Shown here piece by piece: positions 1 through 64,000 of a stretch of 64,000 bases of DNA. This DNA comes from a bacterium (lineage in GTDB: Bacteria; Patescibacteriota; Minisyncoccia; Sungbacterales; SURF-37): assembly GCA_030648055.1 (NCBI GenBank), contig JAUSHI010000004.1:12836-76835 (forward strand). Direction: 5' to 3'. The position numbers and the translations under genes are program-made. Positions within the stretch are counted from its first letter, which is position 1; the number at the start of each line of letters is the position of its first letter. Below the pieces are notes generated by a model. That model was not told where the DNA came from, did not search any database, and worked only from the letters and a program-made list of their open reading frames with translations.

Positions 1-2
1 CG

Positions 3-353
3 GTTTTTGATAGCGATGGAAGCAAGGCTATTTTTTGCACGGATCACGATATAAGTGTGATTTGGCTGAAAGACGAACAATATCAGCCGTTTAGAAAGGC
101 TGGAGACAGGGTGAAAATTATTTCATTCTCCGGAGGAGAGATAACCGATTGCGATTGGTGGGGCGCGGATGAAGAAAATATAATTTTTTCCGCCGGGAAA
201 TTTGTTGGAATTACCGATATTGATACTCGCGGCGGCGGCGTTTCGGCTTCAATTCTTTTTGATGATATAGCCGGCACGGTCAGGTTTGAAAAAAATTCCG
301 GCAATATTTTACGAAGCGAAAAGAGTTTTCTTTTCAGCACTAAATTATATTAA
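3..353 (+). CDS. hypothetical protein, probably 5'-truncated by the window edge
   Basis: The frame of track ORF 57..353 stays open back to base 3. No motif recognised. Followed by hairpin terminator 386..408. Confidence 0.4.
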   Translation, partial: VFDSDGSKAIFCTDHDISVIWLKDEQYQPFRKAGDRVKIISFSGGEITDCDWWGADEENIIFSAGKFVGITDIDTRGGGVSASILFDDIAGTVRFEKNSGNILRSEKSFLFSTKLY

Positions 354-385
354 GGTTCAAGTTTCCAGAGATTTTAAAATAAAGC

Positions 386-408
386 AAAAGCCCCCAGTGG
401 GGGCTTTT
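386..408. terminator. bidirectional rho-independent-type hairpin between convergent genes
   Basis: AAAAGCCCCC-AGT-GGGGGCTTTT, a perfect 10-bp stem flanked by A and T runs. Confidence 0.75.
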
Positions 409-464
409 GTAATTTGCTTACTTCAAATTTCTTTAGCAGGAAAAATTTTGGGATGGCGAACTAC

Positions 465-526
465 CTTTTCGCCATAATTCGCCAAAGGCGGGCGGGTGAC
501 GCTAAGCCTTGCTTAGCGTTTAGCCC
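465..526. repeat. 62-nt structured repeat, copy 1, overlapping the last codons and stop of rpsI
   Basis: About 83 percent identical by eye to 44397..44459. Contains hairpin ACGCTAAGC-NTT-GCTTAGCGT and CGCC-AAA-GGCG. Confidence 0.7.
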
Positions 527-1091
527 ACTGTGGAGCTCTGCGTGCGCCTTTAAGTCCGAATTTTTTGCGCTCTTTCATGCGGGAGTCCCTGGTAAGAAAG
601 TTGGCACGTTTGAGGCGTTTTCTGAAGTCCTGGTTGAATTTAACAAGCGCTCGTGATATACCGTGGCGGAATGCTTCGGCCTGCGCGTGTATTCCCCCCC
701 CATGGATATTAGCTGTTACGCGAAAGCGTTCAAATGATTTCATTTTTTTGAGTGGGTCTTCAGGAATAAGAAAAAGACTCGGGTATTGGAAATAAGCGTG
801 ATATTCTTTGCCGTTAACCCACATTCCCTTCTCCCCCCTGGTGAAAAGACGGACTCGCGCGATAGCCGTTTTTCTTCGCCCGACCGCTTCCCAGTAGCGT
901 CCGCTGTTCTCTATTTGGGCCGTTGATTCGGGGATGGTTACCTCTTCAGCTTCTTCTTTAGCGGGCTTGACGGCCGCTTCTTTTTCCGGAACCTTAATAA
1001 CCTCCTCTGCTTTTTGGAGTTTCTTTTTTACAGGTTTCGTCTTCTTAATTTCCTTTTTTTCTTTTACTTTTGGTTTAGCTTTTGGCGGCAT
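513..1091 (-). CDS. rpsI: 30S ribosomal protein S9 with a roughly 60-aa Lys/Glu-rich N-terminal extension
   Basis: GRRKTAIARVRLF...GGGIHAQAEAFRHGISRAL...RAPQWAKR is a typical S9 core and C-terminus. Sits downstream of rplM. Confidence 0.95.
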   Translation of the reverse strand: MPPKAKPKVKEKKEIKKTKPVKKKLQKAEEVIKVPEKEAAVKPAKEEAEEVTIPESTAQIENSGRYWEAVGRRKTAIARVRLFTRGEKGMWVNGKEYHAYFQYPSLFLIPEDPLKKMKSFERFRVTANIHGGGIHAQAEAFRHGISRALVKFNQDFRKRLKRANFLTRDSRMKERKKFGLKGARRAPQWAKR

Positions 1092-1098
1092 AATAAGG

Positions 1099-1455
1099 TT
1101 ATTTTTCAGAACCTTTATAGAGGATAAGATTTTTCATACGTTCTTTCAAAAGACGGTTTTTGGGCAACATTCCCCGCACTGCCCGTTTTAAGACCTCTCT
1201 TGAGTCGCTTTTAAAAAGTTCTCCGGCTGTTTTTTTGCGAAGATGACCGATAACTCCAGTGTGGTGGTAATATATTTTCTGCGCGAATTTTCTGCCGGTG
1301 AAAACCAATTTGTCGGTATTTGTTACAACGACTTTTTGCCCCTCTACTTTATACGCGCGGAAGCTACTTTTATTTTTATTCTGAAGAAGCAGAGCAATTT
1401 GGCTCGCAACTCTCCCCACACTTTTTTCGGAAACATCCATGTTAATCGTGCTCAT
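1099..1455 (-). CDS. rplM: 50S ribosomal protein L13
   Basis: VGRVASQIALLLQNK...YYHHTGVIGHL...AVRGMLPKN. ATG at 1455 avoids overlap with rplQ; the track ORF extends to a TTG at 1512. Confidence 0.9.
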   Translation of the reverse strand: MSTINMDVSEKSVGRVASQIALLLQNKNKSSFRAYKVEGQKVVVTNTDKLVFTGRKFAQKIYYHHTGVIGHLRKKTAGELFKSDSREVLKRAVRGMLPKNRLLKERMKNLILYKGSEK

Positions 1456-1459
1456 AAGT

Positions 1460-1807
1460 TTATGTAAGCTCCAATATGGCAAGTTTTGCCGAATCACTTT
1501 TTCGTGGGCCAATTTTGGTGATTCGCGTAAACCCTCCGTGGCGTTTATGATATTTTGGGGCTATTTCTTTTACCAGCTTCGGAATGATGCGCGCGGGAAG
1601 CAGGCTATAAAGCCTTCTTGTTGTGGCAAGGTTTTGCGTTTTGGCTTGGCTGATGATTCTTTCAATCATTGGCTGCAACTCTTTTGCTTTTGCCTCGGTG
1701 GTTGTGATTTTACCGGAATGGAGAAAAGAATACGCTAAATTGCGAAGGAGAAATTCCCGTTTCTTTTTTTCACGCCCGAATTTTCTCCCCTTCTTTAAAT
1801 GGCGCAT
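1460..1807 (-). CDS. rplQ: 50S ribosomal protein L17
   Basis: MRHLKKGRKFGR...TTTEAKAKELQPMIERIIS. Position directly after rpoA. Confidence 0.93.
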   Translation of the reverse strand: MRHLKKGRKFGREKKKREFLLRNLAYSFLHSGKITTTEAKAKELQPMIERIISQAKTQNLATTRRLYSLLPARIIPKLVKEIAPKYHKRHGGFTRITKIGPRKSDSAKLAILELT

Positions 1808-1810
1808 GAA

Positions 1811-2779
1811 TTATTGTTTAAGGGTAATGCCGAGGTTTCCAAGAGCTTTTTTAATTTCTTGTATGCCCTTATCTCCAAGCCCCTCTATTTCTTTCAATTT
1901 CTTATCGCTCTTTTTTAATAGTTGGCCTACGGTTTTGATGCCCGCGCCGTTCATCGCGTTTAAAACCCTGGTTGAAAATTCAAGTTCATCTATTTTCTTT
2001 TTTGATACGGAGTTTTCGTATGATTCTTCTCTTGATTCTGTTTCTGCCTGCATGGTTTCTTCTTGGCGCGATGTCCGGCTCTCATATTCGCTTCTTTCTG
2101 AAAAAGCGCCGGAAAGAGCCTCAAACTGGCCGACAAGAATTTGTGCGGCTTTGGTAAAAGCGCTTTTTGGGGATATGGAACCGTCAGTCTCAATATTAAA
2201 ACGGACGCGGTTGTAATCTGTTCTGTCTCCCACCCGCATATTTTCCACTTCAAAATTAACCACTCTGACAGGAGAGAAAGAAGAGTCAAGCGCGACGGTT
2301 CCAATCGCCACTTTTTCCTTTGACCTAGTCTCAACCGGCTGGTAGCCAAGTCCAGTTTCAACAGTCAGTTCCATGCTGAGCACAGCCTTTTTATCTGTAG
2401 CGGTGGCGATGTGCAGGTTGGGATTTACGACTTCAAGCTGGGAGGGTGTTTTTATGTCACGGGCAGTAATTTCTTTTTCGCCCTTTATGCTGATGGTTGC
2501 GGTGTTGGACCCTTCGCCGTGCATTTTGAAACGGACCTGCTTTAAATTGAGCGATAACTCAATTACGTCTTCTAAAATTCCAGGGACCGTTGAAAACTCA
2601 TGGTTTATGCCTTCTATTCTATATGACACTATAGCCGCGCCCTCAAGGGAGGAAAGAAGTGTTCTGCGCATGGCGTTGCCAAGTGTTGTGCCGTAGCCCG
2701 GATAGAGGCCTTCAATTTCATAAATACCGCGATTTTCTTCTTCAAGAATAATTTTGGGTTGTTCTGGGGGTGGAATCAT
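1811..2779 (-). CDS. rpoA: DNA-directed RNA polymerase subunit alpha
   Basis: N-terminal domain (YGTTLGNAMRRTLLSS) and C-terminal domain (ELEFSTRVLNAMNGAGIKTVGQLL). Conserved operon position. Confidence 0.95.
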   Translation of the reverse strand: MIPPPEQPKIILEEENRGIYEIEGLYPGYGTTLGNAMRRTLLSSLEGAAIVSYRIEGINHEFSTVPGILEDVIELSLNLKQVRFKMHGEGSNTATISIKGEKEITARDIKTPSQLEVVNPNLHIATATDKKAVLSMELTVETGLGYQPVETRSKEKVAIGTVALDSSFSPVRVVNFEVENMRVGDRTDYNRVRFNIETDGSISPKSAFTKAAQILVGQFEALSGAFSERSEYESRTSRQEETMQAETESREESYENSVSKKKIDELEFSTRVLNAMNGAGIKTVGQLLKKSDKKLKEIEGLGDKGIQEIKKALGNLGITLKQ

Positions 2780-2825
2780 AAAAATTAATAAGTTAATAAT
2801 TTAATTTCTTAAAAATGAAAAGACA

Positions 2826-3455
2826 TTATTTTGAATAATATTCCACAACAAGCGGCATGTTTTGTTGCGTCATTGTGTCTCCAATATTGGGCAGGCGGAC
2901 AACCCTTCCCTCGTGCTTGTTGTCTGCTAACTCAAGCCATTCCGGCGGGATGTATTTCTTTAATCTTGCGTTAAGATCTTGATATAAAGGTGATGACAGT
3001 TCCGATTCTTTCAAAGCAATCGCGTCCCCTATTCTTACTCTTAATGAGGGCTGACGCACACGTTTGCCATTAACTAAAATATGTCCGTGGCTGACAAGGT
3101 GTCTTGCAACGCTTCTTGAAATTGTGAAGCCAAACCGGAAAACTACATTATCAAGCCTTCGTTCCAGAAGCTCGGCAATGGTATCGGCAGTTGATTTTCC
3201 TTTATTTGCCAGCGCCTCTGTGTAATATTTTTTAAGCTTGCCGTTATTTATTCCGTAGATATATCTGACCTTTTGTTTTTCTTTCAATTGTACCCCATAT
3301 TCCGAGCGGCCGCGCCTTTTTTTCTTTCCGTGAACCCCCGGTGGATACGGACGTTTTACTATCGCGCTTTTTTGCGAAAAACTTCTCTCGCCTTTAAGGA
3401 AGAGTTTTTCGCCGATTCTTCTTTCTAATTTTTCTTTTGGGCGTGAGATGGGCAT
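2826..3455 (-). CDS. rpsD: 30S ribosomal protein S4
   Basis: YGVQLKEKQKVRYIYG...RRLDNVVFRFGF..SRSVARHLVSHGHILVNG, the S4 domain. Confidence 0.95.
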   Translation of the reverse strand: MPISRPKEKLERRIGEKLFLKGERSFSQKSAIVKRPYPPGVHGKKKRRGRSEYGVQLKEKQKVRYIYGINNGKLKKYYTEALANKGKSTADTIAELLERRLDNVVFRFGFTISRSVARHLVSHGHILVNGKRVRQPSLRVRIGDAIALKESELSSPLYQDLNARLKKYIPPEWLELADNKHEGRVVRLPNIGDTMTQQNMPLVVEYYSK

Positions 3456-3498
3456 GAGAATTTTTTCTGCGAGCCGGGCGAGTAGCTGAAAAATTCAG

Positions 3499-3600
3499 CA
3501 CCCAGCCCTCTAAACCGCTTGAGTTCTATTTAAAATAATTTGTAAATTCTTTTTTCATAAACTATATATTTCATCAGCTAAATTGCATAGGGGACTGGGT
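3499..3600. repeat. MITE-like element copy A (102 bp) with terminal inverted repeats, in the rpsK-rpsD spacer
   Basis: CACCCAGCCCTCTA at 3499..3512 faces TAGGGGACTGGGT at 3588..3600 across an AT-rich interior. Ends match copy B at 31615..31720. Confidence 0.65.
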
Positions 3601-3608
3601 CTTCCTCG

Positions 3609-4058
3609 TTACACTCGTCGGACTTTTTTAGGCCGTGGGCCGTTGTGCGGGATAGGAGTAACATCTTTAATAAAACTAATTTCAAGACCATGGTTAGCAA
3701 GAGATCGAATTGCCGATTCCCTGCCGGAGCCGATTCCTTTTACCATAACTATAATCTCTTCCATGCCGACGCGCTTGGCTTTTTCCGTCACAACCTCTGC
3801 CGCTCGCGCCGCGGCGTAAGGAGTCGCTTTTTTTGTGCCTTTAAATCCAAGGGATCCGGCTGATGACCAAGCGATAGCGTTCCCACGCTCGTCGGTTATT
3901 AAAATCATCGTGTTATTGTAGGTAGCCTGAATATGCGCAATACCTTTGCGAATGTGCTCCTTTTTTGATTTTTGCGAAACGGCTTCGGGTGACGGCCCCT
4001 TTTCTGCCTCATCTCCGCCCTCGCCTTCCGCTTTTGCGATGATTCGTTTTTTGCCCAT
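3609..4058 (-). CDS. rpsK: 30S ribosomal protein S11 with an N-terminal extension
   Basis: [45 protein letters not shown]...[10 protein letters not shown]. Confidence 0.93.
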
Positions 4059-4190
4059 ATTTTTATAGAAAATCGCTAAAGCTTAATCTCTAAATAAATC
4101 TAAAACCCAAATCTCAAAAACTTTTTGATTTTTTTAATTTTGATATTTGAGCTTGTTTAGGAATTAGGGTTCCGAGATTAAAGGTTCATT

Positions 4191-4577
4191 TTAAGTGGGT
4201 GATGCTGACGGTTTCCTGCCTGAACCCATTGTTTTTCTGACATTTCCTCTTCGTGTGCGCGAATTCGTCTTCGTCCTTTGGCCCCTTACCGGCAAGCCAC
4301 GAATGTGGCGAATCCCGCGATAACTAGCGATGTCACGGAGCCTTTTTATATTCATCATTATCTCGCGTCTGAGTTCTCCTTCAATTTTATAATCCTTTTC
4401 AATTATTTCGCGAAGGCGGTTGACTTCATCCTGTGTTAAATCTTTTGCTAGTTTTTTGGGATCAATCTTAGCGGCCGATATGATTTTTTTAGAAATGCTT
4501 AGGCCTATACCAAAAATATAAGGCAACGCGAAAACTATTTTTTTGTTGTCCGGTATGTTGGTGCCGACGATGCGCAT
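4191..4577 (-). CDS. rpsM: 30S ribosomal protein S13
   Basis: MRIVGTNIPDNKKIVFALPYIFGIG...YRGIRHIRGLPVRGQRTKTNSRT. Confidence 0.95.
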   Translation of the reverse strand: MRIVGTNIPDNKKIVFALPYIFGIGLSISKKIISAAKIDPKKLAKDLTQDEVNRLREIIEKDYKIEGELRREIMMNIKRLRDIASYRGIRHIRGLPVRGQRTKTNSRTRRGNVRKTMGSGRKPSASPT

Positions 4578-4727
4578 GAGTAGTTTACCTCTATGATTAT
4601 TTAAATTAAAATTTTATCCCTATACCTTCTTAAGAATACCCCGTGGTCTTACTGCAAGTTATGAACGGGCGTGAAATTAGTTCCTTCCCGCAGGACCGAT
4701 GTTTTGCGGGAAGGTGTGGGGATTTAT

Positions 4728-4841
4728 TTAACCTTGTCGCTGTTTATGTTTTGGGGTAGAGCAAATAACAAAAATACGACGCTTGCGTCGGATAATTTTG
4801 CACTTTGCGCAAATTTTTTTGACTGACGCCCGAACCTTCAT
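4728..4841 (-). CDS. rpmJ: 50S ribosomal protein L36 (below the ORF-track size cutoff)
   Basis: Manual translation gives [37 protein letters not shown]. Expected slot between infA and rpsM. Confidence 0.9.
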
Positions 4842-4903
4842 CTGTATATATGATTTTTAACAATTAAATTAAATATGGGCAGGTTGTCGGAATTGAGGCC
4901 GTG

Positions 4904-5119
4904 CTATTTCAGGCGATGGACAATTCTACCCTTGGTTTCATCGTAGGGCGATAATTCAACCCGGATTCTATCCCCAGCAAGTACGCGAATATGATGAACT
5001 CGTAGCCGCCCCGCAAGGTGAGCGATAATTTCCGATCCGTCATCAAGTTTTACGCGAAAAAGAGTGCTCGGGAGCGCTTCTTCAACCACCCCCTCCTTAA
5101 AAATACGGTTTTCAGGCAT
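4904..5119 (-). CDS. infA: translation initiation factor IF-1
   Basis: [32 protein letters not shown]...[12 protein letters not shown] is the S1-like fold. Confidence 0.95.
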
Positions 5120-5256
5120 ATAAAAGAATCTTAATTAGTTTAGCAGATCGACAATAATTAGTCAATCACGCCATACAATTATTATTAAAAATTAATCATT
5201 TAAACAGAAATTTTGAGTTTTTGCCTTAAAAAATCACGAGTTTATGCTAATTTCAG

Positions 5257-6687
5257 CTATTCAACAGCAGGCAGTTCAATGTTAACTTTTATAGCTTCTG
5301 GGTGTTTTGGGGTTTTCCAGCGCCATAACGGGAAATTATTAATTACAAATCCCGCGATTTCTGGACGGTTCCGCAGATATGCTTCAAGTTCTGAAGTTTT
5401 TTTTGATACTGACGAGGATATTATGTCGTCAACCTGGATATCGCGTACGGCGAGAGCCTCGCCCGCCAATTCAAAACTTAGTTGTCCGTTTTTGACATCA
5501 AGGCGCACTTTTTTATATATTGGTTTTAAAGAATTTTCTAGAATTGTTGATGGCCGGTCCGGTGAAAGAAGTACTTTACCCAAGAGCGCCAGAAGGTCCG
5601 ATTTTTTAAAATAAATCATTTGTGCCACACCGGAAGAACTTACTGAAAAATTATCTTTATGCTCATCCGGTTTGGGATTTTGCATATCCGTTATCATGAT
5701 GTTTCGGGAGCCCTCAAGCGATATAAAATCTTGACCAGCTTGAGTGCTTTCGCTTAGCGCCGCTTTTAATTGTTCAAATAGCGCTTGCGATACTTTTTCT
5801 TGAGCGTTTTTAATATCGGCAGTAGTTATTACACTCGCCTGTCCTTTAAATCCGCCGGAAAATTGATCATTTAACTTGGCATAAAACGCGGTATATTTGG
5901 GCGTTCCTTTAAATCCGGGGATGCTGAAGTTTGTCGGCGCGATGTTATAGTCCTCACCAGCTTTGTCGGCTATAACATCGGATACAATAGAGCTTGGGAT
6001 GATTTTTCCTTCCTCAACTTTAGCGCCTGGAATTGTAACGCTTTTTACTAATTTGAAAGTCTTAGCATCTGGGGTTACAAAACGCGTACCGGCCACAAGC
6101 GCCTGGGGGGCGGAACTGTAGGCGTTGAATACGGTTATTCGTCCCCTGGCGTAATCTTCCACATATTTTTTACCAGAAGATGTAAAAGTTTCCTGGTAAG
6201 TTTTTTTAATTTCAATTTTAAGGGCTGGCAATTTTTTTGCTTCCAGATTTAACGCCAGTATTTTTGCATCGGCGGTAATGGTTATAGATGACATGGATAT
6301 TTGGGCGGAAACCGGCCTTAAGGTAATAGTTAATTTCGCGAATACGGTGCTTAAAATAATAAACAAAACAGAAATAGCGGCCAATAAGATAAAAATCCAC
6401 GACCGTTTGCTTGTACTGATGTTTTTTAAGTAAAAGAACGAACTAATTTTTGGCCTCCATTTCTTTATTGTAAGTTCGGGTAAGACATCCAAATTTTCAT
6501 TTTTTAGTGTCGACTGAAGCTGCGGTTCTTCCTGCTTAATCTCCTTTTTAGGGGCCTTAAGGGGGTTAAAAATTTCCGTGCGCTGTTTTTGCGCCACCTT
6601 TTTCGGGATAATATCCTGGATAATTATTTTTTTTCTTGCTTCACCGGTTCTGGCAGGCGAAACTATCTTTTTTAAAAATTCGCTCAT
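5257..6687 (-). CDS. hypothetical membrane-anchored protein (basic N-terminus, one TM, large extracytoplasmic domain)
   Basis: Long ORF with TM segment WIFILLAAISVLFIILSTVF. Likely co-oriented operon partner of the upstream actin-fold ATPase. No motif recognised. Confidence 0.7.
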   Translation of the reverse strand: MSEFLKKIVSPARTGEARKKIIIQDIIPKKVAQKQRTEIFNPLKAPKKEIKQEEPQLQSTLKNENLDVLPELTIKKWRPKISSFFYLKNISTSKRSWIFILLAAISVLFIILSTVFAKLTITLRPVSAQISMSSITITADAKILALNLEAKKLPALKIEIKKTYQETFTSSGKKYVEDYARGRITVFNAYSSAPQALVAGTRFVTPDAKTFKLVKSVTIPGAKVEEGKIIPSSIVSDVIADKAGEDYNIAPTNFSIPGFKGTPKYTAFYAKLNDQFSGGFKGQASVITTADIKNAQEKVSQALFEQLKAALSESTQAGQDFISLEGSRNIMITDMQNPKPDEHKDNFSVSSSGVAQMIYFKKSDLLALLGKVLLSPDRPSTILENSLKPIYKKVRLDVKNGQLSFELAGEALAVRDIQVDDIISSSVSKKTSELEAYLRNRPEIAGFVINNFPLWRWKTPKHPEAIKVNIELPAVE

Positions 6688-6715
6688 TTTAGCGTTTTTT
6701 AGAGATTAAAAGGTT

Positions 6716-7873
6716 TCAAGCTATTATCATTAAAACGAGAGCCGCAAGGCCCACGTCTTCCGGGCCGCGAAGTGGCTGATTCACGAAAAGACCCATGGTT
6801 AGATCTTCCGCAGCAAGCAATTTAACTTCTACAGATTCTTTATACGTTAAATCTCTTGCCCAAGTTTTTTCTTCCAATAATTTTCGTATCGCCGTAAGTT
6901 TTGCTCCGCCCCCATAAAGATAAATTTTTTCCGGAAGCAGAAATTGTTTGCTGAGTATAAGTTTACGAAGTTCCGCGATCCAATTTTCCGCAGTGGTGTT
7001 GATTATTTTTTTTGCTGGATCGGTTATGTTTTCAGGCATAATGAACGTCTCGTATTGCTTTTTTATGTCCTCAGCTCTTGGTAAGGTTATTTTAAGAGAG
7101 TTCGCGATATTTTTTGTGATATCTTCGCCGCCCACCGAGAACGATTCGGTCCAGATAAGTACGCCTTCTTTTACGCCCGAAACCTCGGTTATTTTCCCTC
7201 CGATTTTAATGAGTAAAAAATCCGTTTTGGGATTTTTATAAATTAGAAAAGCCGCCACAGCCATATGGCTCGGTCTTACATTTATGGAAAGACCGCTTAA
7301 CATTTTTTTAAGCCCTTCAATTTCTTGCCAAAGATCGTCGCGAGCATAATTAAGTGATATATGCAATTTAATTGTTGAGCCGTAAATTTTCCGGAGCTGG
7401 CGCGGGTCTAGGTCATAGCCGTCTATTGTAAGGTGGACTGGTTCGGCATGAGCTAGGACAAATTTTTCAGAATTTCTTTCCAGGTCTTTATGGTCTTCAA
7501 CGAATTGATTTAAAATTTCGTTGATTTCCTCTGGTTTAATGCTTTTGTTTTTGTCTTTTCTTACACGCTCGGCCTCTCCGAGAGTATTAAATGTAAGGTT
7601 GGAGGCTACCCCCAAAAGAACTTCATCTGGCACATTGCCCATTTTTCTGATATAGCGAAGGATTATTTCTCTCAGGCGTGTTACTGTTTTTAACGCGGTT
7701 CCGTCGTTTGTTTCTGTTGACGGAAGAAGCGAGATATTTTTTTTAAGCCCGATAGCGCCCTCCGGCCCATATTCCAGAGAAAGTGAGCGTATTGAATGGG
7801 TGCCTACGTCAAAAGCAAGATAAAGCTTATTTTTCTTTTTTGCGAAAAATAGGTTGCGAAGCGACATCATCAC
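6716..7873 (-). CDS. FtsA/PilM-like actin-fold (ASKHA) ATPase
   Basis: LAFDVGTHSIRS (phosphate 1), IKIGGKITEV, YLYGGGAKL (adenosine motif). Cannot separate FtsA from PilM by eye. Confidence 0.7.
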   Translation of the reverse strand: MMMSLRNLFFAKKKNKLYLAFDVGTHSIRSLSLEYGPEGAIGLKKNISLLPSTETNDGTALKTVTRLREIILRYIRKMGNVPDEVLLGVASNLTFNTLGEAERVRKDKNKSIKPEEINEILNQFVEDHKDLERNSEKFVLAHAEPVHLTIDGYDLDPRQLRKIYGSTIKLHISLNYARDDLWQEIEGLKKMLSGLSINVRPSHMAVAAFLIYKNPKTDFLLIKIGGKITEVSGVKEGVLIWTESFSVGGEDITKNIANSLKITLPRAEDIKKQYETFIMPENITDPAKKIINTTAENWIAELRKLILSKQFLLPEKIYLYGGGAKLTAIRKLLEEKTWARDLTYKESVEVKLLAAEDLTMGLFVNQPLRGPEDVGLAALVLMIIA

Positions 7874-7962
7874 GGTTTAATTGTACCAAAATTAAGAAAT
7901 CCGACAAAGTAGCGGGCATGGTGGTGGGCGTTTCTATCTTTTTTCAATATTTTGCCGAGTAA

Positions 7963-9882
7963 TTAATCAACGGACGCCCGGATTCGTCTGATCCCGGCTG
8001 AAGAGGCCTCTTCTTTAATGATTTTGAACTTTCCAATCTCCCCCGTATGCGTTACATGCGGGCCGCCGCAAAGTTCTTTGGAAAATGTTTCTTTTTTATC
8101 ACCTACCGTATAGACCTTAACACGGGTCGGATATTTTCCTTTGAAGGAAAATAACGCGCCCGATTTTTTTGCCTCTTCCAACTCCATTTCCTGTATTGTA
8201 ACGGGGAAATCTTTTTTAACTGCGTAATTAACCAGTTCTTCAATTTTCATTATTTCCTCAGCGGTAAGTTTCCTTGAGAATGTGAAATCAAACCGGGTGC
8301 GTTCAGCGTTGATATCGGAGCCGCGTTGCGATATTTCATCTCCGAGTGTTTTTTGAAGCGCTGAATTTAAAAGGTGGGTTGCGGTGTGAAGGCGCGTAAC
8401 TTTTTTAAGTTCTTCTTCGTTAGCGGCTTTTAATTCCCCGGTATCAAGAATTAGGCCGTGGCCGCCGAATTTTTTCTCAACGCCGGCGCGAGAAATTTCC
8501 TGGTGCTTCTCGAAGGCTTCTTTAGCTTCTTTCCAAAATTTTGATTCATCTATCTCTAAAATGCGGTACTTGCGCGCAAGCTGGGCAATTCGCTCTAAAT
8601 GAACACCTGTCCGCTGTTGAATGTCAAATGCCTCTGCACCAGATAAATGATACGCATCCAAAAGATTTTGATACGGGGTAACATCAACTCCTCTCTTTTT
8701 GTCTATTTTGTCGGATGGTAATTTTGATCGTTTCTCTTTTCTAAGTTCGGTAAGTAGTTGGAGGAGGAGACTTCTATCTGTTTCATTTTTAGCTTTATCA
8801 ATAATTTTTTTCACAATCTCAGCTTCGGCTGTTACTTCTTCGACTTGATTGAAACGCTCTCTTTCGTTTTTAAACTCATTTCGTATATTTTCGTTCTCCC
8901 GCAAAAGCTCCGGATAAAATTCTCCATACTCATGCACAATATCGTGGATAACCGCATCAAAGATATGTAACGAAATGTTATACGTTTTCTCATACACAAA
9001 AGTCCTCCGGAGCAATCGGCGCAGAATATATCCGGCCTCTTTATTGGAAGGCCTAACGCCGTCACCCAAAAGAAATGTTGATGCCCGAAGATGATCAATG
9101 ATTATCCTCTTGTGACAGATAACCACTTCACCGGGAAGAAGTTCCATGAGGGGCGCGAAAAGATCGGTTTCAAAAATATTCGTCGCGTTTTGCAAAACTT
9201 TTGCAATGCGCTCCAATCCCCAGCCAACATCCACGCCTTTTTGCGGAAGCGGTGTTAAGTCGCCGTCGTTCGCGCAGTAATATTCCATAAAAACGAGCGT
9301 GGCAATCTCCAAGTCATCAACATATACTTCATTGGCGGCGCCACACGGTCCCTCTGGGCCGGGCGGACCCCACACATTATCGGCTCGCGGGCCCTTACGA
9401 ATGCGTTCGCGTGGTAAAAACCTAGTCCAGGCATCATAGGATTCCTGATCAAAGGGTATTTTTTCGTCGCCAGCGAAAACGGTGGCCGAAATTCGTTCCG
9501 TGTCTATTTTAAAAATTTGCGTTAGCAGTTCATGGGTCCACTCTATAGTTTCCTTCTTGAAATAATCACCAAAAGAAAAATGTCCCAACATTTCAAAAAA
9601 AGTTAAGTGAGATTCGTCCCCCACTTCGTCAATGTCGGAGGTACGGAAACTTTTTTGTATCGAGACGGCTTTGCGAGAACCTAAATCGTGCATTGGGTCG
9701 GCTTTGCTCAAAAAATACGGTTTAAATTGCTGCATGCCTGACGTCGTTAAAAGCACCGATGGGTCGTCGGGAATAAGCGAAGACGAAGGCACGACTGCAT
9801 GTCCCCGTTTCTCAAAAAAATCCAGGAATTTTTTCCTTATTTCATTTGCCTCCACAGGGATATTAAAGCAAAATACTGCCAA
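7963..9882 (-). CDS. alaS: alanine--tRNA ligase, short form (639 aa, no C-Ala domain)
   Basis: N-terminal IRKKFLDFFEKRGHAVVPSSSLIPDDPSVLLTTSGMQQFKPYF. Editing-domain HTATHLL...CGGPHV motifs at the C-terminus. Confidence 0.9.
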   Translation of the reverse strand: MAVFCFNIPVEANEIRKKFLDFFEKRGHAVVPSSSLIPDDPSVLLTTSGMQQFKPYFLSKADPMHDLGSRKAVSIQKSFRTSDIDEVGDESHLTFFEMLGHFSFGDYFKKETIEWTHELLTQIFKIDTERISATVFAGDEKIPFDQESYDAWTRFLPRERIRKGPRADNVWGPPGPEGPCGAANEVYVDDLEIATLVFMEYYCANDGDLTPLPQKGVDVGWGLERIAKVLQNATNIFETDLFAPLMELLPGEVVICHKRIIIDHLRASTFLLGDGVRPSNKEAGYILRRLLRRTFVYEKTYNISLHIFDAVIHDIVHEYGEFYPELLRENENIRNEFKNERERFNQVEEVTAEAEIVKKIIDKAKNETDRSLLLQLLTELRKEKRSKLPSDKIDKKRGVDVTPYQNLLDAYHLSGAEAFDIQQRTGVHLERIAQLARKYRILEIDESKFWKEAKEAFEKHQEISRAGVEKKFGGHGLILDTGELKAANEEELKKVTRLHTATHLLNSALQKTLGDEISQRGSDINAERTRFDFTFSRKLTAEEIMKIEELVNYAVKKDFPVTIQEMELEEAKKSGALFSFKGKYPTRVKVYTVGDKKETFSKELCGGPHVTHTGEIGKFKIIKEEASSAGIRRIRASVD

Positions 9883-9918
9883 TACGGCAATATAAATTGA
9901 GCATGGATTATTGCTTGT

Positions 9919-11268
9919 TTATGTTTTTTGAGCGGAACTTAAAGGCAAAAAGATTTTCACCGTAGTGCCTTTTTCCGGCAAACTTTCAAGTGAAATACTG
10001 CCTCCATGCTGTTCAATAATCCGTTTTGTGTAATAAAGTCCAAGACCAGATCCGTCGGGAGAGGTTTTAATGGCTTCCGGAGAGCGGAAAAATTTAGTGA
10101 ATACTTTCGCGGCCTCCGTTTCGCTCATTCCTATTCCCTGATCTGACACGGAAATCATTATTCCTCCGTTTGCGCGCTCGCTCATGATTGTCACTTCGGT
10201 ATTCTCCCTTTTTGAATAGCGGATAGCGTTGTCTATGATGTTTGAGATTGCCTGTTTTAAAGATTGTTGAATGCCGTTAAGGGTAATGCCGTCGGCGAGC
10301 AGTAGAACAAGTTTAATTTTTTTCTCGTGGGCAAGGAGTTGCAGTTCGTTCACGATATCCTTGAGAAGTGACGCAAGGTCAAATTGCGTTGGTTGCAGGA
10401 GGCCCACCTGTTCTTCTACTTTTACCGCATCCAACATTCCCGATACGATGGTTATCATTCGTCTGGTATTTTCAAACGAAAGTTCCACCACCCTTTTTTG
10501 GTCTTCATTAAGATTCGCGCCGGTTTCTTTCAGGTTTGAAAGTGCCCACATAATACCCGAAAGCGGAGTGCGTATTTGGTGGGAAGCAACGCCGATAAAT
10601 TCAGTCTTGAGGCGGTCGAGTTCTTGCAAACGGTCTAATTCCACCTGCAGTTCAACGGCTTTGCGTTGCACTATCAGCGCTTCATCCGCCAATACGCGCG
10701 ATTCAAACGTAAGTATGGCGAGTATCGTAATTTCAATGAATGTCAGGCCTGCCGTTTCTAAAAAACTGTATCCCGTCGCTGGCATGAAATTAAAAAAATT
10801 ATAAAAAATTATAGCAGTTGATGTCGTGCAAACTGTGATTATGATATCGCGCCAATTATAGGAAAGGGCATTGATAATTCCAAAAAGCAAAAGATAAAAA
10901 AAGAGCATTAAGAGGCCGGCAAATCCTCTTAGGTTCCAAAAAATAAGGAAAAACAGCAAATAAAAGATGAGGTCGGCTACAAGATATCCGAAGCGAGGTA
11001 TATATTTCGCGGGTATTAAAAAGTAATAGACGATTGCGAAACCTATCGCGAAAATAAGAAAGGTAACAAATTCACGAAAATTTATAAAGCGGCCGAGCGT
11101 TAGGAGTATTGCGGGAAGGATTACAAGGATTGAAATGCCGACTAAAATCCGCGCGATAAGATGAGAGCGCTGGTGGACTTTTCCGCCGGTAATAATAACT
11201 CCCTCCGCGGGTTTTTTATCTTCCTGCTTTTTTTCCTCTGGCATGTGATTATTGTAGCACAAAAACAA
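9919..11268 (-). CDS. membrane sensor histidine kinase; no response regulator adjacent
   Basis: Multiple TM helices, H-box ASHQIRTPLSGI, HATPase N/G boxes (IIDNAIRYS, DQGIGM, GSGLGL). Alternative ATG at 11244. Confidence 0.85.
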   Translation of the reverse strand: MFLCYNNHMPEEKKQEDKKPAEGVIITGGKVHQRSHLIARILVGISILVILPAILLTLGRFINFREFVTFLIFAIGFAIVYYFLIPAKYIPRFGYLVADLIFYLLFFLIFWNLRGFAGLLMLFFYLLLFGIINALSYNWRDIIITVCTTSTAIIFYNFFNFMPATGYSFLETAGLTFIEITILAILTFESRVLADEALIVQRKAVELQVELDRLQELDRLKTEFIGVASHQIRTPLSGIMWALSNLKETGANLNEDQKRVVELSFENTRRMITIVSGMLDAVKVEEQVGLLQPTQFDLASLLKDIVNELQLLAHEKKIKLVLLLADGITLNGIQQSLKQAISNIIDNAIRYSKRENTEVTIMSERANGGIMISVSDQGIGMSETEAAKVFTKFFRSPEAIKTSPDGSGLGLYYTKRIIEQHGGSISLESLPEKGTTVKIFLPLSSAQKT

Positions 11269-11295
11269 AGTGCGTGTTTTCAGGCGTCCTGTTTT

Positions 11296-12387
11296 TTACG
11301 AATCAATCACGGCGCCCCCGAGACAGCACCCCCGAAGATAGAATACTATTGATTGTCCAGCGGCAACCGCCCGTTGCGGTGTGCTAAAAATAATGTTTAG
11401 CCTCTCGCCGTTTATGCTTTCAATTCGGCACGTCTGCCGCGGCTGGCGATAACGGATCCGCGCCTCAATTGGCGCATTGGCATTCGGCGCCATTCCTGAA
11501 ATCCAGTTTATCTGACTTGCTTGAAGAGATGTTTTATAAAGCTTTTCATTTAAATTTCCTTCAGCAACAACAAGCGTGTTTGATGAAAAATCTTTTTCTG
11601 TAACATAATACGCTGTCCCTCCGCCGATGCCGATGCCATGCCGCTGGCCTATGGTATAGAATTCAAGACCTTCATGCTCCCCAACTATTTTTCCAGAAGT
11701 GGTGAGAACCTTTCCGCGATTTTCGGTTATGCGCGTTTTTAAAAATTCGCGTACGTCAATTTTCCCGATAAAACACAGCCCTTGGCTCTCTTTTTTTTCC
11801 GCGGTCGGCAAATTGAATTTTCGCGCTAAAGAGCGTACTTCCGGCTTTAGGTATTCCCCAATTGGAAACATTGTGCGGCTAAGTTCGTTTTGGGTGAGCG
11901 TCCATAAAAAATAACTTTGGTCCTTATTTTTATCCACTGCCTCCATAAGTTCATAAGTGTTGCCGGCTGTTTTTGAAGTTCGCGCGTAGTGGCCGGTGGC
12001 TATAAAATCCGCGCCTTCATTTAATGCCTGCTTTAAAAATACGCCAAATTTTATTTCGCGATTACACATTACGTCCGGGTTTGGCGTGCGGCCGATAGAA
12101 TATTCACGAATCATATAATCAACAACTGTGGCGCGGTATTCTTCTGTAAAATCCCAGGTCTCAAAAGGAATATTGAGTGCGGCGGCAACGCGCATGGCAT
12201 CATAGCGGTCTTCCTTTGTGGTGCATGGAATGCTTGGGTCAGACCACATTTTTATATGCACTCCGCGGACATTAAAACCCCCCTCTTTAAGGAGGGCCGC
12301 GGCAACCGAACTATCAACGCCGCCGGAAAGCGCTATGATTACTTTTTTTGTTTTCTCGCTTGACATGATTTTATTTACTCGTGCCAA
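11296..12387 (-). CDS. mnmA: tRNA-specific 2-thiouridylase
   Basis: PP-loop ALSGGVDSSVAA, then ...CNREIKF...ATGHYAR. ATG start likely at 12366. Confidence 0.92.
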   Translation of the reverse strand: MARVNKIMSSEKTKKVIIALSGGVDSSVAAALLKEGGFNVRGVHIKMWSDPSIPCTTKEDRYDAMRVAAALNIPFETWDFTEEYRATVVDYMIREYSIGRTPNPDVMCNREIKFGVFLKQALNEGADFIATGHYARTSKTAGNTYELMEAVDKNKDQSYFLWTLTQNELSRTMFPIGEYLKPEVRSLARKFNLPTAEKKESQGLCFIGKIDVREFLKTRITENRGKVLTTSGKIVGEHEGLEFYTIGQRHGIGIGGGTAYYVTEKDFSSNTLVVAEGNLNEKLYKTSLQASQINWISGMAPNANAPIEARIRYRQPRQTCRIESINGERLNIIFSTPQRAVAAGQSIVFYLRGCCLGGAVIDS

Positions 12388-12661
12388 TAAACTATCAGCT
12401 TAAGTGACAAAATACAAGAAGATGCAGCAATGCAAACGTATATTTGTTGAGTGGCAATAAAAAAATAAAATATTGCTTCAGAGCAGTACTTAGCATTGAC
12501 AGTTATTAATTTTTATGCTATTTTTTATGCGTATTAATCCGGTCTTTTACAACTGATTTTAGCTCTCAAAACTCAAAACGACCTGTTTTGTTCCGGGTAA
12601 TCTCTGGCCTAACGCCGGTGAGCAATCTTTTTGCGAACCGGAAGCGCTAAAAATAGCGCGC

Positions 12662-12722
12662 GAGCCGGCAGGGATATTCCGGGCAATCCGGAATAGTTCC
12701 GCATCGCGCGGAACGCCAGCTC
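12662..12722 (+). promoter_or_regulatory. three-way-junction leader directly abutting the SD of the helicase gene
   Basis: Outer helix GAGCCGGC/GCCAGCTC encloses hairpins ATTCCGG-GCAAT-CCGGAAT and GTTCCGC-ATCGC-GCGGAAC. SD GGGGAG at 12724, ATG at 12735. Confidence 0.4.
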
Positions 12723-15191
12723 GTGGGGAGACAAATGGCTGAACCGCTGAATTTTCCTATTTTGGCGCATGAGGAGGAAATCTTTGCGCGCCTAAGAGAA
12801 AATCAGGTTATTGTGGTGGTTGGTGAGACGGGGTCCGGGAAAACCACCCAGATTCCCCTATTTCTCTACAAGGCCGGCTATGCTGGCAATGATAAAAGAA
12901 TTGGTATTACCCAGCCGCGGCGAATTGCGGCAACGTTTGTTGCCAAGTTTGTCGCGGAAGGTCTTGGTGTGAGGATTGGCAATGAAGTCGGCTATAAAAT
13001 ACGTTTTGATGACAATACGGATAACACGGACGAAGGAACCGCGGTCAAGTTCATGACCGACGGCATTCTTCTTCGCGAAGCCCAACTTGACCCAGAACTT
13101 TCCCAGTATTCCGTAATCATGGTGGATGAGGCCCATGAGCGGAGTCTCAATATTGACTTCGTGCTCGGGCTCATCAAGGATGTTCTGCCGCGTCGCCCAG
13201 ACATCAAGGTTGTGGTAACTTCAGCGACCATCAACCCTCAAAAGTTCGCAAATTATTTTGGTAGCGCACCGATTGTTTCTGTTTCTGGCCGGATGTTTCC
13301 GGTGGAAATCAGGTATCACTCCCGATGCTATCCTTACGGCATGAACGGGGAAAAAGTAATTAAAGCCGTAGTGGATGAAGTTTTTGGAATCTGTGCAAAT
13401 GACAATGTTGATGCTGACGGAGATGTGCTCGTTTTTATGACGGGCAAGGACGACATTGATGCCACCGCCAGAAGACTTCAAGAAGAGCTTGGCGACATGA
13501 AATCCGGTATTGTTGTTCTGCCTGTTTACGGCGCTATGATGCCGGAGGAACAGCAGAGAATTTTTAGGCGGTATCCAAATAAACGCAAGGTAATTCTCGC
13601 GACTAACATCGCGGAGACCTCGCTTACTATTGATGGCGTTGTCTACGTCATTGATAGCGGGTATATCAAGCAAACCGGATACAATTCACAGTCGGGTGTC
13701 GGCTCACTTAATGTCATTGAGCATTCGCGTGCCGGTTGCGACCAGCGCGCGGGGCGTGCTGGTCGCACAAAGCCAGGCGTGTGCATTCGGCTTTACACCG
13801 AAGAGAACTATGGGTCGCGACAACTCTTCACTACGCCCGAGATTCTTCGTACGGATCTTGCCGGTGTGGTATTGCAGATGATTGCGATGGGCATAGCCGA
13901 TGTTGAGAATTTTGATTTCATAGATCCGCCGGATAAAAAAGCATTTCATGATGCTCATAAAACTTTGCGCGCGCTTGGCGCCATTGATCAAAAAGATAAC
14001 CTGACCAAGATCGGTGAGATGATGTCAGCACTTCCTCTTGAGCCGCGCATCGGCCGAATGCTGATTGCCGCGCGTGAACGGGGTTGTCTGGAAGAAGTAG
14101 CCATAATCGCGGCATCTCTCGGCCAGCGCCCACCCTTTGTTATGCCACGGGATAATGATGAGAAGTGGGATGCGAAAAGGGCACATACCGAGTTCAAAGA
14201 TGCTTATTCGGATTTTCAGTCGTTGCTGAATGTTTACGACGCGTATCACTCCGCTGGTGCCGAGCGCGATTGGTGCGTTCAGCGGTTTATTGATTGGAGA
14301 GTAATGGAAGAAATAATGAAGATTGAAGAGCAAATCGTTCAGGTGCTTTTGGATAACGGCTTTGAGCCGTCTTCAAGCTCTTCACGCGAAGACATCACGC
14401 TCGCGGTAGCAAGCGGCCTTGCGCAAAATCTTTGCGAAAAAACAGGACGCCATAACTATACGCGTGAAGGAACAGATGAGGCAATTTTTATCCATCCCGG
14501 GTCGGGTCTTTTCAAGGGTCAGGCCGGAATGTTCATTGTCTGCGCCGAACTTCGTACCACATCACGGTGTTTCGCTCTTGGATGCGCCGCGATAGAGCCG
14601 GCATGGCTTCCGGAAATAGTTCCGCAACATTGCCAGGTCCGACCCAAGGGTTTGGCGCGATACGATGCCGATAAATCGGTTGCCGTGTTGGAAGAGGAAG
14701 TTTTATACAAAGGGCGCGCGATGGGTTCGCGTGAACGGAAGATTTCACTTCGCAAGGCCCACGAGCTTCAGAATGCCCAGATAAAAGAGGCCCTAAGGAT
14801 GGGTTACAAAAAACTTACGGTCATTGAAGGACGATCACGGTTTGACAGACGCGCTGTAAGCTCGGACGGAACGCAATATGAACTTCCATACTTTGATAAC
14901 TCCGAGCCTGGCGAATATTATTGTGAAATTGTGTCTAGTGAGAAGCGCGGACTATATCCGATGACTTTTTCCGGACGGCGTAGGTTATATCGGCGCGAAC
15001 CATACGATCATCATCAGCGGTCCTTTTCTACACCCGAAGTTCATGACCAGGCTATTCCTAAGGTTTGTGTGATTGATCTTCCTCCGTTGCCGACAGAACC
15101 GGCTGGGAACATAAAAGAGGCCAAACCCGCGGTAGCAAATTTAGCTATTCAGCTTCTCGCGGATAAGTTCAAAGACGCGAGAGCAAGGTAA
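12723..15191 (+). CDS. DEAH/RHA-box ATP-dependent helicase (HrpA/HrpB family)
   Basis: GETGSGKTTQ (motif I), DEAHER (II), TSATI (III), QRAGRAGR (VI), followed by an HA2/OB-like region. ATG probably at 12735. Region is visibly G+C-richer. Confidence 0.9.
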   Translation: MGRQMAEPLNFPILAHEEEIFARLRENQVIVVVGETGSGKTTQIPLFLYKAGYAGNDKRIGITQPRRIAATFVAKFVAEGLGVRIGNEVGYKIRFDDNTDNTDEGTAVKFMTDGILLREAQLDPELSQYSVIMVDEAHERSLNIDFVLGLIKDVLPRRPDIKVVVTSATINPQKFANYFGSAPIVSVSGRMFPVEIRYHSRCYPYGMNGEKVIKAVVDEVFGICANDNVDADGDVLVFMTGKDDIDATARRLQEELGDMKSGIVVLPVYGAMMPEEQQRIFRRYPNKRKVILATNIAETSLTIDGVVYVIDSGYIKQTGYNSQSGVGSLNVIEHSRAGCDQRAGRAGRTKPGVCIRLYTEENYGSRQLFTTPEILRTDLAGVVLQMIAMGIADVENFDFIDPPDKKAFHDAHKTLRALGAIDQKDNLTKIGEMMSALPLEPRIGRMLIAARERGCLEEVAIIAASLGQRPPFVMPRDNDEKWDAKRAHTEFKDAYSDFQSLLNVYDAYHSAGAERDWCVQRFIDWRVMEEIMKIEEQIVQVLLDNGFEPSSSSSREDITLAVASGLAQNLCEKTGRHNYTREGTDEAIFIHPGSGLFKGQAGMFIVCAELRTTSRCFALGCAAIEPAWLPEIVPQHCQVRPKGLARYDADKSVAVLEEEVLYKGRAMGSRERKISLRKAHELQNAQIKEALRMGYKKLTVIEGRSRFDRRAVSSDGTQYELPYFDNSEPGEYYCEIVSSEKRGLYPMTFSGRRRLYRREPYDHHQRSFSTPEVHDQAIPKVCVIDLPPLPTEPAGNIKEAKPAVANLAIQLLADKFKDARAR

Positions 15192-15201
15192 TAGTTTCAC
15201 T

Positions 15202-15235
15202 CGGCAGAAGGATTTCAAATCCTCTGCCGGTTTTT
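15202..15235 (+). terminator. rho-independent terminator of the helicase gene
   Basis: CGGCAGAAGGATT-TCAA-ATCCTCTGCCG followed by a T run. Confidence 0.7.
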
Positions 15236-15590
15236 ATTATGTTTGAAATTTAATGCTTGGCGCGTTTTTAAAAACTCGTCAAAAAATTTCCTACTTCCTC
15301 AACTCCTCCATTTTTGCCAATCGCCGCCGGTTGGCTAACGACTTAAGCGGCCGTTCAAGTTCTTTCATATTTTTATTGTTATATAAATATGAATTTGAAT
15401 ATATCACTATATGACACAAACAGATCTACCAGATCCATTCTACTATTCGCGCGAATTAGAGAAGGTACTATAGATGCCGCAGGATTCTGTAAACGAGAAA
15501 AACTCGCAATGCGGGTTTTTTTATAAGTTTCTACTAATGCATGGAAGCCCATTGTGAAATAGGAAAAATTCCTTTTAATCTCTGTCTTAG

Positions 15591-15649
15591 TAGGTGTGTC
15601 AGGGATTGAACCTGGGACCTCGTCATTACCCGCCACGGCGGGCGCGCTT
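15591..15649 (-). pseudogene. 3' part of a disrupted tRNA-Ile-like gene (anticodon-stem 3' strand, variable loop, T-arm, acceptor 3' strand)
   Basis: Reverse complement is TAATGACGAGGTC-CCAGG-TTCAATC-CCTGA-CACACCT-A. It aligns to the intact tRNA-Ile with compensatory stem changes. No 5' half is adjacent. Confidence 0.65.
15616..15649. repeat. 34-bp direct repeat R, right copy
   Basis: GACCTCGTCATTACCCGCCACGGCGGGCGCGCTT matches 15994..16027 at 33 of 34 positions. Contains the GC palindrome CCCGCC-NN-GGCGGG. Confidence 0.9.
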
Positions 15650-15886
15650 TATCCATTTTCGGCCGGTTCCTGTTTTAAGAAATTTCTCAAATTGCAATGC
15701 TTCACGACGGGTCTTGAAGTTTGTTGCATAAATTAATTTCCAAGGCCCTTTACGGTATGTCGTTTTATGCAATCTCGCTTTTGAGGGCGATAGATCATTG
15801 TGCATTAAAATGCGCTCGGTGATATTCTCGGTACTGCCAGTATATTTTCTCCCCAATTCATTTTCGATAACGTAAGTAAAATACAT
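15626..15886 (-). CDS. GIY-YIG (URI-domain) nuclease family protein, 86 aa
   Basis: MYFTYVIENELGRKYTGSTENITERILMHN... matches the GIY..YIG..R..H(N) pattern. The last 8 codons and the stop lie inside repeat R. Confidence 0.85.
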   Translation of the reverse strand: MYFTYVIENELGRKYTGSTENITERILMHNDLSPSKARLHKTTYRKGPWKLIYATNFKTRREALQFEKFLKTGTGRKWIKRARRGG

Positions 15887-15993
15887 GTTTTAATTTTCTT
15901 TGGTGGGCGTGCATGGGATCGAACCATGGACCTCGTCATTATCAGTGACGCGCTCTACCACTGAGCTACACGCCCACCAAAGAAAACTATAAA
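15650..15993 (-). mobile_element. insertion cassette between the direct repeats (intact tRNA-Ile plus GIY-YIG gene)
   Basis: Segment bounded by the two R copies. It separates the 5' and 3' parts of a tRNA-Ile-like gene. Confidence 0.5.
15901..15975 (-). tRNA. tRNA-Ile (anticodon GAU), CCA encoded
   Basis: Reverse complement folds as GGGCGTG-TA-GCTC-AGTGGTA-GAGC-G-CGTCA-CTGATAA-TGACG-AGGTC-CATGG-TTCGATC-CCATG-CACGCCC-A-CCA. Confidence 0.9.
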
Positions 15994-16055
15994 GACCTCG
16001 TCATTACCCGCCGCGGCGGGCGCGCTTCTGACTCACCCACTGAGCTACACACCCC
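15994..16055 (-). pseudogene. 5' part of the disrupted tRNA-Ile-like gene, fused to the left copy of repeat R
   Basis: Reverse complement is (G)GGGTGTG-TA-GCTC-AGTGGGTGAG..., about 21 of 23 identical to the tRNA-Ile 5' end. It then diverges into R (15994..16027). Confidence 0.65.
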
Positions 16056-16076
16056 TAAAACGCGCCTAAGGCGCGT
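16056..16076 (-). terminator. hairpin terminator upstream of the tRNA cluster
   Basis: On the minus strand: ACGCGCC-TTA-GGCGCGT followed by TTTT. Confidence 0.55.
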
Positions 16077-16148
16077 CCGGGCGATCAATCCCATATTTAG
16101 CGGGATTGATTTAGCCAAAACAAATCAATAATAATAAAAAAACGCAAT

Positions 16149-16388
16149 TTAGGCAATTGCGTCTCGTTTTTCGTAGACGGATCTTGTGATTCTGATCAGC
16201 ACCATGTTTTTTTCTTTGGCGATGGTATTCGCCCTTTGACGCGCCTTCTGCTCATTCTTTGCAGAAAATCTTGCGTGATCACGTTGATAGACTGGTGCTT
16301 GCGGCTCCATACCACCAAATTCGCGGAGAAGTGTCATACCGTGTATATCTTTTGTCTTTGACCTGAACTCTGCTTCAAACTTTACCAT
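16149..16388 (-). CDS. small hypothetical protein (79 aa)
   Basis: Strong SD AAGGAGGG lies 5 nt before the ATG at 16388; the track ORF extends to 16448. No motif recognised. Confidence 0.5.
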   Translation of the reverse strand: MVKFEAEFRSKTKDIHGMTLLREFGGMEPQAPVYQRDHARFSAKNEQKARQRANTIAKEKNMVLIRITRSVYEKRDAIA

Positions 16389-16398
16389 TATTCCCTCC

Positions 16399-16569
16399 TT
16401 ATCGGGCGTACGGGTCGCCGGATATTTTGCCATCATCGCGTTTTTCATCTCCGAATATGCGGTTCAAGAGATTCATAAAGCGTTTTTCAGCTAAACGCTC
16501 ATCCCTTTCGTCAAGGTCTTCCATGCTTGGTCCGTAAGGCCCACCCTGATAGCTGTGATCGCAACTCAT
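16399..16569 (-). CDS. small acidic hypothetical protein (56 aa, below track cutoff)
   Basis: Manual ORF MSCDHSYQGGPYGPSMEDLDERDERLAEKRF... with SD AAGGGGGA. Its stop overlaps the SD of the next ORF. Confidence 0.4.
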   Translation of the reverse strand: MSCDHSYQGGPYGPSMEDLDERDERLAEKRFMNLLNRIFGDEKRDDGKISGDPYAR

Positions 16570-16587
16570 CGTTTTGATCCCCCTTTC

Positions 16588-17238
16588 TTATATTCTGACG
16601 CCGAGTTCGGAAAGCTGGAGAAAGGTTTTTGTCACCCAAACCGGATTATGATGGATGGCGTACCACCCCATGGCGCGCGCCACTTCAATGTTATCTCGCC
16701 GGTCATCAATAAACACGCATTCAGCCGGTGTCAGTTTAGTTCTCCATGGATACTCACTTTGCGCTCGCCTAAGCGCAATCTCATAGATTTGCGGGTTTGG
16801 TTTATCAACGCCTTCACGGCATGAATAGATACGCGGCCGGAATTGCATGATGGAGCCGCACGAAGTGACCTCTTCAATATCGGAAATATGCAATTCATTG
16901 GTATTTGAGATAATGCCCATGGGATAGGCATTTTGTCGAAGAAGGGTCACAAGCCGCCATACGCCAGGGCTTGGCTTAAGTGTTTTTTGCCAACGCGATA
17001 AAAGCCACTGGCGGTCTGGTATGCCAAGAAGTTGTTGAATCTTGATGCCGAAGTATTCGGTAGAAAGCAGACCTAAGTCGTATTGAACAACTAGGCCGCC
17101 CTTCGTAATTTTTCCGTATACTTCGTGTGGGGTAAGGCGAGGGTTGGAATTTTCGGCGAGATCCGACATCAGACCATCGGCATAACTGTCGTAGAGAACG
17201 TTACCGATATCAAACCAAACCATGCGTATGTTAGGCAT
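16588..17238 (-). CDS. HAD-superfamily hydrolase (subfamily IA-like)
   Basis: Motif I WFDIGNVL, motif II ISNT, motif III/IV K..(N)P.IY...FIDDRRDN. Confidence 0.85.
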   Translation of the reverse strand: MPNIRMVWFDIGNVLYDSYADGLMSDLAENSNPRLTPHEVYGKITKGGLVVQYDLGLLSTEYFGIKIQQLLGIPDRQWLLSRWQKTLKPSPGVWRLVTLLRQNAYPMGIISNTNELHISDIEEVTSCGSIMQFRPRIYSCREGVDKPNPQIYEIALRRAQSEYPWRTKLTPAECVFIDDRRDNIEVARAMGWYAIHHNPVWVTKTFLQLSELGVRI

Positions 17239-17315
17239 CTTATGCCCCCCTTTTAAAAGAACTCATCTACTTTATATCATTTATTATAGCTTTGCAACAG
17301 AATATAAGGAAATTA

Positions 17316-17355
17316 AATTACCGTTTAATATGCTATAGCATATTAAACGGTAATT
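17316..17355. repeat. 40-bp perfect palindrome between the ROK kinase and HAD genes
   Basis: AATTACCGTTTAATATGCTA|TAGCATATTAAACGGTAATT, verified base by base. Confidence 0.9.
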
Positions 17356-17373
17356 ACAAAAAACGCCATTACA

Positions 17374-18198
17374 CTAAATGTGGCTTTCGGCCGCGCTCAG
17401 CGCGGCGCCGATTACTCCGGCGTTTTCACCGAATCTTGAACGTATGATTTTTGGAAGCGGCAGTTTTGATGAAAGGCGCAAGCTCTTCATTTTAGAAATA
17501 ACTTTGGCTATAAATTTTTTATCCCATAAGGAAGATAATCCCCCGCCGATTACGATATATTCCGGAGCGAGAGCGTAGGTGATATTGAGGAGTCCAACGG
17601 CGATTGCCGCTACAATTTTTTTTACATCAGCTGTCCCCTTTTTACTCCTCAAGAATTGCTTTGTGCTTGTCGTTTCCCAATCAACAAAACATTTAGCATT
17701 TAGCATTCGGCATTTAGCATTTATTGTCGTGTGTCCGAACTCTCCGGCCCAGCCGAGAGTTCCCTTGTAAAGTTTTCCATCTATGACAATTGCTCCTCCG
17801 ATGCCTGTTCCGAAAGCAAGGAAAACAAAATCTTTTGATTTGCGGCCGATGCCGTATTTAAGTTCGGCGAGGGAGGCAGCTTTCACGTCGTTTTCAATAA
17901 TTACCGGCGCGTGATAAATCTTGCGGAGTTTATTTAAAATTTGTTCAGGGTTTAGTGTTCGTATATTCGCGCAAGTTATGATTTTGTTATTTTTACCCAA
18001 TACGCACGGAACGCCCAGGCCGATGCCGGTTACTTTTGATTTTCCCGAGGTAAATTTGACGGCGGCAAAAATGGCTCGGTTAATTCCCGCGGTGTTTTTT
18101 TTGCGATATGCTATTTTTGTATTACACAAAATTTTATCACCGTTTACCAGTGCCACAGCAACTTTTGACGCCCCGATATCAATGCCAAGTGTTAGCAT
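17374..18198 (-). CDS. ROK-family sugar kinase (glucokinase-like)
   Basis: LGIDIGASKVAVALV, GTGIGGAIVIDGKLYKG, GWAGEFGH. The usual Cys-rich zinc motif is replaced by a GCTAAAT-repeat-encoded NAKC..NAKC segment. Confidence 0.85.
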   Translation of the reverse strand: MLTLGIDIGASKVAVALVNGDKILCNTKIAYRKKNTAGINRAIFAAVKFTSGKSKVTGIGLGVPCVLGKNNKIITCANIRTLNPEQILNKLRKIYHAPVIIENDVKAASLAELKYGIGRKSKDFVFLAFGTGIGGAIVIDGKLYKGTLGWAGEFGHTTINAKCRMLNAKCFVDWETTSTKQFLRSKKGTADVKKIVAAIAVGLLNITYALAPEYIVIGGGLSSLWDKKFIAKVISKMKSLRLSSKLPLPKIIRSRFGENAGVIGAALSAAESHI

Positions 18199-18210
18199 AT
18201 TTTTGTTTTG

Positions 18211-18900
18211 TTATTTTAAAATAAAAGTTTTGCGATGGTTGTCGGAATAACCATGCCTGCCTATCAACTCTCTATGGAGCTCGGTGCCGTAACCCTTGTG
18301 AATATCAAAACGATATCGCCGGTCTTTTTTATGGAGATGTCTCATGGCTCTATCTCGCGTTACCTTTGCCATTATTGAGGCGGCCGCAATTACTTTTATC
18401 TTTTCATCCCCTTTAATTATTGAACGATGCGGGATGTTTTCGGGCAGGCGCAATCCGCCGTCAAGATATACAAAGAACCCTTTGCCGCGCAAACCGAGTT
18501 TTTTAATCACTCTTAGCGAGGCCATATTTGCGGCCACGCTTATATTTACGCGGTCAATGATTTTGGGGGTAACACGAGATACTTCCCAGCGCAATTCCGG
18601 CTTTGATAAAAAATACTCAAACCATTTTTCGCGTTTTTTAGGAGTAAGTTTTTTTGAATCGCGGAGCGCGCCCAAATTAGAATTTCGCGGAAAGAAACGT
18701 CCTCGCGCGGCAAAACCCGCAACAACAACCGGTCCGGCAAGCGCCCCCCTACCCACCTCGTCTATCCCAATTATTATTTTTTGATGTTGACGGCTTAAAT
18801 TCATGCGAACATTATTTCGTAACGGGCGACCAGCCACGGCTGGTTTAGCCCTGCCTACCTCATCGATTCCTATTATTATTCTTTGCTTAGAAGGCGACAT
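18211..18900 (-). CDS. rnhB: ribonuclease HII with a tandemly duplicated N-terminal segment
   Basis: IIIGIDEVGRGALAGPVV catalytic start, then ...DSKKL...KGD. A second IIIGIDEVGR copy lies upstream in frame. Core start is probably ATG 18804. Confidence 0.9.
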   Translation of the reverse strand: MSPSKQRIIIGIDEVGRAKPAVAGRPLRNNVRMNLSRQHQKIIIGIDEVGRGALAGPVVVAGFAARGRFFPRNSNLGALRDSKKLTPKKREKWFEYFLSKPELRWEVSRVTPKIIDRVNISVAANMASLRVIKKLGLRGKGFFVYLDGGLRLPENIPHRSIIKGDEKIKVIAAASIMAKVTRDRAMRHLHKKDRRYRFDIHKGYGTELHRELIGRHGYSDNHRKTFILK

Positions 18901-18948
18901 AGTTTTATAATACCGACAAAAGCCGTTCTTTCAAAACAGGAGCCAAAA

Positions 18949-19626
18949 ATGCGATACAAAATGGTTGTTTTTTTGTTTGCCGTCTCTTTAATTGTGCCAC
19001 AGGCAATCGCGGCCGAAATAGAATCAACTGCGCCGCTCCCCATTCGTCAGATAACGATAACTTTTTTGGTTGACCATGACTGGCTTGAACAAAGCGATGC
19101 GGGTCTTGCTCAAGAATTTGACGAGCTTGCGCGTTTCAGCACTAAGGTATACGAAAAAGAATTCGGAATAGTTTTTGCCGTTGGCGCCGTAAAGATATGG
19201 GAGTTTTCGCGCGGAAAAGCCGAATTGAATATTGATAAAGCGCTTCGTGACGTAACGCTTGTAGCCCGTACAGAACCCACAGATATTACCATCGGCATAA
19301 CTAATAAGATTATGTTCCACTGCGAATCGGCCGGAAAAGAAGATGAAAATATTTTTCAAAGCAAGTTATGCCCAAAGGGTGAAATTATGAGAATTTACAG
19401 CGGTTTCGCTTATATAAATGGAAATGCCGCGGTTGTTTCGGCATTACGAGACGTTGAAACCAACCTGATCCATGAGATCGCCCATCTTTTCGGAGCGATT
19501 CATACCGATGAAATTTCCGTAATGCAAGAACGCGATAGCCGTACAATAATTTTTGACAAGAAAAACCACGACATTATTATGCAAAACCGCATGCGTGTTT
19601 TTGAAAGAATGTTCAATCTCCCCTAA
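18949..19626 (+). CDS. secreted zinc metalloprotease-like protein (HExxHxxGxxH)
   Basis: Signal-like N-terminus MRYKMVVFLFAVSLIVPQAIAA after SD AGGAG. Metzincin-type HEIAHLFGAIH motif. Confidence 0.7.
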   Translation: MRYKMVVFLFAVSLIVPQAIAAEIESTAPLPIRQITITFLVDHDWLEQSDAGLAQEFDELARFSTKVYEKEFGIVFAVGAVKIWEFSRGKAELNIDKALRDVTLVARTEPTDITIGITNKIMFHCESAGKEDENIFQSKLCPKGEIMRIYSGFAYINGNAAVVSALRDVETNLIHEIAHLFGAIHTDEISVMQERDSRTIIFDKKNHDIIMQNRMRVFERMFNLP

Positions 19627-19637
19627 CGGGAGATTTT
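19617..19637 (+). terminator. hairpin terminator with the stop codon in its loop
   Basis: TCTCCC-CTAAC-GGGAGA followed by TTTT. Confidence 0.6.
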
Positions 19638-19703
19638 ATTAATTTTAGATTGCTCTATTTTTTGAAATTCTGCTATTATGCAAAAAGGTATAATCTGAAA
19701 TTA

Positions 19704-22700
19704 ATGAAGTTTACCCACCTACATGTCCATTCGCACTATAGTTTGCTTGACGGGCTTGCCAAAATTGATGAGCTAGTTAAACGCGCCCAGGAATTGGGCA
19801 TGAACGCGTTGGCGCTCACCGATCATGGAAACCTCTACGGCGCGATAGAGTTTTACCAGAAAGCTAAGGAGGCGGGCATTAAACCGATTATCGGGGTTGA
19901 GATGTATATAGCTTCGGGCTCAATGCGCGATAAAAAGCCGGGCGTTGATGATAAGCGTTATCACTTGACTCTTCTTGCTAAAGATTACGAGGGCTATAAA
20001 AATTTAGTTAAACTTGTAACCAAAGCGCACCTGGAGGGCTTTTATTATAAAGCGCGGGTGGACAAGGAATTGCTTCGCGCGCATAGCCGCGGTCTTATCG
20101 CGCTTTCAGGATGCATGGCGGGCGAAACCGCGCGCACCGTAAGAGCCAGACGAATGGAGGCGGCCGAAACGGTAGTTAGAGAATATCAGGATATTTTTGG
20201 CAAAGAAAATTTTTATCTTGAACTCGGCGCGCATATTAATGACCCGGATCAAAAGATAGTAAACCGCGGAGTTATTGAGTTAAGCAAAAAAACAGGCCTG
20301 CCTCTTGTCGCGACCGGCGATATTCATTATGTAATGCCGGACGATTCCGAAGCGCAGGATATTTTAGTATCGGTGCAAACCGGCAATAGGGTTGACGATG
20401 AGAACCGCCTCACTATGCGCTCCATGAATCTTTCCATGCGTTCCACTGAAGAGATGGCCGCTCTTTTTCCGGAGCATCCTGAAGCCATCGCCAATACCGA
20501 AGAAATAAGCTCGCGTGTAAATATTGAAATCCCGCTCGGATCGTGGACATTTCCCGATTTAGAAATACCCAAAGGAACAACCTACGATACCGAACTTGAA
20601 CGGCTCGCTTATGAAGGCATTATTCGCCACGGATTAGAGAAAACAAAAGAAGTTGAAGACCGAGTTCAATATGAATTAGGCATAATTAGGGACAAAAGAT
20701 TTTCCCCTTATTTTTTGTGCGTGGCAGATCTTATCCGGTTCGCGAGAGAAAAAAATATTCTTACAAACGTCCGCGGTTCCGTCGCTGGTTCCCTCGTCAC
20801 ATATCTTATCGGAATTACCAATATCAATCCATTGAGCTATCGCTTGCCGTTTGAACGATTTTTAAATCCTGAACGTCCGTCAGCGCCCGATATTGATATG
20901 GATTTTGCCGATAACCGGCGGGATGAAGTGATTCACTACGCCAAAGAAAAATACGGCGAAGACAAGGTGGCTCAGATTGGTACCTTCGGCACCATGATGG
21001 CCAGAGCCGCGGTGCGCGATGTTGCCCGAGCCCTCGGGCATCCATATAATGTCGGTGACCAGATTGCCAAGCTTATTCCCATCGGCTCGCAGGGTTTTCC
21101 CATGACACTTAACCACGCGCTTAAAATTACGCCCGAACTTCGCGAACTCTACGCAAAAGACCCGGTTTCAAAACAAGTTATAGAGCAATCAAAAAAACTT
21201 GAAGGGTGTGTGCGGCACATTTCGGTGCATGCCGCCGGGGTGGTAATCGCCCCGCGTCCTCTTGATGAATATGTCCCGCTTCAGTTTGACCCTAAAGGCG
21301 GGAAAATAATTACTCAATATGACATGCACGCGGTTGAGGCCGTCGGTCTTCTTAAATTTGATTTTCTCGGCATCCGCAATCTTGCAATTCTCGGAGACGC
21401 TGTGGACCTGGTAAAGAGGCACCGCGGCATTACGGTTGATATTGAAAAAATTCCGCTTGACGATAAGATAACATTCGCGATGCTTTCCCGAGGCGAGACG
21501 ATGGGACTTTTTCAATTAAACGGTTCCGGTATGACGAAATATTTAAAAGATCTCCGCCCATCAAACATTCTTGATATCAACGCCATGGTAGCGCTCTACC
21601 GCCCGGGACCGCTTGAATCAATCCCCACTTATATTGAGCGCAAACACAACGCGAGCCGTATTTCATATCTTGACCCACGGATGGCGACAATTCTTGATCA
21701 ATCGTATGGCGTCATTACTTATCAGGATGATGTCATGCTTATCGCGATTCATTTGGCCGGGTACTCGTGGCTTGAGGCGGATAAATTACGGAAGGCCATG
21801 GGAAAGAAAATTCCGGAAGAAATGGAGGCGCAAAGAGAGAAACTTATTACTGGGCTTATAAAAAATGGAATGATTAAAAGAAAAGCAAATGAACTTTGGC
21901 TTTTGATTGAACCTTTCGCGGCTTATGGCTTTAACAAGGCCCACGCGGCGAGTTACGGGCGCGTTGCGTACCAGACATCCTACATGAAAGCGAATTTTCC
22001 GGGAGAATATATGACCGCGGTTTTGACCGCTGAATCTGGTGATAATGAGAAAATTGCCGAAATTATCAACGAGTGCGTGCGTATGGGCATTCCGGTTCTG
22101 CCGCCGAGCATTAATGAAAGTTATGCAAAATTTACTCTTATTAAGGGTGCAGAAAACATCGGTGATAAAATACGGTTCGGACTTGAAACAGTTAAAAATG
22201 TCGGAGCGAATATAGTAGGCGCGATAATTAACGCGCGAGAACAAAAGGGGCGTTTCGCATCAATTACGGATTTTATTGAAAAAGTTTCTCATAAGGATTT
22301 GAATAAAAAATCTCTTGAGTCGCTGATTAAATGCGGCGCGCTTGACGAATTTGGTGACCGAAATCTTTTTTTGCAAAACTTGAATACAGTTCTTGAATTC
22401 AACCACGAGTATCAGCGGCAGGTCTCAAAAGGTCAGACGAGTCTTTTTGGGACAACCGCGATAGTGGCCGCGCCGACTATTCGCTTGAAGCCGGTGGAAA
22501 ACGCGTCTAAAAAGGAAAAACTCACTTGGGAAAAGGAGCTTTTGGGGCTTTACATTACAGAGCATCCGCTTGAAGAATATCGTGAAAAGTTTCAGAATAA
22601 CAACATATTGTCGGTTGCGGAATTAGCAAACCAGCCCAAAGGAGCGCTCGTAAAAATTGGCGGCTTGATACAGAGCGTCAAAAAGATTATCACCAAGGCC

Positions 22701-22895
22701 GGCTCCCCGATGCTTTTTGTCACGCTTGAGGACTTAAGTGGAAAAACGGAAGTCCTGGTTTTTCCAAAAGTTTTAGAAAAAACCGCGACGGCATGGATTC
22801 AAGACAGGGTGGTTATGGTTAAAGGAAGAATTAGTGATTCATTGCGTGATGATTCGCCAAAAATTCTTTGTGAGGATGTGAGAGAGGTTATATGA
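19704..22895 (+). CDS. dnaE: DNA polymerase III subunit alpha
   Basis: PHP domain FTHLHVHSHYSLLDG, polymerase core ...PDIDMDF..., OB fold at the C-terminus. The track ORF starts upstream at 19650. Confidence 0.95.
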   Translation: MKFTHLHVHSHYSLLDGLAKIDELVKRAQELGMNALALTDHGNLYGAIEFYQKAKEAGIKPIIGVEMYIASGSMRDKKPGVDDKRYHLTLLAKDYEGYKNLVKLVTKAHLEGFYYKARVDKELLRAHSRGLIALSGCMAGETARTVRARRMEAAETVVREYQDIFGKENFYLELGAHINDPDQKIVNRGVIELSKKTGLPLVATGDIHYVMPDDSEAQDILVSVQTGNRVDDENRLTMRSMNLSMRSTEEMAALFPEHPEAIANTEEISSRVNIEIPLGSWTFPDLEIPKGTTYDTELERLAYEGIIRHGLEKTKEVEDRVQYELGIIRDKRFSPYFLCVADLIRFAREKNILTNVRGSVAGSLVTYLIGITNINPLSYRLPFERFLNPERPSAPDIDMDFADNRRDEVIHYAKEKYGEDKVAQIGTFGTMMARAAVRDVARALGHPYNVGDQIAKLIPIGSQGFPMTLNHALKITPELRELYAKDPVSKQVIEQSKKLEGCVRHISVHAAGVVIAPRPLDEYVPLQFDPKGGKIITQYDMHAVEAVGLLKFDFLGIRNLAILGDAVDLVKRHRGITVDIEKIPLDDKITFAMLSRGETMGLFQLNGSGMTKYLKDLRPSNILDINAMVALYRPGPLESIPTYIERKHNASRISYLDPRMATILDQSYGVITYQDDVMLIAIHLAGYSWLEADKLRKAMGKKIPEEMEAQREKLITGLIKNGMIKRKANELWLLIEPFAAYGFNKAHAASYGRVAYQTSYMKANFPGEYMTAVLTAESGDNEKIAEIINECVRMGIPVLPPSINESYAKFTLIKGAENIGDKIRFGLETVKNVGANIVGAIINAREQKGRFASITDFIEKVSHKDLNKKSLESLIKCGALDEFGDRNLFLQNLNTVLEFNHEYQRQVSKGQTSLFGTTAIVAAPTIRLKPVENASKKEKLTWEKELLGLYITEHPLEEYREKFQNNNILSVAELANQPKGALVKIGGLIQSVKKIITKAGSPMLFVTLEDLSGKTEVLVFPKVLEKTATAWIQDRVVMVKGRISDSLRDDSPKILCEDVREVI

Positions 22896-22899
22896 AAAT

Positions 22900-22929
22900 G
22901 CCGTGAAGTTCTTTCACGGCGTTCTTTTT
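22900..22929 (+). terminator. rho-independent terminator of dnaE
   Basis: GCCGTGAA-GTTCT-TTCACGGC followed by GTTCTTTTT. Confidence 0.7.
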
Positions 22930-22937
22930 AAAATGTC

Positions 22938-23255
22938 TTATCTGAAACATTTGTGTGACGGAGCGTTATCTGGAACAGAGAAATATATGGACTCTTTGTA
23001 GATATGCATCGTTAACTCTCCTGCAAGATGCAGATCAAAAAGTATATCCACCACCTCTTCTGCTCTTGCGATGACCTCATATATATCCGCGAGGCAATCT
23101 TTAATTTTTATGGGGTTAAGTGGTTCAGCATCGTCGCAGTAATGTCCAATACACTCTTGGACATAAGGCTGGAGTTCCAACTTGGTAAGCGCATGCGTCG
23201 CCATTGTTTGCTCCATCCGTAAAAAATGTGGTAAAGTACCTAAATATAGTAGCAA
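22938..23255 (-). CDS. hypothetical protein
   Basis: 105-aa ORF convergent with dnaE. No motif recognised and the start is uncertain. Confidence 0.4.
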   Translation of the reverse strand: MLLYLGTLPHFLRMEQTMATHALTKLELQPYVQECIGHYCDDAEPLNPIKIKDCLADIYEVIARAEEVVDILFDLHLAGELTMHIYKESIYFSVPDNAPSHKCFR

Positions 23256-23259
23256 AAAG

Positions 23260-25005
23260 ATGAAAAAAGGTCAAGGCAACGTGAATATTGATTCCATCCG
23301 CCACTCTCTTGCCCATGCGCTGGCAATGGCGGTTTTAAAAATGTTCCCGACGGCTAAATTGGGCGTTGGGCCGATTATTGAAAACGGCTTTTATTATGAT
23401 TTTGAACTTCCCTCCCCCATTACCGAGGCGGATTTTGAAAAACTTGAAAAATCAATGCGCGGAACCATTGCGCGGAAGTTAGATTTTGCGGGCCGAAAAA
23501 TAACAGCAGTGGAAGCAAAAAAGATTTTCAAGGATCAGCCGTTTAAATTGGATCTTATTAAAGATTTTGTAAAAGAAAAATTAGAGCTCACGGTGTATCA
23601 AACAGGCGAATTTACCGATCTTTGCCGCGGTGGACATGTTAAAAATACCTACGAAATAAATCCCGACGCGTTTAAGCTGACTAAGGTTGCCGGAGCTTAT
23701 TGGAAGGGCTCGGAAAAAAAACCCCAACTTACGCGAATTTATGGAGCCGCGTTTGCGACAAAAGAGGAATTAGACGGCTATATTAAGAGACTTGCCGAGG
23801 CCGCGACCCGCGATCATCGGAAATTAGGGCGCGAGCTCGGCCTATTTGTATTTTCAGAATTAGTCGGCCCCGGCCTCCCGCTTTACACCCCGAAGGGCGC
23901 GGGCATTCTTAACGCGATTAAAGATTACTCAAGAGAACTTCGCAAAGAAATAGGCTATAAAGAAGTGCAGACGCCGAATATGAACAAGGGCGAGCTTTTT
24001 AAGCGTTCTGGCCACTACGATAAATTTAAAGAGAATATGTTCCTGGTGCGGTCCAATTACACCGAGGAGGAGTATTTTTTGAAGCCGATGAATTGTCCCC
24101 AGCATACGCAAATTTTTGCCGCAGAGCCGAGAAGCTATAAAGATTTGCCGCTGAAATTAGCCGACTTCGCCGTTCTTTATCGCGATGAAAAACCCGGAGA
24201 GCTCGGCGGTCTGACGCGGCTTCGCGCTTTTTCCCAGGACGATGGGCATTGTTTCTGCCGCGAGGATCAGATTGAACGCGAGTTTGAATTGGTGCTTGGC
24301 GTAATTAAAAAAGCGATGGAACGCTACGGCCTTTCATACTATGTACGGCTCTCACTTCGCGATGAAAAGAATAAGCGCGCGTATTTGGGTTCCGATGATA
24401 TCTGGCAGAAATCACAGAAAACCCTCCGCGAACTTCTTGAAAAGCGCGGCGTTGAATTCGTAGTTGCGGAAGGAGAAGCGGCATTTTACGGTCCAAAAAT
24501 GGACTTACTGGTGCGCGACTCGCTTGGACGGGAATGGCAGCTTTCTACCATTCAGCTTGATTTTAATATGCCGGAACGCTTTGGACTTTCTTACACCGAT
24601 ACGGACGGCAAAAAACAGTCCCCGGTCATGATTCATAGCGCTCTTGTGGGCTCACCGGAACGCTTTCTGGGTATTCTTATTGAGCACTATGCGGGTGCAT
24701 TTCCATTATGGCTTGCCCCCGTGCAGGTCACTATTTTGCCGATTAACGATAAGGTACTTGAATATTGCGTAGGCATCCGCAATAAGCTTTATGCCGTGAA
24801 TATGCGTGTTTCCATGGATGAGCGCAATGAAACTATCGGTAAGAAAATCCGTGAAGCAGAATTGCAAAAAATTCCATACATACTGGTTGTCGGAGAGCGC
24901 GAAGCTTCAAGCGAAACCGTGAGCGTCCGGGAGCGTGGAAAAGGAGACACGGGGGCAATGTCTATTGCAAAATTTTTAGATACAGTGTATAGTAGACAAA
25001 GTTAA
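23260..25005 (+). CDS. thrS: threonine--tRNA ligase lacking the N-terminal TGS domain
   Basis: Starts near the IRHSLAHALAMAV editing-domain motif. Class II core FRDE..., anticodon-binding C-terminus. ATG at 23260. Confidence 0.93.
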   Translation: MKKGQGNVNIDSIRHSLAHALAMAVLKMFPTAKLGVGPIIENGFYYDFELPSPITEADFEKLEKSMRGTIARKLDFAGRKITAVEAKKIFKDQPFKLDLIKDFVKEKLELTVYQTGEFTDLCRGGHVKNTYEINPDAFKLTKVAGAYWKGSEKKPQLTRIYGAAFATKEELDGYIKRLAEAATRDHRKLGRELGLFVFSELVGPGLPLYTPKGAGILNAIKDYSRELRKEIGYKEVQTPNMNKGELFKRSGHYDKFKENMFLVRSNYTEEEYFLKPMNCPQHTQIFAAEPRSYKDLPLKLADFAVLYRDEKPGELGGLTRLRAFSQDDGHCFCREDQIEREFELVLGVIKKAMERYGLSYYVRLSLRDEKNKRAYLGSDDIWQKSQKTLRELLEKRGVEFVVAEGEAAFYGPKMDLLVRDSLGREWQLSTIQLDFNMPERFGLSYTDTDGKKQSPVMIHSALVGSPERFLGILIEHYAGAFPLWLAPVQVTILPINDKVLEYCVGIRNKLYAVNMRVSMDERNETIGKKIREAELQKIPYILVVGEREASSETVSVRERGKGDTGAMSIAKFLDTVYSRQS

Positions 25006-25079
25006 GTGGCTCTTCTGTAAAAAGCAATGTGCGCGGCCGTGGCTTATTTTTTTTGACTAAAGAAAAGAAAGGGGTGGAG

Positions 25080-25307
25080 ATGACAAAAATGGTTCTGGAT
25101 TTGATCAAGCAGTCATGGAACGAGTACGAAGTCGCGCGGCATGAATACGAAACCAAGATTAAGGTAATGGAAGATTGTTATGCGGAAATCATTAAACTAA
25201 CTCGCGTATTAATAGTAAACGGCGCGGGCAAAGAGGTCAAAGAATTTTTGAGGCAAAACGGCATGCCAGTGAGAGCAATTATAAGGAAGGCTGGTTTACA
25301 AAATTAA
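25080..25307 (+). CDS. small hypothetical protein (75 aa)
   Basis: SD GGTGGAG before the ATG at 25080. Followed by terminator 25333..25357. Confidence 0.5.
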   Translation: MTKMVLDLIKQSWNEYEVARHEYETKIKVMEDCYAEIIKLTRVLIVNGAGKEVKEFLRQNGMPVRAIIRKAGLQN

Positions 25308-25332
25308 AAGCTTCGTATCACATAAGTTTGCG

Positions 25333-25357
25333 GGCGCATCCACAGGTGCGCCTTTTT
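25333..25357 (+). terminator. rho-independent terminator
   Basis: GGCGCA-TCCACAGG-TGCGCC followed by TTTTT. Confidence 0.7.
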
Positions 25358-25416
25358 CATATCCTGTTTTTGTGCTAATATAGCCGTATTAATAGCAATT
25401 AAGTAAGCTTGAATTT

Positions 25417-27624
25417 ATGAAGTATACCGCCATTTTTATATTTTTAGCCGTTGCCATGACATTTCTCGGAAGCGGGACGGCGCTTGCGAGTGATAACACG
25501 GCGGCAGTAACTGCGAGCGATCTTGACGTGAGCCAGCCAACATTATTACCTACAAGTCCTTTTTATTTCGTTAAAGATTGGGGCCGCGGCATACAGTTAT
25601 TTTTTACCTTTAATTCCGTTTCAAAAGCAGCGCTTGAGCTTAAATTCACTGATCAAAAAGCCATTGAGGCAAAAGCGGTGGCGGAGCATTCGCCGAATAA
25701 TACACGAGCGATTACTAAAGCATTAAAAAATTATGAAGACGAAACAGCCAGACTGAAAGCGCGCCTATTGAGTTTGAAAGACACCAGTCAGAACCCCAAT
25801 GTTGACAATTTGCTTAATCAATTAGCCGACCGCGCACTTAAACATGAACAGCTTTTTGAAAATCTCAAAGAGACGGTAAGCGCGACAAGTTCCCGAGATG
25901 AATTGGAAAACCGTAAAAATGATATTGCTGACGGCTTATTAAGAACCGCCGATAAACTTGAAAATACCGACAAATTAGTACGCCGTCTTAAGGTAAAAGT
26001 GGATGAAGCTGAGATTAAAGATGAGCTTGAAAATGTAAGAAAGGTTGAATTTTTTAATAATTTGGAAAAAAATGCCAACCCCGAAGTAAAAGATGAACTG
26101 CAAAAAGCAAGACTGGATTTTATTGAAAACCTGAAAGCCGCTCTGGAAGATCAATTTCAGGCAACAACGACCGCCGCAATTATAGAAAAACTGAAATCTA
26201 TCCCGGGAGATGAGACGCTACGCGCAAAAATTATTTTAGAGATCAAGCCGTTGATTTCCGGCGCGGATGGGGAAAAAGTGGAGCGCATTAAGGAAGAATT
26301 GCAAAGAATATCGGAAAAAGGCGCGAACATTGGTAGGCGTGCCGCGGAGCAAATTAAAGAGGCGGATGCAAAAATTGCCGAATTAGAAAAAAAGATGTCT
26401 GAAAAACCGGATATGGTAACCGGCGGCGTTAAAAAAACGTTTTCCGACGCTAAAGATAAATTAGCAAAAGCCCAAAAAACTTTTGAGGATAAGAATTACG
26501 GCGAGGCATTCGGCCAAGCTACGGCCGCGGAGGCACTTGCCCGCAACGGCCTGCGCATGCTTGAAAAAGAGGATATTAATGCTAAAGATTTAAGAGAAAA
26601 CATCGCGGAACTTGAGACGAAGATTCAGCGTTTGGGCGAGGAATTTAATAAACGCGGCTGGGCGGAAGAAAAAGTCCCGGAGGCCTATCGGTTGCTTGCT
26701 ATGGCAAAAAAAGAGCTTGATCTCGCCAAAGTTGCTTTTGCCGTCAATGATTTCTCCGGTACCAAATCGCATATAAACAACGTTAAAAAGCTACTACGCG
26801 AATTTTCAATAGTGGTGTCTAAGCTTCAGGCCTCGCTGGAGCCCGTTAGAGCCTGTCCGGACATCAGAATTACTGCCTGTGAAAAAGATAAATCAAGCGG
26901 CGAATGTAGGGTTGAGGCAAAAGTTCTTGCTTCAAAATATCCCAAATGTGGTTTTGATAGATTTATTGAAACAGGTGGAGAAAAAGAGGGCGAAATTAAG
27001 GTGTGTGGACCGATGCCGTTAAAGCCGGTACCGGCGGGATGCACCGGACCGGTGTGTAAAGAGGGCGAATGGAAATATGTTTGTCAAGAAGCAGTGCACC
27101 AAGAATCGCAAGAAAAGGAGGAGCCCAGCAAGGCACCAACTAAGATTGCCTGCACCGAGCAGTACGAGCCAGTTTGCGGGGCAGATGGAAAAACCTATTC
27201 AAATGCGTGCATAGCAAGTCTTTTGCGCATGACCATAAAGTATAAGGGTGCCTGCCAGAAACCTGAAACGGAAACAAATGTTCCAGTTAACCCCCAAACG
27301 CAATCCGTATCCCCCATCAATACTGAAGTAAGAGAAATTTCGGTCTCAACCTTATACAAGCTTGAGGCAGATGATAGCGGATTTTATCCATCCGGTGTAA
27401 TTACGGTTAAGAATGGAACCAAAGTAAGCCTTACGTTTATTGTCAGGAATGAGAATGTTTATTACGGGGGCTTAAGTTTTCGCTCGCCTAAATTCAAGAT
27501 TGAAGCGCTTAAGCCGGGAGGAATACAAACCGTTGAATTTGTTGCCGACGAATCTTTCGGGTTTAGCTCGTATTGGCCGCTAACGGATGTTTTGAAAGCC
27601 TCGGGTAAAATTGTTGTTCAGTAA
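25417..27624 (+). CDS. secreted multidomain protein: signal peptide, long coiled-coil region, Cys-rich region with a Kazal-like module, cupredoxin-like C-terminus
   Basis: N-terminal signal MKYTAIFIFLAVAMTFLGSGTALA. CTEQYEPVCGADGKTYSNACIASLL...GAC at 27151..27255 matches the Kazal pattern. Confidence 0.8.
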   Translation: MKYTAIFIFLAVAMTFLGSGTALASDNTAAVTASDLDVSQPTLLPTSPFYFVKDWGRGIQLFFTFNSVSKAALELKFTDQKAIEAKAVAEHSPNNTRAITKALKNYEDETARLKARLLSLKDTSQNPNVDNLLNQLADRALKHEQLFENLKETVSATSSRDELENRKNDIADGLLRTADKLENTDKLVRRLKVKVDEAEIKDELENVRKVEFFNNLEKNANPEVKDELQKARLDFIENLKAALEDQFQATTTAAIIEKLKSIPGDETLRAKIILEIKPLISGADGEKVERIKEELQRISEKGANIGRRAAEQIKEADAKIAELEKKMSEKPDMVTGGVKKTFSDAKDKLAKAQKTFEDKNYGEAFGQATAAEALARNGLRMLEKEDINAKDLRENIAELETKIQRLGEEFNKRGWAEEKVPEAYRLLAMAKKELDLAKVAFAVNDFSGTKSHINNVKKLLREFSIVVSKLQASLEPVRACPDIRITACEKDKSSGECRVEAKVLASKYPKCGFDRFIETGGEKEGEIKVCGPMPLKPVPAGCTGPVCKEGEWKYVCQEAVHQESQEKEEPSKAPTKIACTEQYEPVCGADGKTYSNACIASLLRMTIKYKGACQKPETETNVPVNPQTQSVSPINTEVREISVSTLYKLEADDSGFYPSGVITVKNGTKVSLTFIVRNENVYYGGLSFRSPKFKIEALKPGGIQTVEFVADESFGFSSYWPLTDVLKASGKIVVQ

Positions 27625-27634
27625 AAAAATCAAA

Positions 27635-27665
27635 ACCCGTTCCGGTTAACCGGAACAGGTTTTGT
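27635..27665. terminator. bidirectional hairpin terminator
   Basis: ACCCGTTCCGG-TTAA-CCGGAACAGGT followed by TTTGT. Confidence 0.65.
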
Positions 27666-28011
27666 ATATTAATGTCTTAGATTAAAAAATAATTTTAAAG
27701 CTCTTCCTTTAGTCGCTCGGCCAGTTTTTTACGTTCCTTTTGAGAACGTTCTTCTTCCGGCGTAAGTGATATTTTACCACCGCGTTTTAGCTCTTCCATA
27801 TAAAGTTGGCGCCTGTATTTCCTTTCCGCATCGGGAGCTATCACTATTTGCCTCCCGTGAGCTTCGGTTCCTTTTTTTTGGATTTTGAGGGTTTTAATGC
27901 CAGTTTCTCAATTGGAGATTTTGGTTTTTCAAACATAATTATTATTTTTATATTTATCACATTAAACCTGATTATAGTATCGCTATCAAATCAAGCTTTT
28001 TGCTATCCTAA

Positions 28012-29055
28012 ATGAATAATAACACGGTAAAAAGAAAAGCAAAAATTATCATAATTATCGGCCCGACAGCATCCGGCAAATCAGAGCTCGCGGTGGCGCT
28101 TGCCAAGCGATTCAGAGGTGAAATAATCTCTGCTGATTCACGCCAGGTCTATATCGGGCTTAATATTGGAACCGGCAAGGTACCCGGTAAGTGGCTAAAT
28201 CATTCCGCACAAAGCGGAATAATCGCCCCTATGGGGCCGAGCCATCGGGCTATAGGCCGATCAGATTTGCGTGGCAAATCTGATTTGAGGCGAACTGGCA
28301 TTTTTGCGTATAAAGGAATCCGCCACTATTGCATAGATTTTGTATCACCACGGAAGGTTTTCACCGCTGAAGATTTTAAAACATGCGCGGAAAAAACAAT
28401 AAAAGATATTTTATCTCGCGGAAAAATTCCTATAATAGTCGGCGGAACCGGATTTTATATTGATGCGGTTGTTTATGGAATGGGGTTTCCCTTGGTTCCG
28501 CCAAATAAAAAATTGCGCCTAATTTTGGAGCAGAAAGGCTTGCCGGAACTAATCCTTATTTTAAAAAAACTGGATTCTGCGCGGCTAAAAATGGTTGACA
28601 AGAAAAATCCTCATCGGCTTATCCGCGCCATTGAAATCGCAAAAGCGCTTGGGCACGTCCCTAAACTTAAGAAGCGCCCAATTTACCAAGCACTTTGGTT
28701 AGGAATAAAATTACCCAAAGACGAGCTTTCACGCCGGATTCATATTCGTCTCATCCAGCGAATGCGCGAAGGCATGGTTAAAGAGGCACAGAGTTTGCAT
28801 AAACACGGCCTGGGCTGGAAGCGGTTTTACGAGCTTGGTCTGGAATACAAATATTTAGCCGATTTTTTACGCGGGGAAATTACAAAAAATATAATGCTTA
28901 AAAACCTTGAGACCGCGATTCGCCATTACGCGCGCCGGCAGATGGTCTGGTTCAAGCGTAATCCGGAAATCCATTGGATAAAAAACAAAAAAGGCGCGGA
29001 GCGCGTTTTGAATATATCTTTGGGCAAGAAGAAAAATTATAGAGAACTAACGTGA
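28012..29055 (+). CDS. miaA: tRNA dimethylallyltransferase with an internal insertion
   Basis: P-loop GPTASGKSELAV, ISADSRQVY..L.IGT.K. An extra roughly 45-aa segment contains GRSDLRGKSDLRR. Confidence 0.9.
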   Translation: MNNNTVKRKAKIIIIIGPTASGKSELAVALAKRFRGEIISADSRQVYIGLNIGTGKVPGKWLNHSAQSGIIAPMGPSHRAIGRSDLRGKSDLRRTGIFAYKGIRHYCIDFVSPRKVFTAEDFKTCAEKTIKDILSRGKIPIIVGGTGFYIDAVVYGMGFPLVPPNKKLRLILEQKGLPELILILKKLDSARLKMVDKKNPHRLIRAIEIAKALGHVPKLKKRPIYQALWLGIKLPKDELSRRIHIRLIQRMREGMVKEAQSLHKHGLGWKRFYELGLEYKYLADFLRGEITKNIMLKNLETAIRHYARRQMVWFKRNPEIHWIKNKKGAERVLNISLGKKKNYRELT

Positions 29056-29445
29056 AAATAAGGACTTGAAGCGTTGCCACAGCGATGGCTTTTGGGATAC
29101 CCCCGCGTCTGTATCTGAAACGGGTGCGATAATGACCACAACAAGCTCTCCGGATTTTTGAAGACTGAGCTGTTCTTTGGCAAGTTTTTCTATTACTTCC
29201 GGAGTATTAGTTTGAGCTATCGCACTTTCAAGAAGATCGTTTGCTTCTTTGATTTTCGCGGTCTGGGTCTCAAGTTTTTTAGTATCACTGTAAATCGCGC
29301 GCTCTTTTAACACGATTCCGAAGGCTTTGTATCCAATGAAAAGACTTAGCATGAGTGCCGCTAATAGGGCGACATTAGAAGAAGCTAATCGCCGCGGTTC
29401 ACGGTAGGTTTCTATTATTTCTAAAAAATCTTGAAAAAATTTCAT
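29047..29445 (-). CDS. septum formation initiator family protein (FtsB/DivIC-like)
   Basis: Single TM, then coiled coil, then ...KLAKEQLSLQKSGELVVVI, the typical family C-terminus. Confidence 0.65.
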   Translation of the reverse strand: MKFFQDFLEIIETYREPRRLASSNVALLAALMLSLFIGYKAFGIVLKERAIYSDTKKLETQTAKIKEANDLLESAIAQTNTPEVIEKLAKEQLSLQKSGELVVVIIAPVSDTDAGVSQKPSLWQRFKSLFSR

Positions 29446-29458
29446 AAAGCGTTATAAT
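29431..29458 (+). promoter_or_regulatory. sigma70-type promoter (TTGAAA-16 nt-TATAAT)
   Basis: -35 at 29431..29436 and -10 at 29453..29458. Divergent from the ftsB-like gene. Confidence 0.55.
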
Positions 29459-29464
29459 GACCGT

Positions 29465-29739
29465 ACTATACGCATCCCGTAGTGAAGGTTCGAATGAGTC
29501 GCCGCAGGCGACCAAATGTGAACCATTATGGGTATTAAATAAACTAATTTCGGATAAGAATTATAAGCAAATAAACCCTGTAGTAGAAAGCGGCATTGCG
29601 CAGCGTATTGTTGAAAAAAACTTCTGTATAAAGATATGCACAATATGGAGTTACGACAGTTATGCGCAAAAAGTATTATGCCGCTTTTCACTACGCACTA
29701 CGGGGCAAACTGTTTAATAATTCTAACTTCTACTACAGG
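29465..29739 (+). promoter_or_regulatory. long structured 5' leader with alternative long-range pairings that occlude the start region of the small ORF
   Basis: CCTGTAGTAGAA (29577..29588) is perfectly complementary to TTCTACTACAGG (29728..29739, abutting ATG 29740). CCCGTAGTG (29476..29484) pairs with CACTACGGG (29696..29704). GAAAGCGGCAT..TTGCGCA pairs with TGCGCAA..ATGCCGCTTT. Confidence 0.5.
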
Positions 29740-29844
29740 ATGAAAAAAACACACCGTAAAAATTTAAATATTACCTGGGGTATAATCAGCGTTATTGCCG
29801 TTTTGGGCATGATCGCTTTCACCCTTCTCCCGTTAATTTATTAG
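29740..29844 (+). CDS. 34-aa basic-N-terminus single-TM peptide (an in-frame 60-aa version starts at 29662)
   Basis: MKKTHRKNLNITWGIISVIAVLGMIAFTLLPLIY. Part of track ORF 29662..29844. Confidence 0.4.
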   Translation: MKKTHRKNLNITWGIISVIAVLGMIAFTLLPLIY

Positions 29845-29921
29845 TCCCATATCGGTTATTTTATTTTAAGTATAATCGCTAAAACAGTAATTCCGCAAAT
29901 CGGGCTTTTGGTTCATCCCCG

Positions 29922-29959
29922 TTTCCTCATATAAAAACGATCGTTTTTATATGAGGAAA
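29922..29959. repeat. 38-bp perfect palindrome, copy 1
   Basis: TTTCCTCATATAAAAACGA|TCGTTTTTATATGAGGAAA, identical to 57051..57088. Confidence 0.95.
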
Positions 29960-30238
29960 CTGGATAAAACCGGCTGTTTTTTTAACTTCTTGTCAGTGAA
30001 AACGAGCAAAGTGAATTTGAGCGACTGTAAGAAACAAATCCCGCACTAATTTTGCCGTCATTTTTAACTGGAAACAACAAAAATTCATAGGTGAAAATAA
30101 TTTTATGCGAACCGCGTGCGTCTAATAGCCGCATTCCAATATAGGCGAATCAGTTCGCCGCGTATAACCTTGTAAAATTGGTGCTGTGGTGTTACTAATG
30201 GGTTGTTCTTTAAAACATTATGACAAAAGGGGGCACAC

Positions 30239-31504
30239 ATGAATGAAGGACGCCTTTTCCTGGACGGAGTCCGTGCGCAGTACTTGCGGGTTGCCCGCGA
30301 ACATACAAAGATCGCTGAATGGGTTCTTGATTGGCTTCTGAAGCCGCAAGATACCTATAAGTTCAACTTTCCAGTACGCCTGACGAACGGCAAGATCGAG
30401 GTCTATCAGGGTGTTCGCGTGCTGCATTTCCGCGCGCTAGGTCCGGGCAAGGGCGGTATCCGCTTTGACCCGAAAATTAATGAAGACGAAACGTCGGCAC
30501 TTGCCATGCTTATGGCGTGGAAGATGCCCATTTTTGATCTTCCCTTCTCTGGCGCGAAAGGCGGGGTCAACTGCGACCCAAGGCAGCTTTCTGAAGGAGA
30601 TCTTGAGCGCATTACAAGGCGTTTTGCGTATGAGCTCACTATTCAAAACATCATTGGCCCTGACATTGATATTCCTGGGCCTGACATGGGAACGGACGAG
30701 AGAGTGATGAACTGGATCATGGATACATACTCGGGCCTCAAAGGCCAGAAGAACCCCGTCCACGCCGTTACCACAGGAAAATCAGTCCATCTCGGCGGCT
30801 CTCCGCTTCGACAGGAATCAACCGGCATTGGCGTCGCGATGGCATTTGAAGCCTACTGCGGCTGGAAGCATCTTGACCCGACTAACATGCGCTTCATCAT
30901 TCAGGGATTCGGAAACGTCGGTTCCGTTCTTGCGGCACGACTTGCTCAAAACAAAATGGAGATCGTGGGCCTTTCCGATATTGACGGAGCGATCTACAAC
31001 CCTGACGGTATCAACATGCATGATGTCATTGCTCATGTCCGTTCCCAAAAACCGCTTAAGGATTATCCTAACTCCGGCCACATGACAAACCAGGAGCTTC
31101 TCGAAATGCCCTGCGACGTCTTAGCGCCTTGCGCGACCCAGCTGCAAATCACCGAGGATAACGCTACGCGCGTACGCGCATCAATCATTCTTGAAGGGGC
31201 AAACGGTCCAACAACTCCGGAGGGGGATGCCATCCTCCGCGAACGGGGCATCGAGGTTATCCCTGATGTTCTAGCAAACGGGGGCGGCGTCGTGATGTCT
31301 TACGCCGAATGGCTCCAGAACCAACGGCATGAGCGCTGGTCCGCATCGTATGAATATCAGCACCTGGAGTCATACATGCACCGCGCATCCAAAACTGTCT
31401 TCCGGCGCGCGGAAAATGAAAAAATATCGCTTCGCGATGCAGCACTTCTCATCGGCATCGAAAAAACAGTCAAAGCCGCGCTTTCGCGCGATTTGTGGCC
31501 ATAA
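30239..31504 (+). CDS. gdh: Glu/Leu/Phe/Val-family dehydrogenase (glutamate dehydrogenase-like)
   Basis: GPGKGGIRF, catalytic-Lys motif FSGAKGG, Rossmann GFGNVGS. Visibly G+C-rich; SD AAGGGGG. Confidence 0.9.
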   Translation: MNEGRLFLDGVRAQYLRVAREHTKIAEWVLDWLLKPQDTYKFNFPVRLTNGKIEVYQGVRVLHFRALGPGKGGIRFDPKINEDETSALAMLMAWKMPIFDLPFSGAKGGVNCDPRQLSEGDLERITRRFAYELTIQNIIGPDIDIPGPDMGTDERVMNWIMDTYSGLKGQKNPVHAVTTGKSVHLGGSPLRQESTGIGVAMAFEAYCGWKHLDPTNMRFIIQGFGNVGSVLAARLAQNKMEIVGLSDIDGAIYNPDGINMHDVIAHVRSQKPLKDYPNSGHMTNQELLEMPCDVLAPCATQLQITEDNATRVRASIILEGANGPTTPEGDAILRERGIEVIPDVLANGGGVVMSYAEWLQNQRHERWSASYEYQHLESYMHRASKTVFRRAENEKISLRDAALLIGIEKTVKAALSRDLWP

Positions 31505-31614
31505 TTTCAATAATTCAACCTGTCGTCTTAGACGGGCTTTTTATTTGCCAATGTTGTCTAAATTTATTAGCCGAATTCAATACGAGGCGCGATAAATTTA
31601 GCTACAACATTGAG

Positions 31615-31720
31615 CACCCAGCCCTCTAAGCAGCCCGAATTATTTCATTTATTACTTTTTATAAGTTTTTTCTCCGTAAATCATTGCGTTTCCGCAATCA
31701 ATCAGCATAGAGGGCTGGGT
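31615..31720. repeat. MITE-like element copy B (106 bp) between convergent gdh and lepA
   Basis: CACCCAGCCCTCTA (31615..31628) faces TAGAGGGCTGGGT (31708..31720), 13 bp perfect, across an AT-rich interior. Confidence 0.7.
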
Positions 31721-31775
31721 AAAGGTTTGGCAGTTGTTATTTTTCGCCTTCAGCTCAAATAGCAAGCCAAGCCCT

Positions 31776-33560
31776 TTATTTTTTCAACATTTTAAGAAAT
31801 ACCTCCGGTGGAATTTCTACGCTTCCTACGCCGCGCTCTTTTAAGCGTTTTTTGCCGCGCTGTTGTTTTTTCCATAACTTCATTTTGCGGGTTCTGTCTC
31901 CGCCGTAAAGATATCCGGTAACGTCTTTCTTCATGGCCGGCACGGTTTCGCGGGCAATTATATCGCCGCTGACTGAAGCCTGGATAGCAATCGGAAAAAG
32001 CTGACGCGGAAGAAGCTCTTTTAGTTTAGCGGCAAGCCGCTTCCCCTCCTGGAAAGCCATTTCGCGGGGAACTATTTCGGCGAATGCCTCATTTGGTTCG
32101 CCGGCGATTAAAATGTCCAATTTCACAAGATTCCCCAGCCTATATTCAAGAACATCGTATCCCATTGAGCCATATCCTTCAGTAATACTTTTTAAACGGT
32201 CATAAAAATCCACAATAATTTCCTTTAGCGGCGCCTCATATGTTATCTCCACTCTTCCCGCACTTAGATATTCCGTGTTTACATACTTGCCGCGAATTTC
32301 TTCCAGAAGGCGCATCGTGTTGCCGATATATTTTTCACTGGTTATTACGGTTAAAATGGCCCACGGCTCCTGTATTTCTTGTATTAAGTGCGATAGCGGA
32401 AACTTGGCCGCGGAATATATTTCTTCTATGGCGCCGGATTTTAGTTTAATTTGATAACTTACGGACGGATTTGAAAGAATCAGAGCCAAACCATATTCGC
32501 GCCGCAAACGTTCGCTTATTATTTCTAAATGTAGCATACCAAGAAAACCTACGCGAAATCCCCGGCCAAGGGCCGTTGAAGATTCCGGTTCAAAAAATAA
32601 CGCGGCATCACTTAATTTTAATTTCAAAAGCGCATCGCGAAAAATGTCGTAATCATCCGCGCTTTCAGGGTAAATGCTCGCGAATACCATCGGCTTCGGT
32701 TCTCTGTAGCCCGAGAGCGGCTCTGTGGGCGCGTTTGCGCGCGTTATAGTATCTCCAACGCGTATAAGTTGGGTTTCTTTAAGGCCGCTCGCAATATAGC
32801 CAATATCTCCGGCGGAAAGCGATTCGCGTTTTATAAGCATTGGCTGGAATGTTCCGAGCTCCAAGGCTTCAAATTCCCCCTTGGTTTTTGCCAAAAGAAG
32901 CCGCGCCGGGCATCTTAACGCGCCGTCAACAACACGAACATGAGCCATGACGCCCTTATAAGCATCAAATTGTGAATCAAAAATGAGAGCCCGAAACGGC
33001 TTTTCAATGTTCCCTTGCGGGGGCGGAATTTTTGCTATTACCGCGTCCAGAAGTTCAATAACACCCGCGCCCGTTTTCCCCGATACCAAATGAATGTCAT
33101 TTTCAGTGCATCCGAGCAATTGCATAATTTCTGACTTTGTCTCTTCCGTACGGCTTGATTGGAGGTCAATTTTATTTATAGCGGGAATGATAATCAATTT
33201 TTCTTTTCTGGCCAAATTAAGATTGGCGACAGTTTGCGCCTGGATTCCTTGCGTTCCGTCTACAAGCAAGATGGCGCCCTCTACGGCCGCGAGCGCACGG
33301 GAAACTTCATACGTGAAATCAACGTGCCCAGGAGTATCAATAAGATTTAAGACGTATTTTTCTCCGTGATGCGCATATTCCATTCGAACGGGTTGCATTT
33401 TTATCGTAATCCCCTTTTCACGTTCAAGCTCCATTTGATCAAGAAATTGTTCGCGCATTTTTCGTTTTTCAACTGTTCCGGTTAATTCCAAAAAACGATC
33501 GGCAAGCGTGGATTTGCCGTGATCGATATGGGCGATGATGACAAAATTCCTGATGTTCAT
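31776..33560 (-). CDS. lepA: elongation factor 4
   Basis: IRNFVIIAHIDHGKSTLADR, DTPGHVDF, NKID. The start is set at MNIRNF; the track extension overlaps the upstream terminator and ORF. Confidence 0.93.
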   Translation of the reverse strand: MNIRNFVIIAHIDHGKSTLADRFLELTGTVEKRKMREQFLDQMELEREKGITIKMQPVRMEYAHHGEKYVLNLIDTPGHVDFTYEVSRALAAVEGAILLVDGTQGIQAQTVANLNLARKEKLIIIPAINKIDLQSSRTEETKSEIMQLLGCTENDIHLVSGKTGAGVIELLDAVIAKIPPPQGNIEKPFRALIFDSQFDAYKGVMAHVRVVDGALRCPARLLLAKTKGEFEALELGTFQPMLIKRESLSAGDIGYIASGLKETQLIRVGDTITRANAPTEPLSGYREPKPMVFASIYPESADDYDIFRDALLKLKLSDAALFFEPESSTALGRGFRVGFLGMLHLEIISERLRREYGLALILSNPSVSYQIKLKSGAIEEIYSAAKFPLSHLIQEIQEPWAILTVITSEKYIGNTMRLLEEIRGKYVNTEYLSAGRVEITYEAPLKEIIVDFYDRLKSITEGYGSMGYDVLEYRLGNLVKLDILIAGEPNEAFAEIVPREMAFQEGKRLAAKLKELLPRQLFPIAIQASVSGDIIARETVPAMKKDVTGYLYGGDRTRKMKLWKKQQRGKKRLKERGVGSVEIPPEVFLKMLKK

Positions 33561-33603
33561 TAGTCTAGGTTTCATAAGTTTTGCATTTTTTACGGTTTTT
33601 CGC

Positions 33604-33626
33604 AATAAAAAAACGGCTGTAGCCGT
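33604..33626 (-). terminator. rho-independent terminator after the murJ small-ORF unit
   Basis: On the minus strand: ACGGCT-AC-AGCCGT followed by a T7 run. Confidence 0.65.
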
Positions 33627-33633
33627 TTTGTGT

Positions 33634-33849
33634 TTATTCCCCTTTTCTATAAGCAACGATGGCCATGGCAATTGCCACGCCGGCAAATGCGATTCCTCCA
33701 CCGAGAGTCGTCACTGCACCACTAATAAATAATAGCCCCAAAATCGCCGCGAAGGTCGCCACCAAAGCAAGCGTCATCGCATCCTCCATTATACTAGCCA
33801 GCCCAAAGAACAGTATGTTCAGAATAACCAGTAAGAAACATTTTGTCAA
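33634..33849 (-). CDS. small hydrophobic membrane protein (71 aa)
   Basis: Two or three predicted TM stretches. Abuts the murJ stop. Confidence 0.5.
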   Translation of the reverse strand: MTKCFLLVILNILFFGLASIMEDAMTLALVATFAAILGLLFISGAVTTLGGGIAFAGVAIAMAIVAYRKGE

Positions 33850-35553
33850 TTATTTCCCCGATTCCTTGCCATCGAGCTTTTCAACTTCAAAAATTTCTGG
33901 CTGTTTTTTCACTGAATATAATTTTTGACGAAAACTCTCTACAAGAGATAAAAACTCATCGCTTCTAAGAAGGCCTAAGACCAAAAAATACCCGGCAAAA
34001 CCGGTAAGACCCGCCGTTACACCCTGTGCCGCGATTCCTAAAAATGTGCGGGTTGAAATTATCGCGGGAAACGGAATTAAAGTAATATAGGCGATTATTC
34101 CGGCAAAAAGAGATGCTATAGTAATTCTAAATATCGGATAAAAATTTCTTAACGGCGTAATGCCGAAAACACGAAAAACAGATTTTCGTAAGATTGAAGA
34201 CAGTAAAATAAAATTAAGGAACGAACCTAATGAAAATGCGGTTGCTATGGCTACGACGCGAGTGTCCCCAACATCAGCTATACGCAATATTGCCGATAAC
34301 GCTTTTAAACTTGATGGTTCTATACGCAGTAATACAGTAATCGCGAGCGCTATGCATATGGAGACAAATGAGGCGATTAGATTTGCCCGCAATGGTTCGC
34401 GTGTTTTTCCGAGAGCGTAAAAAGCTCTTATCAAGAGCGTATTAAGGCCTTCAAAAATTATCATAATTGAAAGAACGGCCAATGTCGCGGCAACAAGGCG
34501 TGTATTATTCCAGTCAAAAAGGCCGGCCCCAAGAATTACGCGGACAATATGCGCCCGTAAAACTATGAAAAGAAAAACAAGCGGCAAGGACCAAAAAACA
34601 ATATTTCTAATTCCAAAAGAAAGCTCGGATATGAATTCTTTGCCTTTGTTTCTCATGACGTTTTCTGAGAGTTTTGGGAAAATAGCAACCGCGTAGGAAA
34701 CACCGAAAAGGCCGATTGGAAAATAAATAAGATTAGCCGCGAATTTGAAAATGGAAACAGAACCGGCGGCGAGATAAGAGGCAATCCCGACAAAAAGTAA
34801 AAGAGTGAGCTGATTAAAAGACAAAGCGGCAACGCGTGGAATAGAAATCTTAAAAATACGGCGCACGCCCTCGTCCCGGGTATTAAAAATAAATTTTGGG
34901 CGGAAGCCGAGTGTAAAAAACATCGGTAGCTGTACAAATATTTGCGCGAGAGCTCCAAGAATTACACCCGCCGCAAGGCCTTCCGGCCCCATTATGGGCA
35001 CCAAAACAATGATACCGAAAATAATCGCGATGTTATAAAATATTGCGGGCAAAGAATATATTAAAAAATGATGATACGACTGAAGAGTTGATGAGATTAT
35101 TCCGGCAATCCCAAAAAAAAGCGGGCTTATCATCATAATTCGCGTAAGCGTTATTGTCAGACGCATTTTTTCTGAAGAAAATCCGGGAACGATTATCGGC
35201 ACTAAAAGGGGCGCTAAAAATATTAAAATGACGACAATAACCGAAGCTACAACGCTGAATATACTTAATAGCGTCTGTACCATGCGTATCGCGTCTTTGC
35301 CGTGTTCGCGGTATTCAATAAAAACCGGCAAAATAGCCGCCGAAGCCGCACCTATAAGAAATATTGTAAAAAGCGTGTCTGGGATTTGGAAAGCGGCATA
35401 GTAGGCATCTAGAGTATTTCCAGCTCCAAAATGCGATGCTAATAAACGATCGCGCAGAAGCCCCAAAAGACGGCTCAAAAAACCAGCGGCTCCAATTATG
35501 AGAGCCGCGGCGTGTAACGAAGTAATTTGTCGATTGAATATTCCCAAACCCAT
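33850..35553 (-). CDS. murJ: lipid II flippase MurJ/MviN
   Basis: N-terminal SRLLGLLRDRLLASHFGAGNTLDAYYAAFQIPD. About 14 TM helices. Confidence 0.9.
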   Translation of the reverse strand: MGLGIFNRQITSLHAAALIIGAAGFLSRLLGLLRDRLLASHFGAGNTLDAYYAAFQIPDTLFTIFLIGAASAAILPVFIEYREHGKDAIRMVQTLLSIFSVVASVIVVILIFLAPLLVPIIVPGFSSEKMRLTITLTRIMMISPLFFGIAGIISSTLQSYHHFLIYSLPAIFYNIAIIFGIIVLVPIMGPEGLAAGVILGALAQIFVQLPMFFTLGFRPKFIFNTRDEGVRRIFKISIPRVAALSFNQLTLLLFVGIASYLAAGSVSIFKFAANLIYFPIGLFGVSYAVAIFPKLSENVMRNKGKEFISELSFGIRNIVFWSLPLVFLFIVLRAHIVRVILGAGLFDWNNTRLVAATLAVLSIMIIFEGLNTLLIRAFYALGKTREPLRANLIASFVSICIALAITVLLRIEPSSLKALSAILRIADVGDTRVVAIATAFSLGSFLNFILLSSILRKSVFRVFGITPLRNFYPIFRITIASLFAGIIAYITLIPFPAIISTRTFLGIAAQGVTAGLTGFAGYFLVLGLLRSDEFLSLVESFRQKLYSVKKQPEIFEVEKLDGKESGK

Positions 35554-35571
35554 TCTAAAATACTAGCGATA

Positions 35572-38028
35572 TTATTTTTTCTTACTTTTGGGCGGTACCG
35601 ATTCTTGTATCGGAGGTGTTTTTCGTTTTTCTGGAGGTGGAGTAATGGTTGTAAGTGCGGGTTTACCGGCTACAAGATTGAAAATAATTTTATGTATCTC
35701 GGTGTTGTCGGGATTCAATTCGGCAATACGACGGAATTGCTTAAGCGCCTCGCCGGATCTTTTGGTTTTGTCATAAATCAGCCCCAGGAAGTAGCGTGCG
35801 TTGGAATAATTCGGATTAATTTCTATTGCGCGGGAAAATTGCTGTTCGGCATTTACAATATCACCTTTTTGATAGAACAGAAAGCCCAAGAAAAACGCTA
35901 TGCCGACATCCTGGGGTGCCCCTAATGCCGCATGAGCACCTCTTCGGACTGCTTCATCACTATTCCCATCTTTAGTATAAGCTTGCGCCAGGAGAAACTC
36001 CGCTGCGACATAATCCGATTTTAATTTTACAGCTTCTTCTAATGCTTGTCTGGCTTTTTCCAGAAAATTTTTCTTATCTTTATCCGCTTGTACGGCCAAA
36101 CTCGGATCCTTGCTTGCTTTAAAATCAGAGATATCGGCAAGTTCAATATAAGTTCTGCCAATAAGCGTGAGCGGAACCGGACTTATTGGATCATATTGGC
36201 GAGCCTGCTCATATGAGGAAAGCGCAAAGCTACCAGCGCCTTCGCCAAAAGGTATGGCTGTCTCATAAACAGTACCGAGATTCAGCCAATTTCCAGATTC
36301 GTATGGATTAATGTTGGTAGCCTGGCGGGCTGATTGGAGCGTCAGATTTAGATAGGACTGGAATGCATCTTCGGCTTTGGAATCTCCGACAAGAATGCGA
36401 TTTAGCGCTTGCTGGGCTTGAGCAAAATAAATTTGGGATTGATTAATGAGGTAACGATCGTTTTTGGGATTAAGCGCGAGCGCGGAGGCGTAGCGCGCTA
36501 AGGCGGTGTCAACGTTGCCATTTTGAGCAATTTCAAAATTTCCGCGGGCAAAATAAACTTCCGCAAAATATTTTTTAAACGAATAAAATTCGGCAAGAAC
36601 CAGTAGGATTATAACAATGATGACGAGAAGCGAGGAAATAAACGCCAGGGTCTGGCTTTCAATCGCAATGCCGCCTTTTCTAAAGCCGTAAAAAAGAGAT
36701 GCAGTGTCATTATTTCTAACTGCGAGCGTTAAAGATGCTCCAATAGCGATAAAAAATAAAAGATTAAACACAAATGTGGGCGGGTATATTATCCAAAAGA
36801 TCATACCCAACAAAACAATACTGGACACGCCAAACTCAAAAGGGTCGATCGTCTCAAGCCGCTGTATTATTTTGGCAAGCATGTAGAAAAGAGCGCAAAA
36901 TAAGAAAATAATCGCTAAAATTCCAAGCGAGCCAAGCGTGGAGATACTTGTTGTGACGAATGAAAAACCATGAATAAATTTTAAATTCCAAAAAATGGTT
37001 TCATTTACAATCGGGTCGCGGAAGCGGCTGTAGTCATAGACAAATGTTCCAGGTCCGGTACCCAAAAGCGGTTTCGTTTTCAGGACTTCGCGGCCGATAG
37101 AGAAGGTGGCTTGAATTGAAGGTGAGACCTCAACTTCGGATTTAAGACTCGGCAAAATATTTCTTACCGGTATGGTAAATATTGTCAGCGCAATGCTGAT
37201 GCCGAGTATTATGATAAAAACTATATTAGCCGATATTGCGGCTCCGGAATTTAAATTTTCGCGCAACCGCGAAAACCGGCTTGAATAAAACGCTACAAAA
37301 AACATTGAAAGCGCGGCGATTGCAATCCAGCCAATTTTGAAATCAATAAGCAAGAGATTAATCGCGGATATACTTGCAAGAAAATAGGCCATTATTTTAC
37401 GGCCACGTGATTCGTCCCCGGGAAATAAAATAAATCCTAAACTTAAAAATAAGAAAACAATAATTACTGCCGCGCTGTTGTTTAAGGCGCCTACCGGATT
37501 TACTTGTAAAATTCGAGGCATAGACAAAAACGGGGTAATAGAAAAAAAGGTGAAGAGTGCTAGCGCGCCTCCGGAGGCAAGAAGAACTCCGCAAAGACGC
37601 TCCAAGTGTTTACGGGAAAATTCTGTCGCAATGAGGAACGCAAGTAATACGCAAATAGCCAAGCTCGCAAAACGCTCGCCGGTTGGATCAGGTGCGAATA
37701 AACTTTGCCCCGGAGAAATTGAAAGCAAGGACGCAATAAAATAAATAGCTAAAAATATGCTAAGCGCCACGCCAACAATGCTGTAATGATAATTAGCCCT
37801 TTTTGTTATGAATACCTGGATCAGCCACGCAAAAAGAGCTACGGCTGTTAAAGTGGCTATTAATATTTGTTTTCCAAAAAGAGGATCCGCGGTAATAGTT
37901 AAATAAAAAAGCGGCGCGAGAAACGCTATTAAATATATGCTATATATCTGTATATTTTTTAAAATCTTAGAAACTTTTTTGGCGATAGCGTAGTTCTGTT
38001 CTTGACCGGCAATGATTTCCTGCTCCAT
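35572..38028 (-). CDS. O-antigen ligase/polymerase-like polytopic membrane protein with C-terminal TPR repeats
   Basis: Many TM helices in the N-terminal 500 aa. Several TPR units follow (ALNPKNDRY..., AIEINPNYSNARYFLGLIY...). Confidence 0.8.
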   Translation of the reverse strand: MEQEIIAGQEQNYAIAKKVSKILKNIQIYSIYLIAFLAPLFYLTITADPLFGKQILIATLTAVALFAWLIQVFITKRANYHYSIVGVALSIFLAIYFIASLLSISPGQSLFAPDPTGERFASLAICVLLAFLIATEFSRKHLERLCGVLLASGGALALFTFFSITPFLSMPRILQVNPVGALNNSAAVIIVFLFLSLGFILFPGDESRGRKIMAYFLASISAINLLLIDFKIGWIAIAALSMFFVAFYSSRFSRLRENLNSGAAISANIVFIIILGISIALTIFTIPVRNILPSLKSEVEVSPSIQATFSIGREVLKTKPLLGTGPGTFVYDYSRFRDPIVNETIFWNLKFIHGFSFVTTSISTLGSLGILAIIFLFCALFYMLAKIIQRLETIDPFEFGVSSIVLLGMIFWIIYPPTFVFNLLFFIAIGASLTLAVRNNDTASLFYGFRKGGIAIESQTLAFISSLLVIIVIILLVLAEFYSFKKYFAEVYFARGNFEIAQNGNVDTALARYASALALNPKNDRYLINQSQIYFAQAQQALNRILVGDSKAEDAFQSYLNLTLQSARQATNINPYESGNWLNLGTVYETAIPFGEGAGSFALSSYEQARQYDPISPVPLTLIGRTYIELADISDFKASKDPSLAVQADKDKKNFLEKARQALEEAVKLKSDYVAAEFLLAQAYTKDGNSDEAVRRGAHAALGAPQDVGIAFFLGFLFYQKGDIVNAEQQFSRAIEINPNYSNARYFLGLIYDKTKRSGEALKQFRRIAELNPDNTEIHKIIFNLVAGKPALTTITPPPEKRKTPPIQESVPPKSKKK

Positions 38029-38249
38029 ACCCGATAGTAAAACCTTGAATTTGATAAAATCAAGGCAATTTTTTATTGAATAATCTAAATTTTATTCACT
38101 CCTGCTCGGCTCAACACTCTATAACAAGCCACTTGCAACAACCCATTCAAGGTTTCATTACCTAGCATAAATGCTGTTGCCTATAACCTTATATATAGTA
38201 CATGTCTATTGAAGCATGTGTCGAGTGTGAGTTTTCCACAATTTGCACA

Positions 38250-38277
38250 ACACAAAACCACCCGTAAGAGTGGTTTT
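38250..38277 (-). terminator. rho-independent terminator ending the 16S transcription unit
   Basis: On the minus strand: AAAACCAC-TCTTACGG-GTGGTTTT followed by GTGTT. Confidence 0.65.
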
Positions 38278-38286
38278 AATACATCC

Positions 38287-38300
38287 TTCCAGTTGTTCCG
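38287..38300 (-). promoter_or_regulatory. 3' strand of the putative pre-16S processing stem
   Basis: 14 nt perfectly complementary to 40082..40095 on the other side of the 16S gene. Confidence 0.6.
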
Positions 38301-38424
38301 GTCTCCAGCAAGGTCTCCCCCGCTAGTTATCTCGTTTAAAGTGTTACAGCTAAATCCAAAATAAATTTTGGATCGCTGGCCGACCGGTTAAGGTCTAGGC
38401 CGAGATCAAGCACTTATATTGAGA

Positions 38425-38486
38425 ATAGGAGGAAGAAAGAGCAAACTTGATAATTTGCCTAAACCCTCATTCCTTCTTCCTCCTAT
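38425..38486 (-). other. trailer hairpin pairing AUAGGAGGAAGAA with UUCUUCCUCCUAU
   Basis: 13-bp perfect stem, 38425..38437 with 38474..38486. Confidence 0.7.
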
Positions 38487-38537
38487 CCTCTGCGACCTTA
38501 GGGTGCCTCGATTCAAGCGCTTGAGGCGCTGTAAACC

Positions 38538-40040
<1,503 letters not shown>

Positions 40041-40081
40041 GATTACACAAGAGATCTTCAGGGCCTCTTGTGTATTAAGAT

Positions 40082-40095
40082 CGGAACAACTGGAA
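40082..40095 (-). promoter_or_regulatory. 5' strand of the putative pre-16S processing stem
   Basis: Complementary to 38287..38300. Leader hairpin TACACAAGAG...CTCTTGTGTA at 40044..40074 lies between it and the 16S 5' end. Confidence 0.6.
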
Positions 40096-40134
40096 AGATT
40101 CAATTTTATTTTTTACCCAGCCCTTTTTAGGTTC

Positions 40135-40163
40135 TTGACTCATTATTATGTTGGTAGTATAAT
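40135..40163 (+). promoter_or_regulatory. consensus sigma70 promoter TTGACT-17 nt-TATAAT
   Basis: -35 at 40135..40140 and -10 at 40158..40163, 30 nt upstream of ATG 40193. Confidence 0.7.
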
Positions 40164-40174
40164 AATTACAGCAA
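40145..40174 (-). promoter_or_regulatory. candidate 16S promoter (TTGCTG-18 nt-CATAAT), face to face with the plus-strand promoter
   Basis: Read on the minus strand. It would start the leader about 40 nt before the processing-stem strand. Confidence 0.3.
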
Positions 40175-40192
40175 AATAAGGAGGTAATTGAA

Positions 40193-40366
40193 ATGGAAAT
40201 CATTAGACATGGAAGCTCTTTTCGGACCGTTGGTTGGCTTGGCCAACATACATGCAGAGACTGCGGTTGTATATTCAATCTGACAATCGACGATACCGTT
40301 GAATATGCTGGTGGCGATACATTTTTTAAATGTCCTGAATGCGGAAAGAGCGTTTGTATCGAATGA
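40193..40366 (+). CDS. 57-aa zinc-ribbon protein (below track cutoff)
   Basis: Manual ORF MEIIRHGSSFRTVGWLGQHTCRDCGCIFNLTIDDTVEYAGGDTFFKCPECGKSVCIE has CxxC...CxxC. SD AAGGAGGT at 40178..40185. Confidence 0.55.
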   Translation: MEIIRHGSSFRTVGWLGQHTCRDCGCIFNLTIDDTVEYAGGDTFFKCPECGKSVCIE

Positions 40367-40385
40367 TTAAAGTGCTTAAGTTGTG

Positions 40386-40410
40386 GGCGTCAATCGACGC
40401 CTTTTGTTTT
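40386..40410 (+). terminator. rho-independent terminator of the zinc-ribbon ORF
   Basis: GGCGTC-AATC-GACGCC followed by TTTTGTTTT. Confidence 0.75.
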
Positions 40411-40711
40411 AAACCCAAAAGGGGCTGGATAAAATTAATTGAATATTACAGTTGTTTTATTTCCCATATATTTAAAAAATATGGGAAATTATGTTCGATT
40501 TTTTAATGTTCTGTCAGTTCTGAAAATGCAGTAAAAAATACAACCGCGCAAAACTCCTTAAAGAATCTCGCGCAGTTGCACTTCGCCGTATTCTGTTTTA
40601 AGGGCGACACTATGGGTAAATCGTGGCCGCCGAACTCACTTTAATTCATGATAGTCCCATTATAGTCGTGCCCAAAACAAAGTCAAGGCCAAAAAAGAAC
40701 GCGATTATTTA

Positions 40712-41965
40712 TTAATAAACACCCCTGTTTTCAATGATTTTTTTATATTCCAATGCACTCGGCCTGATCTTTCGCTCTAAAGTTTTGAAATTCACCTCCA
40801 CCAACCCAAATCTTGGCCAAAATCCCTTATCCCATTCAAAGTTATCCAAAAGTGACCAATAAAAATACCCGCGAACATCAGCACCCTCTTGAATAGCGCG
40901 ACTGATATTTTTAAATGCCTCGCGGATGAACCAGGCGCGGTCATTATCTCGAGCATCCGCAAGGCCATTTTCAGTAATATAAATCGGTCTTTTGAGTTTC
41001 TCCCATTCTTTCAAAATGTAATAAAGCGATTCAGGGTACAATTCCCATCCCATGTCTGAAACTTTTTCGTTATTATTTTTTAACCGCCATGGAAACGCAA
41101 TCCGATTATGAAAGTAATTTTGTATGGCAATATAATCGTGAGCATCTTTACCCGTCAACCAAAAAAAGTACTGATTTGTAAAAAATTTTGAAACAAAAAC
41201 CGAGATCCAATCTAAAGGATTCCAAACATTATACGCCTCAAAAAAATGAAGAACATTTCCAAAACCAACCTGCGCGTTTGCTTGAACTTCATGTATTGCA
41301 CGATATGCTCGCCGATGTGCACAAGCAAGACGACGAAACACTCGCAACGCGGCAATTATATTTCTTTTCTGTGGCGGCCATTTACCCGCGGTGTATGCCG
41401 CGGCAATTACTGACGTGGGCTCGTTCAGTGTCATCCAAAAAATAACATCCGACCCAAGCCGCAAAACAACATATCTAACATACCGTTCAAAGTGAACAAT
41501 AAATTTTTTAGACTCAACACCTCCAAAATCGCGTACCCAAAGTGGCAGAGTCCAATGCCAGAGTGTTACAAAAGGCTCAATCCCTCGCTCTTTTAAAGCA
41601 CGAATTACTTGCCGATAGTGCTCTATTTCTTTTTCATCAAATTTTCCTTCCTCCGGCTCAATTCGCGACCATTCAATTGAAAAACGATAGGCGTTGTGTC
41701 CTAGAGATTTCGCCATATCAAAATCCTCTTTGAAACGATTGTAATGATCGCACGCCTTCCCGGAAATATAATTTTCCGCCCGCAAAGGGTTTGGGTAAGC
41801 GTTATTGATATATTCCGGCCATGTTTTTTTTGCGGCCTCAATGGCAAGCCGTTTTGCGTTCCGAAACTCCCATTCGGTCCAATCGTTTTTCGTATTTCCT
41901 TCAACTTGGTGAGCACTAGTAGCACTTCCCCAAAGAAAATCTTTCGGAAATTTAAATTCAAGCAT
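40712..41965 (-). CDS. GH1 beta-glucosidase
   Basis: FLWGSATSAHQVEGN, acid/base motif TLNEP, nucleophile motif ITENG. Confidence 0.92.
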   Translation of the reverse strand: MLEFKFPKDFLWGSATSAHQVEGNTKNDWTEWEFRNAKRLAIEAAKKTWPEYINNAYPNPLRAENYISGKACDHYNRFKEDFDMAKSLGHNAYRFSIEWSRIEPEEGKFDEKEIEHYRQVIRALKERGIEPFVTLWHWTLPLWVRDFGGVESKKFIVHFERYVRYVVLRLGSDVIFWMTLNEPTSVIAAAYTAGKWPPQKRNIIAALRVFRRLACAHRRAYRAIHEVQANAQVGFGNVLHFFEAYNVWNPLDWISVFVSKFFTNQYFFWLTGKDAHDYIAIQNYFHNRIAFPWRLKNNNEKVSDMGWELYPESLYYILKEWEKLKRPIYITENGLADARDNDRAWFIREAFKNISRAIQEGADVRGYFYWSLLDNFEWDKGFWPRFGLVEVNFKTLERKIRPSALEYKKIIENRGVY

Positions 41966-42130
41966 AGCGCCATTTTACCACGTTTCCAAGTAACGGAATG
42001 GGGTTCTCTCCCACTATTCAGCAAATATCAATAAGCATCATGCTTTTACATGCAGTTACAATTTTTTTAGCAAAGATTACTTTTATAACACTTAATTGCT
42101 ATAGCAGTTAAATGCTAAACGCATAGTGTC

Positions 42131-42161
42131 AAAATAAAAAAGCCGCTAAAGTTTAAGCGGC
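42131..42161 (-). terminator. rho-independent terminator of the MlaC-like gene
   Basis: On the minus strand: GCCGCT-TAAACTTT-AGCGGC followed by TTTTTTATTTT. Confidence 0.7.
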
Positions 42162-42164
42162 GGA

Positions 42165-42758
42165 TTATTGCGTTTTTTCGCGCATTTTCTGCAGAAGCTC
42201 GTTAAAGGTATTACGCGATAAAATTTTATTAAACTGAGCCCGGTAATTTGCCGCCAAACTAATTCCTTCTATTTCAATGTCGTAAATCTTCCACGCGTTG
42301 TTTATCAAAAACAGGTGATATTCAATTTCAAACTCCACACCTTTTGCCGTAACAATTTTTGAGCGAACTATGGCGAAATTGCCTTCTACACGTTCGCCGA
42401 TATAAGAAAAGTTGGCATCACGGATAAGTTTTATCTGATTAAAATATACCCGCTCCAGCAATTCCGTGAATACATCAACAAACGCCTTTTGCTCGACTAA
42501 ATCAATTTTTGACCAATGCCTGGCAAGCACACGCTTGGACATCTCCGGAAAATCAAACTGACCAAAAGCGATTTTCTTTACCTGATTCTTTTTTATCTCG
42601 TCTGAAAGTACAGGATCGTTGAATACTTTTTGTGTTCTTTCAATCGTCATTTTCAGCGTTTCGGTGGGAGTAGCGGCTATCGCGTAAGAATTCAAGGCCA
42701 CCAGAGCCGCAAAAAAGATTACAACAAAACTCGCTGTGAACAAGCTCTTTTTAAACAT
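42165..42758 (-). CDS. MlaC/Ttg2D-family lipid-binding periplasmic-type protein
   Basis: Signal peptide, then FDFPEMSKRVLARHW...QKAFVDVFTELLERVY...WKIYDIEIEGISLAANYRAQF family pattern. SD AAGGGGG. Confidence 0.75.
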   Translation of the reverse strand: MFKKSLFTASFVVIFFAALVALNSYAIAATPTETLKMTIERTQKVFNDPVLSDEIKKNQVKKIAFGQFDFPEMSKRVLARHWSKIDLVEQKAFVDVFTELLERVYFNQIKLIRDANFSYIGERVEGNFAIVRSKIVTAKGVEFEIEYHLFLINNAWKIYDIEIEGISLAANYRAQFNKILSRNTFNELLQKMREKTQ

Positions 42759-42824
42759 TTCGCCCCCTTTTTAAGGATCTGGATTATGTATGGAATACTA
42801 ACTAAACCAACGAGAATTGTAAAA

Positions 42825-43493
42825 TCATAACTTTTTATGGCGCATTCTCCACTCCTCTATTTTCATATGATTCCCTGAGAGCAGAATTTTGGGTACAGCA
42901 TATTTTTTACCGTGTTCTACAAAGATTTCGGGCCTGGTATAAGCCGGAATTCCCACACCGAAACGCTTTTCTTCAAGCGATTCGCTTTTACCGAGAACCC
43001 CGGGAATATGCCGGGAGACCGCATCAATAACAATCATTGCCGGCAGTTCACCTCCGGTTAAAACATAAGGTCCGATAGAAACTTCTTCGGTCTTAAATCC
43101 AAAACCACGCAAAACCTGCTTTAGGCGTCCGTCAACTCCTTCATAGTGTCCAGCGATTAAAATTATATGCTCATATTTTTCCGCTAAGCATATGGCCATC
43201 TTAGCATTAAACTCTTTACCCCCCGCCTCAAAAAGAATTACTTTAACGCGCTTATTGCCGCGTTTCAGTTTTAAGCTTGTAAATACTTTGATGATCGGTC
43301 CAAGTTTAAATACCATACCGGGCCCACCTCCATAAGGTGGGGCGTCAATGGATTTGTGCTTATCCAAAGCGAAATCACGGAGATTGTGTACGCGAATATC
43401 TATTAAGCGCTTTTCCCGCGCGCGTTTTAGAATAGACGCGCTCAAATAAGACGTAAAGGCTTCCGGGAAAATTGTTATGATATCAAAACGCAT
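42825..43493 (-). CDS. trmD: tRNA (guanine37-N1)-methyltransferase
   Basis: MRFDIITIFPE...PYGGGPGMV...LTGGELPAMIVIDAV. ATG at 43493; the track starts at TTG 43502. Confidence 0.93.
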   Translation of the reverse strand: MRFDIITIFPEAFTSYLSASILKRAREKRLIDIRVHNLRDFALDKHKSIDAPPYGGGPGMVFKLGPIIKVFTSLKLKRGNKRVKVILFEAGGKEFNAKMAICLAEKYEHIILIAGHYEGVDGRLKQVLRGFGFKTEEVSIGPYVLTGGELPAMIVIDAVSRHIPGVLGKSESLEEKRFGVGIPAYTRPEIFVEHGKKYAVPKILLSGNHMKIEEWRMRHKKL

Positions 43494-43559
43494 AATTGAC
43501 AAAAACTAACAGATGGTTTAATAATAATGGTAGCATTCTTGAAAAGGAGGAGCAAATAA

Positions 43560-43886
43560 ATGCCGGGGCAGCCAAAGCAAACCTTTGGTGTAGTAACAAA
43601 AATTCAATACGATTCGCATTCTATGGGATTTGATGTCACCCTCGATGAAGACCGCACCTTTCACTTTCCCTGCATCTTTATAGAAAGAAATGAGTTTAAG
43701 GTTGGCCGAAGAATATTCATGGATTTCACCGCGTGGCCACAAAAAGAGACTGGCATCATGTCTATCCATGTCTTCAAAAGCGATGAAGAGATGAAAAAAG
43801 AATGTGATGGAACCGTTGATGGCAAGGATATTTGCTACGTCAAAACTTATTCGCTCCTCAAAGAATTCATCCCGTGGGCCGCATAA
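43560..43886 (+). CDS. hypothetical protein (108 aa) on the opposite strand, inside the rpsP-trmD cluster
   Basis: Strong SD AAGGAGGAG, own promoter-like TTGACA-17 nt-TAATAA (43496..43524), own terminator. Confidence 0.6.
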   Translation: MPGQPKQTFGVVTKIQYDSHSMGFDVTLDEDRTFHFPCIFIERNEFKVGRRIFMDFTAWPQKETGIMSIHVFKSDEEMKKECDGTVDGKDICYVKTYSLLKEFIPWAA

Positions 43887-43898
43887 TGCGGCCTTTTT
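43877..43898 (+). terminator. rho-independent terminator
   Basis: GGCCGCA-TAA-TGCGGCC followed by TTTTT. Confidence 0.75.
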
Positions 43899-43905
43899 AA
43901 ATTAC

Positions 43906-43948
43906 AAAAGCCGTCCCGAATGTATTCTAAGGACGGCTTTTGTTTTTT
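43906..43948. terminator. bidirectional hairpin serving the KH-domain gene
   Basis: AAAAGCCGTCC...GGACGGCTTTT, an 11-bp stem with flanking A/T runs. Confidence 0.7.
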
Positions 43949-43960
43949 TGCGAATTTTAT

Positions 43961-44293
43961 TTACAAACTCAAATCTCCTATGACATCATCCACACTGCTC
44001 GGGGATGATTCTTGCGGAGCCCTTCGCATACCTCCTTCCGGCTCCTCAATCTTGAGATTCACTCGCGCGTTGTTCTTGATACCGACAATCCTCAAAAGTG
44101 AACGAATCGCTTTCGCAGTATTACCGCTTCTCCCGATAATCTTACCCATGTCTTCCGGCGCTACTTTGAGAGTAAGAAGTACCCCCATTTCATCAACTTT
44201 CCGGTCAACTTCCACTTTGTCGGGAACATCAACCAACGACTTTACGAGATATTCAAGAAATTCCTGGTCTAAATTTACTGTAGCTTTTGCCAT
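43961..44293 (-). CDS. KH-domain RNA-binding protein (YlqC-like) with a C-terminal extension
   Basis: LVKSLVDVPDKVEV...VLLTLKVAPEDMGKIIGRSGNTAKAIRSLL matches the KH GxxG motif. Position after rpsP. Confidence 0.8.
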   Translation of the reverse strand: MAKATVNLDQEFLEYLVKSLVDVPDKVEVDRKVDEMGVLLTLKVAPEDMGKIIGRSGNTAKAIRSLLRIVGIKNNARVNLKIEEPEGGMRRAPQESSPSSVDDVIGDLSL

Positions 44294-44396
44294 TTCAGAA
44301 TTTCGGACTGTTGCGAGTTTTCAAGATTAATTAACCCTTAACTAAACAGGCGAGCTACTCCGTGCATTCGCACGAACGCTCTAGAAGCCCGTCGGA

Positions 44397-44459
44397 CTTT
44401 AGCCCTAATCCGCCCCAAAGGCAGACGGGCGACGCTAAGCTTTGCTTAGCGTTTAGCCC
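44397..44459. repeat. 63-nt structured repeat, copy 2, in the rpsP-KH spacer
   Basis: Aligns with 465..526, including the exact blocks GACGCTAAGC and TTGCTTAGCGTTTAGCCC. Confidence 0.7.
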
Positions 44460-44507
44460 TGAAAACCGTAAACATCCGTACTTTCTTAATATCTATGCTT
44501 ATAATCA

Positions 44508-44575
44508 GCTCCGACGCATTCTCCGACGATACGTCGGAGTTCCGGTCGGAGCTCCGACCCTTTCGGCGTCGGAGC
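44508..44575. other. three-way junction built from CTCCGAC/GTCGGAG repeats
   Basis: Outer stem GCTCCGACGC/GCGTCGGAGC encloses CTCCGACG-ATA-CGTCGGAG and GGTCGGAG|CTCCGACC. Confidence 0.55.
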
Positions 44576-44630
44576 AGTTCGACTTTACTGCCTTACACTT
44601 ATCTTTTAACGGTATAATTTAATTTTGTCA

Positions 44631-44641
44631 CCCCCCCCCCC
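44631..44641. repeat. C11/G11 homopolymer tract
   Basis: Eleven consecutive C on the plus strand, 45 nt downstream of the rpsP stop. Confidence 0.9.
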
Positions 44642-44685
44642 AGTCAGTAATCCGCCTGAGACGGATCACCACTGGGTCAAGAGAT

Positions 44686-45006
44686 TTATGCCGTGGCAAC
44701 GGCCGTTTTCTGTTTATTTGCTTCTACCACAACTTCAACTTTTGGTTTTTTAACCACATTGATCTTAGGCGCTGTTAGCACTTTGTTCGTAACAAGAAGG
44801 TTATGAACCCGCGGCGAAAGAGACGCCCCCTTGGAAATCCAGTATAGAATACGCTCTGATTTTAAGTGAGTCTCTTTGGTTTTTGGATAAAAAGAACCCA
44901 GAATTTCAAGTTCGCCCGATTTAGGTTTTGAGCGTTTTTCGGTAACAACGATGCGGAATGCCGGATCATTTGTTCTGCCGACGCGCTGGAAACGGATTAT
45001 TAGCAT
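44686..45006 (-). CDS. rpsP: 30S ribosomal protein S16 with a C-terminal extension
   Basis: MLIIRFQRVGRTNDPAFRIVV...ILGSFYP. ATG at 45006. Confidence 0.93.
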   Translation of the reverse strand: MLIIRFQRVGRTNDPAFRIVVTEKRSKPKSGELEILGSFYPKTKETHLKSERILYWISKGASLSPRVHNLLVTNKVLTAPKINVVKKPKVEVVVEANKQKTAVATA

Positions 45007-45071
45007 AAAATATGAAATATGAAGCATGAAGCATCGGACGTATAGTCGCGGAATGTTTCAAGTTTCATGTT

Positions 45072-48000
45072 TTAGGTTTTATTAAGGCCTGTACCTGCGG
45101 GAATTAACCGTCCGATAATAACATTCTCCTTCAATCCGCGCAAATGGTCGGCCTTGCCTTCAATTGCCGCGTTTATCAGCACTCGCGCGGTTTCCTGGAA
45201 TGAAGCGGCTGAGAGGTAGCTGTCGGTGGTCAAAGCGACACGCGTAATTCCGAGCAAAATCTGATACGCAGTAGCCGCACGTCCTCCGGCTTTTTCTGTT
45301 TTTTTATTCTCCCGATGAAATTGCAGTTTATCAACTGTTTCTCCGGAGGTAAAAGTAGTATCGCCACCGGTCCGAATTTTCACCCGTGAGAACATCTGAC
45401 GGACAATCACTTCAATGTGTTTGTCGTGAATCGGAGCGCCTTGCAGTGAATAAATTTTCTGCACTTCTTTAACGATATAACGCTGGGTCATCTCGCGTCC
45501 AGCCAGTTTAAATAGTTCTTTAAGGTCGGCGTGCCCCTCCGAAAGAAGATCGCCTTTGGAAATATGAGAGCCGGTTTCCACAAAAAGTCCTGTTGCCGGA
45601 GGAATCCTGAATTCTTTTGTTTCGTCTTCAATTATTTTTTTGCTTTTTTGTTTTTTTCGTTTTTTGGGCTCTTCCAATTCCGGTTCAATCCTAACCCTGA
45701 TTATTTTCTCGCGGTTTACGTCGGTAATTTCTTCAACAACTCCGTTTACATCCGAAATTACTGCCCGTCCCTTCGGCGGACGAACTTCAAAAATTTCTTC
45801 AACACGAGGAAGGCCGGTTGTAATATCCCCTCCGCCAGCAACACCTCCAGTGTGGAACGTACGCATGGTAAGCTGAGTTCCCGGCTCTCCGATTGATTGC
45901 GCGGCAACTACTCCAACCGCTTCACCAATTTTAATAGGTACATTCCTTCCTAAGTCAAGCCCATAACATTTTTGGCATATTCCGCGTAAATTCCGGCAAG
46001 TTATCGGAGATCTTACAATTATTTTTTCAACCCCGGATTCTTCAATTTTACGAGCCTTTGGCTTATCAATAAATTCACCTTTTTTTACAACGACCGTGCC
46101 ATCAACGCCTTTTGCGTCTTCACCCAAAAATCGCGAATATAACCGATGATGAAACGCGCGGCCTATCTCTTCGGAGTCAGCTTTATGAATCATAATGCCA
46201 CGGTCGCTTTTACAATCTTCTTCAACAATTGTGAGGTCTTGCGAAACATCAACCAAACGCCGCGTAAGGTATCCGGCAACCGCGGTTTTTAAAGCGGTGT
46301 CAGCCGTTCCTTTCCGCGCGCCGTGCGTTGAAATAAAATACTCAAGAACGTTCAGCCCTTCCTTGTAAGAAGAGAGCACCGGAAGTTCAAGAATTTTTCC
46401 AGCCGGGTTGATAACCAAACCCTTCATACCCGACATCTGCATAATAGCAAGCAATGTCCCACGGGCCTTTGAAGTAACCATCGTACTCACCGAACCCTTA
46501 GGGTCCAAAATCTTTGGAATTGCGGCTTTAACTTTATCCATGACCTCTCGCCAAATTTCAACAACACGGTCATAGCGTTCGCGTTCGGTTAGTAAGCCGC
46601 GCATAAATTGCTGGTCAAACTGACTAATAATCTGCTCGGCTTCCTTGATCCACCCGGCTTTTTCAGCAGGAATCTTAAGGTCATCCATGCCCCAGGAAAT
46701 TCCGGATTTTGTCGCGTAAGTAAAACCGAACGACTTTATATCATCAAGAATTTGGGCGGTGCGCGCGAAGCCGAACATCTGAATCATATCGCTCACCATT
46801 TCTTCCAAATCTTTTTTACCAAGCTCTTTGTTAATGTATGGATATTCCGAAGGCAAAACCCGGTTAAATAAAATTCTACCAACAGAAGTTTCCATCATTT
46901 CAGGTTTTGCTCCCTTAGTTGCCGGAATTCTTGTTTTAATTTTTGATTTCAAATCAATAATGTCAAACTCGTACCCCAAGACCGCGTCATTTTCATCCGA
47001 GAAAATTTTACCGGTTCCAATCGCGTCATCATCGTAAGCAGTTGCCCAAAAAACTCCGAGCACCATGTCTTTATCGGGCATTACGATTGGCTCGCCAGTC
47101 GCCGGCTTAAGTAGGTTTACGGTGGAGAGCATCAATTCTCTCGCCTCTTTCTGCGCTTCATCGGTAAGTGGCAGGTGTACGGCCATTTGGTCGCCGTCAA
47201 AATCGGCGTTGAACGGCGGGCAGACCATGGGGTGGACCTGAATGGCATGTCCTTCAATTAAAACCGGCTGAAACGCCTGAATGCCAAGGCGGTGAAGCGT
47301 GGGCGCGCGGTTTAAAAGCACATGACGGCCCTCTGCAATAACTTCTTCCAAAAGCGCCCATACTTCGGGGGGGCGTTCTTCAAGAAGCCGTCCGGCTCCG
47401 CGGATATTATGCGCGAGTTCCCTTTCAATAATTTTTCTCAAAACGAACGGCTTGAAAAGTTCAAGCGCCATTTCTTTCGGAAGTCCACACTGGTGCAGTT
47501 TAAGGTGCGGCCCGACAACAATAACCGAACGACCCGAATAGTCCACGCGCTTACCGAGAAGGTTCTGGCGAAATCTACCTTGCTTGCCCTTAAGCATATC
47601 AGCCAAAGACTTCAACGGTCTTCGCTGAGCCTGACTAGCAACGGGTGCTTGCCCCCTACGGATTGAATTATCAATTAAAGCATCTACGGCTTCCTGAAGC
47701 ATTCTTTTTTCATTTCTGGTGATAACTTCTGGAGCTTTCAACTCAAAAAGGCGCTTTAAGCGATTATTTCTATTTATCACCCTTCGGTAAAGATCGTTCA
47801 AATCTGAAGTCGCGTATCGTCCGCCATCCAAAGGAACAACAGGCCTTAGGTCTGGAGGAATTACCGGCAAATATGTAAGAAACATCCATTCCGGCCTGAT
47901 CTCGGCGCGAATCATTCCTTTAATTACTTTAAGTCGCTTTAGGATCTTTTTTTGCAAAGTAGGAATTGAGTTCCTTAATTCGCCTTCAAGCCGGCGCGTG

Positions 48001-48686
48001 AGCACTTCCAAATCCGTTGTTTCCATAATTTTCCTTATCGCCTCCGCTCCAATCTCCGCCTCAAACACATCTCCGTATTTTAAAGATAAACGGTGATATT
48101 CAACCTCCGAGAGGACCTTGAAAATAGAAAGTCCCCGCAGTTCGTCTTTTGCCTTTTCTTTCGCGATTTTTATTTTTTCCGCCTCAATTTTGGTTATATT
48201 TTGTATTTTTGTGCGAAATTCTTTTTCAACAGCCTCAAGCACGGATGTTTTTACGTCTTCATTAACCTTGGTCACGATATATCCGGCAAAATAAATTACA
48301 CGCTCAAGGTCGCTGATTGACATATCAAGCATCAGCCCAATCTTTGACGGTATTCCGCGTAAAAACCAAATATGGCTTACGGGTGAGGCAAGCTGAATAT
48401 GCCCAAGGCGCTCCCGCCGCACTATGGCGCGCGTAACTTCAACACCACACTTATCACAAACAATTCCTTTATAGCGGATCCGGCGGTATTTTCCACAATA
48501 ACATTCGTAATCCTTGGTGGGTCCAAAAATGCGTTCATCAAACAAGCCGTCTTTTTCAGGCTTTGCTGTCCGATAATTAATAGTTTCCGGCTTTGTTATT
48601 TCACCATGCGACCATGACAAAATATCTTCTGGCGAGGCGAGCCGCAAAATGATTGAAGAAAAGTCCTGAACTTTGTAATCTAACAT
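45072..48686 (-). CDS. rpoC: DNA-directed RNA polymerase subunit beta'
   Basis: Zinc-binding YECYCGKYRRIRYKGIVCDKCGVEV, catalytic NADFDGDQMAVH. Confidence 0.97.
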   Translation of the reverse strand: MLDYKVQDFSSIILRLASPEDILSWSHGEITKPETINYRTAKPEKDGLFDERIFGPTKDYECYCGKYRRIRYKGIVCDKCGVEVTRAIVRRERLGHIQLASPVSHIWFLRGIPSKIGLMLDMSISDLERVIYFAGYIVTKVNEDVKTSVLEAVEKEFRTKIQNITKIEAEKIKIAKEKAKDELRGLSIFKVLSEVEYHRLSLKYGDVFEAEIGAEAIRKIMETTDLEVLTRRLEGELRNSIPTLQKKILKRLKVIKGMIRAEIRPEWMFLTYLPVIPPDLRPVVPLDGGRYATSDLNDLYRRVINRNNRLKRLFELKAPEVITRNEKRMLQEAVDALIDNSIRRGQAPVASQAQRRPLKSLADMLKGKQGRFRQNLLGKRVDYSGRSVIVVGPHLKLHQCGLPKEMALELFKPFVLRKIIERELAHNIRGAGRLLEERPPEVWALLEEVIAEGRHVLLNRAPTLHRLGIQAFQPVLIEGHAIQVHPMVCPPFNADFDGDQMAVHLPLTDEAQKEARELMLSTVNLLKPATGEPIVMPDKDMVLGVFWATAYDDDAIGTGKIFSDENDAVLGYEFDIIDLKSKIKTRIPATKGAKPEMMETSVGRILFNRVLPSEYPYINKELGKKDLEEMVSDMIQMFGFARTAQILDDIKSFGFTYATKSGISWGMDDLKIPAEKAGWIKEAEQIISQFDQQFMRGLLTERERYDRVVEIWREVMDKVKAAIPKILDPKGSVSTMVTSKARGTLLAIMQMSGMKGLVINPAGKILELPVLSSYKEGLNVLEYFISTHGARKGTADTALKTAVAGYLTRRLVDVSQDLTIVEEDCKSDRGIMIHKADSEEIGRAFHHRLYSRFLGEDAKGVDGTVVVKKGEFIDKPKARKIEESGVEKIIVRSPITCRNLRGICQKCYGLDLGRNVPIKIGEAVGVVAAQSIGEPGTQLTMRTFHTGGVAGGGDITTGLPRVEEIFEVRPPKGRAVISDVNGVVEEITDVNREKIIRVRIEPELEEPKKRKKQKSKKIIEDETKEFRIPPATGLFVETGSHISKGDLLSEGHADLKELFKLAGREMTQRYIVKEVQKIYSLQGAPIHDKHIEVIVRQMFSRVKIRTGGDTTFTSGETVDKLQFHRENKKTEKAGGRAATAYQILLGITRVALTTDSYLSAASFQETARVLINAAIEGKADHLRGLKENVIIGRLIPAGTGLNKT

Positions 48687-48699
48687 ATTTTTCTAAATT

Positions 48700-51600
48700 T
48701 TAAGCCCGCACGCGGCGTTTGACCGCGCCAGTTGCTCTGCTTTTTTCTTTTGTATCTATACCACTTTCTTCGTGTGCCGGAATTTCAGCGACTCCGCCAG
48801 AAAGCGTGACATTCAACGAAAGACCTTTGAGTTCATTTACAAGAACATTGAATGAAGCTGGAATATTTGGCTTCTTAATTTTTTCCCCCGAAATTATAGA
48901 TTCATAAGTGGATGCCCGGCCCTGAACATCGTCCGATTTAATAGTCAACATTTCCTGTAAAGTGTGCGCGGCGCCATAGCCCTCCAACGCCCATACTTCC
49001 ATTTCACCAAAACGCTGACCGCCGAATTGCGCTTTTCCACCAAGTGGCTGCTGGGTTATAAGAGAATACGGCCCAATGGAGCGCATGTGGATTTTATCTT
49101 CAACCAAATGGTTCAGCTTCATAATATACGCGACACCAACAGTCACTTTCTGTTTGAATTTTTCTCCGCTTAAACCGTCATAAATAGCCACTTTGCCGTT
49201 TTCGGCAAGCCCAGCTTTTTTTAGCTCGCCTCTTATTTCATCTTCCAAAACACCCGATAAGGAAGGTGTGATGGCCTGATACCCGAGAAGTTTTGCCGCC
49301 ATACCAAGATGCGTTTCAAGAATCTGGCCAAGGTTCATTCTTGAAGCAACGCCTAACGGGTTCAAAATAATATCAACTGGCCGGCCGTCAGCAAGATACG
49401 GCATGTCTTCCTGTGGAAGAATTTTTGAGATAACACCCTTATTGCCATGACGCCCGGCTAATTTATCGCCGACAGCAATTTTACGGAGTTGCGCGACCTC
49501 AACCTGTATTTTTTTAATAACTCCGGAATCAAGCTTATCGCCTTTGTCTCTGGAAAAAACTTTTATCCCGACAACTCGTCCTCGTTTTCCATGGGGCAAA
49601 GTAAGCGAAGTGTCTTTAACGTCGCGGGCTTTTTCACCAAAAATAGCCCTTAATAAACGCTCTTCGGGGGTTAATTCGGTTTCACCTTTAGGTGAAATTT
49701 TTCCCACAAGAATATCGCCGGAATGGACTTCCGCGCCAATCCGAATAATACCGTCTTCATCCAGGTTTTTAAGTTTTTCTTCGCTGACATTAGGAATGTC
49801 GTATGAAGTTTCTTCAGGACCCAATTTCGTATCCCGCACGTCAATAGAGTGGTCTTCAATATGAATTGAAGTAAAGGTGTCATCTTTAATTAAACGCTCG
49901 GATACAATAATAGCGTCCTCATAATTTGATCCGTGCCAGGAAAGAAAAGCCACGACAAGATTTTTACCGAGCGCAAGCTGTCCATTGTCAATTGAAGAGC
50001 TATCAGCGAGAACTTGACTTTTTTTAACTATTTGTCCGCGTTCAACTATTGGGCGCTGGCGTATGGCGGTAAAAGCGTTCGTGCGAAGAAACGAATTAAG
50101 CAGGTAAGAATATTCTTTGCCCTTTTTTGATTTAAGTATAATTTCTTGAGAATCAACCTTTTGAATTAACCCGTCATCGTCCGCGAGTACAACTCTTCCG
50201 GAATCGTGAGCCGCGCGTTCTTCGCGGCCGGTTGCCACAAGCGGGGCTTCCGCACGAACGCAGGGCACGGCCTGTCTCTGCATGTTTGAACCCATCATCG
50301 CGCGATTAGCGTCGTCATTTTCCAAAAACGGAATTAAGCTGGTTGCCACCGAAATTGACTGTTGCGGAGAAATATCTATATAATCGCTTTTTTCGCGTTC
50401 AATAACTCCAGGGTTTCCATGAAGCCGCGCTTCTATTTTTTCATCAAGAATTTTTCCATCAGCGTCAAAACGAATACCTGCGTGGGCAATATTAAACTTG
50501 GCTTCAGCCGAAGCATCAAGATATTCAACATCCTTTGTAATACGCCCGCTCTTAACCTTTATGTAAGGAGTTTCAATAAGACCAAGCTCGTTAACCCGGG
50601 CGTATCCCGCCATGTGTCCCACAAGACCAATGTTTTGGCCTTCAGGGGTTTGAATCGGGCAAATTCTTCCATAGTGGGAAGGATGCACGTCACGAACCTC
50701 AAATCCGGCGCGCTCGCGGGTAAGGCCTCCGGGACCCATGGCGGAAAGCCGGCGCTTATGCTCAAGCTCCGCTAAAGGATTTATCTGGTCCATGAACTGC
50801 GAAAGCTGGGAAGATGTAAAAAACTCCTTTACTGAAGCCATAAACGGGCGCGCGTTAATCAACTGGGCCGGAGTCAGGGTGTAGATATCAAGAGTAGACA
50901 TGCGGTCGCGGATAATGCGTATCATCCGCGTAATACCTATCCTCAATTTATTTTGCAAAAGCTCCCCCACCCCGCGGACACGCCTGTTTCCCAGGTGGTC
51001 AATATCATCCGCTGGCGCGTCCCCAAGATTATTCAAATGTATAATTTCAGCAAGAACCTTTTTTATGTCTTCCGCGTTTAAAATGCGATCCTCCTCTTTA
51101 GCCGGATTTTTTTTCATTCCAAGGCGCTGATTAAATTTAAACCGGCCAACCGGAGCAAGATCGTAACGATCAAAACTGAACATCGCCTGAATTAAAGACC
51201 TGGCATTATCAACCGCCGCTAGCTCACCCGGACGAATTCTTTTATAAATTTCTATATATGCTTCGTCTTTGGCTTTAGTCGGGTCGCGATCTAAAGTCCG
51301 CTTAATATAGGAAATTTCTCCGTTATCAATATCCGAAAAGGCGGAAATCATTTCATCGTTTGATTCCACGCCAAAAATCCGCAAAATGGCGGATGCGGCA
51401 ATTTTACGCTTACGATCTATGCGGACATGTATGGAGCCATCAAGTTCGGTCTCAAACTCAAGCCATGCCCCCCTGTTAGGAATAATTTTTGCGCCAAAAT
51501 ATTTTTTGCCCCTGACAACATTCGCAGTAAAATAAACACCGGAAGATCTTATAAGTTGCGAAACGATTACCCTCTCAACGCCGTTTACTATAAAAGTTCC

Positions 51601-51936
51601 ACGTGGAGTCATTATGGGAAAATCCCCTAAATAAATTTCCTGTTCTTTTATCTCACCCGTGCGTTTGTTGATAAGCCGTGTTTTTACGCGAAGCGGGGCT
51701 TCAAATGAAAGATTGTGCTCTTTGGCGTAAATTTCGTTGAATTTCGGCTCATCAAAATAATAATCCTTAAACTCAATAGAAAGCTCTTTGGCGGTATCGT
51801 GAATGGCGGAAATTTCATTAAATAATTCCCGAAGACCGTGGCTGATAAAATGGTCATATGAATCAAGCTGAATCTCGGCGAGATTCGGTAAGTCCATGAT
51901 GGGTGACTTATATCTTGAAAAATATTTTTTTTGCAT
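48700..51936 (-). CDS. rpoB: DNA-directed RNA polymerase subunit beta
   Basis: ...[18 protein letters not shown]..., ...NMQRQAVP..., ...GRHGNKGV... conserved blocks. Confidence 0.97.
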
Positions 51937-51982
51937 TAAGTTTAAAACCGATTTGACTTAATTAAAAAAGCGGCTAAAAAAA

Positions 51983-52018
51983 TTATCCACAACACTCATG
52001 CATGCACCCTGTGGATAA
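51983..52018 (-). promoter_or_regulatory. hairpin formed by two inverted perfect DnaA-box 9-mers, followed by a U run, about 45 nt upstream of the rpoB start
   Basis: TTATCCACA (51983..51991) and TGTGGATAA (52010..52018). On the minus strand the hairpin is followed by TTTTTTAGCCGCTTTTTT. Confidence 0.45.
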
Positions 52019-52214
52019 CTAAATTGGACAATAAAGAAAAAGACACCCTAAACAGCCCTTTTATTAGGGGTTATCGTTATTTTGCGATATTTATTCCAAT
52101 ACCTGAATCAATGCAATGTCTCGCAAATGATTATAAAATCTAACTTTTAAGCCATTCCGCTTAATGCGGAAAGCCCTCCTTTTTCCCGGGTGAACCCGGA
52201 AACGAATTACTACA

Positions 52215-52243
52215 ATTATACTCCCCCCGCCGAAAAGAGTCAA
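52215..52243 (-). promoter_or_regulatory. consensus sigma70 promoter TTGACT-17 nt-TATAAT for rpoBC
   Basis: Read on the minus strand: -35 at 52243..52238 and -10 at 52220..52215. Implies a 5' UTR of about 270 nt. Confidence 0.65.
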
Positions 52244-52501
52244 GCCCCCAAGGTAATGTGTAAGCACATTACCTAACAACCTTGACCAAAAAGAGGGTGC
52301 CGTGTGGAAGTTCTTCAGCCTTCTTATCTACTTATCGGGCGTATTGTTTTGTTCCATCTTTTTAAAATCTTTATTTCTAGTCAATTTCAGCCGATAGAAA
52401 ATTTTTGACTAACACAAGAATATGAAAAAAACAAAAAAATAAAGAGAACGGGGGGTATCGGTATTACAGACACCTCTGTTATCTTAACAGCGATCAAAAC
52501 C

Positions 52502-52528
52502 AAAAACCAGGCCTTACGCCTGGTTTTT
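52502..52528 (-). terminator. rho-independent terminator of groEL
   Basis: AAAAACCAGGC-CTTAC-GCCTGGTTTTT. Confidence 0.8.
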
Positions 52529-52548
52529 GATACAAAATCAAGAAAATG

Positions 52549-54189
<1,641 letters not shown>

Positions 54190-54210
54190 CTAAATTTTAA
54201 CATGTTAAGC

Positions 54211-54474
54211 GAATAAAATTTAGTTACAATCACGAGCATCCCTCTCCAATTTTGCCAACTAACTTAGAAAATGCTCTTAGAGAAATACTCATGTGTAACT
54301 CTTGCGAAGCGCGTGTGGTAAAAAGCGTTTAAATAGCTTTTCACGGGTTTTGCGAGGAAGCGAGCGTAGCTCGCTCCCGCAACAGTAAACCCTGTGAAAT
54401 AGCACATCATGTAGGTACCTGCAGGCAGGAAGTGCTTCACCATGACATATTCCACAAAATTTGCGGGGGGATGC
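54211..54474. repeat. possible degenerate, enlarged relative of the MITE-like family in the groES-groEL spacer
   Basis: The left end ATAAAATTTAGTTACAATCACGAGCATCCCTCTCC resembles copy B's left flank ATAAATTTAGCTACAACATTGAGCACCCAGCCCTCT. An internal long imperfect hairpin spans 54341..54398. Confidence 0.3.
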
Positions 54475-54485
54475 CATACATTAAT

Positions 54486-54785
54486 CTATTCAACTACCGC
54501 GAGAATGTCTTCCTCCCGCGCAATTAAATATTCTTTATCCTCGACCTTAAATTCAGTTGGCCCGTATTTTGTAAAAAGAACCACATCCCCTTTTTTTAGT
54601 GGTAGAGGAAGCCGCACGCCCGAATCCAAGAGCTTGCCCTCACCCACCGCAACCACCCGGCCCTTCATCGGCCTTTCTTTTTCGGCGGTTTCCGGCAGAT
54701 AAATGCCAGTTTTTGTCTTTGCGCCCCCGTCGGAAATCGGTTCAATTAAAACCCTGTCCCCTAGAGGTCTGATATTTGCTTTCAT
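54486..54785 (-). CDS. groS: co-chaperonin GroES
   Basis: IRPLGDRVLI...GEGKLLDSG...GDVVLFTKYGPTE. Confidence 0.95.
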   Translation of the reverse strand: MKANIRPLGDRVLIEPISDGGAKTKTGIYLPETAEKERPMKGRVVAVGEGKLLDSGVRLPLPLKKGDVVLFTKYGPTEFKVEDKEYLIAREEDILAVVE

Positions 54786-54817
54786 ATATTAACTTTGGGC
54801 TTATAGCTTATTATTGT

Positions 54818-54844
54818 TTAGCAATCCGACTCATAGACTGCTAA
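54818..54844. promoter_or_regulatory. CIRCE (HrcA operator) element
   Basis: TTAGCAATC-N9-GACTGCTAA compared with consensus TTAGCACTC-N9-GAGTGCTAA. Lies between the promoter and the groES start. Confidence 0.8.
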
Positions 54845-54847
54845 TTC

Positions 54848-54875
54848 ATTCTATTGATACTGAAGACTGTGTCAA
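54848..54875 (-). promoter_or_regulatory. groES promoter TTGACA-16 nt-TAGAAT
   Basis: Read on the minus strand, immediately upstream of CIRCE. Confidence 0.65.
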
Positions 54876-54893
54876 GAGGTTTTAAAAAACACC

Positions 54894-55406
54894 CTATTGA
54901 GGGGTGTCTTTGGCAACTACCTGCGAAACGGCAATACCACGTGAATTTAGAAAATCTGTTAAAAGCGATTTAAGGCGCGGAGGACAATAACGACTTTTGA
55001 AAATAGTCCGGTAGGCGCTGGCAATCCTCTTAAGCTTTTTCCGTATCTGAACATCAGAAGTCCGGCGCGTCACAACCAACAGCGGAATATAACGATGATA
55101 CTGCCGCCGGCTATAAGGCTTTTTTGTTTTTAAAAGTTCGGTTTCAGATAATACGCGATAGTAAGTGCGTCTCTTTTTTTTCCCGGATGTTACTTGAAGG
55201 ACCCAAACCGCGAACCTCGGTTGCAACTGCCCAAAAATATGGTCAATGCCCTCCGCGTCTATTTTTTGCGGCGAGCGAAACCAAAAGTTAAATACTCCTT
55301 CTTTAGTTAATTCCGCAAGAGCTCCGTCCACGCGCTTTTCTGCGATTGAACCGTAATTCTTCTGTTGTTCATTAAGCCCAAAGGCAAATTTTCGCTTTTT
55401 GCCCAC
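54894..55406 (-). CDS. basic hypothetical protein (170 aa)
   Basis: GTG start preceded by SD GAGGAG. No confident motif, though a D...(Q/E)VxS..K nuclease-like pattern is possible. Confidence 0.55.
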   Translation of the reverse strand: MGKKRKFAFGLNEQQKNYGSIAEKRVDGALAELTKEGVFNFWFRSPQKIDAEGIDHIFGQLQPRFAVWVLQVTSGKKKRRTYYRVLSETELLKTKKPYSRRQYHRYIPLLVVTRRTSDVQIRKKLKRIASAYRTIFKSRYCPPRLKSLLTDFLNSRGIAVSQVVAKDTPQ

Positions 55407-55540
55407 AAAACTACTCCTCTCTGGAAATCAATTTATAAAGAACAATCATTATGAAGATACTCCATGGGAGCTATTTATTGCAAGACGGCGGATTTTTTGC
55501 TTAAGTATCTGTAACGCTCTTTTAAAAACGGAGGGACATA

Positions 55541-56413
55541 ATGGACGACAAAAGCAATCTAACCAATTATGTTACGGATTTTGATAAAAGCGTTCGCGGT
55601 CGGCTTTGTTGGTTCATCACCCAGCCTATTTGGTGGCTTATTTTTCCGATACGATGGAGCATGGCATGGCTGATGGGAATAAGCGCGGGTTTTGTGTTAG
55701 GGCATGAACGCGGGCAAAAAGCGCGAAGGCACATTTATCAAAAAATCCTTACACCCGCGAACTTCATCACTACTTGCCGTTTTTGGCTTCTACTCAACGC
55801 GATACTTCTTTTCTTTTCCGGCTCTCAACCAGCGCATCAGGCGATAATCCTTGCTGTAGCCATTGCCACTGATTTTTTTGACGGACCAGCCGCGAGAACC
55901 AATAATGAAGTCACCGCACTTGGCACTTACATGGATCATATCGGCGACTGGGGAGTGGTTCTTTGGGTTATTTTTCTTTCTTTTTGGTATGAAACCGTAT
56001 CACAAATCTCCCTTATCGCCACACTTGTTGTCATTGGAATTGTTTTTTTAACAACTATCACGAAATACAGAAAATTCCGTGACCCGAAAGGCTCCGCAAG
56101 CGTGAATATTTCAGCGTTCGCAGAAGAAGAACTGCAGCCAAACGGCTGGGGACGGATCCAGTTCGTCTGTCTTATTGTCGCTCTTTTTGAAGGATTGTTT
56201 TATGCCTCTTCCTTAGATCCTTTTGCATTTCTTAACATAAATAAATTGGGTTTCTTGGTACCGGCCGCGCGCCAACAAACTGCGCGAATTGAGATTGCGT
56301 TCATACTATATTTTATTCTGGGAGGTTATAGTATCGGAGACGCGCTTGACTACTCTGAAGCAAAAATTAAAAAGTTCCGCGAAAAATTAAAGAAAATTAA
56401 AAACGGCTCGTAA
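55541..56413 (+). CDS. CDP-alcohol phosphatidyltransferase family protein
   Basis: DFFDGPAARTNNEVTALGTYMDHIGD fits DG(x2)AR(x8)G(x3)D(x3)D. Polytopic; SD GGAGGG. Confidence 0.8.
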   Translation: MDDKSNLTNYVTDFDKSVRGRLCWFITQPIWWLIFPIRWSMAWLMGISAGFVLGHERGQKARRHIYQKILTPANFITTCRFWLLLNAILLFFSGSQPAHQAIILAVAIATDFFDGPAARTNNEVTALGTYMDHIGDWGVVLWVIFLSFWYETVSQISLIATLVVIGIVFLTTITKYRKFRDPKGSASVNISAFAEEELQPNGWGRIQFVCLIVALFEGLFYASSLDPFAFLNINKLGFLVPAARQQTARIEIAFILYFILGGYSIGDALDYSEAKIKKFREKLKKIKNGS

Positions 56414-56427
56414 GAGCCGGTTTTTTT
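56404..56427. terminator. bidirectional hairpin between the convergent transferase genes
   Basis: CGGCTC-GTAA-GAGCCG followed by a T7 run. Confidence 0.7.
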
Positions 56428-56962
56428 ATTTAAGATGCCCGCCGATGCTAAGCCCGGCCAACATAATAGCAGCAATAAATCCGGTAACAAAAACATAATC
56501 AGGTAAGACGATCAAAGCGATCTGCTCGGCAAAAAAACAAAGAATCAAAAAGATTTCCAGCCATACTTTCCATTTCCCGAAACAGTTTGCGCCGAGTTTA
56601 ATCCAGTTTTTTTTAGACAAAAAACGCGATGAAAACGCGACAAAAGCCATACAGAATAAAAATGATTCCAAAATACACAGAGTAGAAAACTCATATATAA
56701 AACGCGGGAATGAAACCATCGCGAGGGTTGTAATCAATAAGATCTTATCCGCGGTCGGATCCCAGAACTTACCAAAATCTGTAATTAGCCCGTATTTTCT
56801 GGCGATATAGCCATCAAGCGCGTCTGTTGCGGAAAGCCCCAGAAAAAACAAAAACGCACCAACATACCAACCCGACCAAATCATTATTGCAAGCGGCAAA
56901 ACGCCAACAACGCGAAAAGAGGAAATGACATTCGGATGAAACGAAGAACGCAGAAGTATCAC
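56426..56962 (-). CDS. CDP-alcohol phosphatidyltransferase (PgsA-like)
   Basis: DALDGYIARKYGLITDFGKFWDPTADK motif. About 5 TM helices. Confidence 0.8.
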   Translation of the reverse strand: MILLRSSFHPNVISSFRVVGVLPLAIMIWSGWYVGAFLFFLGLSATDALDGYIARKYGLITDFGKFWDPTADKILLITTLAMVSFPRFIYEFSTLCILESFLFCMAFVAFSSRFLSKKNWIKLGANCFGKWKVWLEIFLILCFFAEQIALIVLPDYVFVTGFIAAIMLAGLSIGGHLK

Positions 56963-57050
56963 GAGCCCTCCTTTTTGTAGGCAATCACTTTTAGGTTTTT
57001 AAAGAACGACAACTGCTATTCTAACACAAAGTTCTGATTTTACAATTATA

Positions 57051-57088
57051 TTTCCTCATATAAAAACGATCGTTTTTATATGAGGAAA
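57051..57088. repeat. 38-bp perfect palindrome, copy 2, 8 nt after the uvrA stop
   Basis: Identical to 29922..29959. Confidence 0.95.
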
Positions 57089-57096
57089 ACAAAAAA

Positions 57097-59952
57097 TCAA
57101 AGAATTTTTTTAAGCCATTTACCAGTATAACTTGATTTTGTGTCAGCGATTTTTTGTGGGCTCCCCTCGGCAACAACGCGCCCGCCGCCTTCTCCGCCTT
57201 CGGGCCCGAGATCCACAATCCACTCCGCGTTCCTTATTACATCTAAATTGTGTTCAATCACCAAAACCGTGTTCCCCCGCAAAACCAGCAACTTTAAAAT
57301 AGTAAGAAGTTTCTTTATGTCCTCAAAATGCAAACCCGTCGTCGGCTCATCAAGAATATAAAGCGTCTTGCTGGTATCGCGGCGCGAAAGTTCGGTCGCG
57401 AGTTTTGTCCTTTGAGCCTCTCCACCGGAAAGGGTGGTGGAGGCCTGCCCTAATTTCATATAACCCAGTCCGACATCGTTCAATGTCTTGAGCTTTTGAT
57501 AGATTAGCGAAAAATTTTTAAAAAATTCAAGTGATTCTTCAATGGTCAAATCAAGCACCTGTGAGATGTTCAAGCCCCTATAATCAATTGAAAGTGCTTC
57601 CTTGTTGTAACGTTTCCCGCGGCACTCTTCGCATTCCACATAAACATCCGGCAAAAAATACATCTCAATCTTTTTAACCCCCTGCCCTTCGCAAACCTCA
57701 CATCTACCCCCCTTAACATTGAAACTGAAACGGCCGGGGGTATATCCGCGAGCTTTGGCTTCAGTGGTGTTAGCAAAAATATCACGGATCGCCGAAAAAG
57801 CTCCGGTGTATGTTGCCGGATTTGACCTAGGGGTGCGGCCAATCGGCGACTGATCAATAATCACGACTTTATCAACATATTCGGTGCCAAGAATTGATTT
57901 ATGAGCTCCCGGAATAACATGCGCTTTATAAAACTTAGCGAGCAGAGCTTTGGCTAAAACGTCATTTACCAAAGTTGATTTTCCGGAGCCAGATACTCCC
58001 GATACGCATACAAACTTCCCTAAAGGAAACTTAACATCAATGTTTTTAAGATTATGCTCTTCGGCCCCCTTGACTATAAGCAAGCGCGGCTTAATCTCTT
58101 TTGCGAGCTCACGCGGAGAAATATCCCTGACTACAACCTCTTTTCGGCCCGCTAAATAATCTCCGGTAAGTGTTTTAGCCTTAAGCAATTTTTTATATGT
58201 TCCTTCAAAAACAATCTTACCACCGTGTTTTCCCGCGCCCACGCCAAGATCAATTATCCAATCGGCCTGCCGCATAGTTTCTGAATCGTGCTCCACCACA
58301 ATAACCGTATTTCCAAGATCGCGAAGATTTTTAAGCGTTTTTATAAGGCGATCGTGGTCACGCGGATGAAGCCCGATTGAGGGCTCATCAAGAATATATA
58401 AAATGCCCGTAAGCTGAGAGCCAATTTGTGTCGCAAGCCGGATCCGCTGACCCTCACCCCCGGCAAGCGTGGTTGATTCGCGATCACATGTCAGATAATC
58501 AAGCCCAACGTCAACCAAAAATTGCAACCGTTTTGAAATTTCTTTGAGTAAGCTCGTGGCAATTTTCATCTCAGTTGAATTGAGAGTATGCCCCGCTATC
58601 AGCCCGTCAAAAAACTTTTTTGCGCTCTCCGAAGAAAAGTGCGCGATATCGGCAATATTTCTGCCATCAACAGTTACAGCGAGCGCCTCTTTTTTTAATC
58701 TTTTCCCCTCACAAACTTCACAAATCTTAATAACCATATACTTTTCAATTTCGGCTCTGGTCCACTCCGAATCAGTTTCTTTCCATCTGCGTTTCAGATT
58801 GGGAATAACTCCTTCAAACGCCTCCTTGTCCCCAGACCCTTCCTCTCCTTCTCCATTAAGAATTATTTCAATAATCTTTTGCGGAACATTTTTAACCGGC
58901 ACCTGAAGCGAAAAGTTATATCGCCCGGCAAGACCCTCCAAAAGCCACCAGTACCAGCTCTGACGGCCGACGCGATGCGACGCGTTGGCCCAAGGACGGA
59001 TCGCTCCTTCGGCAATCGTCAGATTTTTATTCGGGAGCACTAATTCAGAATCTACTTCAAGCATTGAGCCGAGACCAGTGCAGTTTGGGCAGGCCCCATA
59101 AGGGCTATTGAATGAAAACAGGCGCGGTTCAATTTCCGAAATACTTATTCCGCAATCAACGCAAGCAAATTTTTCCGAAAACACTCGGGCCAGCTTAGCG
59201 TCCCCGCCGCCCGCTACAATAACCAGCCCTTTACCGATTTTTAGGGCAACCTCAACTGAGTCGGCGACGCGCGCGCGCTCAATATCCTTATTCATAATAA
59301 AGCGGTCCACCACCACTTCAAAGGAATGTTTTTTATTTTTATCCACCTGAAGCCCAAGCGCGTCCTCAAGCCGGTGAAGCTCTCCGTCAACACGAACGCG
59401 CAAAAACCCGGCCTCTTTCACTTCCTCAAGCAGGGCCCTATGTTCGCCCTTTTTGCCCGTAACCAGCGGTCCCAGAATAATTAATTCATCCCCCTTCTGT
59501 TTTAAAATTTGATCGGTAATCTGATCAACGCTCTGACGGCCGATCGGCTTTCCGCAATTAGGACAATGCGGCCTGCCGATGCGCGCGAATAATATGCGCA
59601 TATAGTCGTAAATCTCGGTAATGGTGCCGACGGTTGAACGAGGATTTTTTGAAACTGATTTTTGATTAATTGAAATTGCTGGCGACAATCCGTCAATGGA
59701 ATCAACGTCGGGCTTGTCCGCGACACCCAAAAACTGGCGAGCGTAAGACGAAAGCGATTCAACAAACCTTCGTTCAGCTTCGGCATACAAAGTATCAAAA
59801 GCGAGAGAAGATTTCCCCGAGCCGGAAAGTCCGGTTATGACTACAAGTTTATTTTTGGGAATATCTAAACTAACGTTCTTCAAATTGTGAACCCGAGCGC
59901 CCCGTATTTTTATGTATTGTGATTCTCCGGTCATGATAAAGTAATCAATCAT
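57097..59952 (-). CDS. uvrA: excinuclease ABC subunit A
   Basis: Two ABC modules ([23 protein letters not shown]), zinc fingers CPNCGK / CEVCEG. Confidence 0.97.
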
Positions 59953-60063
59953 ACATTAAAAAAAATAGGAAATCAACCCCGGCGCCTTCCACATCATGAA
60001 TGATATTAAAACCATTTTTGAGAGGCGAAACAAATATATTTATATTCCAGATTTAAGAATACA

Positions 60064-60105
60064 AAAATGAAAAAGCCCGCGTTGGAGCGAACTCCTTCAC
60101 GGGCT
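60064..60105 (-). terminator. hairpin plus U-run after the small-ORF pair
   Basis: On the minus strand: AAGCCCG...CGGGCTT followed by TTTTCATTTTT. Confidence 0.55.
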
Positions 60106-60308
60106 TACAAGCGGGCAATGGCCGCCAAGAATTCCTTGTTGTTTTTTGCCCTGTTAATTTCTTTGGCCACCTCGTATAGCGTGAATGTATATTCGTCGAG
60201 ATGGTGCTCCCCACGATGATGCCTGCCGATGATGCGTTCGATGACCTGCATGAGACCTTGGCGCTTTGCACTGGCCAACACTTCGGACTCACTCATTGGT
60301 TTGGGCAT
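60105..60308 (-). CDS. small hypothetical protein (67 aa)
   Basis: SD AAGGGGG before ATG 60308. Part of track ORF 60105..60341. Confidence 0.5.
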   Translation of the reverse strand: MPKPMSESEVLASAKRQGLMQVIERIIGRHHRGEHHLDEYTFTLYEVAKEINRAKNNKEFLAAIARL

Positions 60309-60456
60309 GAAGTACCCCCTTTTTTTCAATGTGATAATCATACCATATAGCTATAGCTTTGTAAATAGCTACTCTGGGGTCAGCTATATCAAGAGCCATT
60401 CCGAAAATCCATTCGCAAAGCGCCAGTGATTCTATCTTCTTACTTTTAATAGCCAT
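60289..60456 (-). CDS. small hypothetical protein (55 aa, below track cutoff)
   Basis: Manual ORF MAIKSKKIESLALCEWIFGMALDIADPRVAIYKAIAIWYDYHIEKKGVLHAQTNE. SD GAGGTGA overlaps the M16 stop. Overlaps the next ORF by 20 nt. Confidence 0.4.
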   Translation of the reverse strand: MAIKSKKIESLALCEWIFGMALDIADPRVAIYKAIAIWYDYHIEKKGVLHAQTNE

Positions 60457-60460
60457 TACA

Positions 60461-61738
60461 TCACCTCAGCATCTTTCTAAGTTCGCAATATTTATTTTCA
60501 AACCGCGGGAAACGGTCCGCAAGAAGAAAGGCGGATACAATTTCTTCCTGCCAAAGTGCCCCGGCAAGACGTATTAAGTCAGCCTTAGTAACACGGTCAA
60601 TCTCTTCATGCACTACACGGGGCGTTTTCGCCCGACCATACTGAAGCTCATGACCTCCGAGAAAAGCCGCTATTGATGTAACACTCTCAAAAGAAAGGTC
60701 AAATCCGCTATGCAACATGGTTTTTGTTTCATCAATTTCTGCGTCACTTATATTTCCAGATGTCATGTCCCGAATAGCTGAAAAAATAAGCTTAATCGCC
60801 GAAGAAATTGCTCTTTCTTCAGAATCAATGGCCGCGCTTACGCTAACTAGGCCGCAATCGGCGTAAAATGTTGATTCGGCGGATACATTATAAGCCAGCG
60901 CCCGCTCAAGACGCACACTTGACCACAGGCGGCTTGAAAGCGCTTTACAAAGAACCTCGACGGCATAAGCATCTGGACTTTTCAATGATGGAGCAAATCC
61001 CCCAATAAAAAGGTGCGCTTGTTTAGCTTCTTTCGTTCTTAAAAATCGCACGGGTAACTGTTCATCGGGCGGCACAAACGGCCGCCACACCACCCTCTGC
61101 CGTGGCACAATGATCCCAAAGTGTTCCTCAAGAGCGTCATACGCCTCATCAACACCAGTACCGCCAGCCACCACAAGCACCATATTCGGGTATCCATAAT
61201 AGCGTTCTTTATAACCGAGAACGTCATCTCGTGTAAAACTCCTTATAGTCTCTTCTGTACCGAGAATTCTCCTGCCAAGCGGCTGGTCTCCGAACAAAAA
61301 ATCCTCAAACTCTTCCTCTGCCACCACACTGCGGTCATCCTGCGCCCGTTTCCGTTCCTGAATTATAATATTTCTTTCTTTCTCAATACTGTCAGCTGGC
61401 ATACGCCCGAACACAAGCATGTCCGAAAACACACGCATTGCTCTCCGGAAATGCAGCGGACTTACAGTCATTGAATAAAAAACCCATTCGGTGTTTGTAA
61501 ACGCGCCGTTTACATCGCCGAGTAAACGCAGTTCACGCTCAACCGATTCCGCGTCCGGAAAATCCCGTCCGCCGCGGAAAAACATGTGCTCATTAAAATG
61601 CGCAAGTCCATTTTCATGCTTTTCTTCCGTACGCGACCCGCATGAAAACCATGCCTGAATCACCACGGGAGCATAACCACTGATTGGAGACACAACTACC
61701 GGAATGCCGTTTGAAAGCCGAAATCGCTCAAATTCCAT
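60461..61738 (-). CDS. M16-family (pitrilysin-like) zinc peptidase
   Basis: Inverted zinc motif HFNEH (HxxEH). Two-domain length. SD AAAGGAGGA. Confidence 0.88.
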   Translation of the reverse strand: MEFERFRLSNGIPVVVSPISGYAPVVIQAWFSCGSRTEEKHENGLAHFNEHMFFRGGRDFPDAESVERELRLLGDVNGAFTNTEWVFYSMTVSPLHFRRAMRVFSDMLVFGRMPADSIEKERNIIIQERKRAQDDRSVVAEEEFEDFLFGDQPLGRRILGTEETIRSFTRDDVLGYKERYYGYPNMVLVVAGGTGVDEAYDALEEHFGIIVPRQRVVWRPFVPPDEQLPVRFLRTKEAKQAHLFIGGFAPSLKSPDAYAVEVLCKALSSRLWSSVRLERALAYNVSAESTFYADCGLVSVSAAIDSEERAISSAIKLIFSAIRDMTSGNISDAEIDETKTMLHSGFDLSFESVTSIAAFLGGHELQYGRAKTPRVVHEEIDRVTKADLIRLAGALWQEEIVSAFLLADRFPRFENKYCELRKMLR

Positions 61739-61985
61739 TGCGTCCTCCTTTTATCCCCACACCTATTATATAGGTGTGGGGATTTATTCCATTGTCAAAT
61801 AACCCATGTTAAGGTTAGCCTATAATGACTTTGTCTGAATTGCAAAATCAAGCAATTCGGATACAAAGTCTTTACCCCGCCCTCTATGCGCTATGGAATT
61901 TATGAAGAACAACTTATCCCGCATCATACCGTAGCAACGGGCTTTATGCTTTTCGTGCGGCTTAGAAGGCGGGGTGCTGAATTTT

Positions 61986-63314
61986 ATGATTTCGCTTCGC
62001 TCAAATAAAATTCGCAAGCCCAAAAATATTCCTACATTTCCCGGAGTTTATATTTTCCGCGACGCCAAAAAACACCCGCTTTATGTGGGTAAGGCCGGAA
62101 ACCTAAAATCTCGGCTCTCTTTTTATTTCGGCAACGAAGCAAAAAAACATCCACGCACCGAACGGCTTTTAACGGAGGCAACCAGTGTCTCTATTGTCAA
62201 AACCGGATCCGAAATAGAAGCACTCGTAGAGGAGGCCCGACTGATTAAAACCTTCCATCCTAAATACAACATATTGATGCGCGACGATAAAAATTATCTT
62301 TTTGTCGTTATCACCAAAGAATATTTCCCTCAGATCATTCTTACTCACCAGCCAAAATCATTTACGGGTGCAAAAAAAATAATAGGTCCATTTACGGGCG
62401 CCTCCGCGGTAAAAGAAACCTTAAAACTACTCCGCGGTGTATTTCCTTACTGCACATGTAAGAAAAACCACAAAAACCCCTGCTTAAACGCTGAAATCGG
62501 CAAATGTCCGGGGGTATGCTGTGAAAAACTCTCAAAAAGAGTTGGACATGAAATTCTGAAACACAAGAATGATTATGTAAAAAACATCGCAAATATCGCC
62601 GCCCTACTTGAAGGAAAAAAAATAAGCGCCCTTCAGAGAAAATTAAAAAATGAACTCGCGCGCGCATCAAGTGAACTGAAATATGAACAGGCAGCCAAAC
62701 TCCGCGACCAGTTATATGGTCTTAAAGAAATACTACTGCACCGCTCTGTGATTATGCGTTGGACATCAACAGAGCCCGGCCAGCCCAATGGCTGGGAAGC
62801 CATCAGAGCAAAGATAAAATTTATGCTTAGAGCCGCCTCCCTCATTCAAAGAGTTGAGGGCTATGACATCTCAAATATCTCCGGAAGAGAAGCGAGCGGC
62901 TCAATGGTTGTTTTCATAAACGGCGTACCAAATAAAAATGAATACCGCAAATTCAGGATCAAAACTGTTTCCGGCGCGAACGATGTTGCTATGATGGCAG
63001 AAATAATCAGTCGCCGGTTCCGACATAAGGAATGGGGGCGGGCCGACTTGATAATTTTAGACGGCGGCAAACCACAATTAAATACCATACTCAAAAAATT
63101 AAAATCTGAACGCGTAAAAACCAAAACTATAATTACCTCGCTTGCCAAACGCGATGAAGAGCTCTATGTCACCGGACTTAAAAAACCTATACAATTAAAA
63201 AAAGCGTCTCGCGAACTTCTCCACTTCTTCCAACGGGTCAGAGATGAAGCGCATAGATTCGCTAAAAAATATCATCATAAATTACGCGAAAAAGCTTTAT
63301 TTAAAGAACTCTAA
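61986..63314 (+). CDS. uvrC: excinuclease ABC subunit C, short form (no C-terminal HhH region evident)
   Basis: GIY-YIG N-terminus PGVYIFRD..LYVGKAGNLKSRL, UVR motif (YEQAAKLRDQL), RNase H-like endonuclease region. Confidence 0.9.
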   Translation: MISLRSNKIRKPKNIPTFPGVYIFRDAKKHPLYVGKAGNLKSRLSFYFGNEAKKHPRTERLLTEATSVSIVKTGSEIEALVEEARLIKTFHPKYNILMRDDKNYLFVVITKEYFPQIILTHQPKSFTGAKKIIGPFTGASAVKETLKLLRGVFPYCTCKKNHKNPCLNAEIGKCPGVCCEKLSKRVGHEILKHKNDYVKNIANIAALLEGKKISALQRKLKNELARASSELKYEQAAKLRDQLYGLKEILLHRSVIMRWTSTEPGQPNGWEAIRAKIKFMLRAASLIQRVEGYDISNISGREASGSMVVFINGVPNKNEYRKFRIKTVSGANDVAMMAEIISRRFRHKEWGRADLIILDGGKPQLNTILKKLKSERVKTKTIITSLAKRDEELYVTGLKKPIQLKKASRELLHFFQRVRDEAHRFAKKYHHKLREKALFKEL

Positions 63315-63327
63315 AATTTAGACAATC

Positions 63328-63462
63328 ATGGCAAAAAAATCTACAAAATCCGAGCGCCGGGAAAAACATAAAAAGAAAAGGAGCGTTGCCTCAAGCGGCA
63401 AAAGCGTTTTTCTTCTTGCCCGCTTAAGAAGCAGGCGGCCCAAAAAGAACAATTCCGACTAA
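63328..63462 (+). CDS. 44-aa highly basic peptide (speculative)
   Basis: Manual ORF MAKKSTKSERREKHKKKRSVASSGKSVFLLARLRSRRPKKNNSD, 14 nt after uvrC. No family recognised. Confidence 0.3.
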   Translation: MAKKSTKSERREKHKKKRSVASSGKSVFLLARLRSRRPKKNNSD

Positions 63463-63510
63463 ATATCGCGAATTCTTCCAAATTATGGAAATTATGCTAT
63501 TATTATCTAT

Positions 63511-63849
63511 ATGGGCATTGTAGCCAAGGTTATTGTCAAAATAGTCGCGAATATTGCCGCTCTTTGGATTGCTACCGCGTATATTTCGGGATTCGCCTTA
63601 ATCGGCGGTCTGCCGGCGTTTATAATCGGCGGTATTGTGCTTGCGGGCATTAACCTCATAATCCGGCCGATACTTAAATTGATCAGCTTGCCACTTCTGG
63701 TTCTAACATTAGGTGCTTTCTACATAATTATCTTCATAATTGTACTTCTCCTCGCCGACGCCCTCCTTCCACAGCTTTCAGTTTCCGGCTTCCCGGCACT
63801 TTTATGGGGAGCGCTCATAATCGGCGTTATCAATACAATTGTCCATTAA
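63511..63849 (+). CDS. small 4-TM membrane protein (DUF360 / holin-IV-like family)
   Basis: IVANIAALWIATAYISGF...IIRPILKLISLPLLVLTLG pattern. Confidence 0.6.
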   Translation: MGIVAKVIVKIVANIAALWIATAYISGFALIGGLPAFIIGGIVLAGINLIIRPILKLISLPLLVLTLGAFYIIIFIIVLLLADALLPQLSVSGFPALLWGALIIGVINTIVH

Positions 63850-63952
63850 AGATTTTGTCCGCCATTTGGAGCTGTAAGCGAACAAATGGTGGAAACAAAA
63901 TTGCGCTTTAAATTTTATAATTACTCATTAACCATTCGTAAACAAAATTCGC

Positions 63953-64000
63953 ATGAAAAATTATTTAGCAATTTTCCAAGTTGTAGTTTCCATTCTATTA
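63953..64000 (+). CDS. start of a hydrophobic protein truncated by the window end (SecG-like guess)
   Basis: MKNYLAIFQVVVSILL... Only 16 codons are visible. Confidence 0.2.
   Translation, partial: MKNYLAIFQVVVSILL

Follow-up and report, generated by a model that had tools for sequence, protein, structure and literature searches.

A lineage-specific hairpin leader predicted to close over the start codon of a conserved small membrane-protein gene next to ftsB in a CPR bacterium

What would a predicted leader of about 275 nucleotides, folded back onto the start codon, do in front of a gene that encodes only 34 amino acids? To our knowledge, hardly any regulatory RNA or small protein is known from the CPR/Patescibacteria, whose genomes are tiny. 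The gene (here denoted pep) lies within the 64,000-nucleotide stretch of DNA that we analysed, referred to as the window. The DNA comes from an uncultured bacterium of the Parcubacteria group, with Candidatus Sungiibacteriota as its closest named relative, and its contig occurs in SRR13727527. A sequence-only reading of this DNA had proposed a promoter-driven structured leader that occludes the start of a small hydrophobic peptide, and had left two interpretations side by side, a type I toxin-like module or a new regulatory RNA. The features of the locus are listed in Table 1.

Table 1. Positions of the pep locus features within the window.
Feature	Position	Strand	Details
ftsB/divIC-like gene	29047..29445	-	divergent to pep; PF04977 DivIC
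Sigma-70-type promoter TTGAAA-16-TATAAT	29431..29458	+	11/12 consensus positions
Predicted 5' leader of pep mRNA, ~275 nt	29465..29739	+	
Base helix, 5' arm (A), CATCCCGTAGTGAAGGTTCGAAT	29473..29495	+	partner 29720-29742 in MFE fold
Small GC hairpin GTCGCC-GCA-GGCGAC	29498..29512	+	in every predicted fold
Proximal partner (B), CATTATGGG	29524..29532	+	can pair with 29476-29484 as a local hairpin on nascent RNA
Window-specific nested hairpin, ~134 nt	29573..29706 (+/-4 nt)	+	missing from L017 and L018 in the alignment
Base helix, 3' arm (C), ATTCTAACTTCTACTACAGG plus ATG	29720..29742	+	from MFE fold and comparison
pep, 34-aa single-pass membrane protein gene	29740..29844	+	ATG 29740, stop TAG 29844
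Candidate antisense promoter	29869..29898	-	-35 TTGCGG (29898..29893), 18-nt spacer, -10 TATACT (29874..29869)
38-bp perfect palindrome (29922-29959), then T7 run (29977-29983)	29922..29983	+	

The product of pep is MKKTHRKNLNITWGIISVIAVLGMIAFTLLPLIY (translation of 29740 to 29844); it is basic at the N-terminus and has a single transmembrane segment, an architecture that is the same across the family alignment. Homologues (P0002-P0005 and P0011-P0019) were retrieved when the peptide and FtsB served as protein queries, and the family consists of ~35-aa proteins with 77 cluster representatives at 50% identity. AVLGMIAFTLLP is invariant in the closest homologues. Comparison of codons, from which the L009 and L011 rows were left out as mis-registered in the W-anchored block, gave a pN of ~0.1 against a pS of ~0.65. 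Together, the homologues and the codon comparison indicate that the hydrophobic-peptide frame noted at 29740 is a real gene and that purifying selection on it is strong. Each locus, and each 64-kb window, has a single copy. No Shine-Dalgarno sequence was found upstream of pep in the window or in any lineage compared. A search of 47 family members against Pfam and NCBIfam gave no match at the curated cut-off, a PDB sequence search with the family gave nothing above threshold, and a literature search for a small protein linked to divIC/lepA returned nothing relevant; the family is widespread yet unannotated.

Two longer frames cross the region, one of 86 aa (29457..29717) and one of 60 aa (29662..29844), and the sequence-only reading had asked whether they are conserved as ordinary proteins. 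They are not: we rejected both, since protein homology is confined to the 34-aa part, and both traverse the ~134-nt insertion seen in the window only. The gene caller had predicted the 60-aa frame here, so an exact look-up of the 34-aa product found no entry. A conserved upstream ORF was also considered and not adopted; frames starting MNPV/A... begin at a duplicated ATG in L014, L015, L017 and L018, and this ATG is lost in the window.

The divIC/ftsB gene adjoins pep divergently in nearly all pep loci fetched, and in lineages in which the neighbouring DivIC falls to 25-32% identity the gene order divIC / pep / (gdh) / lepA stays constant and the transmembrane core of pep stays invariant. Both the strong purifying selection and the fixed synteny point to a housekeeping role. 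Since its sequence is better conserved than that of the neighbouring divisome gene and its linkage to divIC/ftsB is tight, we regard pep as a candidate small subunit of the divisome or of a membrane complex. Blr, AcrZ, KdpF and CydX are small membrane proteins of ~30-40 aa that bind larger membrane complexes. Like them, pep is short, has a single conserved transmembrane helix and N-terminal positive charge, and is genomically linked to a functionally coherent neighbour (divIC/ftsB); unlike a member of any of these families, it has no sequence similarity to them.

The leader is distributed far more narrowly than the gene. In most lineages the pep leader measures 1-23 nt. L012 and L013 have a promoter 7-8 nt from the pep ATG and no long leader, and in the gdh-less L019-L033 the divIC-pep gap is 55-71 nt, again with no long leader, and the pep stop is followed after 8-19 nt by the stop of the convergent lepA. 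Long leaders were compared in five sequences from three sub-lineages (the window, L018, L017, L015 and L014), and on this comparison the long leader is confined to the window's clade and is a derived state. L016 and L017 derive from Hainich groundwater runs. Scans of GTDB genomes and JGI metagenomes that were anchored on MiaA found only relatives of at most 52% identity, none with pep, and L001-L003, the MiaA-anchored relatives tested, contain no DNA similar to the region. On the other side of pep, a block upstream of gdh (29985-30238) is conserved and not unusually structured (z -1.2 and +0.5).

The promoter that had been proposed for the leader is present, and transcription is predicted to start near 29465. 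Its TATAAT is perfectly kept at the same position in six sequences (the window, L014, L015, L016, L017 and L018), and TTGAAA, which sits within ftsB codons, is found in all six; in L018 a hairpin of ~135 nt is inserted between TTGAAA and the -10. Read on the minus strand, the conserved TATAAT becomes TATAAC or TATAGC, without the critical final T. At the other end, the 38-bp palindrome noted 3' of the ORF is present; together with the T7 run it probably marks where the pep transcript ends, and a canonical terminator stands at the corresponding place in L017 and L018. An identical copy of the palindrome is found at 57051-57088.

Folding of the region, as had been suggested, showed that it is more structured than its shuffles. 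The plus strand from 29464 to 29760 has a minimum free energy (MFE) of -88.9 kcal/mol (z = -5.69; none of 200 shuffles folded as well), compared with z = -2.5 for the minus strand of the leader region in the window. The MFE fold is nested, pairing 29473-87 with 29727-42 and, inside, 29576-602 with 29663-705. The outer, or base, helix encloses the translation start: arm C spans the AUG and the 20 nt that precede it, and the A:C duplex in isolation is predicted at -19.7 kcal/mol. In all five long-leader sequences the base helix terminates exactly on the pep AUG. Across these sequences 80% of the cells of the 24-pair helix are paired, and both partners have changed in 10 of the pairs, while 0 of 500 shuffles scored as well and slid controls reached at most 46% paired and at most 3 double changes. 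The comparison indicates that the start-codon helix is evolutionarily maintained, with compensatory changes, in the window's clade, and it supports the part of the earlier proposal in which a predicted, promoter-driven structured leader pairs with the start of a small hydrophobic-protein gene. Some of the covariation may represent replacement by related hairpin copies and not point compensation, because inverted repeats are complementary by origin.

Predicted accessibility of the start follows the presence of the leader. The probability of being unpaired in the window is 0.08 for the AUG and 0.33 for positions -15 to -1; the latter segment has values of 0.08-0.23 in L018, L017 and L015, versus 0.85-0.98 in the short-leader L012, L013 and L019. 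The base helix of the window itself is decayed, with 3 mismatches and 2 G.U pairs, and its dominance varies with the transcript ends assumed, the 29465-29850 fold leaving the AUG partly open; by thermodynamic prediction, the open-AUG fold of the window sits 3.4 kcal/mol above the MFE. Between the arms, the small GC hairpin has a stem that is invariant in the window, L017 and L018, with variation in the loop alone. Segment B provides a competitor for the 5' arm: 29476-83 pairs with B in the MFE fold until the distal arms are transcribed, and each of the five sequences is predicted to form such a local A:B hairpin, L017 having a G-C in place of a G.U.

The sequence-only reading had described the occlusion differently, through two long-range pairings and an inner helix. 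The matches themselves are exact, as 29577-29588 is 100% complementary to 29728-29739, which abuts ATG 29740 (12 nt), and 29476-29484 is 100% complementary to 29696-29704 (9 nt). Neither pairing, however, exists in L017 or L018, and the two cannot be combined into one fold, since they cross each other; both are alternatives to the MFE fold, and forcing them costs 3-9 kcal/mol. The helix joining 29586-29602 to 29663-29688 is part of the MFE fold, yet is a GC-rich by-product of the insertion found in the window only. A further match of 17 nt, 29580-29596 with 29678-29694, is 88% complementary, and the CACTACG duplication is where it had been noted (29689-29702). L017 and L018, the closest relatives, retain the base helix and lack the pairings first put forward.

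The origin of these matches lies in the nested hairpin, which is an inverted copy of the leader arm motif with AAAC at both flanks. Its arms, CCTGTAGTAGAAAG ... CTTTTCACTACG/CACTACGGGG, are the leader arms in reverse orientation, and its internal helices join 29576-602 to 29663-705; the perfect 12-nt and 9-nt complementarities arise because the nested arms are reversed leader arms. The leader hairpin has the marks of an insertion as well. The terminal inverted repeats of the element are CCCGTAGTGAAAG / CTTCTACTACGGG; in relatives the leader hairpin is flanked by duplicated ATGAA; a second hairpin copy in L018 is flanked by CAAAC, with the same site empty in L017; and the site of the nested copy in the window is empty in both L017 and L018. 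Terminal inverted repeats, flank duplications and filled and empty sites together characterize a MITE/REP-like element. No dispersed copies of the arm motif were found elsewhere in the 64-kb window, and in relatives copies occur only around pep. In L018 pep is flanked 5' and 3' by hairpins that share arms, and an additional, unrelated hairpin stands between ftsB and the promoter; in other relatives this intergenic position is occupied by long inverted repeats of low complexity that are likewise unrelated.

Neisseria Correia elements, the enterobacterial ERIC and REP sequences and the pneumococcal RUP and BOX are transcribed intergenic inverted repeats present in tens to hundreds of dispersed copies. 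The pep hairpin resembles them in being a flank-duplicated hairpin, placed between promoter and gene, predicted to be co-transcribed, nestable and found in either orientation. It differs from them in that the copies are confined to one locus, the arms are conserved around unrelated interiors, and no transposase or RAYT partner was seen for the pep-locus hairpins.

The leader is also unusually well preserved. With the window insertion removed, the leader core is 88.5% identical to L018 (a pairwise alignment value, as the global MAFFT alignment misaligned the 5' leader, where L018 has an extra hairpin) and 85.7% identical to L017, whereas the flanking genes ftsB, miaA, gdh and lepA are only 64-70% identical. 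Against L018, identity of the window is 64% in ftsB, 70% in gdh and 84% in the pep ORF, and both ftsB and gdh have reached saturation at their synonymous sites (pS 0.73-0.76). In these alignments the leader is the most conserved DNA of the locus; its high identity could also reflect recombination between lineages, or a constraint imposed by the ftsB transcript of the opposite strand.

We compared the leader with known RNAs. The Rfam scan that had been suggested matched no family to it, even at E <= 10 in the window region and E <= 1 in relatives, the permissive thresholds giving spurious miRNA-hairpin matches on the palindrome only, and ARAGORN found no tRNA and no tmRNA in the region. Readings as 6S RNA, SRP RNA, RNase P RNA or a riboswitch are unsupported by the Rfam searches, and the leader is limited to one narrow clade. 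An RNA thermometer was rejected because the helix is too long and too stable, and an integron attC site because, judged by eye, the termini misfit the R-box consensus.

The model that we propose combines a conserved pep, a clade-specific long leader, a start codon occluded in cis and a competing nascent hairpin, and we give it as a whole about an even chance (roughly 0.5) of being correct. Insertion of an inverted repeat exactly at the pep start codon would have given rise to the leader, and, in the window's clade only, the consensus promoter would transcribe pep with it. In the equilibrium fold the A:C base helix would bury the start region and the AUG, which should strongly lower translation initiation, because pep is without a Shine-Dalgarno sequence. 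On the nascent RNA, 29524-29532 would pair with the 5' arm and compete with the long-range helix, such that the start would be free only briefly, co-transcriptionally, until the more stable long-range helix forms. The arms of the nested inverted copy (~29573-29706) may serve as decoys. The leader looks like a translation brake made from an inserted hairpin, with no demonstrable toxin-antitoxin module.

A precedent for such control exists in the maturation (A-protein) leader of phage MS2, in which a long-distance interaction closes the start site and translation is controlled kinetically. As in that leader, a long-range helix with the 5' end is predicted here to keep the start codon closed at equilibrium, and translation would be expected only before the nascent RNA attains the closed fold. 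Unlike the MS2 case, which involves a phage RNA genome and a Shine-Dalgarno start, the present case concerns a small-protein gene on a bacterial chromosome, without such a start.

The sequence-only reading had seen no antisense promoter; we found a conserved candidate ~20 nt past the pep stop, directed across pep to ftsB. Its hexamers and their 18-nt spacing are kept in the window, L017 and L018, with only 6 of 18 spacer positions identical; the L018 copy (TTGCGA-18-TATACT) was picked up by the promoter scan, and the window copy, whose -35 matches at 3 of 6 positions, fell under the scan threshold. No minus-strand terminator was found between this site and ftsB, and hence the simpler reading is that the site is the ftsB promoter and more likely drives ftsB than a discrete antisense RNA.

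It is conceivable, if rather unlikely in our estimate, that the hairpin acts on that other strand or at the DNA level: pep and the hairpin would lie inside an ftsB 5' UTR of ~415 nt, and the hairpin or an excludon-like overlap would tune ftsB, or both genes reciprocally. On the ftsB strand, no conserved sigma-70-like site other than the antisense site lies upstream of ftsB, no terminator intervenes, divIC-pep adjacency is almost universal, and loops are conserved as well as stems, which fits a dual constraint. In the gdh-less relatives lepA is co-oriented with divIC and ends within 8-19 nt of the pep stop, so antisense read-through across pep is probably ancestral. Furthermore, the hairpins of relatives fold comparably on the minus and plus strands, symmetrically or with mixed preference (z -3 to -8), and the base helix has symmetric numbers of G.U and A.C for the two strands; as these hairpins fold well on either strand, the functional strand is not assignable from folding energy. 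Against this reading, the plus strand of the window folds far better than the minus strand, the perfectly conserved TATAAT is a -10 on the plus strand only, ftsB may be leaderless, transcribed from a -10-like box beside its ATG, and the ending of the helix exactly at the pep AUG in five of five sequences is left unexplained.

The hairpins might instead be neutral, that is, selfish MITE/REP-like or slippage-derived repeats with no regulatory role and an accidental complementarity to the AUG. Filled and empty sites with short flank duplications (ATGAA, CAAAC, AAAC), the further unrelated hairpin in the ftsB-promoter interval of L018, the low-complexity inverted repeats that occupy the same intergenic spot in other relatives and the decaying base helix of the window are all consistent with this. 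We nevertheless consider it improbable: the leader core, loops included, is 86-88% identical despite saturated synonymous sites, the pairing survives 10 double changes, and the arm motif is undispersed in the 64-kb window, unlike that of a genome-wide mobile repeat. We hold equally doubtful that the hairpin, pep and the convergent promoter form a fixed chromosomal unit in the CPR, in which pep would be expressed under an occluding leader, domesticated from a hairpin inserted at its ATG, and overlapped entirely, sense against antisense, by the long ftsB 5' UTR. If true, the expression of pep and that of ftsB would be tied together in this unit by a circuit resembling a type I system or an excludon; we know of neither kind described in this phylum, and a literature search for CPR type I systems returned nothing relevant.

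The sequence-only reading had considered a type I toxin-like module. With the antisense site included, such a module would have pep as a toxin that damages the membrane, a leader fold that silences its mRNA and, as the antitoxin, an antisense RNA that starts from 29869-29898 and overlaps the 3' end and the ORF. In hok/sok-type mRNAs, long-range fold-back inhibits translation and metastable hairpins form on the nascent RNA. As there, a distal 5' segment of a long structured mRNA is predicted to pair with the translation start region of a small, basic and hydrophobic peptide, alternative nascent-RNA hairpins are predicted, beyond the stop the window, L017 and L018 share a promoter-like site that points back across the gene with its hexamers always 18 nt apart, and the same-arm hairpins on both sides of L018 pep would permit hok-type 5'-3' pairing. 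Unlike hok/sok, the locus has no conserved mok-like overlapping frame and no defined discrete antisense RNA or terminator, and most family members have no leader. A type I module is very unlikely, and a poor fit overall, in view of a broad and old family (77 representatives) with an invariant transmembrane core under purifying selection, its single-copy, syntenic and neither patchy nor mobile occurrence, leaders of 1-23 nt in most lineages, the lack of space for an antitoxin gene before the lepA end in L019-L033, the absence of any match to a toxin family (Hok/Gef, Ldr, Fst, TisB, Ibs, ShoB, Zor and others) in Pfam/NCBIfam or to an Rfam antitoxin, and an antisense transcript that is more simply ftsB mRNA.

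We therefore return to the start-occluding leader as the preferred reading. The principle is not new: sequestered start sites are well known, and so are inverted repeats that are transcribed. What the pep locus appears to record is the insertion of a hairpin at a start codon and its later retention as a leader that would occlude that start. If confirmed, this would be a simple case of a gene that lacks a Shine-Dalgarno sequence or a leader gaining post-transcriptional control.

The 34-aa ORF and the longer frames described by the sequence-only reading are present, and the ORF, denoted pep, is a real, conserved gene. Used as a protein query, the 60-aa frame retrieved four small proteins matching its last 34 residues only, and a profile search added nine further homologues. 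Searched exhaustively with HMMER, a set of 1.84 billion cluster representatives yielded 77 members of the family at E <= 1e-3. Nearly all of them span 32-56 aa and share a basic N-terminus, a Trp residue and a core similar to (G/S)M(I/V)AFTLLPL. The family has no match in Pfam, NCBIfam or PDB. The AVLGMIAFTLLP block is invariant across the closest homologues, between the same sub-families in which the DivIC neighbours are 25-32% identical. Over a 21-codon block pN was ~0.1 vs a pS of ~0.6-0.8 (the mis-registered rows of relatives' loci L009 and L011 were left out). The part of the 60-aa frame that precedes pep is not conserved, nor is the 86-aa frame, and alignment with L017 and L018, loci of the window's clade, showed that both cross window-only DNA. 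There is one pep copy per locus and per window, in the fixed order divIC(-) / pep(+) / [gdh(+)] / lepA(-); the sole exception, L013, has an ATP-synthase gene upstream of pep. We conclude that pep belongs to an unannotated small-protein family.

The window originates from a CPR/Patescibacteria genome, and its gene order is miaA(+), ftsB/divIC(-), a 793-nt spacer holding leader and pep, gdh(+) and lepA(-). The closest MiaA relatives in GTDB and JGI scans show <=52% identity; FtsB has an identical counterpart in an NCBI MAG, and the nearest relative bearing a name is Candidatus Sungiibacteriota (Parcubacteria group). Most window genes lack a Shine-Dalgarno sequence, with GGAGG-like motifs at a few (gdh, 55541, 61738). 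Upstream sequences judged by eye carry the -10-like hexamers TATCCT, TAGTAT, TACTAT, TAAAAT and TACAAT at gene starts 28012, 35553, 38028, 41965 and 7873. These hexamers end 2-6 nt before the start codon, and several window genes have one 5-7 nt before it, suggesting that leaderless transcription from such hexamers may be widespread in this genome. The 16S rRNA ends in the tail ...GGAUGGAACAAUUCUUUUU in place of the canonical ...GGAUCACCUCCUUA; the anti-Shine-Dalgarno CCUCC thus appears to be missing.

Features of the window and their coordinates
Feature	Position	Strand	Remarks
ftsB/divIC	29047..29445	-	divergent neighbour of pep
Promoter TTGAAA-16-TATAAT	29431..29458	+	11/12 consensus positions
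Base helix, 5' arm	29473-29495	+	
Proximal ...CGGG segment	29524-29532	+	
Base helix, 3' arm	29720-29742	+	includes pep ATG
9-nt pair	29476-29484 / 29696-29704		perfect
12-nt pair	29577-29588 / 29728-29739		perfect, abuts ATG 29740
17-nt pair	29580-29596 / 29678-29694		88%
Window-only insertion	29573-29706 (+/-4)		~134 nt, AAAC on either side
pep	29740-29844	+	34 aa
Antisense promoter candidate TTGCGG-18-TATACT	29898..29869	-	~25 nt beyond pep stop
38-bp palindrome TTTCCTCATATAAAAACGATCGTTTTTATATGAGGAAA	29922-29959; 57051-57088		perfect, copies 100% identical, intergenic
Non-coding block 5' of gdh	29985-30238		~250 nt
40-bp palindrome, unrelated	17316-17355		perfect, intergenic
16S rRNA 3' end	38540-38600	-	

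The promoter motif proposed upstream of pep is present, and an inverted-repeat search recovered the 12-nt pairing, the 9-nt pairing and the 38-bp palindrome that the sequence-only reading had noticed, together with a 17-nt pair; the original observation is confirmed. Region 29464-29760 folds on the + strand to -88.9 kcal/mol (z = -5.69, with 0/200 dinucleotide shuffles as good) and on the - strand with z = -2.5. No Rfam family accounts for this region at thresholds as permissive as E <= 10, and neither does a tRNA or tmRNA. The minimum-free-energy (MFE) fold nests 29576-602 : 29663-705 inside 29473-87 : 29727-42, leaving the AUG wholly paired; the 12-nt pairing, if forced, gives -80.2 kcal/mol and the 9-nt pairing, which opens the AUG region, -85.5 kcal/mol, vs -88.9 for the MFE.

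Alignment with L017 and L018 identified the ~134-nt insertion as present in the window only. It forms a hairpin whose arms are the leader arm motif in inverted orientation, and because of this its two arms, 5' and 3', perfectly complement the pre-AUG arm and the 5' arm of the transcript, respectively. The pairings stressed by the sequence-only reading stem from this window-specific nested insertion. L018 has a second copy with the same arms directly 3' of pep, flanked by CAAAC, at a site that is empty in L017. We read the copies as local duplications or insertions of one hairpin element; a dispersed repeat family was rejected, as no copy of the arm motif was found elsewhere in the 64-kb window. 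L018 also carries an extra, unrelated hairpin insertion of ~135 nt (CCCGGTATATCAACCTCGCAT...ATGCGAGGTTGTATTACCGGG, ~2866-3000) between the ftsB start and TATAAT, which separates the ancestral -35 from the -10. Intergenic hairpin insertions seem frequent in this clade. Unrelated low-complexity inverted repeats, made of short reiterated words (ATTCGTA, CGAAAT, ATCTGT, TTGGAAA), lie 5' of pep in the distant relatives L009 (849-976, stopping 2 nt short of the pep ATG), L011 (408-520), L012 (206-320) and L013 (371-520), and are candidate RNA elements or arrays of DNA-binding sites.

A perfect TATAAT with a long hairpin ending on the pep ATG occurs in the window's clade only (window, L014, L015, L016/L017 and L018; FtsB 60-67% identical to the window's). 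Elsewhere the divIC start lies 55-71 nt from the pep ATG (L019-L023 and L024-L033) and the pep stop 8-19 nt from the lepA stop (L019-L033); L012 and L013 have a promoter-like site 7-8 nt from the ATG. In L014, L015, L017 and L018 the left flank of the hairpin reads ATGAAT and the right flank ATGAA, which resembles a target duplication involving the original start codon. By our own reading, the duplicated ATG at the leader's 5' end opens short uORFs (MNPV.../MNPA..., about 16-22 codons) in these four; in the window the left copy has decayed to ACGCAT, and the uORF ATG is missing.

Between window and L018 synonymous sites are saturated (pS 0.76 for ftsB, 0.73 for gdh), with amino-acid identities of 61% for FtsB and 73% for the gdh product. 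At the nucleotide level miaA, ftsB, gdh and lepA are 64-70% identical, the pep ORF 84% and the leader core, taken from -10 box to AUG with the insertion removed, 88.5% (85.7% vs L017). These values point to constraint on the leader. In the same comparison the pep protein has diverged over its N-terminal third, so recent transfer of the whole cassette seems unlikely.

Throughout the clade, AUCCCGUAG... in the 5' arm is paired with ...CUACGGGAU(G). With both arms aligned in a fixed register (5 sequences, 24 pairs), pairing is kept in 80% of cells and 10 pairs have changed on both sides; 0/500 column shuffles reached any measure, and sliding the partner by 1-3 columns gave <=46% pairing and <=3 double changes. 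These alignments indicate that this base helix is the conserved structural element of the leader. For the 15 nt preceding the AUG, the predicted accessibility is 0.08-0.33 in clade members vs 0.85-0.98 in L012, L013 and L019. Since no lineage has a Shine-Dalgarno sequence at pep, the likely target is an initiation region that needs to be unpaired. In the relatives the hairpins fold as well on one strand as on the other; action on the + strand and occlusion of the pep start by this conserved leader are putative. The interpretation given by the sequence-only reading is partly supported.

In the nascent 5' region a local hairpin between the 5' arm and the proximal ...CGGG segment is predicted in 5/5 sequences, and a U-to-C change in L017 turns one of its G.U pairs into G-C. 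The long-range helix becomes the MFE after the pre-AUG arm is transcribed. The 5' arm would first pair with the proximal segment, and the long-range helix would take over once the pre-AUG arm exists, closing the start. This suggests that translation may occur chiefly from nascent RNA, followed by closure. The MS2 maturation gene is translated from nascent RNA and closed afterwards, and the behavior predicted for the pep leader resembles it. The pep leader would be a further case within an already familiar type of cis-regulatory leader.

Downstream of pep, the 38-bp palindrome has its second copy far away in the window, and an unrelated 40-bp one is also present; the palindromes may act as terminators, bind a protein or form a small repeat family. 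The non-coding block 5' of gdh is shared with L018 (reverse strand, about 2140-2400; 72% identity, two indels) and wholly missing from L017; neither of its strands is unusually structured (z -1.2 and +0.5), and it has a promoter-like TTGTAA-17-TACTAA at its 3' end. In L009 (1153-1178) and L011 (747-772) pep is separated from gdh by a terminator-like hairpin carrying a U-tract, and the gdh Shine-Dalgarno sequence and ATG follow within ~20 nt. This leaves no promoter room, so gdh may depend on read-through from pep there.

The sequence-only reading had proposed a type I toxin-like module or a cis-regulatory leader and had seen no antisense promoter. The latter was not borne out, as a promoter-like site lies on the - strand beyond pep. 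A promoter scan reported its L018 counterpart, TTGCGA-18-TATACT, at 2548-2577, and hexamers and 18-nt spacing are kept in L017 and L018, with 6/18 spacer positions identical. A dedicated antitoxin RNA could start here, for which we found no positive evidence; in neither the window nor L018 does a - strand terminator separate the site from ftsB, and the simplest reading is that it would be the ftsB promoter. The toxin label fits poorly because of the breadth, conservation, single-copy state and synteny of pep; what stands is a conserved, putatively start-occluding leader before a real small membrane-protein gene. If the site is the ftsB promoter, ftsB would have a ~415-nt 5' UTR antisense to the entire pep gene, and in relatives lacking gdh, lepA read-through would produce the same antisense overlap.
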